Shown here: one piece after another, positions 1-64,000 of the stretch | Numbering within the stretch: position 1 is the first letter of the stretch | Layout of the letters: every line of letters begins with the position of its first letter | Assembly (NCBI GenBank): GCA_964057225.1 | Contig: OZ059898.1 | Span: forward strand, 4,216,001-4,280,000 | Source: Auanema rhodensis | Lineage: Eukaryota; Animalia; Nematoda | Direction of reading: 5' to 3' | DNA: 64,000 nucleotides | Notes under the pieces: model-generated | What the model was told of the DNA's origin: nothing | Databases searched by the model: none | The model's input: only the letters and a program-made list of their open reading frames with translations | Translations under genes and position numbers: made by a program

Positions 1-919
1 GACCCCAAAAAGAAATTTTTTATGACCGGATATGTCGGGCAGCCGATATACAGAGAGCATCGCTCAAAAATCGTCTAAAACAGAATAAAGAGGTTTAATA
101 ATTATTCAAAAATGTAAAAAAATGTTTTTTCAGAAATTTGAACCTCCAACAGTACGTTCACCTTCTTTGGAATCACCTTCAATAGATTCCCAAACATATT
201 TGACTCCACCTACACTTCAAAGTATTATGTGTCTACCTAACAATGATGTCGTTTTATATTTAAATACATTTTTAATTAAAAAAACATTTTAGTTTTTAAA
301 ACCATTAGATATCAATCTAGTTCCGCCATCAACACCTACTAAACAAGAAGAAGAAATAAGATTGCCTGCTGAACGCATATTAGATCTTATGCAACTTGGA
401 TTTTCTTTTGATGAAGTTAAACAAGTATATCATTACTTTACATATTTCAATAGTATTTTTCTTTAAGATGACTGATCTTTTTGATCAATATAAAGATATA
501 ATGAAACCTCATAATCCAACGTTACAACAAGTTCTATCTCAGTTTTCAAACTTTATTTCTACTAACATTCCCGATCAGTTAAAACTTATATCATCAGCTT
601 TCAACTTACTGGAAATGGGATACAGTCGAAAAGAAGTTGCCAAAAGCTTGGCTCGTGAGGTAGGTATCAATAACTCTATTCATAGCCAATAAAAGGAGAA
701 ATGTAAGATATTGCTATATTAATTAATGATCAGGGGACCTGCCAAGTACAACGCGAACGACCGGAACTTGATGAATATGATAGGCCCTTGAAGATGTCAC
801 GTACTCAAAGAAACACATTAGATAGAGAAGACCGAGATGATGCAGAATATGACGCTTTGACGGAATCGTCTAATGGAAATCAGCAAGAAAACGCTCCAAC
901 CTCAGATGAACAAACGTGA
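1..919 (+). CDS. 3' part of a spliced gene encoding a protein with two UBA-like motifs (possibly UBAP1-like); 5' end lies outside the window
   Basis: Exons join in frame through short GT-AG introns (93-133, ~250-292, 425-467, 660-733). Reading: ...QKEIFYDRICRAA...PPSTPTKQEEE...ILDLMQLGFSFDEVKQ...FNLLEMGYSRKEVAKSL...DEQT, stop TGA at 917-919. LxxMG(F/Y) is the UBA loop motif. The UBAP1 (tandem UBA/SOUBA) assignment is inference. Confidence 0.55.
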
Positions 920-1788
920 CATAGAAATAATGCTATGATCGAGAAGTTCAAATCCAATTATTATCAAAACGATAGTCAACGGATTTTTGTAGATAATTGT
1001 CTATAATATAATTTAGTCAATTTTATGAATTAATTATTTATTAAGTAGGTTTACTAGTTACAATTCTAAATACTGAAGCCGCTGCTTCATCTACTTGATT
1101 AGGATATAGCTATTCCATCAACTGAATAATGTTCCTCTAATTTTCACATATCTCTCATAAAATTGATTTCTCATTTATAGAAGAAACCTTTCCAAACTGG
1201 AGAGAAGAATGCTATTAATTATAATTTGTATAACTTGATATGACATACATTTACCGTTCGAAATAATAATATCTGTGAAAAGTAGCAGATTTAAAGATTA
1301 AAGATTTTTATGATCTTATGAAACTTTTATGAGAAAAAAATTAATCAACCAACTAAATAATCCAAACTATCACAAAGTTATTATAGCAGAATCGCTTTCC
1401 TAATCATCTTCAGAATAACACTTATACGGAAAGAGAAACATGAAAAATGGAAACTTTTGAAATCTATAAAAGATTTGGCTGCAAACCATGTGTCACAAGC
1501 TCAAAATAAAGACCAGATTGAAATTAACCTCTTTTTTAAGTTTTATAATACAACTATGCCAAAATTAAATTTAATTAATATTTTAGAAGCACTATAATAT
1601 AATGCTTCGATATGATTTTGCCTTTTTTTGAAAAGGCTTAGTTTTTCAACCAGCTACAGTGATATAAGCAAGTATTGATACGGCTAAGATCTTCGAGAAC
1701 TATCCAAAAATTACAATTCTATACAAACTTTTTACAAATGTGTTAATAAGAGTATGCACCGAACCCGAAAAATGGAATAAGATGATTA

Positions 1789-4108
1789 CTAATGATGCAA
1801 AGGATGAACTCGGCAAGAATCTCCTACGGCAATAATGAGTCCAGCATTACCAGCACGACCACCCCAAGTGTCATTGTAAACAACTCTAGGGAAGTCGCTT
1901 CGCTTCTCAACAGGTCGAGCTGATGGAATCATGCAAAGTAAATTTCCAGAAGACAAGGACCAACCCCTAGTGTGCTCATCTTCTCCAACTTAAATAAAAA
2001 ACATTAATACAAAAAACCATAAACGTACGATAGCAACAAAAAAAAGTATATTAAGAACAAACCAGCGAAGAGAAAACGTTCTTGTCTATCAACATAAGCA
2101 GGTAAACGATAATGAGTATTTTTATGACCTTCAAACTTCATTATAGCTCTATCTGGTCTACGAAGATCCCATAATTTAAGCTGAACAAATACACTTTTCT
2201 TAATATAGTGCAAAAATTTAACCCCTTACCTGGCCTGAGAAGGTATCAGTAATAATACCATTTGGATGAGCAGACTGCAGTACACGGAGGTAGGATGCAT
2301 TGCGGGTTCCTGCATAAGTAATTAGAGATCATATTCATTATTGAGGACAATACCCTTCAGAGTTCCTGTTACATGTCTAGATGGCATGCGCAAGTCTGAT
2401 TGGATAACGTTCTCAGACCGCAAGCCCATGTAAATCAGGTTTCCATCCTGAAACAAACAAGAAAGAAATAAAATCATTTGAAATAAGAACACACGGGAGA
2501 AAACTGTTGACTGAGAACATTTCTTTTTTTACTAGAAATTAGAAAATGTTGTTCAGAAACTACATCCATAATTTTAGCGGAATCATTTAATCCTAAATAA
2601 TGAGTATTAATTTTCGAATTAGCTTCGTGAATAAACCCAAGGAAATTCTCATTTTGTTTCCTGACCAAGCACAGCTATATACAGATTGATCCATAGACCA
2701 TAAACTATTATAAATTGGACTATTTAAAATATCAATACTATCTGGAGAACAGAGTTCTGAAATTGGTTGCAGAAACACAGAACATCGAGTTCTCAGTCCA
2801 TGTACGGACATTCTAAAACGGTGTAATGAATATATGCAACAAATAAGAATGAGAAGAATAATCTTACCGTGTTCTCGCAGTGGCATAAAGACAGCATGTC
2901 ACATCCTTATCTACAGGTGCTATGCAAATATCTACCAAAGAAGGATCTCCCATCTCAGCCCAATGAGTAGAAGATTCAAACACAAGACCTTAAATGACAA
3001 AATAAAAACAATGTAGTTTATATCATACCCAATGTATTCAACGGGGTTTCCTCATTCTCTTGATCGGTCCTGCGTTCAGCTTCTCTCTTATTTTTACTGG
3101 AAAAAAAAATTAAGCCAAAAATGACAAAATAACAAACTCTGCTAAATCATCATCAACATGCACTTGAATTCCAATATTAGCTAAACGTTCTTTATTCATG
3201 GCATAATATTGGGTAGCCCAACAACTAAATAAATTAGTCCCATCAGCGGATGCTTCCATGAACTGACAACCTTTTAGTGAATAATAAGCAGTTAGCGGAT
3301 TCTACAACTTAATTTTATAACAAAATAAGGATAAAAATCAATTCACCTCATATATAACTGATGGATTTTTATTGATGTTAGCAATTCCCCCTTCAGTTAC
3401 TTTCAAACTAAATGTGTTACTCGAGATCCTTCCCAAACTCAAATCTGAATCACTAAATGAGCAAACGTTAATTATAAAAGATTACCACTCATGAGATGAG
3501 TAAGGGGAGTATAGCCAAACAAATTTGAACGAAGAGGATCCCTGTTGGCCCCAAATAAAGATAACCTTTTGTTTTCAAGGTCTACCCGTTTCTTATCAGC
3601 CAAAGTATGACCAGCAAGCTAGAAATGAAAAAAACAAAACTCAAATAGTAAAAAAAACAACTTACTCCTGATGTTTCACCTGCAATTTTAAAAAACTTTT
3701 TCGTTGTAGCATCATAATAGTACCCAGGAATATGAGGTTCTTTTTGGCTTGTAGTATCCAAGTTAACAGGTTCAGGATTGTTATGGGCAACTCTGTGCTG
3801 TCCTAAAATCAAACATAATGGTTTTCATAGTAACTAAAAACGATACTTCTATTCCATCTTTGCCTTGCTCTTCGGGCTGTTCCCTGTCTTTCAATTCTCT
3901 GAAACACATTTTTACAATATAAAATTTTAAAATTGCATACCCGACTACTATTAGGAACATTGGAAGTTATGCTCTGCATCCCTTAAACATATATATTAAA
4001 TTTGAAAACAACATGCAACGAACGTCGTTCACTACTAATCTGGGTAGGGTTAAGTCTTGGAGATCGTCTAGGCATGTGACTTCCATCATACATGTATCCA
4101 TCTACCAT
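1789..4108 (-). CDS. DCAF4: DDB1- and CUL4-associated factor 4 (WDR21)-like WD40 protein, multi-exon; start position approximate
   Basis: N-terminal IPGYYYDATTKKFFKI matches the DCAF4-type LPG(F/Y)Y(F/Y)D...K(Y/F)F motif. C-terminal exons read LKLWDLRRPDRAIMKFEGHKNTHYRLPAYVDRQERFLFA/VGEDEHTRGWSLSSGNLLCMIPSARP...FPRVVYNDTWGGRAGNAGLIIAVGDSCRVHPLHH*, closely paralleling the DCAF4 C-terminus (WDxR motif). Stop at 1789-1791. ATG at 4108 follows an acceptor-like TTAAG; a further upstream exon near 4380-4460 is possible. Confidence 0.85.
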
Positions 4109-5792
4109 ACTTAAGAAATGATCATTAAAAGATAATAATGTGATGTAGACAAAAAACATATAGAGGCCAATATACTAAGCATGCACAAACAAAAATATCA
4201 ATACACGCATTCGCCTATAGATATAAGCAAACCATTAGAAAGAATGATTCTAGTTTTACCACATAAAAAACTCAATACCATTCCAATGGGATGGATCGAT
4301 ACTAATGTTATCTCTTCAACATAGATCCATACAATCGGTTTTGTTATCCAAAATGTGGAAGCAGCAACACAACAAAAACCCGTTGCATTTGCCTTCAAGT
4401 CATATGTTCTGCCATTTCTCTGATGCCCCCCGTGAGGATGAAAATCATTCCGCAAATAAACTACGTATCGAGGCAGTACAGTAAAGTAATATTATGAATA
4501 CTTGCAGTTAGAAAATATGAATAAATATGATTTTTTTTAACCAAAATTATGGCAGTATGAATGTGTTTTAAAATTAACAAGTGTAATGTATTCTATATTT
4601 TCACGTTTAACAATGTAAACACAGCGAAACTCATATTCTTGACTCGTAAATCTTGAATATTATGGAAACTCAATAATGATTGGTGAAAATAATGCTGTAT
4701 ATAATTAATAATAGGCTATTATCATGATATAATTTTGAAATAGTAATAGTCAGAATTGTATGAGTCGAGATAAGAAGAAATAGAATATATGCGAACGACA
4801 GAATTATCTATACAAAGCAGTATTGCTTTTTTTTATTTTTTGATAAAAATTAATTTACTTCATATGAATAATTATTCTTAAAAAATTTAAAAAATGTCTT
4901 AGGAGGAAGCAAATATTTCTGAGGAAAATAATAATACTACTAAGATGTAATCTGATAATACTATAACGTGTGGTACGTGAATCTTAAATGTGTAATCATT
5001 AATAAACTCCAACGATTAATGAACGGTTGTTTTTAAGTTTCCTTCTTGTAATGTCATATTTGAATGAATACACAATTCAGTTCACAATTATGTTTTTCCC
5101 CTTGGAAGACGTTTACAGTAAGATATTTCCACAGTCTTTTTTTCGAAGGCGAGAAGCTGTGAGTTTGAAGGGTGCTTTGTAACGATCTGAATACAATAGG
5201 TGGTGAACATTTATTTGTAAGCACTTCGAAATTAGAAAACAATTTTCCCAACAAATAATTCTATAACACTGAAAAAGAAATTATGTTCCATTTGCTCTTC
5301 TGCGTCTATGACAAAGCAGAAACGTAGTATCCCTCATCTATCGTTTGACTTTAGAATATCTTCTTTCCATTGCACACATCTTCTAGTCTATCCCATTCTA
5401 TTGCATATCCCTTATCTTTCTCTCTTTTTCTGTATAGTTTCATCTGTTCCTACCTTCTTCACTCATTTTCTCTTTCCTTCATATCTTTCTCTTCTTTCTC
5501 TTAAGCTCCACCTTCCCCTTCCTTGTGAAATGCTCAGCTTTTTGTTCCTCATTTGAATCCATGCTTGACTCTTTGCTCCGCATTTCTACAACCATCTGAT
5601 CCATTTAAAAAAATTTCTGATTTTAACATATTTTTGTATATAAATATATTTTTATTATTTTATATAAATGAGAATTTTTGATTTAAATATGTATATTTTA
5701 TAAATTTTATTGAATATATTTTGCTTTTCCACATACTTATAACATATTTGTTTGTATGCCTTCAATATACCAGCTTTCACCCTCTATTACAG

Positions 5793-8046
5793 ATGAGCAC
5801 TGTTGAAAACGATAACCAGTCTACGAAACACTCACCAGCTGATTATAATACATCTTTTAACCCTGATGCTTATCTGCAGCATTATTTTAGCAAGTTGGTT
5901 TTACAGTTTGGCTACTATTCCATAAAAGTATTTTGTTAAATACATATAATTTCCAATCATTTTCTTTAAGAGAAAATCATTTTTTAAATTTAAAATTTGA
6001 TAATCTTAATTAATTTTAAACTTTATGAAGTCTCAAAAAGAAAAAGGTATATCTTTTTCATCTGTTTAGCTTTTATGAGCTTAAAAAATCGCTCTTTGTG
6101 CTTGGAAAAAGAAGGCGAGAAGAGTGCAGGTCAAACATCGCAAAATCCAATGTCGAAAATGACATCAGAGACTGAACTAAATATTCAAAAAAACGAGGCT
6201 CTTCAGCTGTAAATATAAAAGTGAAGAAAAAAAAACATTCGAGTAAGCTAATTGGTTAAGTGAAAGAAGAAGAGAATGTAATGAAGGACCTGTGTCAACG
6301 ATACTTCACAAGTATCGAAGTACAAATTGAAAAAAATCTTCTTATCACATTATTTCGATTAATCAAGTATCACTCAAAAAATATTTTTATTTATTATAAA
6401 GAAGTAAAAGAAAACTATTTATCTTCGAATAATTTTAATAACATTCATTTAAAACATATTTTTATTTTAATTATCACTGTTAATTCTTAAAATAATTTAT
6501 AATTTTCAATATGAAATAATCTTTCTCTAAGTTGGAATTTTCAAAGTAATAAGCTTATTAGAAGGAATAAATCATTTTATCAAAATACTCTATATTGTTG
6601 GTTTAGGGACTCAATTGAGGATGGAACACGTGTTTCATTATTCGCTCTTCCTGTTTTTGCTCATTTGATGATGCAGAGTATGCTTCCTCATGAACGACAG
6701 ACACTTCTAGATGTTGGTGCAGGTGGATATAGTTATAGTTTGGGCTGCAAATCTATTTCTTTTTCAGGACCTACTGTTTATACTGCTCTGTGCTTTCGAA
6801 GTGTGGTTAAACAAATATATTTGGCTGACTTTGTAGAGAAAAACCTGGACATTTTGAAAGACTGGATAGATCATAAAGATAATATGATTGATTGGTTTCC
6901 TACTATTCGTGTAATTAAGAGGTTTACAATAGATTATAAAATGCATTTAGTTCCTATCTTGCTTTCTAGAACTGAAGGAGGACCGCCATTCAGTGAAAAA
7001 GAGTTAGAAGAATGCGAGGATCTAGCTAGAAAGTTGGTGAAAGCTGGAGGAGTACTGTATGCCAACGTTCATGAACATCCCACAGTACCAAATTTGCCAA
7101 TTGAGCAAGTTTGTAAATGAATTATAAACTATATAATATTCTGAATAATAATAGGTTGACATATTGGTTACAATTTTTACATTAGAAAGTGCTTGCCGAA
7201 CATACCAGCAATACATTGATTGCCTGAAAAATACTGTAATTTATTGTTATTATATTTTAAATAGTATAACATGTGTTTTAAGACAAGTCCTTTGAGATCT
7301 GGTGGTCGTCTTGTGCTTGGTTCTGTTCTGGAAGACGATGCTTACAATTCAGGCAAACAGGTTCATTTTTTCGTTTTCAATATTTCCGTAAGACCATTGA
7401 AAGGGAGTTCAAAACAGAAAAAGGAAGATAAGAGATAAGAGATAAGTCTTTGAAAAAGAATCCAAAAGTTCTCAAACTGTGAATATCGCAACAAACCAAA
7501 CAGTGATACTTGAAAACGAAAAGGGATATGGAGGAAGTTCCCGACAACAATTGTCTCTAAGTAGTTCTATTGTCCTAATGATATCAGCAATTGGATTTCG
7601 CAGAGTTTTCAGTGGAAAATATTTCTTTACACTTACCAAGATCTTTTCTCTTTTCTTTTCTCTTTAATCTTCTCTCTTTCAATCATTTTCTTACTTTTTA
7701 AGATAAGGTATGACGGGATGTGTAGAGTTGGCATATCTCGTAGTTCCTCAAATTTCCTTGCATTACTTGCAGTCCCATGTTGGACGGCATAGGTTTCTTC
7801 TCTCTCAAAAGTTAATAGGATATTGTGAAAACTTTAAAAACAAATGTTTGGTAAAAAGAGAAAAGATTTTACAGCATGTAACTCTCGAAATTCAATAGAA
7901 AATTACAGGTAATATTTCATCTTCTCAATTTATCAGAAGAGAAAATACTGAATGCTCTGGAACTAATCGGAATGGATTTGAATACAATCAAGAAATATGT
8001 TTTACAAGATGAAGGAGTAATGTTCCTTATGATTACAAAACTATAA
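5793..8046 (+). CDS. NNMT/PNMT/TEMT-family SAM-dependent amine N-methyltransferase (nematode anmt-like), multi-exon
   Basis: MSTVEND...FNPDAYLQHYFSK (intron 5894-6606) DSIEDG...LLDVGAG/PTVYTALCFR...IYLADFVEKNL...IDWFP; then DILVTIFTLESAC; LRSGGRLVLGSVLEDDAYNSG; last exon ends MFLMITKL-TAA (8044-8046). These are the family's FxPxxYLxxY, LxDxGxGPT and FxLE motifs. Confidence 0.9.
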
Positions 8047-8612
8047 AGAAATTAATTATTGACGAAAAGAAATAGTATGACATACATCTGTATTATTATA
8101 GAATAATTGATTAATATTTTTGTTACAGTAGTATATAGAATCTCATCCACTTTCCATCTCCTCTTTTATTCATTTCATGATAATCTAATCCAATAATATT
8201 TCACTCAATATAGTCTTAACATGTATCTTATAATTATCAATTAAGTACTATGTAAAACTATAATGGATTTTTTCTAGAGAAAATTGAAAAAATTCTAGGG
8301 TTTTTCTAAAAATGTTGATAGTCTGAAATATTTTTGGAATGCGTGTGTTTGTTTAGGAATTTTTATCTTTACTTCAGTATTTATTATGTAATTTTTTTGT
8401 GATAAATAGTAGTTGTAACTTTATACATTTAGTATATATAAACTATATATATACATATAGTTCAATAAATATTTTTTATTATTTTAAATTATCAGAGAAG
8501 TATTATATCTTAGACAAAACAATAAATACTAGAGTTCAATGAGATCAGAAGAATCCTATGAGAAGAATTAAAGTTTTTTGTATTTTAAAATTGAAACTAT
8601 TAAAAAAGAATA

Positions 8613-10332
8613 TTATTGATATTCTTTTGAAATAGATGTAAAATAGAAATAAATAACAAAAAGAACATTAATTGATATTATAATATTATATATTATATTT
8701 ATATTTTGTTTTGATGATGATGATATAGATCGACGATATATATTTTGAGGTTTAAATATACAAAGTGATTCAAATTCTTCTCTATTTCTTATAATTACTG
8801 GATCTATAGCTATACGATATAGATGTAATGGACATAATTCATTTGAACATCCAGGAATCAACATCGTATATGGTTCATATACAGTAGAATTACGAAAAAG
8901 TACCTAAACTATAAAATAAATAAAATAATATAATTATATAATACCTTTATATAATGATTATTTGATATTTTGTGAAGTTCAAATATTAAAGCAGAAGCAT
9001 AAGGAGGTAATAGTTCATTTGATATACCTAATGTATACATTAGTGAAGTTATTGTTGCATCATGCTAAATATAAATATAATTATACTGTAGTTTATAGAT
9101 ATTTCAACTAACTGTTGAATATAGAGACATTTTTCGTTTTGTGTTTTTCACAATTTTTTCTTCGAATTCATTAAATAATTGTCCAACTAAATATCCTGTT
9201 CGAAGTTTACTTTTCATAAAACTATTAAAAGTTTCCATACGATTCTAAATATTTTAACATTAAAATAATATCAATGATAACTATATATATAGTTAACTTA
9301 CTTGTCTTTTCAATTCTATAATTACATCAAAAACTGTAATATTGAGTTCTAATCTCTCAAATAACCATGACGGTTGTATTAATCCATTCGCATACTATAA
9401 TTTCTATTTTTAGTTTGATAATTACATATATAGAATGTTTCTTTTATTTGTTTTCTTAATAATAAAATTGAAAAAACGTGTTGAGTAAAAGTTTTGAATT
9501 GTATAACTTTCGTTTCTTTCTTTAATCAACTCGTGATTATGATTAATGGGGTGGAGCGGAACCAACATTTTTGATAAGGAATGTGGATTTTTGATCTCGA
9601 AAAACAGAAAAAAGTATAATTTACCTCTCTAAATACTGTATTGTAAAGATTACTGATAGTGTCCATGTGAACATGCATCCCTGTTTTATTGGTCAGGAAA
9701 TTGAAAAATTCAGAATAGTCTTTGTTTCTTTTTTCATACAATTTTTTCTTATCATTTTGAACCAAATGATCAGCTGTAGCACATGGCAAACTTGTAGGCT
9801 TAAGTAACTAGAATATATTATAATTAATAATAATAAAACAAATATATATATAATTAACTTACAAGATCTTGTTTATAGCTTGAATACGTATGAATCGGTA
9901 CAAGTTCATTGGGGAATAACGTTTTAGTAACACCCATTGCTGTTTCAATGCAACGATCTTTGTCACTGGATCGAGCATAAACCTATATAAATTGAAAATA
10001 CAAAGATTATCAGTTTCCTACTTACTGTCTTCCTATTAACATCATTAATCAATTTTCTTTGCAAAGTATATCGATTTCTAAGAAAGTTGCCTAATTCTTG
10101 AGCTTGTTCGTAGCCCTGATTCGTAAGTTGACTATATCCTCTAAGCCAAGAATTTTCATCATGAATATCGAATGGATAAGAATAAGATGGAGCTCTATCT
10201 CCATGACTAAAATAACATAAATAAATTCATATAATTATAATGATAATAAACTGACCGAAAAAGGACTTGAACCATTTCCAACTCAGCTTCCACAATGGCT
10301 ATGAATAAAAAAAACAAGAAGAAAACGTTCAT
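8613..10332 (-). CDS. Histidine acid phosphatase (lysosomal/prostatic type, branch 2) with signal peptide and C-terminal hydrophobic segment; multi-exon
   Basis: ATG at 10332 begins the hydrophobic leader [17 protein letters not shown]. Catalytic RHGDRAP is split by an intron (FR|HGDRAP). Further motifs: [19 protein letters not shown], catalytic HD (YST|HDATI), [21 protein letters not shown], and a terminal hydrophobic run [19 protein letters not shown]. Confidence 0.9.
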
Positions 10333-11777
10333 CTTTGTAAAAAGTAATGGAAGCTCAAGCTCTATTCAGAAGAGAGAAGTGTCTTCTATTAGCTTAGAGA
10401 ACAATAGTTGAAAGAGTATAAACAGTAAATGATAACAAATCGAGGAACATTTTGATTTATATACTTTGTTGCAAGTGCCTTGAGGCGGTCTTCAGCTTTC
10501 TCTTCTACTTGCTTTCATTTTCTGACTTCCTTCTCTCTCTTTTTCATATTATTTTTCATAGATTCTCATGATAAGGAAGATGAGGGGGTAAGAACTTGAA
10601 GCTGTCGAAGACAGACATACCGATAGCAGAGTAAATTGCCGTTCTCAGACTTGCCAGACAAATACATTTAAATCTTCAAAACTATTTAACTTTGTTTTTA
10701 AAACAAATTTTTGATCATATAATCATCATATTTATCATTTAACAATGAATAGCAAGAAAAATAATAAAAGAGAAATAGTTAAGTCACATGCTTGATATGC
10801 TCATTCATATCACAAAATAGTGAAAAATGTCATATCATTGACTTCATTTATAATTTCAAATTTTATAATTTATAGTAGATTATATAATAATTTTTTAATA
10901 TTATGAATGATATCATAATTATATTATAAATATCACATATTATATTTTCCTTATTTATTGCTTATATTACATATTTCTATTGTATTTTCTATTTTATAGT
11001 TTATCATTATTACAATTTCGTTGACTTTTCTTCAATTTTTTTGAAAAAAAGAAAAATGTTTTTGTATTTGGTCAATGTTTTCTTGAAAATAGTTAACTAT
11101 TACCATGATAAGTAACAAGAAGAGAAAGAATTTGATTTGTCAAAGACGGATAGAATTATCGAATTATTTTGAAGAATCATTGGAATGTTATAAGCTTTCG
11201 GTGCTTTGTAAGTACGTCAAATATTTCTTTTCAAGATTTTGGAACACTTTGATTTGGAATTCATAAAACATGAAAAGTTGTTGATAATGTTTTAAAATGT
11301 TCAATAAACATATATTTGTACGGAGTATATGTGTTAAATTAAGCTTATATTACATTTTGCAGAATTGAATGACTTTATCAAAACAATTTATACAAACAGA
11401 TTGAATTCCCGTATGAAGTTGAAGGCTCATTTTAAAATGACAACATTAGACGGACATCTTATCACAATTAAAAAAAAACTGAATGAGAAAAAGAACCACG
11501 TACGATTCAAGTGTAATTGTCCCGTTATCAAAGAAAACTATACATAAAAGTATACAAAGTCCAATTTTAACTAAAAAATGGAGTAGCAATAGGGGGAAAA
11601 ATGAAAGACCCTGAGGCAAATTATTGATAGCCGAATATCAAACGACTAGTTACATTACAACTACTTCAAATTATATCAAAGAATCAAAGAAATAAGCATA
11701 GTTAAGAGATTCCATATGAGCTATATACTTGGAAACAAACAGATTCTGATGGTTATTAAATCTTATCTTTTTTAAAC

Positions 11778-14700
11778 AGAAATACTCTGAGGTTGGGTAT
11801 TCTGTGACTTTTCAAATTTCAGGAAAAAAGGTTTATATAGACCCCATCCACAAGATTTGTTCACAAAAAAGTTCAGGCTGTAGGCACGTTGTGTCCGGTG
11901 ATTGTTCGATTTTGTCAAAGATTATTAACTATAATCAAATAAAAATATTCTGAGGTTGGGTATTCAGATGTGTAGATTCTGAATTTCTTGGTGAGATTTG
12001 GCAGTGACTTTTCAAATATCAGGAAAAAAGGTTTATATAGACCCCATCCACAAGATTTGTTCACAAAAAAGTTTAGGCTTTAGGCACGTTGTGTCCGGTG
12101 ATTGTTCGATTTTGTCAAAGATTATTAACTATAATCAAATAAAAATATTCTGAGGTTGGGTATTCAGATGTGTAGATTCTGAATTTCTTGGTGAGATTTG
12201 GCAGTGACTTTTCAAATATCAGGAAAAAAGGTTTATATAGACCCCATCCACAAGATTTGTTCACAAAAAAGTTCAGGCTGTAGGCACGTTGTGTCCGGTG
12301 ATTGTTCGATTTTGTCAAAGATTATTAACTATAATCAAATAAAAATATTCTGAGGTTGGGTATTCAGATGTGTAGATTCTGAATTTCTTGGTGAGATTTG
12401 GCAGTGACTTTTCAAATATCAGGAAAAAAGGTTTATATAGACCCCATCCACAAGATTTGTTCACAAAAAAGTTCAGGCTGTAGGCACGTTGTGTCCGGTG
12501 ATTGTTCGATTTTGTCAAAGATTATTAACTATAATCAAATAAAAATATTCTGAGGTTGGGTATTCAGATGTGTAGATTCTGAATTTCTTGGTGAGATTTG
12601 GCAGTGACTTTTCAAATTTCAGGAAAAAAGGTTTATATAGACCCCATCCACAAGATTTGTTCACAAAAAAGTTCAGGCTGTAGGCACGTTGTGTCCGGTG
12701 ATTGTTCGATTTTGTCAAAGATTATTAACTATAATCAGATAAAAATGTTCACAAGTTGGGTATTCAGATGTGTAGATTCTGAATTTCTTGGTGAGATTTG
12801 GCAGTGACTTTTCAAATTTCAGGAAAAAAGGTTTATATAGACCCCATCCACAAGATTTGTTCACAAAAAAGTTCAGGCTGTAGGCACGTTGTGTCCGGTG
12901 ATTGTTCGATTTTGTCAAAGATTATTAACTATAATCAAATAAAAATACTCTGAGGTTGGGTATTCAGATGTGTAGATTCTGAATTTCTTGGTGAGATTTG
13001 GCAGTGACTTTTCAAATTTCAGGAAAAAAGGTTTATATAGACCCCATCCACAAGATTTGTTCACAAAAAAGTTCAGGCTGTAGGCACGTTGTGTCCGGTG
13101 ATTGTTCGATTTTGTCAAAGATTATTAACTATAATCAAATAAAAATATTCTGAGGTTGGGTATTCAGATGTGTAGATTCTGAAATTCATGGTGAGATTTG
13201 GCTGAGACTTTTCAAATTTCCGGAAAAAAGGTTTATATAGACCCCATCCACAAGATTTGTTCACAAAAAAGTTCAGGCTGTAGGCACTTTGTGTCCGGTG
13301 ATTGTTCGATTTTGTCAAAGATTATTAACTATAATCAAATAAAAATATTCTGAGGTTGGGTATTCAGATGTGTAGATTCTGAAATTCATGGTGAGATTTG
13401 GCTGAGACTTTTCAAATTTCCGGAAAAAAGGTTTATATAGACCCCATCCACAAGATTTGTTCACAAAAAAGTTCAGGCTGTAGGCACGTTGTGTCCGGTG
13501 ATTGTTCGATTTTGTCAAAGATTATTAACTATAATCAAATAAAAATATTCTGAGGTTGGGTATTCAGATGTGTAGATTCTGAAATTCATGGTGAGATTTG
13601 GCTGAGACTTTTCAAATATCAGGAAAAAAGGTTTATATAGACCCCATCCACAAGATTTGTTCACAAAAAAGTTCAGGCTGTAGGCACGTTGTGTCCGGTG
13701 ATTGTTCGATTTTGTCAAAGATTATTAACTATAATCAAATAAAAATATTCTGAGGTTGGGTATTCAGATGTGTAGATTCTGAAATTCATGGTGAGATTTG
13801 GCTGAGACTTTTCAAATTTCCGGAAAAAAGGTTTATATAGACCCCATCCACAAGATTTGTTCACAAAAAAGTTCAGGCTGTAGGCACGTTGTGTCCGGTG
13901 ATTGTTCGATTTTGTCAAAGATTATTAACTATAATCAAATAAAAATATTCTGAGGTTGGGTATTCAGATGTGTAGATTCTGAAATTCATGGTGAGATTTG
14001 GCTGAGACTTTTCAAATTTCCGGAAAAAAGGTTTATATAGACCCCATCCACAAGATTTGTTCACAAAAAAGTTCAGGCTGTAGGCACGTTGTGTCCGGTG
14101 ATTGTTCGATTTTGTCAAAGATTATTAACTATAATCAAATAAAAATATTCTGAGGTTGGGTATTCAGATGTGTAGATTCTGAAATTCATGGTGAGATTTG
14201 GCTGAGACTTTTCAAATATCAGGAAAAAAGGTTTATATAGACCCCATCCACAAGATTTGTTCACAAAAAAGTTCAGGCTGTAGGCACGTTGTGTCCGGTG
14301 ATTGTTCGATTTTGTCAAAGATTATTAACTATAATCAAATAAAAATATTCTGAGGTTGGGTATTCAGATGTGTAGATTCTGAAATTCATGGTGAGATTTG
14401 GCTGAGACTTTTCAAATATCAGGAAAAAAGGTTTATATAGACCCCATCCACAAGATTTGTTCACAAAAAAGTTCAGGCTGTAGGCACGTTGTGTCCGGTG
14501 ATTGTTCGATTTTGTCAAAGATTATTAACTATAATCAAATAAAAATATTCTGAGGTTGGGTATTCAGATGTGTAGATTCTGAAATTCATGGTGAGATTTG
14601 GCTGAGACTTTTCAAATATCAGGAAAAAAGGTTTATATAGACCCCATCCACAAGATTTGTTCACAAAAAAGTTCAGGCTGTAGGCACGTTGTGTCCGGTG

Positions 14701-17700
14701 ATTGTTCGATTTTGTCAAAGATTATTAACTATAATCAAATAAAAATATTCTGAGGTTGGGTATTCAGATGTGTAGATTCTGAAATTCATGGTGAGATTTG
14801 GCTGAGACTTTTCAAATATCAGGAAAAAAGGTTTATATAGACCCCATCCACAAGATTTGTTCACAAAAAAGTTCAGGCTGTAGGCACGTTGTGTCCGGTG
14901 ATTGTTCGATTTTGTCAAAGATTATTAACTATAATCAAATAAAAATATTCTGAGGTTGGGTATTCAGATGTGTAGATTCTGAAATTCATGGTGAGATTTG
15001 GCTGAGACTTTTCAAATTTCCGGAAAAAAGGTTTATATAGACCCCATCCACAAGATTTGTTCACAAAAAAGTTCAGGCTGTAGGCACGTTGTGTCCGGTG
15101 ATTGTTCGATTTTGTCAAAGATTATTAACTATAATCAAATAAAAATATTCTGAGGTTGGGTATTCAGATGTGTAGATTCTGAAATTCATGGTGAGATTTG
15201 GCTGAGACTTTTCAAATATCAGGAAAAAAGGTTTATATAGACCCCATCCACAAGATTTGTTCACAAAAAAGTTCAGGCTGTAGGCACGTTGTGTCCGGTG
15301 ATTGTTCGATTTTGTCAAAGATTATTAACTATAATCAAATAAAAATATTCTGAGGTTGGGTATTCAGATGTGTAGATTCTGAAATTCATGGTGAGATTTG
15401 GCTGAGACTTTTCAAATATCAGGAAAAAAGGTTTATATAGACCCCATCCACAAGATTTGTTCACAAAAAAGTTCAGGCTGTAGGCACGTTGTGTCCGGTG
15501 ATTGTTCGATTTTGTCAAAGATTATTAACTATAATCAAATAAAAATATTCTGAGGTTGGGTATTCAGATGTGTAGATTCTGAAATTCATGGTGAGATTTG
15601 GCTGAGACTTTTCAAATATCAGGAAAAAAGGTTTATATAGACCCCATCCACAAGATTTGTTCACAAAAAAGTTCAGGCTGTAGGCACGTTGTGTCCGGTG
15701 ATTGTTCGATTTTGTCAAAGATTATTAACTATAATCAAATAAAAATATTCTGAGGTTGGGTATTCAGATGTGTAGATTCTGAAATTCATGGTGAGATTTG
15801 GCTGAGACTTTTCAAATTTCCGGAAAAAAGGTTTATATAGACCCCATCCACAAGATTTGTTCACAAAAAAGTTCAGGCTGTAGGCACGTTGTGTCCGGTG
15901 ATTGTTCGATTTTGTCAAAGATTATTAACTATAATCAAATAAAAATATTCTGAGGTTGGGTATTCAGATGTGTAGATTCTGAAATTCATGGTGAGATTTG
16001 GCTGAGACTTTTCAAATATCAGGAAAAAAGGTTTATATAGACCCCATCCACAAGATTTGTTCACAAAAAAGTTCAGGCTGTAGGCACGTTGTGTCCGGTG
16101 ATTGTTCGATTTTGTCAAAGATTATTAACTATAATCAAATAAAAATATTCTGAGGTTGGGTATTCAGATGTGTAGATTCTGAATTTCTTGGTGAGATTTG
16201 GCAGTGACTTTTCAAATTTCAGGAAAAAAGGTTTATATAGACCCCATCCACAAGATTTGTTCACAAAAAAGTTTAGGCTTTAGGCACGTTGTGTCCGGTG
16301 ATTGTTCGATTTTGTCAAAGATTATTAACTATAATCAAAAAAAAATACTCTGAGGTTGGGTATTCAGATGTGTAGATTCTGAATTTCTTGGTGAGATTTG
16401 GCAGTGACTTTTCAAATTTCAGGAAAAAAGGTTTATATAGACCCCATCCACAAGATTTGTTCACAAAAAAGTTCAGGCTGTAGGCACGTTGTGTCCGGTG
16501 ATTGTTCGATTTTGTCAAAGATTATTAACTATAATCAAATAAAAATGTACACAAGTTGGGTATTCAGATGTGTAGATTCTGAATTTCTTGGTGAGATTTG
16601 GCTGTGACTTTTCAAATTTCAGGAAAAAAGGTTTATATAGACCCCATCCACAAGATTTGTTCACAAAAAAGTTCAGACTGTAGGCACGTTGTGTCCGGTG
16701 ATTGTTCGATTTTGTCAAAGATTATTAACTATAATCAAATAAAAATATCCTGAGGTTGGGTATCCAGATGGGTAGATTCTGAAATTCTTGGTGAGATTTG
16801 GCTGTGACTTTTCAAATTTCCGGAAAAAAGGTTTATATAGACCCCATCCACAAGATTTGTTCACAAAAAAGTTCAGGCTGTAGGCACGTTGTGTCCGGTG
16901 ATTGTTCGATTTTGTCAAAGATTATTGACTATAATCAAAAAAAAATATTCTGAGGTTGGGTATTCAGATGTGTAGATTCTGAATTTCTTGGTGAGATTTG
17001 GCAGTGACTTTTCAAATTTCAGGAAAAAAGGTTTATATAGACCCCATCCACAAGATTCGTTCACAAAAAAGTTCAGGCTGTAGGCACGTTGTGTCCGGTG
17101 ATTGTTCGATTTTGTCAAAGATTATTAACTATAATCAAATAAAAATGTTCACAAGTGGGGTATTCAGATGTGTAGATTCTGAATTTCTTAAAGAGATTTG
17201 GCTGTGACTTTTCAAATTTCCGGAAAAAAGGTTTATATAGACCCCATCCACAAGATTTGTTCACAAAAAAGTTCAGGCTGTAGGCACGTTGTGTCCGGTG
17301 ATTGTTCGATTTTGTCAAAGATTATTAACTATAATCAAATAAAAATGTACACAAGTTGGGTATTCAGATGTGTAGATTCTGAATTTCTTGGTGAGATTTG
17401 GCAGTGACTTTTCAAATTTCAGGAAAAAAGGTTTATATAGACCCCATCCACAAGATTCGTTCACAAAAAAGTTCAGGCTGTAGGCACGTTGTGTCCGGTG
17501 ATTGTTCGATTTTGTCAAAGATTATTAACTATAATCAAATAAAAATACTCTGAGGTTGGGTATTCAGATGTGTAGATTCTGAATTTCTTGGTGAGATTTG
17601 GCAGTGACTTTTCAAATTTCAGGAAAAAAGGTTTATATAGACCCCATCCACAAGATTTGTTCACAAAAAAGTTCAGGCTGTAGGCACGTTGTGTCCGGTG

Positions 17701-20700
17701 ATTGTTCGATTTTGTCAAAGATTATTAACTATAATCAAATAAAAATACTCTGAGGTTGGGTATTCAGATGTGTAGATTCTGAATTTCTTGGTGAGATTTG
17801 GCTGTGACTTTTCAAATTTCAGGAAAAAAGGTTTATATAGACCCCATCCACAAGATTTGTTCACAAAAAAGTTCAGGCTGTAGGCACGTTGTGTCCGGTG
17901 ATTGTTCGATTTTGTCAAAGATTATTAACTATAATCAAATAAAAATATCCTGAGGTTGGGTATCCAGATGTGTAGATTCTGAAATTCTTGGTGAGATTTG
18001 GCTGTGACTTTTCAAATTTCCGGAAAAAAGGTTTATATAGACCCCATCCACAAGATTTGTTCACAAAAAAGTTCAGGCTGTAGGCACGTTGTGTCCGGTG
18101 ATTGTTCGATTTTGTCAAAGATTATTGACTATAATCAAAAAAAAATATTCTGAGGTTGGGTATTCAGATGTGTAGATTCTGAATTTCTTGGTGAGATTTG
18201 GCAGTGACTTTTCAAATTTCAGGAAAAAAGGTTTATATAGACCCCATCCACAAGATTCGTTCACAAAAAAGTTCAGGCTGTAGGCACGTTGTGTCCGGTG
18301 ATTGTTCGATTTTGTCAAAGATTATTAACTATAATCAAATAAAAATACTCTGAGGTTGGGTATTCAGATGTGTAGATTCTGAATTTCTTGGTGAGATTTG
18401 GCTGTGACTTTTCAAATTTCAGGAAAAAAGGTTTATATAGACCCCATCCACAAGATTTGTTCACAAAAAAGTTCAGACTGTAGGCACGTTGTGTCCGGTG
18501 ATTGTTCGATTTTGTCAAAGATTATTAACTATAATCAAATAAAAATACTCTGAGGTTGGGTATTCAGATGTGTAGATTCTGAATTTCTTGGTGAGATTTG
18601 GCTGTGACTTTTCAAATTTCAGGAAAAAAGGTTTATATAGACCCCATCCACAAGATTTGTTCACAAAAAAGTTCAGACTGTAGGCACGTTGTGTCCGGTG
18701 ATTGTTCGATTTTGTCAAAGATTATTAACTATAATCAAATAAAAATATCCTGAGGTTGGGTATCCAGATGTGTAGATTCTGAAATTCTTGGTGAGATTTG
18801 GCTGTGACTTTTCAAATTTCCGGAAAAAAGGTTTATATAGACCCCATCCACAAGATTTGTTCACAAAAAAGTTCAGACTGTAGGCACGTTGTGTCCGGTG
18901 ATTGTTCGATTTTGTCAAAGATTATTGACTATAATCAAAAAAAAATATTCTGAGGTTGGGTATTCAGATGTGTAGATTCTGAATTTCTTGGTGAGATTTG
19001 GCTGTGACTTTTCAAATTTCCGGAAAAAAGGTTTATATAGACCCCATCCACAAGATTTGTTCACAAAAAAGTTCAGGCTGTAGGCACGTTGTGTCCGGTG
19101 ATTGTTCGATTTTGTCAAAGATTATTGACTATAATCAAAAAAAAATATTCTGAGGTTGGGTATTCAGATGTGTAGATTCTGAATTACTTGGTGAGATTTG
19201 GCTGTGACTTTTCAAATTTCCGGAAAAAAGGTTTATATAGACCCCATCCACAAGATTTGTTCACAAAAAAGTTCAGGCTGTAGGCACGTTGTGTCCGGTG
19301 ATTGTTCGATTTTGTCAAAGATTATTGACTATAATCAAAAAAAAATATTCTGAGGTTGGGTATTCAGATGTGTAGATTCTGAATTTCTTGGTGAGATTTG
19401 GCAGTGACTTTTCAAATTTCAGGAAAAAAGGTTTATATAGACCCCATCCACAAGATTTGTTCACAAAAAAGTTCAGGCTGTAGGCACGTTGTGTCCGGTG
19501 ATTGTTCGATTTTGTCAAAGATTATTAACTATAATCAGATAAAAATGTTCACAAGTTGGGTATTCAGATGTGTAGATTCTGAATTTCTTGGTGAGATTTG
19601 GCAGTGACTTTTCAAATTTCAGGAAAAAAGGTTTATATAGACCCCATCCACAAGATTTGTTCACAAAAAAGTTCAGGCTGTAGGCACGTTGTGTCCGGTG
19701 ATTGTTCGATTTTGTCAAAGATTATTAACTATAATCAAATAAAAATATTTTGAGGTTGGGTATTCAGATGTGTAGATTCTGAATTTCTTGGTGAGATTTG
19801 GCAGTGACTTTTCAAATTTCAGGAAAAAAGGTTTATATAGACCCCATCCACAAGATTTGTTCACAAAAAAGTTCAGGCTGTAGGCACGTTGTGTCCGGTG
19901 ATTGTTCGATTTTGTCAGAGATTATTAACTATAATCAAATAAAAATGTTCACAAGTTGGGTATTCAGATGTGTAGATTCTGAATTTCTTGGTGAGATTTG
20001 GCTGTGACTTTTCAAATATCAGGAAAAAAGGTTTATATAGACCCCATCCACAAGATTTGTTCACAAAAAAGTTCAGGCTTTAGGCACGTTGTGTCCGGTG
20101 ATTGTTCGATTTTGTCAAAGATTATTAACTATAATCAAATAAAAATATTCTGAGGTTGGGTATTCAGATGTGTAGATTCTGAAATTCATGGTGAGATTTG
20201 GCTGAGACTTTTCAAATTTCCGGAAAAAAGGTTTATATAGACCCCATCCACAAGATTTGTTCACAAAAAAGTTCAGGCTGTAGGCACGTTGTGTCCGGTG
20301 ATTGTTCGATTTTGTCAAAGATTATTAACTATAATCAAAAAAAAATACTCTGAGGTTGGGTATTCAGATGTGTAGATTCTGAATTTCTTGGTGAGATTTG
20401 GCAGTGACTTTTCAAATTTCAGGAAAAAAGGTTTATATAGACCCCATCCACAAGATTTGTTCACAAAAAAGTTCAGGCTGTAGGCACGTTGTGTCCGGTG
20501 ATTGTTCGATTTTGTCAGAGATTATTAACTATAATCAAATAAAAATGTTCACAAGTTGGGTATTCAGATGTGTAGATTCTGAATTTCTTGGTGAGATTTG
20601 GCTGTGACTTTTCAAATATCAGGAAAAAAGGTTTATATAGACCCCATCCACAAGATTTGTTCACAAAAAAGTTCAGGCTTTAGGCACGTTGTGTCCGGTG

Positions 20701-23700
20701 ATTGTTCGATTTTGTCAAAGATTATTAACTATAATCAAATAAAAATATTCTGAGGTTGGGTATTCAGATGTGTAGATTCTGAAATTCATGGTGAGATTTG
20801 GCTGAGACTTTTCAAATTTCCGGAAAAAAGGTTTATATAGACCCCATCCACAAGATTTGTTCACAAAAAAGTTCAGGCTGTAGGCACGTTGTGTCCGGTG
20901 ATTGTTCGATTTTGTCAAAGATTATCAACTATAATCAAAAAAAAATACTCTGAGGTTGGGTATTCAGATGTGTAGATTCTGAATTTCTTGGTGAGATTTG
21001 GCAGTGACTTTTCAAATTTCAGGAAAAAAGGTTTATATAGACCCCATCCACAAGATTTGTTCACAAAAAAGTTCAGGCTGTAGGCACGTTGTGTCCGGTG
21101 ATTGTTCGATTTTGTCAAAGATTATCAACTATAATCAAATAAAAATACTCTGAGGTTGGGTATTCAGATGTGTAGATTCTGAATTTCTTGGTGAGATTTG
21201 GCTGTGACTTTTCAAATTTCAGGAAAAAAGGTTTATATAGACCCCATCCACAAGATTTGTTCACAAAAAAGTTCAGGCTGTAGGCACGTTGTGTCCGGTG
21301 ATTGTTCGATTTTGTCAAAGATTATCAACTATAATCAAAAAAAAATACTCTGAGGTTGGGTATTCAGATGTGTAGATTCTGAATTTCTTGGTGAGATTTG
21401 GCTGTGACTTTTCAAATTTCAGGAAAAAAGGTTTATATAGACCCCATCCACAAGATTTGTTCACAAAAAAGTTCAGACTGTAGGCACGTTGTGTCCGGTG
21501 ATTGTTCGATTTTGTCAAAGATTATTAAGTATAATCAAATAAAAATATCCTGAGGTTGGGTATCCAGATGTGTAGATTCTGAAATTCTTGGTGAGATTTG
21601 GCTGTGACTTTTCAAATTTCCGGAAAAAAGGTTTATATAGACCCCATCCACAAGATTTGTTCACAAAAAAGTTCAGGCTGTAGGCACGTTGTGTCCGGTG
21701 ATTGTTCGATTTTGTCAAAGATTATTGACTATAATCAAAAAAAAATATTCTGAGGTTGGGTATTCAGATGTGTAGATTCTGAATTTCTTGGTGAGATTTG
21801 GCAGTGACTTTTCAAATTTCCGGAAAAAAGGTTTATATAGACCCCATCCACAAGATTCGTTCACAAAAAAGTTCAGGCTGTAGGCACGTTGTGTCCGGTG
21901 ATTGTTCGATTTTGTCAAAGATTATTAACTATAATCAAATAAAAATGTACACAAGTTGGGTATTCAGATGTGTAGATTCTGAATTTCTTGGTGAGATTTG
22001 GCAGTGACTTTTCAAATTTCAGGAAAAAAGGTTTATATAGACCCCATCCACAAGATTCGTTCACAAAAAAGTTCAGGCTGTAGGCACGTTGTGTCCGGTG
22101 ATTGTTCGATTTTGTCAAAGATTATTAACTATAATCAAATAAAAATACTCTGAGGTTGGGTATTCAGATGTGTAGATTCTGAATTTCTTGGTGAGATTTG
22201 GCAGTGACTTTTCAAATTTCAGGAAAAAAGGTTTATATAGACCCCATCCACAAGATTTGTTCACAAAAAAGTTCAGGCTGTAGGCACGTTGTGTCCGGTG
22301 ATTGTTCGATTTTGTCAAAGATTATTAACTATAATCAAATAAAAATATTCTGCGGTTGAGTATTCAGATGTGTAGATTCTGAATTTCTTGGTGAGATTTG
22401 GCAGTGACTTTTCAAATTTCAGGAAAAAAGGTTTATATAGACCCCATCCACAAGATTTGTTCACAAAAAAGTTTAGGCTTTAGGCACGTTGTGTCTGGTG
22501 ATTGTTCGATTTTGCCAAAGATTATTAACTATAATCAAATAAAAATATTCTGCGGTTGGGTATTCAGATGTGTAGATTCTGAATTTCTTGGTGAGATTTG
22601 GCAGTGACTTTTCAAATTTCAGGAAAAAAGGTTTATATAGACCCCATCCACAAGATTTGTTCACAAAAAAGTTCAGGCTGTAGGCACGTTGTGTCCGGTG
22701 ATTGTTCGATTTTGTCAAAGATTATTAACTATAATCAAATAAAAATATTCTGCGGTTGGGTATTCAGATGTGTAGATTCTGAATTTCTTGGTGAGATTTG
22801 GCAGTGACTTTTCAAATTTCAGGAAAAAAGGTTTATATAGACCCCATCCACAAGATTTGTTCACAAAAAAGTTTAGGCTTTAGGCACGTTGTGTCTGGTG
22901 ATTGTTCGATTTTGCCAAAGATTATTAACTATAATCAAATAAAAATATTCTGCGGTTGGGTATTCAGATGTGTAGATTCTGAATTTCTTGGTGAGATTTG
23001 GCAGTGACTTTTCAAATTTCAGGAAAAAAGGTTTATATAGACCCCATCCACAAGATTTGTTCACAAAAAAGTTCAGGCTGTAGGCACGTTGTGTCCGGTG
23101 ATTGTTCGATTTTGTCAAAGATTATTAACTATAATCAAATAAAAATGTTCACAAGTTAGGTATTCAGATGTGTAGATTCTGAATTTCTTGGTGAGATTTG
23201 GCAGTGACTTTTCAAATTTCAGGAAAAAAGGTTTATATAGACCCCATCCACAAGATTTGTTCACAAAAAAGTTTAGGCTGTAGGCACGTTGTGTCCGGTG
23301 ATTGTTCGATTTTGTCAAAGATTATTAACTATAATCAAAAAAAAATACTCTGAGGTTGGGTATTCAGATGTGTAGATTCTGAATTTCTTGGTGAGATTTG
23401 GCAGTGACTTTTCAAATTTCAGGAAAAAAGGTTTATATAGACCCCATCCACAAGATTTGTTCACAAAAAAGTTTAGGCTTTAGGCACGTTGTGTCCGGTG
23501 ATTGTTCGATTTTGCCAAAGATTATTAACTATAATCAAATAAAAATATTCTGAGGTTGAGCATTCAGATGTGTAGATTCTGAATTTCTTGGTGAGATTTG
23601 GCAGTGACTTTTCAAATTTCAGGAAAAAAGGTTTATATAGACCCCATCCACAAGATTTGTTCACAAAAAAGTTCAGGCTTTAGGCACGTTGTGTCCGGTG

Positions 23701-26700
23701 ATTGTTCGATTTTGTCAAAGATTATTAACTATAATCAAATAAAAATATTCTGAGGTTGGGTATTCAGATGTGTAGATTCTGAATTTCTTGGTGAGATTTG
23801 GCAGTGACTTTTCAAATTTCAGGAAAAAAGGTTTATATAGACCCCATCCACAAGATTTGTTCACAAAAAAGTTTAGGCTGTAGGCACGTTGTGTCCGGTG
23901 ATTGTTCGATTTTGTCAAAGATTATTAACTATAATCAAAAAAAAATACTCTGAGGTTGGGTATTCAGATGTGTAGATTCTGAATTTCTTGGTGAGATTTG
24001 GCAGTGACTTTTCAAATTTCAGGAAAAAAGGTTTATATAGACCCCATCCACAAGATTTGTTCACAAAAAAGTTTAGGCTTTAGGCACGTTGTGTCCGGTG
24101 ATTGTTCGATTTTGCCAAAGATTATTAACTATAATCAAATAAAAATATTCTGAGGTTGGGCATTCAGATGTGTAGATTCTGAATTTCTTGGTGAGATTTG
24201 GCAGTGACTTTTCAAATTTCCGGAAAAAAGGTTTATATAGACCCTATCCACAAGATTTGTTCACAAAAAAGTTCAGGCTTTAGGCACGTTGTGTCCGGTG
24301 ATTGTTCGATTTTGCCAAAGATTATTAACTATAATCAAATAAAAATGTTCACAAATTGGGTATTCAGATGTGTAGATTCTGAATTTCTTGGTGAGATTTG
24401 ACTGTGACTTTTCAAATATCAGGAAAAAAGGTTTATATAGACCCTATCCACAAGATTTGTTCACAAAAAAGTTCAGGCTGTAGGCACGTTGTGTCCGGTG
24501 ATTGTTCGATTTTGTCAGAGATTATTAACTATAATCAAATAAAAATGTTCACAAATTGGGTATTCAGATGTGTAGATTCTGAATTTCTTGGTGAGATTTG
24601 ACTGTGACTTTTCAAATATCAGGAAAAAAGGTTTATATAGACCCTATCCACAAGATTTGTTCACAAAAAAGTTCAGGCTGTAGGCACGTTGTGTCCGGTG
24701 ATTGTTCGATTTTGTCAAAGATTATTAACTATAATCAAATAAAAATGTTCACAAGTTGGGTATTCAGATGTGTAGATTCTGAATTTCTTGGTGAGATTTG
24801 GCAGTGACTTTTCAAATTTCAGGAAAAAAGGTTTATATAGACCCCATCCACAAGATTTGTTCACAAAAAAGTTCAGGCTGTAGGCACGTTGTGTCCGGTG
24901 ATTGTTCGATTTTGTCAAAGATTATCAACTATAATCATATAAAAATATTCTGAGGTTGGGTATCCAGATGTGTAGATTCTGAATTTCTTGGTGAGATTTG
25001 GCTGTGACTTTTCAAATTTCCGGAAAAAAGGTTTATATAGACCCTATCCACAAGATTTGTTCACAAAAAAGTTTAGGCTTTAGGCACGTTGTGTCCGGTG
25101 ATTGTTCGATTTTGTCAAAGATTATTAACTATAATCAAATAAAAATGTTCACAAGTGGGGTATTCAGATGTGTAGATTCTGAATTTCTTGGTGAGATTTG
25201 GCTGTGACTTTTCAAATTTCCGGAAAAAAGGTTTATATAGACCCCATCCACAAGATTTGTTCACAAAAAAGTTCAGGCTGTAGGCACGTTGTGTCCGGTG
25301 ATTGTTCGATTTTGTCAAAGATTATTAACTATAATCAAATAAAAATATTCTGAGGTTGGGTATCCAGATGTGTAGATTCTGAATTTCTTGGTGAGATTTG
25401 GCTGTGACTTTTCAAATTTCCGGAAAAAAGGTTTATATAGACCCCATCCACAAGATTTGTTCACAAAAAAGTTCAGGCTGTAGGCACGTTGTGTCCGGTG
25501 ATTGTTCGATTTTGTCAAAGATTATTAACTATAATCAAATAAAAATATTCTGAGGTTGGGTATCCAGATGTGTAGATTCTGAAATTCTTGGTGAGATTTG
25601 GCAGTGACTTTTCAAATTTCAGGAAAAAAGGTTTATATAGACCCCATCTACAAGATTTGTTCACAAAAAAGTTCAGGCTGTAGGCACGTTGTGTCCGGTG
25701 ATTGTTCGATTTTGTCAAAGATTATTAACTATAATCAAATAAAAATGTTCACAAGTTGGGTATTCAGATGTGTAGATTCTGAAATTCTTGGTGAGATTTG
25801 GCTGTGACTTTTCAAATTTCAGGAAAAAAGGTTTATATAGACCCCATCCACAAGATTTGTTCACAAAAAAGTTCAGGTTGTAGGCACGTTGTGTCCGGTG
25901 ATTGTTCGATTTTGTCAAAGATTATTAACTATAATCAAATAAAAATATTCTGAGGTTGGGTATCCAGATGTGTAGATTCTGAAATTCTTGGTGAGATTTG
26001 GCAGTGACTTTTCAAATTTCAGGAAAAAAGGTTTATATAGACCCCATCCACAAGATTTGTTCACAAAAAAGTTCAGGCTGTAGGCACGTTGTGTCCGGTG
26101 ATTGTTCGATTTTGTCAAAGATTATTAACTATAATCAAATAAAAATATTCTGAGGTTGGGTATCCAGATGTGTAGATTCTGAAATTCTTGGTGAGATTTG
26201 GCAGTGACTTTTCAAATTTCAGGAAAAAAGGTTTATATAGACCCTATCCACAAGATTTGTTCACAAAAAAGTTCAGGCTGTAGGCACGTTGTGTCCGGTG
26301 ATTGTTCGATTTTGTCAAAGATTATCAACTATAATCAAATAAAAATGTTCACAAGTTGGGTATTCAGATGTGTAGATTCTGAATTTCTTGGTGAGATTTG
26401 GCTGTGACTTTTCAAATTTCAGGAAAAAAGGTTTATATAGACCCCATCCACAAGATTTGTTCACAAAAAAGTTCAGGCTGTAGGCACGTTGTGTCCGGTG
26501 ATTGTTCGATTTTGTCAAAGATTATTAACTATAATCAAATAAAAATATTCTGAGGTTGGGTATCCAGATGTGTAGATTCTGAAATTCTTGGTGAGATTTG
26601 GCAGTGACTTTTCAAATTTCAGGAAAAAAGGTTTATATAGACCCTATCCACAAGATTTGTTCACAAAAAAGTTCAGGCTGTAGGCACGTTGTGTCCGGTG

Positions 26701-29700
26701 ATTGTTCGATTTTGTCAAAGATTATTAACTATAATCAAATAAAAATATTCTGAGGTTGGGTATCCAGATGTGTAGATTCTGAATTTCTTGGTGAGATTTG
26801 GCAGTGACTTTTCAAATTTCAGGAAAAAAGGTTTATATAGACCCTATCCAAAAGATTTGTTCACAAAAAAGTTCAGGCTGTAGGCACGTTGTGTCCGGTG
26901 ATTGTTCGATTTTGTCAAAGATTATCAACTATAATCAAATAAAAATATTCTGAGGTTGGGTATCCAGATGTGTAGATTCTGAAATTCTTGGTGAGATTTG
27001 GCAGTGACTTTTCAAATTTCAGGAAAAAAGGTTTATATAGACCCCATCCACAAGATTTGTTCACAAAAAAGTTCAGGCTGTAGGCACGTTGTGTCCGGTG
27101 ATTGTTCGATTTTGTCAAAGATTATTAACTATAATCAAATAAAAATATTCTGAGGTTGGGTATCCAGATGTGTAGATTCTGAAATTCTTGGTGAGATTTG
27201 GCAGTGACTTTTCAAATTTCAGGAAAAAAGGTTTATATAGACCCTATCCACAAGATTTGTTCACAAAAAAGTTCAGGCTGTAGGCACGTTGTGTCCGGTG
27301 ATTGTTCGATTTTGTCAAAGATTATCAACTATAATCAAATAAAAATGTTCACAAGTTGGGTATTCAGATGTGTAGATTCTGAATTTCTTGGTGAGATTTG
27401 GCAGTGACTTTTCAAATTTCAGGAAAAAAGGTTTATATAGACCCCATCCACAAGATTTGTTCACAAAAAAGTTCAGGCTGTAGGCACGTTGTGTCCGGTG
27501 ATTGTTCGATTTTGTCAAAGATTATTAACTATAATCAAATAAAAATATTCTGAGGTTGGGTATCCAGATGTGTAGATTCTGAAATTCTTGGTGAGATTTG
27601 GCAGTGACTTTTCAAATTTCAGGAAAAAAGGTTTATATAGACCCCATCCACAAGATTTGTTCACAAAAAAGTTCAGGCTGTAGGCACGTTGTGTCCGGTG
27701 ATTGTTCGATTTTGTCAAAGATTATTAACTATAATCAAATAAAAATATTCTGAGGTTGGGTATCCAGATGTGTAGATTCTGAAATTCTTGGTGAGATTTG
27801 GCAGTGACTTTTCAAATTTCAGGAAAAAAGGTTTATATAGACCCTATCCACAAGATTTGTTCACAAAAAAGTTCAGGCTGTAGGCACGTTGTGTCCGGTG
27901 ATTGTTCGATTTTGTCAAAGATTATTAACTATAATCAAATAAAAATATTCTGAGGTTGGGTATCCAGATGTGTAGATTCTGAATTTCTTGGTGAGATTTG
28001 GCTGTGACTTTTCAAATTTCAGGAAAAAAGGTTTATATAGACCCTATCCACAAGATTTGTTCACAAAAAAGTTCAGGCTGTAGGCACGTTGTGTCCGGTG
28101 ATTGTTCGATTTTGTCAAAGATTATTAACTATAATCAAATAAAAATATTCTGAGGTTGGGTATCCAGATGTGTAGATTCTGAAATTCTTGGTGAGATTTG
28201 GCAGTGACTTTTCAAATTTCAGGAAAAAAGGTTTATATAGACCCTATCCACAAGATTTGTTCACAAAAAAGTTCAGGCTGTAGGCACGTTGTGTCCGGTG
28301 ATTGTTCGATTTTGTCAAAGATTATCAACTATAATCAAATAAAAATGTTCACAAGTTGGGTATTCAGATGTGTAGATTCTGAATTTCTTGGTGAGATTTG
28401 GATGTGACTTTTCAAATTTCAGGAAAAAAGGTTTATATAGACCCCATCCACAAGATTTGTTCACAAAAAAGTTCAGGCTGTAGGCACGTTGTGTCCGGTG
28501 ATTGTTCGATTTTGTCAAAGATTATCAACTATAATCAAATAAAAATATTCTGAGGTTGGGTATTCAGATGTGTAGATTCTGAAATTCATGGTGAGATTTG
28601 GCTGTGACTTTTCAAATTTCAGGAAAAAAGGTTTATATAGACCCTATCCACAAGATTTGTTCACAAAAAAGTTCAGGCTGTAGGCACGTTGTGTCCGGTG
28701 ATTGTTCGATTTTGTCAAAGATTATTAACTTCAATCAAATAAAAATATTCTGAGGTTGGGTATTCAGATGTGTAGATTCTGAAATTCTTGGTGAGATTTG
28801 GCAGTGACTTTTCAAATTTCAGGAAAAAAGGTTTATATAGACCCTATCCACAAGATTTGTTCACAAAAAAGTTCAGGCTGTAGGCACGTTGTGTCCGGTG
28901 ATTGTTCGATTTTGTCAAAGATTATCAACTATAATCAAATAAAAATATTCTGAGGTTGGGTATCCAGATGTGTAGATTCTGAATTTCTTGGTGAGATTTG
29001 GCTGTGACTTTTCAAATTTCAGGAAAAAAGGTTTATATAGACCCCATCCACAAGATTTGTTCACAAAAAAGTTCAGGTTGTAGGCACGTTGTGTCCGGTG
29101 ATTGTTCGATTTTGTCAAAGATTATCAACTATAATCAAATAAAAATATTCTGAGGTTGGGTATCCAGATGTGTAGATTCTGAATTTCTTGGTGAGATTTG
29201 GCAGTGACTTTTCAAATTTCAGGAAAAAAGGTTTATATAGACCCCATCCACAAGATTTGTTCACAAAAAAGTTCAGGTTGTAGGCACGTTGTGTCCGGTG
29301 ATTGTTCGATTTTGTCAAAGATTATCAACTATAATCAAATAAAAATATTCTGAGGTTGGGTATCCAGATGTGTAGATTCTGAATTTCTTGGTGAGATTTG
29401 GCAGTGACTTTTCAAATTTCAGGAAAAAAGGTTTATATAGACCCCATCCACAAGATTTGTTCACAAAAAAGTTCAGGTTGTAGGCACGTTGTGTCCGGTG
29501 ATTGTTCGATTTTGTCAAAGATTATCAACTATAATCAAATAAAAATATTCTGAGGTTGGGTATCCAGATGTGTAGATTCTGAATTTCTTGGTGAGATTTG
29601 GCTGTGACTTTTCAAATTTCAGGAAAAAAGGTTTATATAGACCCTATCCACAAGATTTGTTCACAAAAAAGTTCAGGCTGTAGGCACGTTGTGTCCGGTG

Positions 29701-32700
29701 ATTGTTCGATTTTGTCAAAGATTATTAACTTCAATCAAATAAAAATATTCTGAGGTTGGGTATCCAGATGTGTAGATTCTGAAATTCTTGGTGAGATTTG
29801 GCTGTGACTTTTCAAATTTCAGGAAAAAAGGTTTATATAGACCCCATCCACAAGATTTGTTCACAAAAAAGTTCAGGTTGTAGGCACGTTGTGTCCGGTG
29901 ATTGTTCGATTTTGTCAAAGATTATCAACTATAATCAAATAAAAATATTCTGAGGTTGGGTATCCAGATGTGTAGATTCTGAAATTCTTGGTGAGATTTG
30001 GCTGTGACTTTTCAAATTTCAGGAAAAAAGGTTTATATAGACCCCATCCACAAGATTTGTTCACAAAAAAGTTTAGGCTTTAGGCACGTTGTGTCCGGTG
30101 ATTGTTCGATTTTGTCAAAGATTATTAACTATAATCAAAAAAAAACATTCTGAGGTTGGGTATTCAGATGTGTAGATTCTGAATTTCTTGGTGAGATTTT
30201 GGCAGTGACTTTTCGAATTTCAGGAAAAAAGGTTTATATAGACCCCATCCACAAGATTTGTTCACAAAAAAGTTCAGGCTGTAGGCACGTTGTGTCCGGT
30301 GATTGTTCGATTTTGTCAAAGATTATTAACTATAATCAAATAAAAATATTCTGAGGTTGGGTATCCAGATGTGTAGATTCTGAATTTCTTGGTGAGATTT
30401 GGCTGTGACTTTTCAAATTTCAGGAAAAAAGGTTTATATAGACCCCATCCACAAGATTTGTTCACAAAAAAGTTCAGGTTGTAGGCACGTTGTGTCCGGT
30501 GATTGTTCGATTTTGTCAAAGATTATCAACTATAATCAAATAAAAATATTCTGAGGTTGGGTATCCAGATGTGTAGATTCTGAATTTCTTGGTGAGATTT
30601 GGCTGTGACTTTTCAAATTTCAGGAAAAAAGGTTTATATAGACCCTATCCACAAGATTTGTTCACAAAAAAGTTCAGGCTGTAGGCACGTTGTGTCCGGT
30701 GATTGTTCGATTTTGTCAAAGATTATCAACTATAATCAAATAAAAATATTCTGAGGTTGGGTATCCAGATGTGTAGATTCTGAATTTCTTGGTGAGATTT
30801 GGCTGTGACTTTTCAAATTTCAGGAAAAAAGGTTTATATAGACCCCATCCACAAGATTTGTTCACAAAAAAGTTCAGGTTGTAGGCACGTTGTGTCCGGT
30901 GATTGTTCGATTTTGTCAAAGATTATCAACTATAATCAAATAAAAATATTCTGAGGTTGGGTATCCAGATGTGTAGATTCTGAATTTCTTGGTGAGATTT
31001 GGCAGTGACTTTTCAAATTTCAGGAAAAAAGGTTTATATAGACCCTATCCACAAGATTTGTTCACAAAAAAGTTCAGGCTGTAGGCACGTTGTGTCCGGT
31101 GATTGTTCGATTTTGTCAAAGATTATTAACTTCAATCAAATAAAAATATTCTGAGGTTGGGTATCCAGATGTGTAGATTCTGAATTTCTTGGTGAGATTT
31201 GGCAGTGACTTTTCAAATTTCAGGAAAAAAGGTTTATATAGACCCTATCCACAAGATTTGTTCACAAAAAAGTTCAGGTTGTAGGCACGTTGTGTCCGGT
31301 GATTGTTCGATTTTGTCAAAGATTATCAACTATAATCAAATAAAATTATTCTGAGGTTGGGTATCCAGATGTGTAGATTCTGAATTTCTTGGTGAGATTT
31401 GGCTGTGACTTTTCAAATTTCAGGAAAAAAGGTTTATATAGACCCTATCCACAAGATTTGTTCACAAAAAAGTTCAGGTTGTAGGCACGTTGTGTCCGGT
31501 GATTGTTCGATTTTGTCAAAGATTATTAACTATAATCAAATAAAAATATTCTGAGGTTGGGTATTCAGATGTGTAGATTCTGAAATTCTTGGTGAGATTT
31601 GGCTGTGACTTTTCAAATTTCAGCAAAAAAGGTTTATATAGACCCTATCCACAAGATTTGTTCACAAAAAAGTTCAGGCTGTAGGCACGTTGTGTCCGGT
31701 GATTGTTCGATTTTGTCAAAGATTATTAACTATAATCAAATAAAAATGTTCACAAGTTGGGTATCCAGATGTGTAGATTCTGAAATTCTTGGTGAGATTT
31801 GGCTGTGACTTTTCAAATTTCAGCAAAAAAGGTTTATATAGACCCCATCCACAAGATTTGTTCACAAAAAAGTTTAGGCTTTAGGCACGTTGTGTCCGGT
31901 GATTGTTCGATTTTGTCAAAGATTATTAACTTCAATCAAATAAAAATATTCTGAGGTTGGGTATTCAGATGTGTAGATTCTGAATTTCTTGGTGAGATTT
32001 GGCAGTGACTTTTCAAATTTCAGGAAAAAAGGTTTATATAGACCCCATCCACAAGATTTGTTCACAAAAAAGTTTAGGCTTTAGGCACGTTGTGTCCGGT
32101 GATTGTTCGATTTTGTCAAAGATTATCAACTATAATCAAATAAAAACATTCTGAGGTTGGGTATTCAGATGTGTAGATTCTGAATTTCTTGGTGAGATTT
32201 TGGCAGTGACTTTTCGAATTTCAGGAAAAAAGGTTTATATAGACCCCATCCACAAGATTTGTTCACAAAAAAGTTCAGGCTGTAGGCACGTTGTGTCCGG
32301 TCATTGTTCGATTTTGTCAAAGATTATCAACTATAATCAAATAAAAATATTCTGAGGTTGGGTATTCAGATGTGTAGATTCTGAATTTCTTGGTGAGATT
32401 TGGCAGTGACTTTTCAAATTTCAGGAAAAAAGGTTTATATAGACCCCATCCACAAGATTTGTTCACAAAAAAGTTCAGGCTGTAGGCACGTTGTGTCCGG
32501 TCATTGTTCGATTTTGTCAAAGATTATCAACTATAATCAAATAAAAATATTCTGAGGTTGGGTATTCAGATGTGTAGATTCTGAATTTCTTGGTGAGATT
32601 TGGCAGTGACTTTTCAAATTTCAGGAAAAAAGGTTTATATAGACCCCATCCACAAGATTTGTTCACAAAAAAGTTCAGGCTGTAGGCACGTTGTGTCCGG

Positions 32701-34784
32701 TCATTGTTCGATTTTGTCAAAGATTATCAACTATAATCAAATAAAAATATTCTGAGGTTGGGTATCCAGATGTGTAGATTCTGAAATTCTTGGTGAGATT
32801 TGGCTGTGACTTTTCAAATTTCAGGAAAAAAGGTTTATATAGACCCTATCCACAAGATTTGTTCACAAAAAAGTTCAGGCTGTAGGCACGTTGTGTCTGG
32901 TGATTGTTCGATTTTGTCAAAGATTATTAACTATAATCAGATAAAAATGTTCACAAGTTGGGTATTCAGATGTGTAGATTCTGAATTTCTTGGTGAGATT
33001 TGGCTGTGACTTTTCAAATTTCAGCAAAAAAGGTTTATATAGACCCTATCCACAAGATTTGTTCACAAAAAAGTTCAGGCTTTAGGCACGTTGTGTCCGG
33101 TGATTGTTCGATTTTGTCAAAGATTATTAACTATAATCAGATAAAAATGTTCACAAGTTGGGTATTCAGATGTGTAGATTCTGAATTTCTTGGTGAGATT
33201 TGGCTGTGACTTTTCAAATTTCAGCAAAAAAGGTTTATATAGACCCTATCCACAAGATTTGTTCACAAAAAAGTTCAGGCTTTAGGCACGTTGTGTCCGG
33301 TGATTGTTCGATTTTGTCAAAGATTATTAACTATAATCAAATAAAAATGTTCACAAGTTAGGTATTCAGATGTGTAGATTCTGAATTTCTTGGTGAGATT
33401 TGGCTGTGACTTTTCAAATTTCAGCAAAAAAGGTTTATATAGACCCTATCCACAAGATTTGTTCACAAAAAAGTTCAGGCTGTAGGCACGTTGTGTCTGG
33501 TGATTGTTCGATTTTGTCAAAGATTATTAACTATAATCAGATAAAAATGTTCACAAGTTGGGTATTCAGATGTGTAGATTCTGAATTTCTTGGTGAGATT
33601 TGGCTGTGACTTTTCAAATTTCAGCAAAAAAGGTTTATATAGACCCTATCCACAAGATTTGTTCACAAAAAAGTTCAGGTTGTAGGCACGTTGTGTCCGG
33701 TGATTGTTCGATTTTGTCAAAGATTATTATTTATAATCAAATAAAAATGTTCACAAGTTAGGTGTTCAGATGTGTAGATTCTGAATTTCTTGGTGAGATT
33801 TGGCTGTGACTTTTCAAATTTCAGCAAAAAAGGTTTATATAGACCCTATCCACAAGATTTGTTCACAAAAAAGTTCAGGTTGTAGGCACGTTGTGTCCGG
33901 TGATTGTTCGATTTTGTCAAAGATTATTATTTATAATCAAATAAAAATGTTCACAAGTTAGGTATTCAGATGTGTAGATTCTGAATTTCTTGGTGAGATT
34001 TGGCTGTGACTTTTCAAATTTCAGCAAAAAAGGTTTATATAGACCCTATCCACAAGATTTGTTCACAAAAAAGTTCAGGCTGTAGGCACGTTGTGTCCGG
34101 TGATTGTTCGATTTTGTCAAAGATTATCAACTATAATCAAATAAAAATGTTCACAAGTTGGGTATTCAGATGTGTAGATTCTGAAATTCTTGGTGAGATT
34201 TGGCTGTGACTTTTCAAATTTCAGGAAAAAAGGTTTATATAGACCCTATCCACAAGATTTGTTCACAAAAAAGTTCAGGTTGTAGGCACGTTGTGTCCGG
34301 TGATTGTTCGATTTTGTCAAAGATTATTATTTATAATCAAATAAAAATGTTCACAAGTTAGGTATTCAGATGTGTAGATTCTGAAATTCTTGGTGAGATT
34401 TGGCTGTGACTTTTCAAATTTCAGCAAAAAAGGTTTATATAGACCCTATCCACAAGATTTGTTCACAAAAAAGTTCAGGCTGTAGGCACGTTGTGTCCGG
34501 TGATTGTTCGATTTTGTCAAAGATTATTAACTATAATCAAATAAAAATATTCTGCGGTTGGGTATCCAGATGTGTAGATTCTGAAATTCTTGGTGAGATT
34601 TGGCTGTGACTTTTCAAATTTCAGGAAAAAAGGTTTATATAGACCCCATCCACAAGATTTGTTCACAAAAAAGTTCAGGTTGTAGGCACGTTGTGTCCGG
34701 TGATTGTTCGATTTTGTCAAAGATTATCAACTATAATCAAATAAAAATATTCTGAGGTTGGGTATCCAGATGTGTAGATTCTGA
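11778..34784. repeat. 200-bp tandem satellite, segment 1 (~115 monomers)
   Basis: Head-to-tail copies of ATTATTAACTATAATCAAATAAAAATATTCTGAGGTTGGGTATTCAGATGTGTAGATTCTGAATTTCTTGGTGAG...GTGTCCGGTGATTGTTCGATTTTGTCAAAG at an exact 200-bp period, also visible in the ORF-track spacing. Confidence 0.99.
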
Positions 34785-34959
34785 TTATATCCCATGTCTT
34801 AAGCTATTTATTTTCCAAATAACATATCTTCTCGGTAATCAATAAAACAAAAATTAACAGAAATCAACAGTATTTCGTAACACATTGTAAAATGAGCGTA
34901 TCATTACCCGTGGTGCTAACCAGTAATGACACGCCCCCTAACTAACACATAAACATCAG
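34785..34959 (+). repeat. DIRS left inverted terminal repeat (175 bp)
   Basis: Exact reverse complement of 39020-39194 on base-by-base reading. Confidence 0.97.
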
Positions 34960-34991
34960 TTTTATTTTCCGACATACGCTGATCGGTCGCT

Positions 34992-35717
34992 ATGCCGTCT
35001 TCACGGGAACCTTCAACTCCCCGTGATTTGGATTCTTCGTCTCATTATTCGCGTTCGCCTTCGCGAGAGCAAGATATTCGACGTTCACGTTCTAGATCCG
35101 TTTCGTCATCTAGATCCTGTTCACTATCTCTCAGGCCTTTCAAGCGCCAGAGGCCTTGTCCTCAACCTAGCTCTGTTCCTCTACCTCCTTCAACTCCAGC
35201 CTCCAAGGAACGACCGGTTATCTCGCTTGCGGAAGATCTTCTTACTAACTTTGAACATCTCGCAGCTGGTATTACTCTCCTTCCTTCGGACCGCTCATCA
35301 CTAATTCAAGAACTCCCTCGCCCGGAATCCATCTTAGCAGATCTCCCGGTGTTGGACTCTAAACTTCAAAATCTTTTGGATGGCTCAACGAGATCATTTC
35401 ATAAAGTATCAGAACAGGAGTTACGAGGACTTTACGAAAACGAGTTACAAGTTCTGAATATCGTTACTATTATCCGTTTTCTCGGATCCAATGATGAAGG
35501 TGGCCCACTTTCTCCGAAAGTTGCTGGTTATCTCTCAATTCTGGAACGCTTTGTCAGTGCAAATCTGCGCACTTTCTTAGGAGCAACTCGAGAGCTTGCC
35601 CTTCTCAGAATGGGATTCTCTCGCCCTTCACAGAGCATGCCGAACTATCGTAAAGTTGGCCTTAGTTCGTCTTCCTCCTTTGATACGGTACTAGGAGTAA
35701 GTCACTCCGCCTTTTAA
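34992..35717 (+). CDS. gag: DIRS gag-like ORF1 (241 aa unspliced; Ser/Arg-rich N-terminus); probably exon 1 of a spliced gag-pol
   Basis: First ORF after the left ITR, starting with ATG. It has an RS-rich low-complexity N-terminus followed by a helical-looking domain. Its stop codon lies inside the predicted intron 35697-35739. Confidence 0.75.
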   Translation: MPSSREPSTPRDLDSSSHYSRSPSREQDIRRSRSRSVSSSRSCSLSLRPFKRQRPCPQPSSVPLPPSTPASKERPVISLAEDLLTNFEHLAAGITLLPSDRSSLIQELPRPESILADLPVLDSKLQNLLDGSTRSFHKVSEQELRGLYENELQVLNIVTIIRFLGSNDEGGPLSPKVAGYLSILERFVSANLRTFLGATRELALLRMGFSRPSQSMPNYRKVGLSSSSSFDTVLGVSHSAF

Positions 35718-35739
35718 CCTTATATTATTTGTTTTACAG
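35697..35739 (+). other. Predicted 43-nt spliceosomal intron joining DIRS ORF1 to the RT ORF in frame
   Basis: GTAAGT donor at a codon boundary of ORF1 (codon 236), AT-rich interior and TTTTACAG acceptor. The next bases GCT CAG GCC GTG are in the frame of ORF 35749-37173, which has no ATG at its start. Confidence 0.75.
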
Positions 35740-37802
35740 GCTCAGGCCGTGGAACTGTTTGGGCGAGCACTGCGAGCCGAACTGAGAAAACCTAACGAGG
35801 TTATGAAACACCGCTCGGAGCAATCTCAACGTCGTGTGGTACCATCGGACCGTAGACACACTGTTAATAGGAAAACTACTTCCCGCTCTGTTGCTCAACG
35901 TACGAAGTTAGTTCCCTCCTTTTCTGCACGTTCATTAGCCAATCATTGTTCATTTTGGTTTTCTATTTCGTCTGATTTGTTCATTTTGCAATCAGTTATT
36001 AATTATCGTTTACCATTTAACGGTTATCTACCTCCTTTGAGTAATTTTGATTCCTCGCTTAATAACTCGGTCTCTTCAAGAAACCTTGACTTATTGATAG
36101 TGGATATGCTGTCAGAAGGCACCATTAGACCTATTCAAAAAAATGAAAAGGTATTCTTATCCCCTGCTTTTGTTGTGCCCAAGAAAGATGGAGAGTTTCG
36201 CTTTATTTTGAATCTGAGACGACTCAATTCATATCTGCAGGACCTTCCCTTCAAGCTAGAATCAATTAAAGATGTATCACTATTGATACAACCATCGGAT
36301 TGGTTAGCTAAAATAGATTTTTCGTCTGCATATCATGCTGTTCCTATTGATCCAGAACATCAACCTTTCCTAGCTTTTCGAGCTGGAGGTTCTGGTTATG
36401 TTTTTCAAGCCATGCCATTTGGCCTTAGTTCAGCTCCATTCACCTTTCATAAGATCGTTAGAGTCCTTGCTTCGTATTTACGAAGTAAAGGAGTTCGCAT
36501 TATTAACTATCTAGACGATTGGCTGTTTATTGGGTCATCTGTCACTCAAGTACAAGAGCATATTCAGTTAGCCTTGTGTTTATTCAAGCAATCTGGTTTC
36601 TCAGTTAACCACACTAAATCCATTTTAATCCCTACTCAAAGAATAGAATTTCTGGGAATCAATCTAAATGCCCAGGAAGGTACATGGTCAATACCAGTAT
36701 CAAAGTTAGATCGCATTCAAAATGCATTAGATCGGGTAAATAAACCAGACGCCACATTAAGATGTTTTGCATCCCTGTTGGGCTTATTGAACTTTACTGC
36801 TATTGTTCATCCCGAAATCAGTTTTTTTGTTCACTCTCTCCAACGTGCGCTAGGTGTGGTATCCTTGAAAGCTCTCTCTTCTTCCTTACACATTAACGAA
36901 AAGTTAAATAGATCGCGAGATTTGGACATAATATTTCCTCAAGTTAAATTTATCTTGGAAACTGTAATGCATCTGCCTGTTTCGTTTGGTCCGTTTTCAC
37001 CTTCGATAACTATAACATCCGACGCTTCCTTGCGAGGATATGGAGGTTGTATGGACGGTCAACAAATTTCCGGAATCTGGTCTATTGAAGAAAAGAAACT
37101 TCATATTAACTGGAGAGAACTGAGCGCTGCTTATAAAGCGGTTTCATCTTCCTCAAATCTAAAAGTTACGTAGACGTGACCTTACTTCTTGATAACATGT
37201 CGGCTATTGCTTATATTAACAAACGAGGAGGCACTCGTTCGGCTGAAGGCTCAGATATAGCCTTAAAGTTATGGGAATTTTGCACTGTCCGTGGTATCAG
37301 AATAAAAGCTTCTCATATTCCGGGACGACAAAATATTTCCGCCGACAAGTTATCGAGAGGACAGTTCTTAGATAGTGAGGAGTGGTCCTTACATGATGAA
37401 ATCATTAAAGAAATATTCCTTGAATGGGGAACACCTAACATTGATCTATTTGCTTCTTCAAATAATTTCAAATTAGATAGATATATTTCATACCTTCCAG
37501 ACCCGGGAGCTTGCTTTATCAACTCCTTTGCCGTAAATTGGGCAGAAGTATCACAAGGATACGCTTACATTTTCCCTCCATTTTCAATGGTGGGGAAAGC
37601 AATAGCAAAGATTGTTCGAGATCGATGCAAAGCAATCTTAATAGCTCCGAACTGGACAAGTCAATATTGGTTCCCTACATTAAAGAAAATTCACAAGGAA
37701 GTACGGGTATTACAACACCCTTACCTCTTACGGGACCCAGTGGGAGAAGTTCACCCACTGTTGAAGAGCCACAACTTCCAGCTCTTAGCATGGAGAATTT
37801 GA
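35740..37802 (+). CDS. pol: DIRS pol: reverse transcriptase, RNase H and Dam-like methyltransferase domain; broken by a 1-bp frameshift near 37150
   Basis: RT motifs: FVVPKKDGEFRFILNLRRLN, IDFSSAYHAVPI, MPFGLSSAP, NYLDDWL, IEFLG. RNase H: TSDAS, HINWRELSA, then (shifted frame) DNMSAIAYINKRGG and HIPGRQNISADKLSR. Methyltransferase-like: IDLFAS, YIFPPF, LIAPNWTSQYWF. Confidence 0.93.
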
Positions 37803-38722
37803 CTGGCCTAATTCCTGATATATCTAATGATACCATGTCTCTATTCTTAAACTCCTGGGCTGCAGGAACTCGTAAGCAATATAATACAGCTCTTAAAAAG
37901 TGGGAAATTTATTGTGCTTCTCACAAAATTTCTATTACTCCCTCTCCTTCAACCGCTGCAGATTTTTTGTCATCTATGTTTAACGACAAAGCCATTTCAA
38001 CAGTTTTGGGCTATAAATCCGCACTTTGTGCTTTAGCTGACTTTCTGAAAATTAGTCCCCCTCTTCGGGATAACCCTTTACTTAGTAGAATATCTAGGGG
38101 AGCGTTCAGATTAAAACCTCCACAACCTAAATATATAGATTCTTGGGAACCTTCCATTGTTCTTTCATATTTAGAAAGTCTGGGGCCCAACAACGAATTA
38201 TCGTTGGAACTACTAACCAAAAAATTAGCAATGCTATTAGCTTTATGCTCCCCAAAACGAGTGTCAGAAATAGCGCAGTTCTCTATAGAGCATGTTCAAT
38301 TCAATGATAACGGTGTTACGTTTTTCATAAATTATAGAAATAAAAATAGAAAAGCGGGAATACCTCATAAAGCTACCTATGAGATTTCTTTAGACAGACC
38401 GTTACTCTGTCCGGTAGCATGTATCAAAGCATATTTAGACAAAACTGAGTCTAAACGGCTTTCAAATAATTTACTGATATCCATCTCACAAGGAACGAGT
38501 ATTACAAGTACAACAGTAGCTCGGTGGATAAGGGATATTTTATCGTTGGCAAAAATACCGCATAGATTTTCTGCGCACTCTACCCGTCACGCTTCTACTT
38601 CGTCAGCTTTTAAAAAAGGGGTTCCATTGAAAACTATAATGAGTGCCGCAAATTGGAAATCCGACACTTCATTTTTCAAACACTACTGCAGAACCAGATC
38701 CTTTCAAGCTGCAATTTTTTGA
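37511..38722 (+). CDS. Tyrosine recombinase (lambda-integrase family) of the DIRS element; true start probably a downstream ATG (e.g. 37790)
   Basis: SWAAGTRKQYNTALKKW, SPKRVSEI (catalytic R), LCPVACIKAY, HSTR (HxxR), ANW and FFKHY (catalytic Y). The ORF overlaps the 3' end of pol in another frame, as is typical of DIRS elements. Confidence 0.95.
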   Translation: MLYQLLCRKLGRSITRIRLHFPSIFNGGESNSKDCSRSMQSNLNSSELDKSILVPYIKENSQGSTGITTPLPLTGPSGRSSPTVEEPQLPALSMENLTGLIPDISNDTMSLFLNSWAAGTRKQYNTALKKWEIYCASHKISITPSPSTAADFLSSMFNDKAISTVLGYKSALCALADFLKISPPLRDNPLLSRISRGAFRLKPPQPKYIDSWEPSIVLSYLESLGPNNELSLELLTKKLAMLLALCSPKRVSEIAQFSIEHVQFNDNGVTFFINYRNKNRKAGIPHKATYEISLDRPLLCPVACIKAYLDKTESKRLSNNLLISISQGTSITSTTVARWIRDILSLAKIPHRFSAHSTRHASTSSAFKKGVPLKTIMSAANWKSDTSFFKHYCRTRSFQAAIF

Positions 38723-38725
38723 AAG

Positions 38726-38801
38726 ATAGCTTAAGACATGGGATATAATTTCTTAAATTTTCCTATTTTATGAAGTAAAATTTTAATTATATCCCATGTC
38801 T
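38726..38801 (+). repeat. DIRS internal complementary region (ICR)
   Basis: 38726-38748 is the reverse complement of the first 23 nt of the element (34785-34807). 38749-38801 is the reverse complement of the last 53 nt (39180-39232). Together they spell the circular junction. Confidence 0.95.
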
Positions 38802-39019
38802 GACTTCCCTCCACCATCCCCTGTGTGTGTTCACCATCCCTCTTTTATATTCAGCTTGAAAAAAATGTTTATGTTATTGCAGTAGATGGTCGTCTTCGAA
38901 CTCAATACCTGTAAAACCTTTTAATAGAAACAACAGTAAAATGAAGAAGTGATTTTATTGTTTCTTTTGTTTTGATGTATTATACCTTGTTACATTGTGA
39001 AGTTTATATTTTTTTGACT

Positions 39020-39232
39020 CTGATGTTTATGTGTTAGTTAGGGGGCGTGTCATTACTGGTTAGCACCACGGGTAATGATACGCTCATTTTACAATGTGTT
39101 ACGAAATACTGTTGATTTCTGTTAATTTTTGTTTTATTGATTACCGAGAAGATATGTTATTTGGAAAATAAATAGCTTAAGACATGGGATATAATTAAAA
39201 TTTTACTTCATAAAATAGGAAAATTTAAGAAA
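39020..39232 (+). repeat. DIRS right ITR (39020-39194) plus 38-bp right extension (39195-39232)
   Basis: Reverse complement of the left ITR, followed by TTAAAATTTTACTTCATAAAATAGGAAAATTTAAGAAA, which is otherwise present only, inverted, in the ICR. Confidence 0.96.
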
Positions 39233-42200
39233 ATTTCTTGGTGAGATTTGGCAGTGACTTTTCAAATTTCAGGAAAAAAGGTTTATATAGACCCCATCCA
39301 CAAGATTTGTTCACAAAAAAGTTCAGGCTGTAGGCACGTTGTGTCCGGTGATTGTTCGATTTTGTCAAAGATTATCAACTATAATCAAATAAAAATGTTC
39401 ACAAGTTGGGTATTCAGATGTGTAGATTCTGAAATTCTTGGTGAGATTTGGCTGTGACTTTTCAAATTTCAGGAAAAAAGGTTTATATAGACCCTATCCA
39501 CAAGATTTGTTCACAAAAAAGTTCAGGTTGTAGGCACGTTGTGTCCGGTGATTGTTCGATTTTGTCAAAGATTATCAACTATAATCAAATAAAAATATTC
39601 TGAGGTTGGGTATCCAGATGTGTAGATTCTGAATTTCTTGGTGAGATTTGGCAGTGACTTTTCAAATTTCAGCAAAAAAGGTTTATATAGACCCTATCCA
39701 CAAGATTTGTTCACAAAAAAGTTCAGGCTGTAGGCACGTTGTGTCCGGTGATTGTTCGATTTTGTCAAAGATTATCAACTATAATCAAATAAAAATGTTC
39801 ACAAGTTGGGTATTCAGATGTGTAGATTCTGAAATTCTTGGTGAGATTTGGCTGTGACTTTTCAAATTTCAGGAAAAAAGGTTTATATAGACCCTATCCA
39901 CAAGATTTGTTCACAAAAAAGTTCAGGTTGTAGGCACGTTGTGTCCGGTGATTGTTCGATTTTGTCAAAGATTATTATTTATAATCAAATAAAAATGTTC
40001 ACAAGTTAGGTATTCAGATGTGTAGATTCTGAAATTCTTGGTGAGATTTGGCTGTGACTTTTCAAATTTCAGCAAAAAAGGTTTATATAGACCCTATCCA
40101 CAAGATTTGTTCACAAAAAAGTTCAGGCTGTAGGCACGTTGTGTCCGGTGATTGTTCGATTTTGTCAAAGATTATTAACTATAATCAAATAAAAATATTC
40201 TGCGGTTGGGTATCCAGATGTGTAGATTCTGAAATTCTTGGTGAGATTTGGCTGTGACTTTTCAAATTTCAGGAAAAAAGGTTTATATAGACCCCATCCA
40301 CAAGATTTGTTCACAAAAAAGTTCAGGTTGTAGGCACGTTGTGTCCGGTGATTGTTCGATTTTGTCAAAGATTATCAACTATAATCAAATAAAAATATTC
40401 TGAGGTTGGGTATCCAGATGTGTAGATTCTGAATTTCTTGGTGAGATTTGGCAGTGACTTTTCAAATTTCAGGAAAAAAGGTTTATATAAACCCCATCCA
40501 CAAGATTTGTTCACAAAAAAGTTCAGGCTGTAGGCACGTTGTGTCCGGTCATTGTTCGATTTTGTCAAAGATTATCAACTATAATCAAATAAAAATATTC
40601 TGAGGTTGGGTATCCAGATGTGTAGATTCTGAAATTCTTGGTGAGATTTGGCTGTGACTTTTCAAATTTCAGGAAAAAAGGTTTATATAGACCCCATCCA
40701 CAAGATTTGTTCACAAAAAAGTTTAGGCTTTAGGCACGTTGTGTCCGGTGATTGTTCGATTTTGTCAAAGATTATTAACTATAATCAAAAAAAAACATTC
40801 TGAGGTTGGGTATTCAGATGTGTAGATTCTGAATTTCTTGGTGAGATTTTGGCAGTGACTTTTCGAATTTCAGGAAAAAAGGTTTATATAGACCCCATCC
40901 ACAAGATTTGTTCACAAAAAAGTTCAGGCTGTAGGCACGTTGTGTCCGGTGATTGTTCGATTTTGTCAAAGATTATTAACTATAATCAAATAAAAATATT
41001 CTGCGGTTGGGTATTCAGATGTGTAGATTCTGAATTTCTTGGTGAGATTTGGCAGTGACTTTTCAAATTTCAGGAAAAAAGATTTATATAGACCCCATCC
41101 ACAAGATTTGTTCACAAAAAAGTTCAGGCTGTAGGCACGTTGTGTCCGGTGATTGTTCGATTTTGTCAAAGATTATTAACTATAATCAAATAAAAATATT
41201 CTGCGGTTGGGTATTCAGATGTGTAGATTCTGAATTTCTTGGTGAGATTTGGCAGTGACTTTTCAAATTTCAGGAAAAAAGGTTTATATAGACCCCATCC
41301 ACAAGATTTGTTCACAAAAAAGTTTAGGCTTTAGGCACGTTGTGTCTGGTGATTGTTCGATTTTGTCAAAGATTATCAACTATAATCAAATAAAAATATT
41401 CTGAGGTTGGGTATCCAGATGTGTAGATTCTGAATTTCTTGGTGAGATTTGGCTGTGACTTTTCAAATTTCAGGAAAAAAGGTTTATATAGACCCTATCC
41501 ACAAGATTTGTTCACAAAAAAGTTCAGGTTGTAGGCACGTTGTGTCCGGTGATTGTTCGATTTTGTCAAAGATTATTATTTATAATCAAATAAAAATGTT
41601 CACAAGTTAGGTGTTCAGATGTGTAGATTCTGAATTTCTTGGTGAGATTTGGCTGTGACTTTTCAAATTTCAGCAAAAAAGGTTTATATAGACCCTATCC
41701 ACAAGATTTGTTCACAAAAAAGTTCAGGTTGTAGGCACGTTGTGTCCGGTGATTGTTCGATTTTGTCAAAGATTATTATTTATAATCAAATAAAAATGTT
41801 CACAAGTTAGGTATTCAGATGTGTAGATTCTGAATTTCTTGGTGAGATTTGGCTGTGACTTTTCAAATTTCAGCAAAAAAGGTTTATATAGACCCTATCC
41901 ACAAGATTTGTTCACAAAAAAGTTCAGGCTGTAGGCACGTTGTGTCCGGTGATTGTTCGATTTTGTCAAAGATTATCAACTATAATCAAATAAAAATGTT
42001 CACAAGTTGGGTATTCAGATGTGTAGATTCTGAAATTCTTGGTGAGATTTGGCTGTGACTTTTCAAATTTCAGGAAAAAAGGTTTATATAGACCCTATCC
42101 ACAAGATTTGTTCACAAAAAAGTTCAGGTTGTAGGCACGTTGTGTCCGGTGATTGTTCGATTTTGTCAAAGATTATTATTTATAATCAAATAAAAATGTT

Positions 42201-45200
42201 CACAAGTTAGGTATTCAGATGTGTAGATTCTGAAATTCTTGGTGAGATTTGGCTGTGACTTTTCAAATTTCAGCAAAAAAGGTTTATATAGACCCTATCC
42301 ACAAGATTTGTTCACAAAAAAGTTCAGGTTGTAGGCACGTTGTGTCCGGTGATTGTTCGATTTTGTCAAAGATTATTATTTATAATCAAATAAAAATGTT
42401 CACAAGTTAGGTGTTCAGATGTGTAGATTCTGAATTTCTTGGTGAGATTTGGCTGTGACTTTTCAAATTTCAGCAAAAAAGGTTTATATAGACCCTATCC
42501 ACAAGATTTGTTCACAAAAAAGTTCAGGTTGTAGGCACGTTGTGTCCGGTGATTGTTCGATTTTGTCAAAGATTATTATTTATAATCAAATAAAAATGTT
42601 CACAAGTTAGGTATTCAGATGTGTAGATTCTGAAATTCTTGGTGAGATTTGGCTGTGACTTTTCAAATTTCAGCAAAAAAGGTTTATATAGACCCTATCC
42701 ACAAGATTTGTTCACAAAAAAGTTCAGGTTGTAGGCACGTTGTGTCCGGTGATTGTTCGATTTTGTCAAAGATTATTATTTATAATCAAATAAAAATGTT
42801 CACAAGTTAGGTATTCAGATGTGTAGATTCTGAATTTCTTGGTGAGATTTGGCTGTGACTTTTCAAATTTCAGCAAAAAAGGTTTATATAGACCCTATCC
42901 ACAAGATTTGTTCACAAAAAAGTTCAGGCTGTAGGCACGTTGTGTCCGGTGATTGTTCGATTTTGTCAAAGATTATCAACTATAATCAAATAAAAATGTT
43001 CACAAGTTGGGTATTCAGATGTGTAGATTCTGAAATTCTTGGTGAGATTTGGCTGTGACTTTTCAAATTTCAGGAAAAAAGGTTTATATAGACCCTATCC
43101 ACAAGATTTGTTCACAAAAAAGTTCAGGTTGTAGGCACGTTGTGTCCGGTGATTGTTCGATTTTGTCAAAGATTATTATTTATAATCAAATAAAAATGTT
43201 CACAAGTTAGGTATTCAGATGTGTAGATTCTGAAATTCTTGGTGAGATTTGGCTGTGACTTTTCAAATTTCAGCAAAAAAGGTTTATATAGACCCTATCC
43301 ACAAGATTTGTTCACAAAAAAGTTCAGGCTGTAGGCACGTTGTGTCCGGTGATTGTTCGATTTTGTCAAAGATTATCAACTATAATCAAATAAAAATGTT
43401 CACAAGTTGGGTATTCAGATGTGTAGATTCTGAAATTCTTGGTGAGATTTGGCTGTGACTTTTCAAATTTCAGGAAAAAAGGTTTATATAGACCCTATCC
43501 ACAAGATTTGTTCACAAAAAAGTTCAGGTTGTAGGCACGTTGTGTCCGGTGATTGTTCGATTTTGTCAAAGATTATCAACTATAATCAAATAAAAATATT
43601 CTGAGGTTGGGTATCCAGATGTGTAGATTCTGAATTTCTTGGTGAGATTTGGCTGTGACTTTTCAAATTTCAGGAAAAAAGGTTTATATAGACCCTATCC
43701 ACAAGATTTGTTCACAAAAAAGTTCAGGCTGTAGGCACGTTGTGTCCGGTGATTGTTCGATTTTGTCAAAGATTATCAACTATAATCAAATAAAAATGTT
43801 CACAAGTTGGGTATTCAGATGTGTAGATTCTGAATTTCTTGGTGAGATTTGGCTGTGACTTTTCAAATTTCAGGAAAAAAGGTTTATATAGACCCTATCC
43901 ACAAGATTTGTTCACAAAAAAGTTCAGGCTTTAGGCACGTTGTGTCCGGTGATTCTTCGATTTTGTCAAAGATTATTAACTATAATCAAATAAAAATGTT
44001 CACAAGTTGGGTATTCAGATGTGTAGATTCTGAATTTCTTGGTGAGATTTGGCTGTGACTTTTCAAATTTCAGGAAAAAAGGTTTATATAGACCCTATCC
44101 ACAAGATTTGTTCACAAAAAAGTTCAGGTTGTAGGCACGTTGTGTCCGGTGATTGTTCGATTTTGTCAAAGATTATCAACTATAATCAAATAAAAATATT
44201 CTGAGGTTGGGTATCCAGATGTGTAGATTCTGAATTTCTTGGTGAGATTTGGCTGTGACTTTTCAAATTTCAGGAAAAAAGGTTTATATAGACCCTATCC
44301 ACAAGATTTGTTCACAAAAAAGTTCAGGCTGTAGGCACGTTGTGTCCGGTGATTGTTCGATTTTGTCAAAGATTATCAACTATAATCAAATAAAAATGTT
44401 CACAAGTTGGGTATTCAGATGTGTAGATTCTGAATTTCTTGGTGAGATTTGGCTGTGACTTTTCAAATTTCAGGAAAAAAGGTTTATATAGACCCTATCC
44501 ACAAGATTTGTTCACAAAAAAGTTCAGGCTTTAGGCACGTTGTGTCCGGTGATTCTTCGATTTTGTCAAAGATTATTAACTATAATCAAATAAAAATGTT
44601 CACAAGTTGGGTATTCAGATGTGTAGATTCTGAATTTCTTGGTGAGATTTGGCTGTGACTTTTCAAATTTCAGGAAAAAAGGTTTATATAGACCCTATCC
44701 ACAAGATTTGTTCACAAAAAAGTTCAGGTTGTAGGCACGTTGTGTCCGGTGATTGTTCGATTTTGTCAAAGATTATCAACTATAATCAAATAAAAATATT
44801 CTGAGGTTGGGTATCCAGATGTGTAGATTCTGAATTTCTTGGTGAGATTTGGCTGTGACTTTTCAAATTTCAGGAAAAAAGGTTTATATAGACCCCATCC
44901 ACAAGATTTGTTCACAAAAAAGTTCAGGCTGTAGGCACGTTGTGTCCGGTGATTGTTCGATTTTGTCAAAGATTATCAACTATAATCAAATAAAAATGTT
45001 CACAAGTTGGGTATTCAGATGTGTAGATTCTGAATTTCTTGGTGAGATTTGGCTGTGACTTTTCAAATTTCAGGAAAAAAGGTTTATATAGACCCTATCC
45101 ACAAGATTTGTTCACAAAAAAGTTCAGGCTTTAGGCACGTTGTGTCCGGTGATTCTTCGATTTTGTCAAAGATTATTAACTATAATCAAATAAAAATGTT

Positions 45201-48200
45201 CACAAGTTGGGTATTCAGATGTGTAGATTCTGAATTTCTTGGTGAGATTTGGCTGTGACTTTTCAAATTTCAGGAAAAAAGGTTTATATAGACCCTATCC
45301 ACAAGATTTGTTCACAAAAAAGTTCAGGCTGTAGGCACGTTGTGTCCGGTGATTGTTCGATTTTGTCAAAGATTATCAACTATAATCAAATAAAATTATT
45401 CTGAGGTTGGGTATCCAGATGTGTAGATTCTGAATTTCTTGGTGAGATTTGGCTGTGACTTTTCAAATTTCAGCAAAAAAGGTTTATATAGACCCTATCC
45501 ACAAGATTTGTTCACAAAAAAGTTCAGGCTGTAGGCACGTTGTGTCCGGTGATTGTTCGATTTTGTCAAAGATTATCAACTATAATCAAATAAAAATGTT
45601 CACAAGTTGGGTATTCAGATGTGTAGATTCTGAATTTCTTGGTGAGATTTGGCTGTGACTTTTCAAATTTCAGCAAAAAAGGTTTATATAGACCCTATCC
45701 ACAAGATTTGTTCACAAAAAAGTTCAGGCTGTAGGCACGTTGTGTCCGGTGATTGTTCGATTTTGTCAAAGATTATTAACTATAATCAGATAAAAATGTT
45801 CACAAGTTGGGTATTCAGATGTGTAGATTCTGAATTTCTTGGTGAGATTTGGCTGTGACTTTTCAAATTTCAGGAAAAAAGGTTTATATAGACCCTATCC
45901 ACAAGATTTGTTCACAAAAAAGTTCAGGCTGTAGGCACGTTGTGTCCGGTGATTGTTCGATTTTGTCAAAGATTATCAACTATAATCAAATAAAAATGTT
46001 CACAAGTTGGGTATTCAGATGTGTAGATTCTGAAATTCTTGGTGAGATTTGGCTGTGACTTTTCAAATTTCAGGAAAAAAGGTTTATATAGACCCTATCC
46101 ACAAGATTTGTTCACAAAAAAGTTCAGGTTGTAGGCACGTTGTGTCCGGTGATTGTTCGATTTTGTCAAAGATTATCAACTATAATCAAATAAAAATATT
46201 CTGAGGTTGGGTATCCAGATGTGTAGATTCTGAATTTCTTGGTGAGATTTGGCTGTGACTTTTCAAATTTCAGGAAAAAAGGTTTATATAGACCCCATCC
46301 ACAAGATTTGTTCACAAAAAAGTTCAGGCTGTAGGCACGTTGTGTCCGGTGATTGTTCGATTTTGTCAAAGATTATCAACTATAATCAAATAAAAATGTT
46401 CACAAGTTGGGTATTCAGATGTGTAGATTCTGAATTTCTTGGTGAGATTTGGCTGTGACTTTTCAAATTTCAGGAAAAAAGGTTTATATAGACCCTATCC
46501 ACAAGATTTGTTCACAAAAAAGTTCAGGTTGTAGGCACGTTGTGTCCGGTGATTGTTCGATTTTGTCAAAGATTATTAACTATAATCAAATAAAAATATT
46601 CTGAGGTTGGGTATTCAGATGTGTAGATTCTGAAATTCTTGGTGAGATTTGGCTGTGACTTTTCAAATTTCAGCAAAAAAGGTTTATATAGACCCCATCC
46701 ACAAGATTTGTTCACAAAAAAGTTCAGGCTGTAGGCACGTTGTGTCCGGTGATTGTTCGATTTTGTCAAAGATTATCAACTATAATCAAATAAAAATATT
46801 CTGAGGTTGGGTATCCAGATGTGTAGATTCTGAAATTCTTGGTGAGATTTGGCTGTGACTTTTCAAATTTCAGGAAAAAAGGTTTATATAGACCCCATCC
46901 ACAAGATTTGTTCACAAAAAAGTTCAGGCTGTAGGCACGTTGTGTCCAGTCATTGTTCGATTTTGTCAAAGATTATCAACTATAATCAAATAAAAATATT
47001 CTGAGGTTGGGTATCCAGATGTGTAGATTCTGAAATTCTTGGTGAGATTTGGCTGTGACTTTTCAAATTTCAGGAAAAAAGGTTTATATAGACCCCATCC
47101 ACAAGATTTGTTCACAAAAAAGTTTAGGCTTTAGGCACGTTGTGTCCGGTGATTGTTCGATTTTGTCAAAGATTATTAACTATAATCAAATAAAAATGTT
47201 CACAAGTTGGGTATTCAGATGTGTAGATTCTGAATTTCTTGGTGAGATTTGGCTGTGACTTTTCAAATTTCAGGAAAAAAGGTTTATATAGACCCTATCC
47301 ACAAGATTTGTTCACAAAAAAGTTCAGGTTGTAGGCACGTTGTGTCCGGTGATTGTTCGATTTTGTCAAAGATTATTAACTATAATCAAATAAAAATATT
47401 CTGAGGTTGGGTATCCAGATGTGTAGATTCTGAAATTCTTGGTGAGATTTGGCTGTGACTTTTCAAATTTCAGGAAAAAAGGTTTATATAGACCCCATCC
47501 ACAAGATTTGTTCACAAAAAAGTTTAGGCTTTAGGCACGTTGTGTCCGGTGATTGTTCGATTTTGTCAAAGATTATTAACTATAATCAAATAAAAATGTT
47601 CACAAGTTAGGTATTCAGATGTGTAGATTCTGAAATTCTTGGTGAGATTTGGCTGTGACTTTTCAAATTTCAGGAAAAAAGGTTTATATAGACCCTATCC
47701 ACAAGATTTGTTCACAAAAAAGTTCAGGTTGTAGGCACGTTGTGTCCGGTGATTGTTCGATTTTGTCAAAGATTATTAACTATAATCAAATAAAAATATT
47801 CTGAGGTTGGGTATCCAGATGTGTAGATTCTGAAATTCTTGGTGAGATTTGGCTGTGACTTTTCAAATTTCAGGAAAAAAGGTTTATATAGACCCCATCC
47901 ACAAGATTTGTTCACAAAAAAGTTTAGGCTTTAGGCACGTTGTGTCCGGTGATTGTTCGATTTTGTCAAAGATTATCAACTATAATCAAATAAAAATGTT
48001 CACAAGTTGGGTATTCAGATGTGTAGATTCTGAATTTCTTGGTGAGATTTGGCTGTGACTTTTCAAATTTCAGCAAAAAAGGTTTATATAGACCCTATCC
48101 ACAAGATTTGTTCACAAAAAAGTTCAGGCTGTAGGCACGTTGTGTCCGGTGATTGTTCGATTTTGTCAAAGATTATTAACTATAATCAGATAAAAATGTT

Positions 48201-51200
48201 CACAAGTTGGGTATTCAGATGTGTAGATTCTGAATTTCTTGGTGAGATTTGGCTGTGACTTTTCAAATTTCAGGAAAAAAGGTTTATATAGACCCTATCC
48301 ACAAGATTTGTTCACAAAAAAGTTCAGGCTGTAGGCACGTTGTGTCCGGTGATTGTTCGATTTTGTCAAAGATTATCAACTATAATCAAATAAAAATGTT
48401 CACAAGTTGGGTATTCAGATGTGTAGATTCTGAAATTCTTGGTGAGATTTGGCTGTGACTTTTCAAATTTCAGGAAAAAAGGTTTATATAGACCCCATCC
48501 ACAAGATTTGTTCACAAAAAAGTTCAGGCTGTAGGCACGTTGTGTCCGGTGATTGTTCGATTTTGTCAAAGATTATCAACTATAATCAAATAAAAATATT
48601 CTGAGGTTGGGTATCCAGATGTGTAGATTCTGAATTTCTTGGTGAGATTTGGCTGTGACTTTTCAAATTTCAGGAAAAAAGGTTTATATAGACCCCATCC
48701 ACAAGATTTGTTCACAAAAAAGTTCAGGCTGTAGGCACGTTGTGTCCGGTGATTGTTCGATTTTGTCAAAGATTATCAACTATAATCAAATAAAAATGTT
48801 CACAAGTTGGGTATTCAGATGTGTAGATTCTGAATTTCTTGGTGAGATTTGGCTGTGACTTTTCAAATTTCAGGAAAAAAGGTTTATATAGACCCTATCC
48901 ACAAGATTTGTTCACAAAAAAGTTCAGGTTGTAGGCACGTTGTGTCCGGTGATTGTTCGATTTTGTCAAAGATTATTAACTATAATCAAATAAAAATATT
49001 CTGAGGTTGGGTATTCAGATGTGTAGATTCTGAAATTCTTGGTGAGATTTGGCTGTGACTTTTCAAATTTCAGCAAAAAAGGTTTATATAGACCCTATCC
49101 ACAAGATTTGTTCACAAAAAAGTTCAGGCTGTAGGCACGTTGTGTCCGGTGATTGTTCGATTTTGTCAAAGATTATTAACTATAATCAAATAAAAATGTT
49201 CACAAGTTGGGTATCCAGATGTGTAGATTCTGAAATTCTTGGTGAGATTTGGCTGTGACTTTTCAAATTTCAGCAAAAAAGGTTTATATAGACCCTATCC
49301 ACAAGATTTGTTCACAAAAAAGTTCAGGCTGTAGGCACGTTGTGTCCGGTGATTGTTCGATTTTGTCAAAGATTATTAACTTCAATCAAATAAAAATATT
49401 CTGAGGTTGGGTATTCAGATGTGTAGATTCTGAATTTCTTGGTGAGATTTGGCAGTGACTTTTCAAATTTCAGGAAAAAAGGTTTATATAGACCCCATCC
49501 ACAAGATTTGTTCACAAAAAAGTTCAGGTTGTAGGCACGTTGTGTCCGGTGATTGTTCGATTTTGTCAAAGATTATCAACTATAATCAAATAAAAATATT
49601 CTGAGGTTGGGTATTCAGATGTGTAGATTCTGAATTTCTTGGTGAGATTTGGCAGTGACTTTTCAAATTTCAGGAAAAAAGGTTTATATAGACCCCATCC
49701 ACAAGATTTGTTCACAAAAAAGTTCAGGCTGTAGGCACGTTGTGTCCGGTCATTGTTCGATTTTGTCAAAGATTATCAACTATAATCAAATAAAAATATT
49801 CTGAGGTTGGGTATTCAGATGTGTAGATTCTGAATTTCTTGGTGAGATTTGGCAGTGACTTTTCAAATTTCAGGAAAAAAGGTTTATATAGACCCCATCC
49901 ACAAGATTTGTTCACAAAAAAGTTCAGGCTGTAGGCACGTTGTGTCCGGTCATTGTTCGATTTTGTCAAAGATTATCAACTATAATCAAATAAAAATATT
50001 CTGAGGTTGGGTATCCAGATGTGTAGATTCTGAAATTCTTGGTGAGATTTGGCTGTGACTTTTCAAATTTCAGGAAAAAAGGTTTATATAGACCCCATCC
50101 ACAAGATTTGTTCACAAAAAAGTTTAGGCTTTAGGCACGTTGTGTCCGGTGATTGTTCGATTTTGTCAAAGATTATCAACTATAATCAAATAAAAATATT
50201 CACAAGTTAGGTATTCAGATGTGTAGATTCTGAATTTCTTGGTGAGATTTGGCTGTGACTTTTCAAATTTCAGCAAAAAAGGTTTATATAGACCCTATCC
50301 ACAAGATTTGTTCACAAAAAAGTTCAGGCTGTAGGCACGTTGTGTCTGGTGATTGTTCGATTTTGTCAAAGATTATTAACTATAATCAGATAAAAATGTT
50401 CACAAGTTGGGTATTCAGATGTGTAGATTCTGAAATTCTTGGTGAGATTTGGCTGTGACTTTTCAAATTTCAGGAAAAAAGGTTTATATAGACCCTATCC
50501 ACAAGATTTGTTCACAAAAAAGTTCAGGCTGTAGGCACGTTGTGTCCGGTGATTGTTCGATTTTGTCAAAGATTATCAACTATAATCAAATAAAAATGTT
50601 CACAAGTTGGGTATTCAGATGTGTAGATTCTGAAATTCTTGGTGAGATTTGGCTGTGACTTTTCAAATTTCAGGAAAAAAGGTTTATATAGACCCTATCC
50701 ACAAGATTTGTTCACAAAAAAGTTCAGGTTGTAGGCACGTTGTGTCCGGTGATTGTTCGATTTTGTCAAAGATTATTAACTATAATCAAATAAAAATATT
50801 CTGAGGTTGGGTATCCAGATGTGTAGATTCTGAAATTCTTGGTGAGATTTGGCTGTGACTTTTCAAATTTCAGGAAAAAAGGTTTATATAGACCCTATCC
50901 ACAAGATTTGTTCACAAAAAAGTTCAGGTTGCAGGCACGTTGTGTCCGGTGATTGTTCGATTTTGTCAAAGATTATTAACTATAATCAAATAAAAATATT
51001 CTGAGGTTGGGTATCCAGATGTGTAGATTCTGAAATTCTTGGTGAGATTTGGCTGTGACTTTTCAAATTTCAGGAAAAAAGGTTTATATAGACCCCATCC
51101 ACAAGATTTGTTCACAAAAAAGTTCAGGCTTTAGGCACGTTGTGTCCGGTGATTCTTCGATTTTGTCAAAGATTATTAACTATAATCAAATAAAAATGTT

Positions 51201-54200
51201 CACAAGTTGGGTATTCAGATGTGTAGATTCTGAATTTCTTGGTGAGATTTGGCTGTGACTTTTCAAATTTCAGGAAAAAAGGTTTATATAGACCCCATCC
51301 ACAAGATTTGTTCACAAAAAAGTTCAGGCTGTAGGCACGTTGTGTCTGGTGATTGTTCGATTTTGTCAAAGATTATTAACTATAATCAGATAAAAATGTT
51401 CACAAGTTGGGTATTCAGATGTGTAGATTCTGAATTTCTTGGTGAGATTTGGCTGTGACTTTTCAAATTTCAGGAAAAAAGGTTTATATAGACCCTATCC
51501 ACAAGATTTGTTCACAAAAAAGTTCAGGCTGTAGGCACGTTGTGTCCGGTGATTGTTCGATTTTGTCAAAGATTATTAACTATAATCAAATAAAAATGTT
51601 CACAAGTTGGGTATTCAGATGTGTAGATTCTGAATTTCTTGGTGAGATTTGGCTGTGACTTTTCAAATTTCAGGAAAAAAGGTTTATATAGACCCTATCC
51701 ACAAGATTTGTTCACAAAAAAGTTCAGGCTGTAGGCACGTTGTGTCCGGTGATTGTTCGATTTTGTCAAAGATTATTAACTATAATCAAATAAAAATATT
51801 CTGAGGTTGGGTATCCAGATGTGTAGATTCTGAATTTCTTGGTGAGATTTGGCTGTGACTTTTCAAATTTCAGGAAAAAAGGTTTATATAGACCCTATCC
51901 ACAAGATTTGTTCACAAAAAAGTTCAGGCTGTAGGCACGTTGTGTCCGGTGATTGTTCGATTTTGTCAAAGATTATTAACTATAATCAAATAAAAATGTT
52001 CACAAGTTGGGTATTCAGATGTGTAGATTCTGAATTTCTTGGTGAGATTTGGCTGTGACTTTTCAAATTTCAGGAAAAAAGGTTTATATAGACCCTATCC
52101 ACAAGATTTGTTCACAAAAAAGTTCAGGCTGTAGGCACGTTGTGTCCGGTGATTGTTCGATTTTGTCAAAGATTATTAACTATAATCAAATAAAAATGTT
52201 CACAAGTTGGGTATTCAGATGTGTAGATTCTGAATTTCTTGGTGAGATTTGGCTGTGACTTTTCAAATTTCAGGAAAAAAGGTTTATATAGACCCCATCC
52301 ACAAGATTTGTTCACAAAAAAGTTTAGGCTTTAGGCACGTTGTGTCCGGTGATTGTTCGATTTTGTCAAAGATTATTAACTATAATCAAATAAAAATATT
52401 CTGAGGTTGGGTATCCAGATGTGTAGATTCTGAAATTCTTGGTGAGATTTGGCTGTGACTTTTCAAATTTCAGGAAAAAAGGTTTATATAGACCCCATCC
52501 ACAAGATTTGTTCACAAAAAAGTTTAGGCTTTAGGCACGTTGTGTCCGGTGATTGTTCGATTTTGTCAAAGATTATTAACTATAATCAAATAAAAATGTT
52601 CACAAGTTAGGTATTCAGATGTGTAGATTCTGAATTTCTTGGTGAGATTTGGCTGTGACTTTTCAAATTTCAGCAAAAAAGGTTTATATAGACCCTATCC
52701 ACAAGATTTGTTCACAAAAAAGTTCAGGCTGTAGGCACGTTGTGTCTGGTGATTGTTCGATTTTGTCAAAGATTATTAACTATAATCAGATAAAAATGTT
52801 CACAAGTTGGGTATTCAGATGTGTAGATTCTGAATTTCTTGGTGAGATTTGGCTGTGACTTTTCAAATTTCAGGAAAAAAGGTTTATATAGACCCCATCC
52901 ACAAGATTTGTTCACAAAAAAGTTCAGGCTGTAGGCACGTTGTGTCCGGTGATTGTTCGATTTTGTCAAAGATTATTATTTATAATCAAATAAAAATGTT
53001 CACAAGTTAGGTATTCAGATGTGTAGATTCTGAATTTCTTGGTGAGATTTGGCTGTGACTTTTCAAATTTCAGCAAAAAAGGTTTATATAGACCCTATCC
53101 ACAAGATTTGTTCACAAAAAAGTTCAGGCTGTAGGCACGTTGTGTCTGGTGATTGTTCGATTTTGTCAAAGATTATTAACTATAATCAGATAAAAATGTT
53201 CACAAGTTGGGTATTCAGATGTGTAGATTCTGAATTTCTTGGTGAGATTTGGCTGTGACTTTTCAAATTTCAGCAAAAAAGGTTTATATAGACCCTATCC
53301 ACAAGATTTGTTCACAAAAAAGTTCAGGCTGTAGGCACGTTGTGTCCGGTGATTGTTCGATTTTGTCAAAGATTATTATTTATAATCAAATAAAAATGTT
53401 CACAAGTTAGGTATTCAGATGTGTAGATTCTGAATTTCTTGGTGAGATTTGGCTGTGACTTTTCAAATTTCAGGAAAAAAGGTTTATATAGACCCCATCC
53501 ACAAGATTTGTTCACAAAAAAGTTCAGGCTTTAGGCACGTTGTGTCCGGTGATTGTTCGATTTTGTCAAAGATTATTAACTATAATCAAATAAAAATGTT
53601 CACAAGTTAGGTATTCAGATGTGTAGATTCTGAATTTCTTGGTGAGATTTGGCTGTGACTTTTCAAATTTCAGCAAAAAAGGTTTATATAGACCCTATCC
53701 ACAAGATTTGTTCACAAAAAAGTTCAGGCTGTAGGCACGTTGTGTCTGGTGATTGTTCGATTTTGTCAAAGATTATTAACTATAATCAGATAAAAATGTT
53801 CACAAGTTGGGTATTCAGATGTGTAGATTCTGAATTTCTTGGTGAGATTTGGCTGTGACTTTTCAAATTTCAGCAAAAAAGGTTTATATAGACCCTATCC
53901 ACAAGATTTGTTCACAAAAAAGTTCAGGCTGTAGGCACGTTGTTTCTGGTGATTGTTCGATTTTGCCAAAGATTATTAACTATAATCAAATAAAAATATT
54001 CTGAGGTTGGGTATTCAGATGTGTAGATTCTGAATTTCTTGGTGAGATTTGGCAGTGACTTTTCAAATTTCAGGAAAAAAGGTTTATATAGACCCCATCC
54101 ACAAGATTTGTTCACAAAAAAGTTCAGGCTGTAGGCACGTTGTGTCTGGTGATTGTTCGATTTTGTCAAAGATTATTAACTATAATCAAATAAAAATGTT

Positions 54201-54976
54201 CACAAGTTGGGTATTCAGATGTGTAGATTCTGAATTTCTTGGTGAGATTTGGCTGTGACTTTTCAAATTTCAGGAAAAAAGGTTTATATAGACCCTATCC
54301 ACAAGATTTGTTCACAAAAAAGTTCAGGCTGTAGGCACGTTGTGTCCGGTGATTGTTCGATTTTGTCAAAGATTATCAACTATAATCAAATAAAAATATT
54401 CTGAGGTTGGGTATCCAGATGTGTAGATTCTGAATTTCTTGGTGAGATTTGGCTGTGACTTTTCAAATTTCAGGAAAAAAGGTTTATATAGACCCCATCC
54501 ACAAGATTTGTTCACAAAAAAGTTCAGGCTGTAGGCACGTTGTGTCTGGTGATTGTTCGATTTTGTCAAAGATTATTAACTATAATCAGATAAAAATGTT
54601 CACAAGTTGGGTATTCAGATGTGTAGATTCTGAATTTCTTGGTGAGATTTGGCTGTGACTTTTCAAATTTCAGGAAAAAAGGTTTATATAGACCCTATCC
54701 ACAAGATTTGTTCACAAAAAAGTTCAGGCTGTAGGCACGTTGTGTCCGGTGATTGTTCGATTTTGTCAAAGATTATTAACTATAATCAAATAAAAATGTT
54801 CACAAGTTGGGTATTCAGATGTGTAGATTCTGAATTTCTTGGTGAGATTTGGCTGTGACTTTTCAAATTTCAGGAAAAAAGGTTTATATAGACCCTATCC
54901 ACAAGATTTGTTCACAAAAAAGTTCAGGCTGTAGGCACGTTGTGTCCGGTGATTGTTCGATTTTGTCAAAGATTAT
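39233..54976. repeat. 200-bp tandem satellite, segment 2 (~79 monomers)
   Basis: Same monomer and orientation as segment 1; the register is continuous across the DIRS insertion. Confidence 0.99.
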
Positions 54977-55191
54977 TGTCTCAAAATAATAGAAACATAT
55001 ATTTATATATAATGATTTATTTACTTATTATCCGAACAACCGGATGGGTTTGGTACAACGTATAAGAATAAAATTGGAAAAAGGGTATAAAGAGATCACG
55101 TAAATGTTTCACGTAGATTCAACCGATTCCACAATTCAATATCACAAAAAATGATCTAAAAAGAACTGATTTTCTGTGAATCCACAGAACA
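54977..55191 (-). repeat. 3' LTR of the BEL/Pao element (215 bp)
   Basis: TGTCTCAAAA...CACAGAACA on the + strand; identical to 61625-61839 as read by eye. On the minus strand it is preceded by a short purine tract GGGGAA (55192-55197, putative PPT). Confidence 0.97.
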
Positions 55192-55524
55192 TTCCCCAAA
55201 GAACTTTTGTTATAGTTTGTTAAGGAACAATTCTAAAAATATCTTTTTAATTTCTGTTTATGCCCAATGGCGATAGTTGTTATATACTTGGTCATTAAAC
55301 AATTCTTTTAATTTTTAGTTTTTAATCAGTTGCCTTTGTGATGAATTACAATAAATTTCACGGCTTTTTTACTCTTCTCACGTATCACGTAAAATGACAT
55401 GAGTTTACGTGATTGGCTCCCACCGGAAAACCGTATTTAAAACAATTTGCTTAAATACTATTCATTTACTTTTTAATTAATAATTTATATAAAGAAAAAA
55501 TATTCATAAATATATTCATTTTCT

Positions 55525-58500
55525 TTAAAAATATTTTGTATAATCTACTCTCTCTAAACATCTTAATCTATTTTTCCATGTATCATCTTTTTCTTCCTTA
55601 TTTTGCTCTTTGAGCGTTTCCGGATCTAATGTTTCCATACTCGTTTCATTTTTCTGATTATAAATATCAGAATATATGTTCAACTCAAGCGGAATTAAAT
55701 GATTTATGGATTTTCTTAAAGTTTTTCGATCTGAATTTCTAACTATTGCTGTTCTTATCTCATTATCCTTTGATAGAATAAGTTTCTCTATAATAGCCGT
55801 AGGCCATTTGTTTCTTTTAGTGTTACTCTGTTCACAAAGTACTACATCCCCCACATTGGGTGTTATTTTAGAAAAATGGTTCTCATTACGGAATTTTGTA
55901 TTCGAAGCTCTTAGTTCTTCGATGTAATGTTGACTCCATTCCAGCCAAAAGTTTTCTATTCTCTTGTTACATACTTCTAACCAATTCTTTATCTCATTGT
56001 TAGATTCTAAATTTCTTTTTTGTTCATTATTCTCATAATTTGGCAATAAATTATTCGGATGATAAACCTCTAAACTTAATGGTGTTATTATTTTATCAAA
56101 ATCAGTTTCTAAATTCGTCAATGGACGATTATTCATGATATTCTCAATTTCGCATAAAATAGTGCTTAATTCTTTTTGTGAAACTTGCTTATTTTCTAGG
56201 GTTTTCATCAAATATTTCTTGGTAATACCTATTAGTCTTTCGTAAAATCCACCTTTCCAAGGAGAATGTGGTGTTATAAATTTCCATTGAATTGCTTTCT
56301 GCTCTAATAGAGTTTTAAGAACTTTATCTGATTTTAAAAATTGTGAACCATTGTCACTAATGATGACTTTTGGTATTCGTTTTCGTGCAAAAAATTTTCT
56401 TATATTCAGAATAAATTCATTTGTTGAACAGTTTTCTGCGATATCAATATAAACTGCTCTAGTACTTAAACATGTGATGAGCATAATCCAGACTTTTTTA
56501 TTTCTTTCAGTGTCTGTTGATACATACAGTGGACCTGCATAATCTATTCCTACATTTTCAAAAGGTTTAAATTGATTTATCCTGTATTCTGGTAATTGCG
56601 GATAGTTAGGATATTTATATGGTCTGTTATTCAGTTTTTTACATTTAATACATTTTGAGTTTACGTTATTTATCACTGATTTTAACCTTATTATAAAAAA
56701 TTCACTTCTGACAATCGATATCAAAGTATTTCTTGAAGCATGAAGTGTTAAACCATGCATATAGGTTATGAATAAATTGGCATATTGAGTTTTTCCGAAA
56801 ATTAATATAGGATATTTATCTTTTTGATTTTCTTTATCACCTATTCTTCCTCTTACTCTTAGTATACCATTTTCATCTTTAATTATATCGAGGCATTTAT
56901 ATTTTTTCTTTTCTAAACTTTCGATATTTTGTTCTTGATGTAATTTTATAATAATTAATTCTGTTAATTTAGTTTTTTCCGATTCCGAATTTGAATTTTT
57001 AAGGCCTTGTAATAGTTTTGACAATTTGCAGTTATTTTTCATGCTTGAATTGCAAATAAAGACTAATATATTCTTAATTATTTGGATGAATTTTGGAAAT
57101 GAAGAATATTTTTGTACCAGACCATCTAAATTTTCATACTGGATTGGCTTTTTTGAACTAATTAAGAAATTTAAAATTTTTTGACTGAGAATTTCGGGGT
57201 TTACTACTTCTTCCATAGATTTGATATGATTAGAATATAAATTTTTGGATTTTATCCATTTCGGACCATTTTTCCAAACTTCAAATTGTTCATCCTTTTC
57301 GTCAATCCCTCGTGTTGGTATGTCAGCAGGGTTTGATTCTGATTTTACATAAAAAAATTCAATCTTTTTTCCTTCATTTTTGATTTCATCAGTAATCAAA
57401 TTTATTTTTTCTAATCTGTTTTTGATATATACTTTTTTCTGTGGATTTTTAAATATCCAATGTAAGACTACCTGAGAATCTGTGAAAATTTTAATCATTT
57501 CTATTTTCACGTTAATTTCTTTCATGTTTTCTCTCAGTAGTTTCATACCTAGTACTACTGCTGATAGTTCTTTCATAGGTATTGACCCTTCCACCATAGT
57601 GGATGATTTAGAGTTCAGGAATTGAACATTTATCACTTCTTTCATGTTGTTATATTCCACAATGTATGCAACAGCAGCAATTACGTCTTTTGATGCATCC
57701 GTAAATAAAAAATATTCAATTTCATTCGGATTTTGTTCAACTAAGAGTTGCCTTGGGATGTTTATTGTTGTATTTTGTACATTTTTGATGACATTTTGCC
57801 ATTCAGCGTTTAGTTCTTTTTCTTTAATCTCATCGTTCCATTCATTTTTCAGTTCCCATAATTTCTTCATGAATAATTTAGCTTTCAACAAGATTGGTTG
57901 TGATATTCCGATAGGGTCGAAAACCGAGTTTATGAAACTTAGAACGTTTTTTCTTGTTATTTTCTGATTTTTCCATTCCGGAATTTTTATTTGAAACACA
58001 TCTTCATTTTTATTATAATTAATACCTAATATTTTCATGTTTCCATCTTTCATTTTGTCATTTTCAGGAATCTTCCCCATAATTTCTTTATTATTAGTAT
58101 AAAACTCTCTGACGTTCATATTTATCTTAGAAAATAAGTTTTTTATTTCTTCATATAACTTTAAACTTTGATTTTCATTCGTGATTTTCATCATTATGTT
58201 ATCCACATATGTGTTCTTCATCAGATCATCATTAAAATATCTGTTTTCTAGTTTTAAAAAATATATTATACTAGCGGCTAATAAAAAAGGAGAACTGTTG
58301 ACACCAAATGGTATTCTGGTGAATCTGAGATATAACAGATTATTATTAGTGATTTCTTGTTTAAGGTCTTTGATCCATAATATTCTCGTTAAATCACGAT
58401 GTTCATTTTTTAAAGCTATTTGATGAAAGGCTTTTTCTATATCTCCCATTATAAACTCTTTTGTTAATCTTAATCTAATCAGCATGCCTATTAAATTTGG

Positions 58501-59646
58501 AATTATTCCTTCTCCTTGATATAAGATATCATTTAAAGATTTAGAACCTTTCGTTTTACTCGATGCATTCAATACTACCCTCAGTTTGGTTGTGTTACTG
58601 CTTAATTTTAGAACAAAATGATGAGGAATATAGTAGGTAAAAAATGGATGACATGTTTTTGGGGCTATTTCAAGAATTTTTGATCTTAATTGTTCTTTGA
58701 TTGTGTCATCATAGATCTTTAAAACATCTTGCTTATTTTCTAAGCTTTTAATTAGACCTTTCAAACAACCAAAGCTTTTTCCAAAGTTGTTATTAATTGA
58801 TTGGATATTTGCTTTTATAGGGAATGCAACGGTAACTCTACCATTCTGAATATTTACATTATCATGGAAATGTTTCCAAGCAATTTCATCTTCCTTTTTT
58901 CTCAAAATTTCTTTAGTGTCCTTTTCAGGTTTTTTGAGTTTAATTCCTGTTAAAAAACATTTCAGATCTTTATTAAGTTCCTGACTTTCTTCCGTTTTTA
59001 TTGTTCCACATATTATTGGGTTAATTTTAGTTGGTAGAACTATTAAACCTGATTTTAAAATTAAAGATTTGAAATTTTTAGGAATAATATTGAAGTAGTT
59101 ATCCATTCCGATTAGTATATCCGGTTCGATTCTCGTTTTTCCAATAAAAAATTCAAAAACACTTTCTTCTAAATTTAATTCGTCATGAGACTCTTTCAGT
59201 TTATGATTTTTGTTATTTATGGCCTCATTAGCATATTCACCTATTTCATTTTTGTCTGCTGAAGCCTGTTTTTTTGCTTGCGTATCAATTAGCATAATTT
59301 CGTTTAAGTCTTCATGACTTAATTCTGGTATACAAATTTCATCTGTAATTATTGGAATAGTTAAAACATTGATATTTACATTTGACATATCTAAACAAGT
59401 TACTTTTGAATTATACACTGTTTCTTTATTTCCGATTGTTCCAATTGGAATTTTTTCGTGAGATAAAGTCTTTAAATTTAAACTATTTGCTATTTCTTCT
59501 CTAATAAATGATTTTTGTGAGCATGAGTCAAAAATGACTGTTAAATGTTTATTTTTTACTTTAAAAATTGATATAAAAAATGTATTTTCTTGATCTAAAA
59601 CACTACTATTATTTGAAACTAGTGATTTTATACTAATTTTATTCAT
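55525..59646 (-). CDS. pol: BEL/Pao Pol polyprotein (aspartic protease, RT, RNase H, integrase)
   Basis: Protease FDSCSQKSFI and PDILIG. RT: YIPHH, KLRVVLNAS, GDIEKAFHQI, RIPFGVNSSPFLL, YVDN. RNase H: FTDAS, ELSA, TDS, NPADIPTRG. Integrase: HxxxxH..CxxC, GIDYAGP, SDNG, SPWKGGFYERL, NNRPL. The 1373-aa ORF is uninterrupted. Confidence 0.97.
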   Translation of the reverse strand: MNKISIKSLVSNNSSVLDQENTFFISIFKVKNKHLTVIFDSCSQKSFIREEIANSLNLKTLSHEKIPIGTIGNKETVYNSKVTCLDMSNVNINVLTIPIITDEICIPELSHEDLNEIMLIDTQAKKQASADKNEIGEYANEAINNKNHKLKESHDELNLEESVFEFFIGKTRIEPDILIGMDNYFNIIPKNFKSLILKSGLIVLPTKINPIICGTIKTEESQELNKDLKCFLTGIKLKKPEKDTKEILRKKEDEIAWKHFHDNVNIQNGRVTVAFPIKANIQSINNNFGKSFGCLKGLIKSLENKQDVLKIYDDTIKEQLRSKILEIAPKTCHPFFTYYIPHHFVLKLSSNTTKLRVVLNASSKTKGSKSLNDILYQGEGIIPNLIGMLIRLRLTKEFIMGDIEKAFHQIALKNEHRDLTRILWIKDLKQEITNNNLLYLRFTRIPFGVNSSPFLLAASIIYFLKLENRYFNDDLMKNTYVDNIMMKITNENQSLKLYEEIKNLFSKINMNVREFYTNNKEIMGKIPENDKMKDGNMKILGINYNKNEDVFQIKIPEWKNQKITRKNVLSFINSVFDPIGISQPILLKAKLFMKKLWELKNEWNDEIKEKELNAEWQNVIKNVQNTTINIPRQLLVEQNPNEIEYFLFTDASKDVIAAVAYIVEYNNMKEVINVQFLNSKSSTMVEGSIPMKELSAVVLGMKLLRENMKEINVKIEMIKIFTDSQVVLHWIFKNPQKKVYIKNRLEKINLITDEIKNEGKKIEFFYVKSESNPADIPTRGIDEKDEQFEVWKNGPKWIKSKNLYSNHIKSMEEVVNPEILSQKILNFLISSKKPIQYENLDGLVQKYSSFPKFIQIIKNILVFICNSSMKNNCKLSKLLQGLKNSNSESEKTKLTELIIIKLHQEQNIESLEKKKYKCLDIIKDENGILRVRGRIGDKENQKDKYPILIFGKTQYANLFITYMHGLTLHASRNTLISIVRSEFFIIRLKSVINNVNSKCIKCKKLNNRPYKYPNYPQLPEYRINQFKPFENVGIDYAGPLYVSTDTERNKKVWIMLITCLSTRAVYIDIAENCSTNEFILNIRKFFARKRIPKVIISDNGSQFLKSDKVLKTLLEQKAIQWKFITPHSPWKGGFYERLIGITKKYLMKTLENKQVSQKELSTILCEIENIMNNRPLTNLETDFDKIITPLSLEVYHPNNLLPNYENNEQKRNLESNNEIKNWLEVCNKRIENFWLEWSQHYIEELRASNTKFRNENHFSKITPNVGDVVLCEQSNTKRNKWPTAIIEKLILSKDNEIRTAIVRNSDRKTLRKSINHLIPLELNIYSDIYNQKNETSMETLDPETLKEQNKEEKDDTWKNRLRCLERVDYTKYF

Positions 59647-61505
59647 GTATGATCCGCGTTCACTGGGGTGAACCGAAAATTTGTTCTCAAAGGCTCAGAG
59701 TTACCACCTGTTGGTGAAATGTCTTTTTTATCATATCGTTTCTCGTTATTTTGGTAACTTAAGTTTGTTTTATCTCTATATTTTTCTGATTTATTAATCA
59801 TTTCGCTTGTTTCTTGATTTTTTATTTTAAAACAAAGGCTCTCATTGTGATTACCGTTACAATTGCAACATTTGTTACTGGTACATTCAAATGATGAATG
59901 GTTTTGTCTAAAACATATCCAGCATAGTTTATTATTTATTACTACATTTCTCCTTTCTTGAATATTTGTTACTTTTTTACATTTTGCGCTTTCATGATTA
60001 TTCATTTTACAGAATATACACGCTGAAGTTTCTTTTCTGTATGGTTCTTTTTCAAAGGTTAGTTTTTTATTGATATCAACGTTTTTTTCATGATATTTTT
60101 TGTTATATCTATTTGATGAATTAGTGAAAAAATTTAATGTTGGTTTTGTTTCTTCTCTTCTAATGTATTCCTGATTTATAGCAGCAATTGTTGCTTCTAT
60201 TCTTATTTCTATACAATTGAGTATTTCTGAAATGTTTAATCTTCTTTTTTCTACTATTTCAATTTCTGATATTTTTGTATTTATTTCTATATCAAATTTA
60301 CTTTTCACTGTTTCTATAATTTCATCGGTATTAATGTTTTCATATTCTTCTAATGCTGCTAATATTGATTTCATTTTGTAGAAGTTTTCTCGTGTTGCAT
60401 ATGGATTTTCGATTGATCTCCTTATATATTTTAGTTCCTTTTTTAATTCTTTTTTGATTTCATATGGTCGATCAAATGTTTCTTTTACTATTGTTAAAGC
60501 TTTTTCATAATTGTTTGTATCTAGTGATAGATGTGCTATTAATTGTGCGGGGAAACCCTTTAATGATGCTTTTAAGTAATAAAATTTTTCTAAATTCGTT
60601 AAATTTGTGTTATTATGAATAGTTAGCATGAAAATATTATAAAATTCTTTGAATTTTTTGAGATCCCCATCAAATTCTTTAATTTCTATTCTTGGGAGTT
60701 TTTGATATAAAGTATAACTGTGGTTCACTTCATCCCTTTTATTACTGATTTCGAAGTTTGATCGAGGAATTGAATTGTTGTATTGGGTATTCTCAAATCG
60801 AGTAGGTGTAAGCATTCCAACATCCACGTTATTTTTAAAATTTTTTGATAACAATTCTAACTTCTGTGACAACTCGTTTATTTTTTCAGTTAGAATTATA
60901 TCTGGTTGCGATGTTTTGATATTTCTTGCTTTTCTTCTACTATAAGAAAGTGTATCTTCCATTCTATGTAGTGAACTTCCTGATATCTTATTTCTGGGTG
61001 TGAATCTGTTAGATAAACGTTCATACTCAGACTCTAAATCGCTCTCATTTGAAAATTGAGTATCGTCTTCAGAAAAATTTGAATATTCTGATCTTAAATT
61101 TTCTTTTTCAATTGCTTTAAGAAAATCTTCTTCAATATTGTTGAAATGTTTCATATTCATTTTTATTTCTTCATGAATTATATTTTTCGAATTATTTCCG
61201 ATTAACTCTTTAAATTCCTCTATTTCTTCTTTTATAGCTATCCAATTTTCAATAATTATGGATTTTTTTAGTTTTTCTTTGATATCTTCAAATACTTCAT
61301 CATTTTTCAAAATTACAGATCTCTCCATAAGATTGTTAAAAGAAGAAATATAATCTCTGAATTTAATCAAACTTTTATCTTTTATTCTTTCAGATTCTTC
61401 AAGAATATGAATTATTTCTTCTCTTTTTGCTAGAGTAGTATTGATCCTTCTTTGAATACCTGATATTATTACTTTTGCCTCAATTTTCTGATGATATAAA
61501 CTCAT
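59643..61505 (-). CDS. gag: BEL/Pao Gag
   Basis: KLPRIEIKEFDGD...EKFYYLKASLKG (DUF1759-like) and three knuckles CIFCKMNNHESAKC, CWICFRQNHSSFEC and CCNCNGNHNESLC. Confidence 0.95.
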   Translation of the reverse strand: MSLYHQKIEAKVIISGIQRRINTTLAKREEIIHILEESERIKDKSLIKFRDYISSFNNLMERSVILKNDEVFEDIKEKLKKSIIIENWIAIKEEIEEFKELIGNNSKNIIHEEIKMNMKHFNNIEEDFLKAIEKENLRSEYSNFSEDDTQFSNESDLESEYERLSNRFTPRNKISGSSLHRMEDTLSYSRRKARNIKTSQPDIILTEKINELSQKLELLSKNFKNNVDVGMLTPTRFENTQYNNSIPRSNFEISNKRDEVNHSYTLYQKLPRIEIKEFDGDLKKFKEFYNIFMLTIHNNTNLTNLEKFYYLKASLKGFPAQLIAHLSLDTNNYEKALTIVKETFDRPYEIKKELKKELKYIRRSIENPYATRENFYKMKSILAALEEYENINTDEIIETVKSKFDIEINTKISEIEIVEKRRLNISEILNCIEIRIEATIAAINQEYIRREETKPTLNFFTNSSNRYNKKYHEKNVDINKKLTFEKEPYRKETSACIFCKMNNHESAKCKKVTNIQERRNVVINNKLCWICFRQNHSSFECTSNKCCNCNGNHNESLCFKIKNQETSEMINKSEKYRDKTNLSYQNNEKRYDKKDISPTGGNSEPLRTNFRFTPVNADHT

Positions 61506-61605
61506 TTTTGAATATAATCAACCTTTTATTAATTTAATTAATTTCTTTCTTTTTAATTATTTCTTTATCCTTTTTTTGATTTAATGCGAGCTCAAGATAA
61601 CTTTT

Positions 61606-61617
61606 GCCGATGCACCA
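61606..61617 (-). promoter_or_regulatory. Primer binding site complementary to the tRNA-Gly(GCC) 3' end
   Basis: The minus strand reads TGGTGCATCGGC, starting 7 nt inside the 5' LTR. It is complementary to ...GCCGAUGCACCA, which matches the acceptor end of invertebrate tRNA-Gly(GCC) as I recall it. Confidence 0.8.
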
Positions 61618-61624
61618 CTTTTTA

Positions 61625-61839
61625 TGTCTCAAAATAATAGAAACATATATTTATATATAATGATTTATTTACTTATTATCCGAACAACCGGATGGGTTTG
61701 GTACAACGTATAAGAATAAAATTGGAAAAAGGGTATAAAGAGATCACGTAAATGTTTCACGTAGATTCAACCGATTCCACAATTCAATATCACAAAAAAT
61801 GATCTAAAAAGAACTGATTTTCTGTGAATCCACAGAACA
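61625..61839 (-). repeat. 5' LTR of the BEL/Pao element (215 bp)
   Basis: Direct repeat of 54977-55191; adjacent to the PBS. Confidence 0.97.
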
Positions 61840-64000
61840 ATTATTAACTATAATCAAATAAAAATATTCTGAGGTTGGGTATCCAGATGTGTAGATTCTG
61901 AATTTCTTGGTGAGATTTGGCTGTGACTTTTCAAATTTCAGGAAAAAAGGTTTATATAGACCCTATCCACAAGATTTGTTCACAAAAAAGTTCAGGCTGT
62001 AGGCACGTTGTGTCCGGTGATTGTTCGATTTTGTCAAAGATTATTAACTATAATCAAATAAAAATGTTCACAAGTTGGGTATTCAGATGTGTAGATTCTG
62101 AATTTCTTGGTGAGATTTGGCTGTGACTTTTCAAATTTCAGGAAAAAAGGTTTATATAGACCCTATCCACAAGATTTGTTCACAAAAAAGTTCAGGCTGT
62201 AGGCACGTTGTGTCCGGTGATTGTTCGATTTTGTCAAAGATTATTAACTATAATCAAATAAAAATGTTCACAAGTTGGGTATTCAGATGTGTAGATTCTG
62301 AATTTCTTGGTGAGATTTGGCTGTGACTTTTCAAATTTCAGGAAAAAAGGTTTATATAGACCCCATCCACAAGATTTGTTCACAAAAAAGTTTAGGCTTT
62401 AGGCACGTTGTGTCCGGTGATTGTTCGATTTTGTCAAAGATTATTAACTATAATCAAATAAAAATATTCTGAGGTTGGGTATCCAGATGTGTAGATTCTG
62501 AAATTCTTGGTGAGATTTGGCTGTGACTTTTCAAATTTCAGGAAAAAAGGTTTATATAGACCCCATCCACAAGATTTGTTCACAAAAAAGTTTAGGCTTT
62601 AGGCACGTTGTGTCCGGTGATTGTTCGATTTTGTCAAAGATTATTAACTATAATCAAATAAAAATGTTCACAAGTTAGGTATTCAGATGTGTAGATTCTG
62701 AATTTCTTGGTGAGATTTGGCTGTGACTTTTCAAATTTCAGCAAAAAAGGTTTATATAGACCCTATCCACAAGATTTGTTCACAAAAAAGTTCAGGCTGT
62801 AGGCACGTTGTGTCTGGTGATTGTTCGATTTTGTCAAAGATTATTAACTATAATCAGATAAAAATGTTCACAAGTTGGGTATTCAGATGTGTAGATTCTG
62901 AATTTCTTGGTGAGATTTGGCTGTGACTTTTCAAATTTCAGGAAAAAAGGTTTATATAGACCCCATCCACAAGATTTGTTCACAAAAAAGTTCAGGCTGT
63001 AGGCACGTTGTGTCCGGTGATTGTTCGATTTTGTCAAAGATTATTATTTATAATCAAATAAAAATGTTCACAAGTTAGGTATTCAGATGTGTAGATTCTG
63101 AATTTCTTGGTGAGATTTGGCTGTGACTTTTCAAATTTCAGCAAAAAAGGTTTATATAGACCCTATCCACAAGATTTGTTCACAAAAAAGTTCAGGCTGT
63201 AGGCACGTTGTGTCTGGTGATTGTTCGATTTTGTCAAAGATTATTAACTATAATCAGATAAAAATGTTCACAAGTTGGGTATTCAGATGTGTAGATTCTG
63301 AATTTCTTGGTGAGATTTGGCTGTGACTTTTCAAATTTCAGCAAAAAAGGTTTATATAGACCCTATCCACAAGATTTGTTCACAAAAAAGTTCAGGCTGT
63401 AGGCACGTTGTGTCCGGTGATTGTTCGATTTTGTCAAAGATTATTATTTATAATCAAATAAAAATGTTCACAAGTTAGGTATTCAGATGTGTAGATTCTG
63501 AATTTCTTGGTGAGATTTGGCTGTGACTTTTCAAATTTCAGCAAAAAAGGTTTATATAGACCCTATCCACAAGATTTGTTCACAAAAAAGTTCAGGCTGT
63601 AGGCACGTTGTGTCTGGTGATTGTTCGATTTTGTCAAAGATTATTAACTATAATCAGATAAAAATGTTCACAAGTTGGGTATTCAGATGTGTAGATTCTG
63701 AATTTCTTGGTGAGATTTGGCTGTGACTTTTCAAATTTCAGCAAAAAAGGTTTATATAGACCCTATCCACAAGATTTGTTCACAAAAAAGTTCAGGCTGT
63801 AGGCACGTTGTGTCCGGTGATTGTTCGATTTTGTCAAAGATTATTATTTATAATCAAATAAAAATGTTCACAAGTTAGGTATTCAGATGTGTAGATTCTG
63901 AATTTCTTGGTGAGATTTGGCTGTGACTTTTCAAATTTCAGCAAAAAAGGTTTATATAGACCCTATCCACAAGATTTGTTCACAAAAAAGTTCAGGCTGT
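61840..64000. repeat. 200-bp tandem satellite, segment 3 (~11 monomers, runs off the window)
   Basis: Same monomer and orientation; begins with the second TSD copy ATTAT. Confidence 0.99.

Follow-up and report, generated by a model that had tools for sequence, protein, structure and literature searches.

Passage through RNA during copying is the reason why retroelements normally rid themselves of introns. In work by Arkhipova et al. in 2003, genomic copies of Penelope-like elements are said to retain spliceosomal introns, but these elements differ from the one described here in RT class and integration mechanism, and their introns do not form a gate between gag and pol. Among Ty1/copia elements, copia and BARE1 use splicing of their own transcript to set which proteins are made, with the unspliced RNA serving as the replication template (PMC3735527). 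A further case is provided by Ogre, a legume element of the Tat lineage of Ty3/gypsy, where the region between the ORF for GAG-PROT and that for RT-RH-INT is an intron whose splicing allows the full polyprotein to be made (PMC6317226), and where genomic copies keep this intron. DIRS1-like elements, represented by Dictyostelium DIRS-1 and by animal elements, are characterised by inverted terminal repeats (ITRs), an internal complementary region (ICR) with a right extension, an RT, a Dam-like MT domain, a tyrosine recombinase (YR) and insertion with no target duplication. In those described so far, gag, YR and pol are separate ORFs or ORFs that overlap, in contrast to the single gag-RT-RH-MT gene of the family considered below, and two surveys of the group mention neither introns nor splicing (PMC3266345, PMC3783388).

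The window analysed here, a 64,000-nt stretch of the genome of the nematode Auanema rhodensis, contains an element of ~4.4 kb in which RT, MT, YR, ITRs, ICR and right extension are all present, and which is a DIRS1-like tyrosine-recombinase retrotransposon (Table 1). It lies in a 200-bp satellite, which is found directly upstream, ends at 34784 and picks up again at 39232, 3' of the right extension; there is no target duplication, and upstream of 34784 the element copies differ from one another. Inverted-repeat comparison of the window copy gives ITRs of 176-182 nt with 99% complementarity (inverted repeat I1, 182 nt, is 99% complementary to 39020-39201). Within the ICR, the start of the left ITR has its complement at 38726-38749, and the right end with its extension has its complement at 38749-38801, both at 100%.

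Table 1. Features of the DIRS1-like element and of its gag/RT junction (window coordinates)
Feature	Position	Strand	Remarks
Left inverted terminal repeat	34784..34959	+	starts ATT at 34784
Exon 1, gag-like ORF1 coding part	34992..35696	+	235 codons; ends ...DTVLG, phase 0
Candidate spliceosomal mini-intron	35697..35739	+	43 nt; GTAAGT...TTTTACAG; 33% GC
Possible +1 slip site	35709..35718	+	GCC TTT TAA C; sequence compatibility only
ORF1 stop TAA	35715..35717	+	whole ORF1, 34992-35717
Exon 2, RT-RH-MT reading frame	35740..37802	+	begins AQAVELFGRALRAEL
Tyrosine recombinase ORF	37511..38722	+	PF00589 Phage_integrase, E 1.6e-13, residues 236-394
Internal complementary region	38726..38801	+	inverted repeats I3 + I2, both 100% complementary
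Right inverted terminal repeat and right extension	39020..39232	+	repeat to ~39195, extension to 39232

The genes of the element follow the order gag, pol, YR, with gag and RT-RH-MT laid out as one gene cut by the candidate mini-intron, and the YR ORF overlapping the end of the RT-RH-MT frame in a different frame. RVT_1 (PF00078) is recognised at ~36175-36666 with an E value of 7e-22 in the window copy and of 2e-22 in another copy. The Dam-like MT domain (PF05869) is found at ~37377-37712 (E 1e-6), where the window piece scores 28.8 bits against a cut-off of 28.1, while the full frame of another copy scores 25.9 bits and falls slightly below that cut-off. The RNase H region has no Pfam match at E 0.1; it presents a DAS...HIN..EL-type stretch at 37020-37130, and relatives carry PF17917. 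No Pfam match was obtained for the gag-like part of exon 1, which shares 36-49% identity with the gag portion of the uninterrupted ORFs in the related families B, C and D, and no protease or integrase family of Pfam was matched in the element.

A sequence-only reading of this DNA had proposed that a host-style spliceosomal intron separates gag from RT, and its description of the junction was borne out. ORF1 ends at 35717, and the RT frame, which is open over 35701-37170 in the window copy, is a different one that lacks an initiating ATG, the earliest being at 35803. The segment between the two coding parts is in phase 0 at both ends, as codon 235 of ORF1 is complete at 35696 and an RT-frame codon begins at 35740. 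The stop of ORF1 lies inside the segment, which also shifts the frame by +1. When the segment is retained, the stop is read and the product is a 241-aa protein with the tail VSHSAF; once it is removed, ORF1 runs on in phase 0 into the RT-RH-MT frame. The segment is poor in GC by comparison with its 150-nt flanks (49-53%), and it is only across the 14 nt from 35701 to 35714 that both frames are open together. A second donor, at 35688, is in frame as had been proposed and would give a 52-nt intron, but it is weak (3.4 bits vs 6.6 for 35697) and is destroyed in the oldest copy of the family. The fusion of ~922 aa that had been predicted after repair of a frame break is obtained with no repair from the open frame of other copies (235 + 687 = 922 codons). 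That break, at ~37144-37175, is private to the window copy, the 687-codon frame being open in seven others; one DNA run presents a one-base length difference near 37144, and the intron-containing form alone was seen in one DNA run.

The likeness of the segment to host introns was measured on 21 introns from actin and HSP70 genes located elsewhere in the genome, outside the window. Seventeen of these are 40-47 nt long, and their GC content ranges from 19 to 42%. With a splice-site matrix derived from them, under which host pairs were scored leave-one-out, the pair 35697/35739 reaches 21.3 bits, to be compared with a host median of ~16 and a range of 7-25 bits. Among the sense-strand GT..AG pairs of 38-50 nt in the 4.4-kb element, none scores higher. 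The acceptor, at 14.7 bits, is by a wide margin the top of 237 AG sites on the sense strand of the element (the runner-up has 9.1). The donor ranks third of 216 GT sites and is middling by host standards. The pair thus exceeds what chance would give. In family B, donor and acceptor both rank first in the 4.4-kb locus, and in family B' the donor does.

Pol could in principle be translated separately from such an RNA, by re-initiation at the ATG 35803 after the ORF1 stop or by a start at GTG 35749. The ATG lies 86 nt downstream of the stop, which speaks for this explanation; against it, eukaryotic ribosomes re-initiate inefficiently once they have translated an ORF of 241 codons. A further constraint comes from a motif, ELFG+xLR+EL, that is kept in families A (the family of the window copy), B, C and D. 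In family A it is located in the RT frame directly after the acceptor and upstream of the first ATG, so that this stretch must be translated from ORF1, and internal initiation at 35803 was rejected on that ground. Separate gag, YR and pol ORFs are indeed the arrangement of classical DIRS1-like elements (PMC3266345), but relatives of the same clade and of other species have a single ORF, 886-1033 codons long, for gag and RT. Separate translation of Pol is the most improbable of the explanations considered, and we give it very little credence.

The same genome contains related families in which the junction can be compared. At the same codon boundary, four of them (A, B, B' and D) carry a GT...AG segment of 43, 45, 45 or 48 nt, respectively, with a GC content of 27-40% against 41-54% in the flanks. 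In B and B' the segment is 45 nt long and reads GTAGGA/GTAAAT...TCTCAG, and in D it is 48 nt long and reads GTATAC...TTTTCAG, in each case at the boundary homologous to DTVLG|AQAVELFG. Family C has a continuous Gag-RT ORF of 958 codons, ...VDNAPE|DSAPELFG, that lacks exactly the nucleotides of the segment, and when the two exons of family A are compared separately, their ends abut as they do in this ORF. The RT tree, rooted with outgroups from other species, is (A,(C,(B',B))) with support of 100/100, and gag identities group D with A; the absence of the segment in C is therefore explained by one derived loss. A family-B copy at 17.20 Mb on C1 was also considered as a case of intron loss and rejected, as it is degenerate and its 81-nt deletion overlaps the segment only partly.

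Families B, B' and D have a segment that keeps the frame and contains no stop codon, and in C the segment is missing; these four families hence encode Gag-RT-RH-MT as one ORF, spliced or not. The sister families argue against a switch shared by all the related families, and the stop-containing, frame-shifting segment is, as judged from these alignments, a derived feature of family A alone. The joint chance that the segments of B and D should both be in frame and without a stop is ~0.02, from which it follows that the segment may be translated at least sometimes in these two families. The sequence-only reading had suggested aligning other copies of the family and related nematode elements to see whether GT, AG and frame are conserved around a freely drifting interior. 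The splice sites are conserved at this position, whereas the drifting interior finds no support: B and B' share 73% identity in the interior and 73-77% in the flanks, so that the interior is no more diverged than these, and a CHKRP stretch is kept in the B/B' segment through two synonymous changes.

A different reading of family A is a programmed +1 ribosomal frameshift on an unspliced RNA, in which the ribosome would slip on a Phe codon at a slow stop and pass through what is left of the 43 nt into the RT frame. The heptamer TTT TAA C falls within the 35701-35714 stretch, the P-site codon would re-pair perfectly after the shift, and the product would gain 14 residues, close to the 15 of family B and similar to the in-frame segments of 15-16 codons in B and D. 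The oldest copy retains TTT followed by a stop. This site is present in family A only, with neither a frame change nor a related slip site in B, B' or D, and +1 recoding of the TTT TAA C type is not known from nematode retroelements. Frameshifting would also give no reason for the segment's GT...AG ends, its host-type acceptor of top rank, its poverty in GC, its host-modal length and its exact absence in C, and it is regarded as unlikely.

By searching the two exons separately in the assembly, eight copies of family A were found, all with exactly 43 nt between the exon ends. The segment is identical in seven of them; the oldest has 4 changes within the 43 nt, compared with ~2% overall, with its GT, AG, length and stop all preserved. 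On four contigs there are seven copies that share 99.4-100% identity and in which neither ORF1 nor the 687-codon frame is interrupted, which indicates that family A, a young DIRS1-type element, spread while the segment was in its present state. The flanks of the copies differ from each other, and most copies are accordingly insertions and not duplications. Precisely intron-less copies, which had been suggested as something to look for, do not occur in the assembly for family A; it is family C that lacks exactly this segment.

It could be argued from some of these data that the gag-pol gene of family A is simply broken, that is, that a former coding linker or dead intron lost two bases and gained a stop, leaving family A with no Pol of its own and its copies to be spread by enzymes of another element or by segmental duplication. 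In favour of this, B, B' and D have a homologous segment that maintains the frame and lacks stops, the window copy has its second, private frame break, and two pairs of copies, on C1 and C4, lie within ~20-40 kb of each other. Such a history has little probability, about the same as that of frameshifting, given the seven near-identical copies on four contigs with both frames open, the differing flanks that mark most copies as insertions, the lack of any family A copy without the segment and the lack of a plausible helper, the nearest other family being ~43% identical in RT and ~40% in gag.

The contigs (not the raw reads) of three RNA-like public runs include none on 34960-39019 and give no verdict on splicing. 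A large word-based protein search with the 687-aa frame returned nothing above 37% identity and no fusion protein of the organism. Other species have diverged too far in the gag and linker region for alignment, with the exception of one protein from Oesophagostomum dentatum, the sole relative from another species that can be aligned across the site, which has no intron there and so counts against the intron reading; the other-species relatives P0001, P0002 and P0008 have truncated contigs or continuous ORFs.

Overall, the comparison of families, the statistics of host introns and the structure of the copies give the intron reading good support, on firmer grounds than the sequence-only reading had. 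It is fairly probable, on this comparative evidence, that the 43 nt are a U2-type GT-AG mini-intron, of the commonest size class of the host and ancestral to the related DIRS families, whose splicing joins Gag to RT-RH-MT within a gag-pol gene. The common ancestor of the genome's related families would already have had the intron at this boundary between codons. In family C it would later have been lost cleanly, as expected from reverse transcription of a spliced RNA, and in family A it would have gained a stop codon and come to a length not divisible by three. Splicing that joins Gag to RT probably still takes place. Unspliced RNA of family A would then give only the 241-aa Gag-like protein, and spliced RNA the 922-codon Gag-RT-RH-MT fusion that corresponds to one ORF in the relatives, the two forms both being translated and their ratio being of importance to the element. 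Since the intron is present in every genomic copy, the RNA that is reverse-transcribed must be unspliced, and a Pol made from spliced RNA would consequently have to act in trans on it. The RT of DIRS-1 can act in trans (PMC7192593). Efficient splicing together with an intron in every copy requires an extra assumption, either a nuclear or otherwise unspliced template or weak splicing.

With respect to the systems described at the outset, the polarity of this proposed Gag / Gag-Pol switch is opposite to that of copia and BARE1, where spliced RNA gives Gag only while in family A it would give Gag-Pol. This contrast with copia had been pointed out by the sequence-only reading and holds, but it was incomplete, since plant Ogre already has the same polarity (PMC6317226). 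Ogre is the nearest known analogue, and family A has the Ogre-type arrangement of a stop-containing or frame-changing intron between structural and enzyme ORFs that is kept in genomic copies. Ogre, however, is a plant LTR element with an integrase, a spacer averaging 274 bp and splicing demonstrated by experiment, whereas family A is an animal DIRS1-like YR element with a 43-nt mini-intron of host-modal length and a predicted splice, and has sister families that carry the intron in frame or have lost it. A more extensive interpretation is offered tentatively, as possible but somewhat short of probable: the mini-intron would have been kept through several family splits and turned into an obligatory splice gate in one family, with unspliced RNA acting as genome and Gag messenger and spliced RNA giving Gag-Pol, whose Pol works in trans; such splice-dependent expression of a polyprotein would be the first for tyrosine-recombinase retroelements as well as for animal retrotransposons, and the loss in family C would be a fossil of a spliced RNA that was reverse-transcribed.

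The expression of DIRS proteins is poorly understood, and neither of the surveys cited above reports an intron. For these elements, the persistence of an intron at a single site through several family splits points to an unspliced, possibly nuclear, RNA template, and is also relevant to the question of whether the enzymes act in trans. Gene finders and transposable-element pipelines that expect continuous ORFs will label such copies as defective. At a single site, this genome presents an intron that is in frame (B, B' and D), one that breaks the frame (A) and a clean loss (C), and these states constitute a natural experiment on the origin of the control of the Gag to Gag-Pol ratio.

The 43-nt segment at 35697-35739, which lies between the end of exon 1 in the gag-like ORF1 and the RT-RH-MT frame of the DIRS1-like element, is probably a real mini-intron, judging from its sequence and that of its relatives. 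As the sequence-only reading had described, this segment contains the ORF1 stop and is phase 0 at both ends, and the RT frame lacks an initiating ATG, being open from 35701 with its first ATG only at 35803. The two frames overlap by only 14 nt. Separate initiation of the RT frame is ruled against by the conserved ELFG...LRAEL motif, which lies in that frame upstream of any ATG and must therefore be translated by continuing from ORF1; in family A, to which the window copy belongs, such continuation would require splicing. The frame break near 37150 is also real, but private to the window copy (the 687-codon frame after the segment is open in the seven others), and a DNA run presents a one-base length difference near 37144.

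Features of the family-A element in the window
Feature	Position	Remark
DIRS1-like retrotransposon, 4.45 kb	34784-39232	within 200-bp satellite
Inverted terminal repeats	34784-34959 and 39020-39195	99% complementary
Internal complementary region	38726-38801	one half perfectly complementary to the left end, the other to the right end and right extension
Gag-like ORF1	34992-35717	no Pfam match
RT domain		PF00078
Dam-like methyltransferase domain		PF05869, score close to cut-off
Tyrosine recombinase		PF00589

The last ~290 nt of the RT-RH-MT frame (37511-37802) also belong, in a different frame, to the tyrosine recombinase ORF, and no strong host-type acceptor is found upstream of that ORF (regional best <9 bits). 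The satellite occupies ~12-54 kb of the window (~42 kb) and is very homogeneous (96-97% matches). Its monomer phase is uninterrupted by the insertion, which limits any target duplication to 1-3 ambiguous bases; another family-A copy (contig C4, 7.89 Mb) sits in a satellite ~81% similar.

The segment was compared with 21 introns of host actin and HSP70 genes, placed via model coordinates and frame. Of these, 17 measure 40-47 nt and have GTAAG/GTATG-type donors, TTTCAG/TTTTAG-type acceptors and 19-42% GC, in agreement with the size and acceptor style attributed to the segment. With a splice-site matrix derived from this set, the family-A pair scores 21.3 bits, against 7-25 bits (median ~16) for the host introns scored leave-one-out, and is the top sense-strand GT..AG pair of 38-50 nt within the element. 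At 14.7 bits, the acceptor of this pair clearly leads the 237 AG sites (runner-up, 9.1), and its donor ranks third among 216 GT sites; in the 4.4-kb locus of family B, a related DIRS family, the homologous donor and acceptor each rank first, as does the donor of family B'. The alternative donor proposed at 35688 is present in the window, but it is weak (3.4 bits) and its GT is lost in the oldest copy. On the minus strand, antisense to the element, a 50-nt GT..AG pair (~37675-37724) reaches 21.6 bits, equalling the sense candidate; it is probably due to chance, and could matter if the element were transcribed antisense. Several host mini-introns (loci L040, L042 and L053-L056) carry a motif of CTAAT or ACTTAT type, resembling a branch-point consensus, 15-25 nt upstream of the 3' splice site; TTTTAAC is found about that far from the acceptor in the family-A segment, and CCTAAT in B'. 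The HSP70 genes form five near-identical copies at ~3.2 kb spacing (G000:C5:15312060-15330644), the first of them inverted relative to the rest.

Further DIRS families, found by a six-frame genome search with the RT frame, are ~43% identical to family A in RT and encode gag plus RT-RH-MT as one continuous ORF of 897-1033 codons. Their junction region aligns unambiguously, flanked by conserved motifs (MPxY/FK... and ...ELFG+xLR+EL).

State of the codon boundary homologous to DTVLG|AQAVELFG in five DIRS families
Family	Segment	Reading frame
A (window element)	43 nt, GTAAGT...TTTTACAG	frame-breaking, stop inside
B	45 nt, GTAGGA...TTCTCAG	in frame, stop-free
B'	45 nt, GTAAAT...TTTTCTCAG	in frame, stop-free
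D (closest to A; deletion derivative with gag only)	48 nt, GTATAC...TTTTCAG	in frame, stop-free
C	none; reads ...VDNAPE|DSAPELFG	exactly those nucleotides missing

The AT-richness noted for the window copy extends to all four segments (27-40% GC, against 41-54% in the flanks). A fully supported maximum-likelihood tree, set against relatives from other species, has the topology (A,(C,(B',B))), and D groups with A by gag identities; the segment was thus present in the common ancestor and lost once in C, precisely from GT to AG, the appearance that a copy made from spliced RNA would have. Of the pattern expected for an intron, namely conserved ends with a free-drifting interior, the GT..AG is kept in B, B' and D, and the interior of B versus B' is not drifting faster. 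The joint chance of an in-frame, stop-free segment in B, B' and D is ~0.02, a hint that these families tolerate or translate the retained segment. A less probable alternative, compatible with the family-A sequence, is a +1 frameshift at GCC TTT TAA C (35709-35718); it accounts for none of the intron-like features, and the sister families lack any corresponding site.

In D (L046, G000:C3:5318500-5324500), the segment is followed by the 3'-terminal part of the recombinase ORF. This family has a weak in-frame donor (1.4 bits) and, 10 nt downstream, a strong inner GTAAGT; a second copy lies 5.2 kb away (C3:5327934). At least 10 matches to a 59-residue gag fragment of B/C type, spaced ~1.5-1.8 kb, occur at G000:C3:4967946-4996450, where an element piece seems incorporated in a tandem array.

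Exons 1 and 2 were searched separately in the assembly (181 Mb, 112 contigs), which holds eight family-A copies, seven at 99.4-100% identity and one at ~97-98%. The gap between the exons is exactly 43 nt in all eight, and no precisely intron-less copy was found. In the oldest copy the 43 nt contain four changes, against ~2% overall, and still begin with GTAAGT, end in CAG and include a stop, at unaltered length. One of several DNA runs has a single contig spanning 35165-38801, with the 43 nt present and no joint. Three of the organism's four listed RNA-like runs, comprising assembled contigs and no raw reads, were likewise compared with 34960-39019; none has a contig there, a result that speaks neither for nor against splicing. 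No relative in the protein collection exceeds 37% identity, and the collection thus includes no transcript-derived fusion protein.

Family A has spread recently in its frame-breaking state, with no possible helper in the assembly, so a bypass of some kind must be at work. That a helper mobilized a dead gag-pol is unlikely, both for lack of such a helper and because the seven near-identical copies, which lie on four contigs, have open frames. If the bypass is splicing, the reverse-transcribed RNA would be the unspliced form, since every copy keeps the intron, and, as that form would be unable to encode Pol, Pol would act in trans, as documented for Dictyostelium DIRS-1 (PMC7192593).

The principle and its polarity, in which splicing gives the full polyprotein, are already known from plant Ogre elements (PMC6317226), and the polarity is opposite to that of copia, as had been pointed out, and of BARE1. 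Introns or splicing go unmentioned in two surveys of DIRS elements (PMC3266345, PMC3783388), and a nematode survey recorded DIRS1-like elements as rare in Chromadoria (PMC4157794). Among relatives from other species, only the gene model P0107 of Oesophagostomum dentatum (GCA_000797555.1, L045:3001-5414) could be aligned. Three short introns (~45, 50 and 53 nt) are predicted in the gag and linker region of this model, two bridging frame changes and one ending in a clean TTTTCAG; none of the three is at the site homologous to the family-A segment. Nematode DIRS-like elements may have mini-introns more often than a single genome indicates; alternatively, the predicted introns may be frameshifts patched by the gene finder. 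The proposed Gag / Gag-Pol switch would be a mechanical consequence of the intron only if ribosomes engage spliced and unspliced RNA alike, as we infer; it is not a clade-wide strategy, since the segment is in frame and stop-free in B, B' and D and C is without it.
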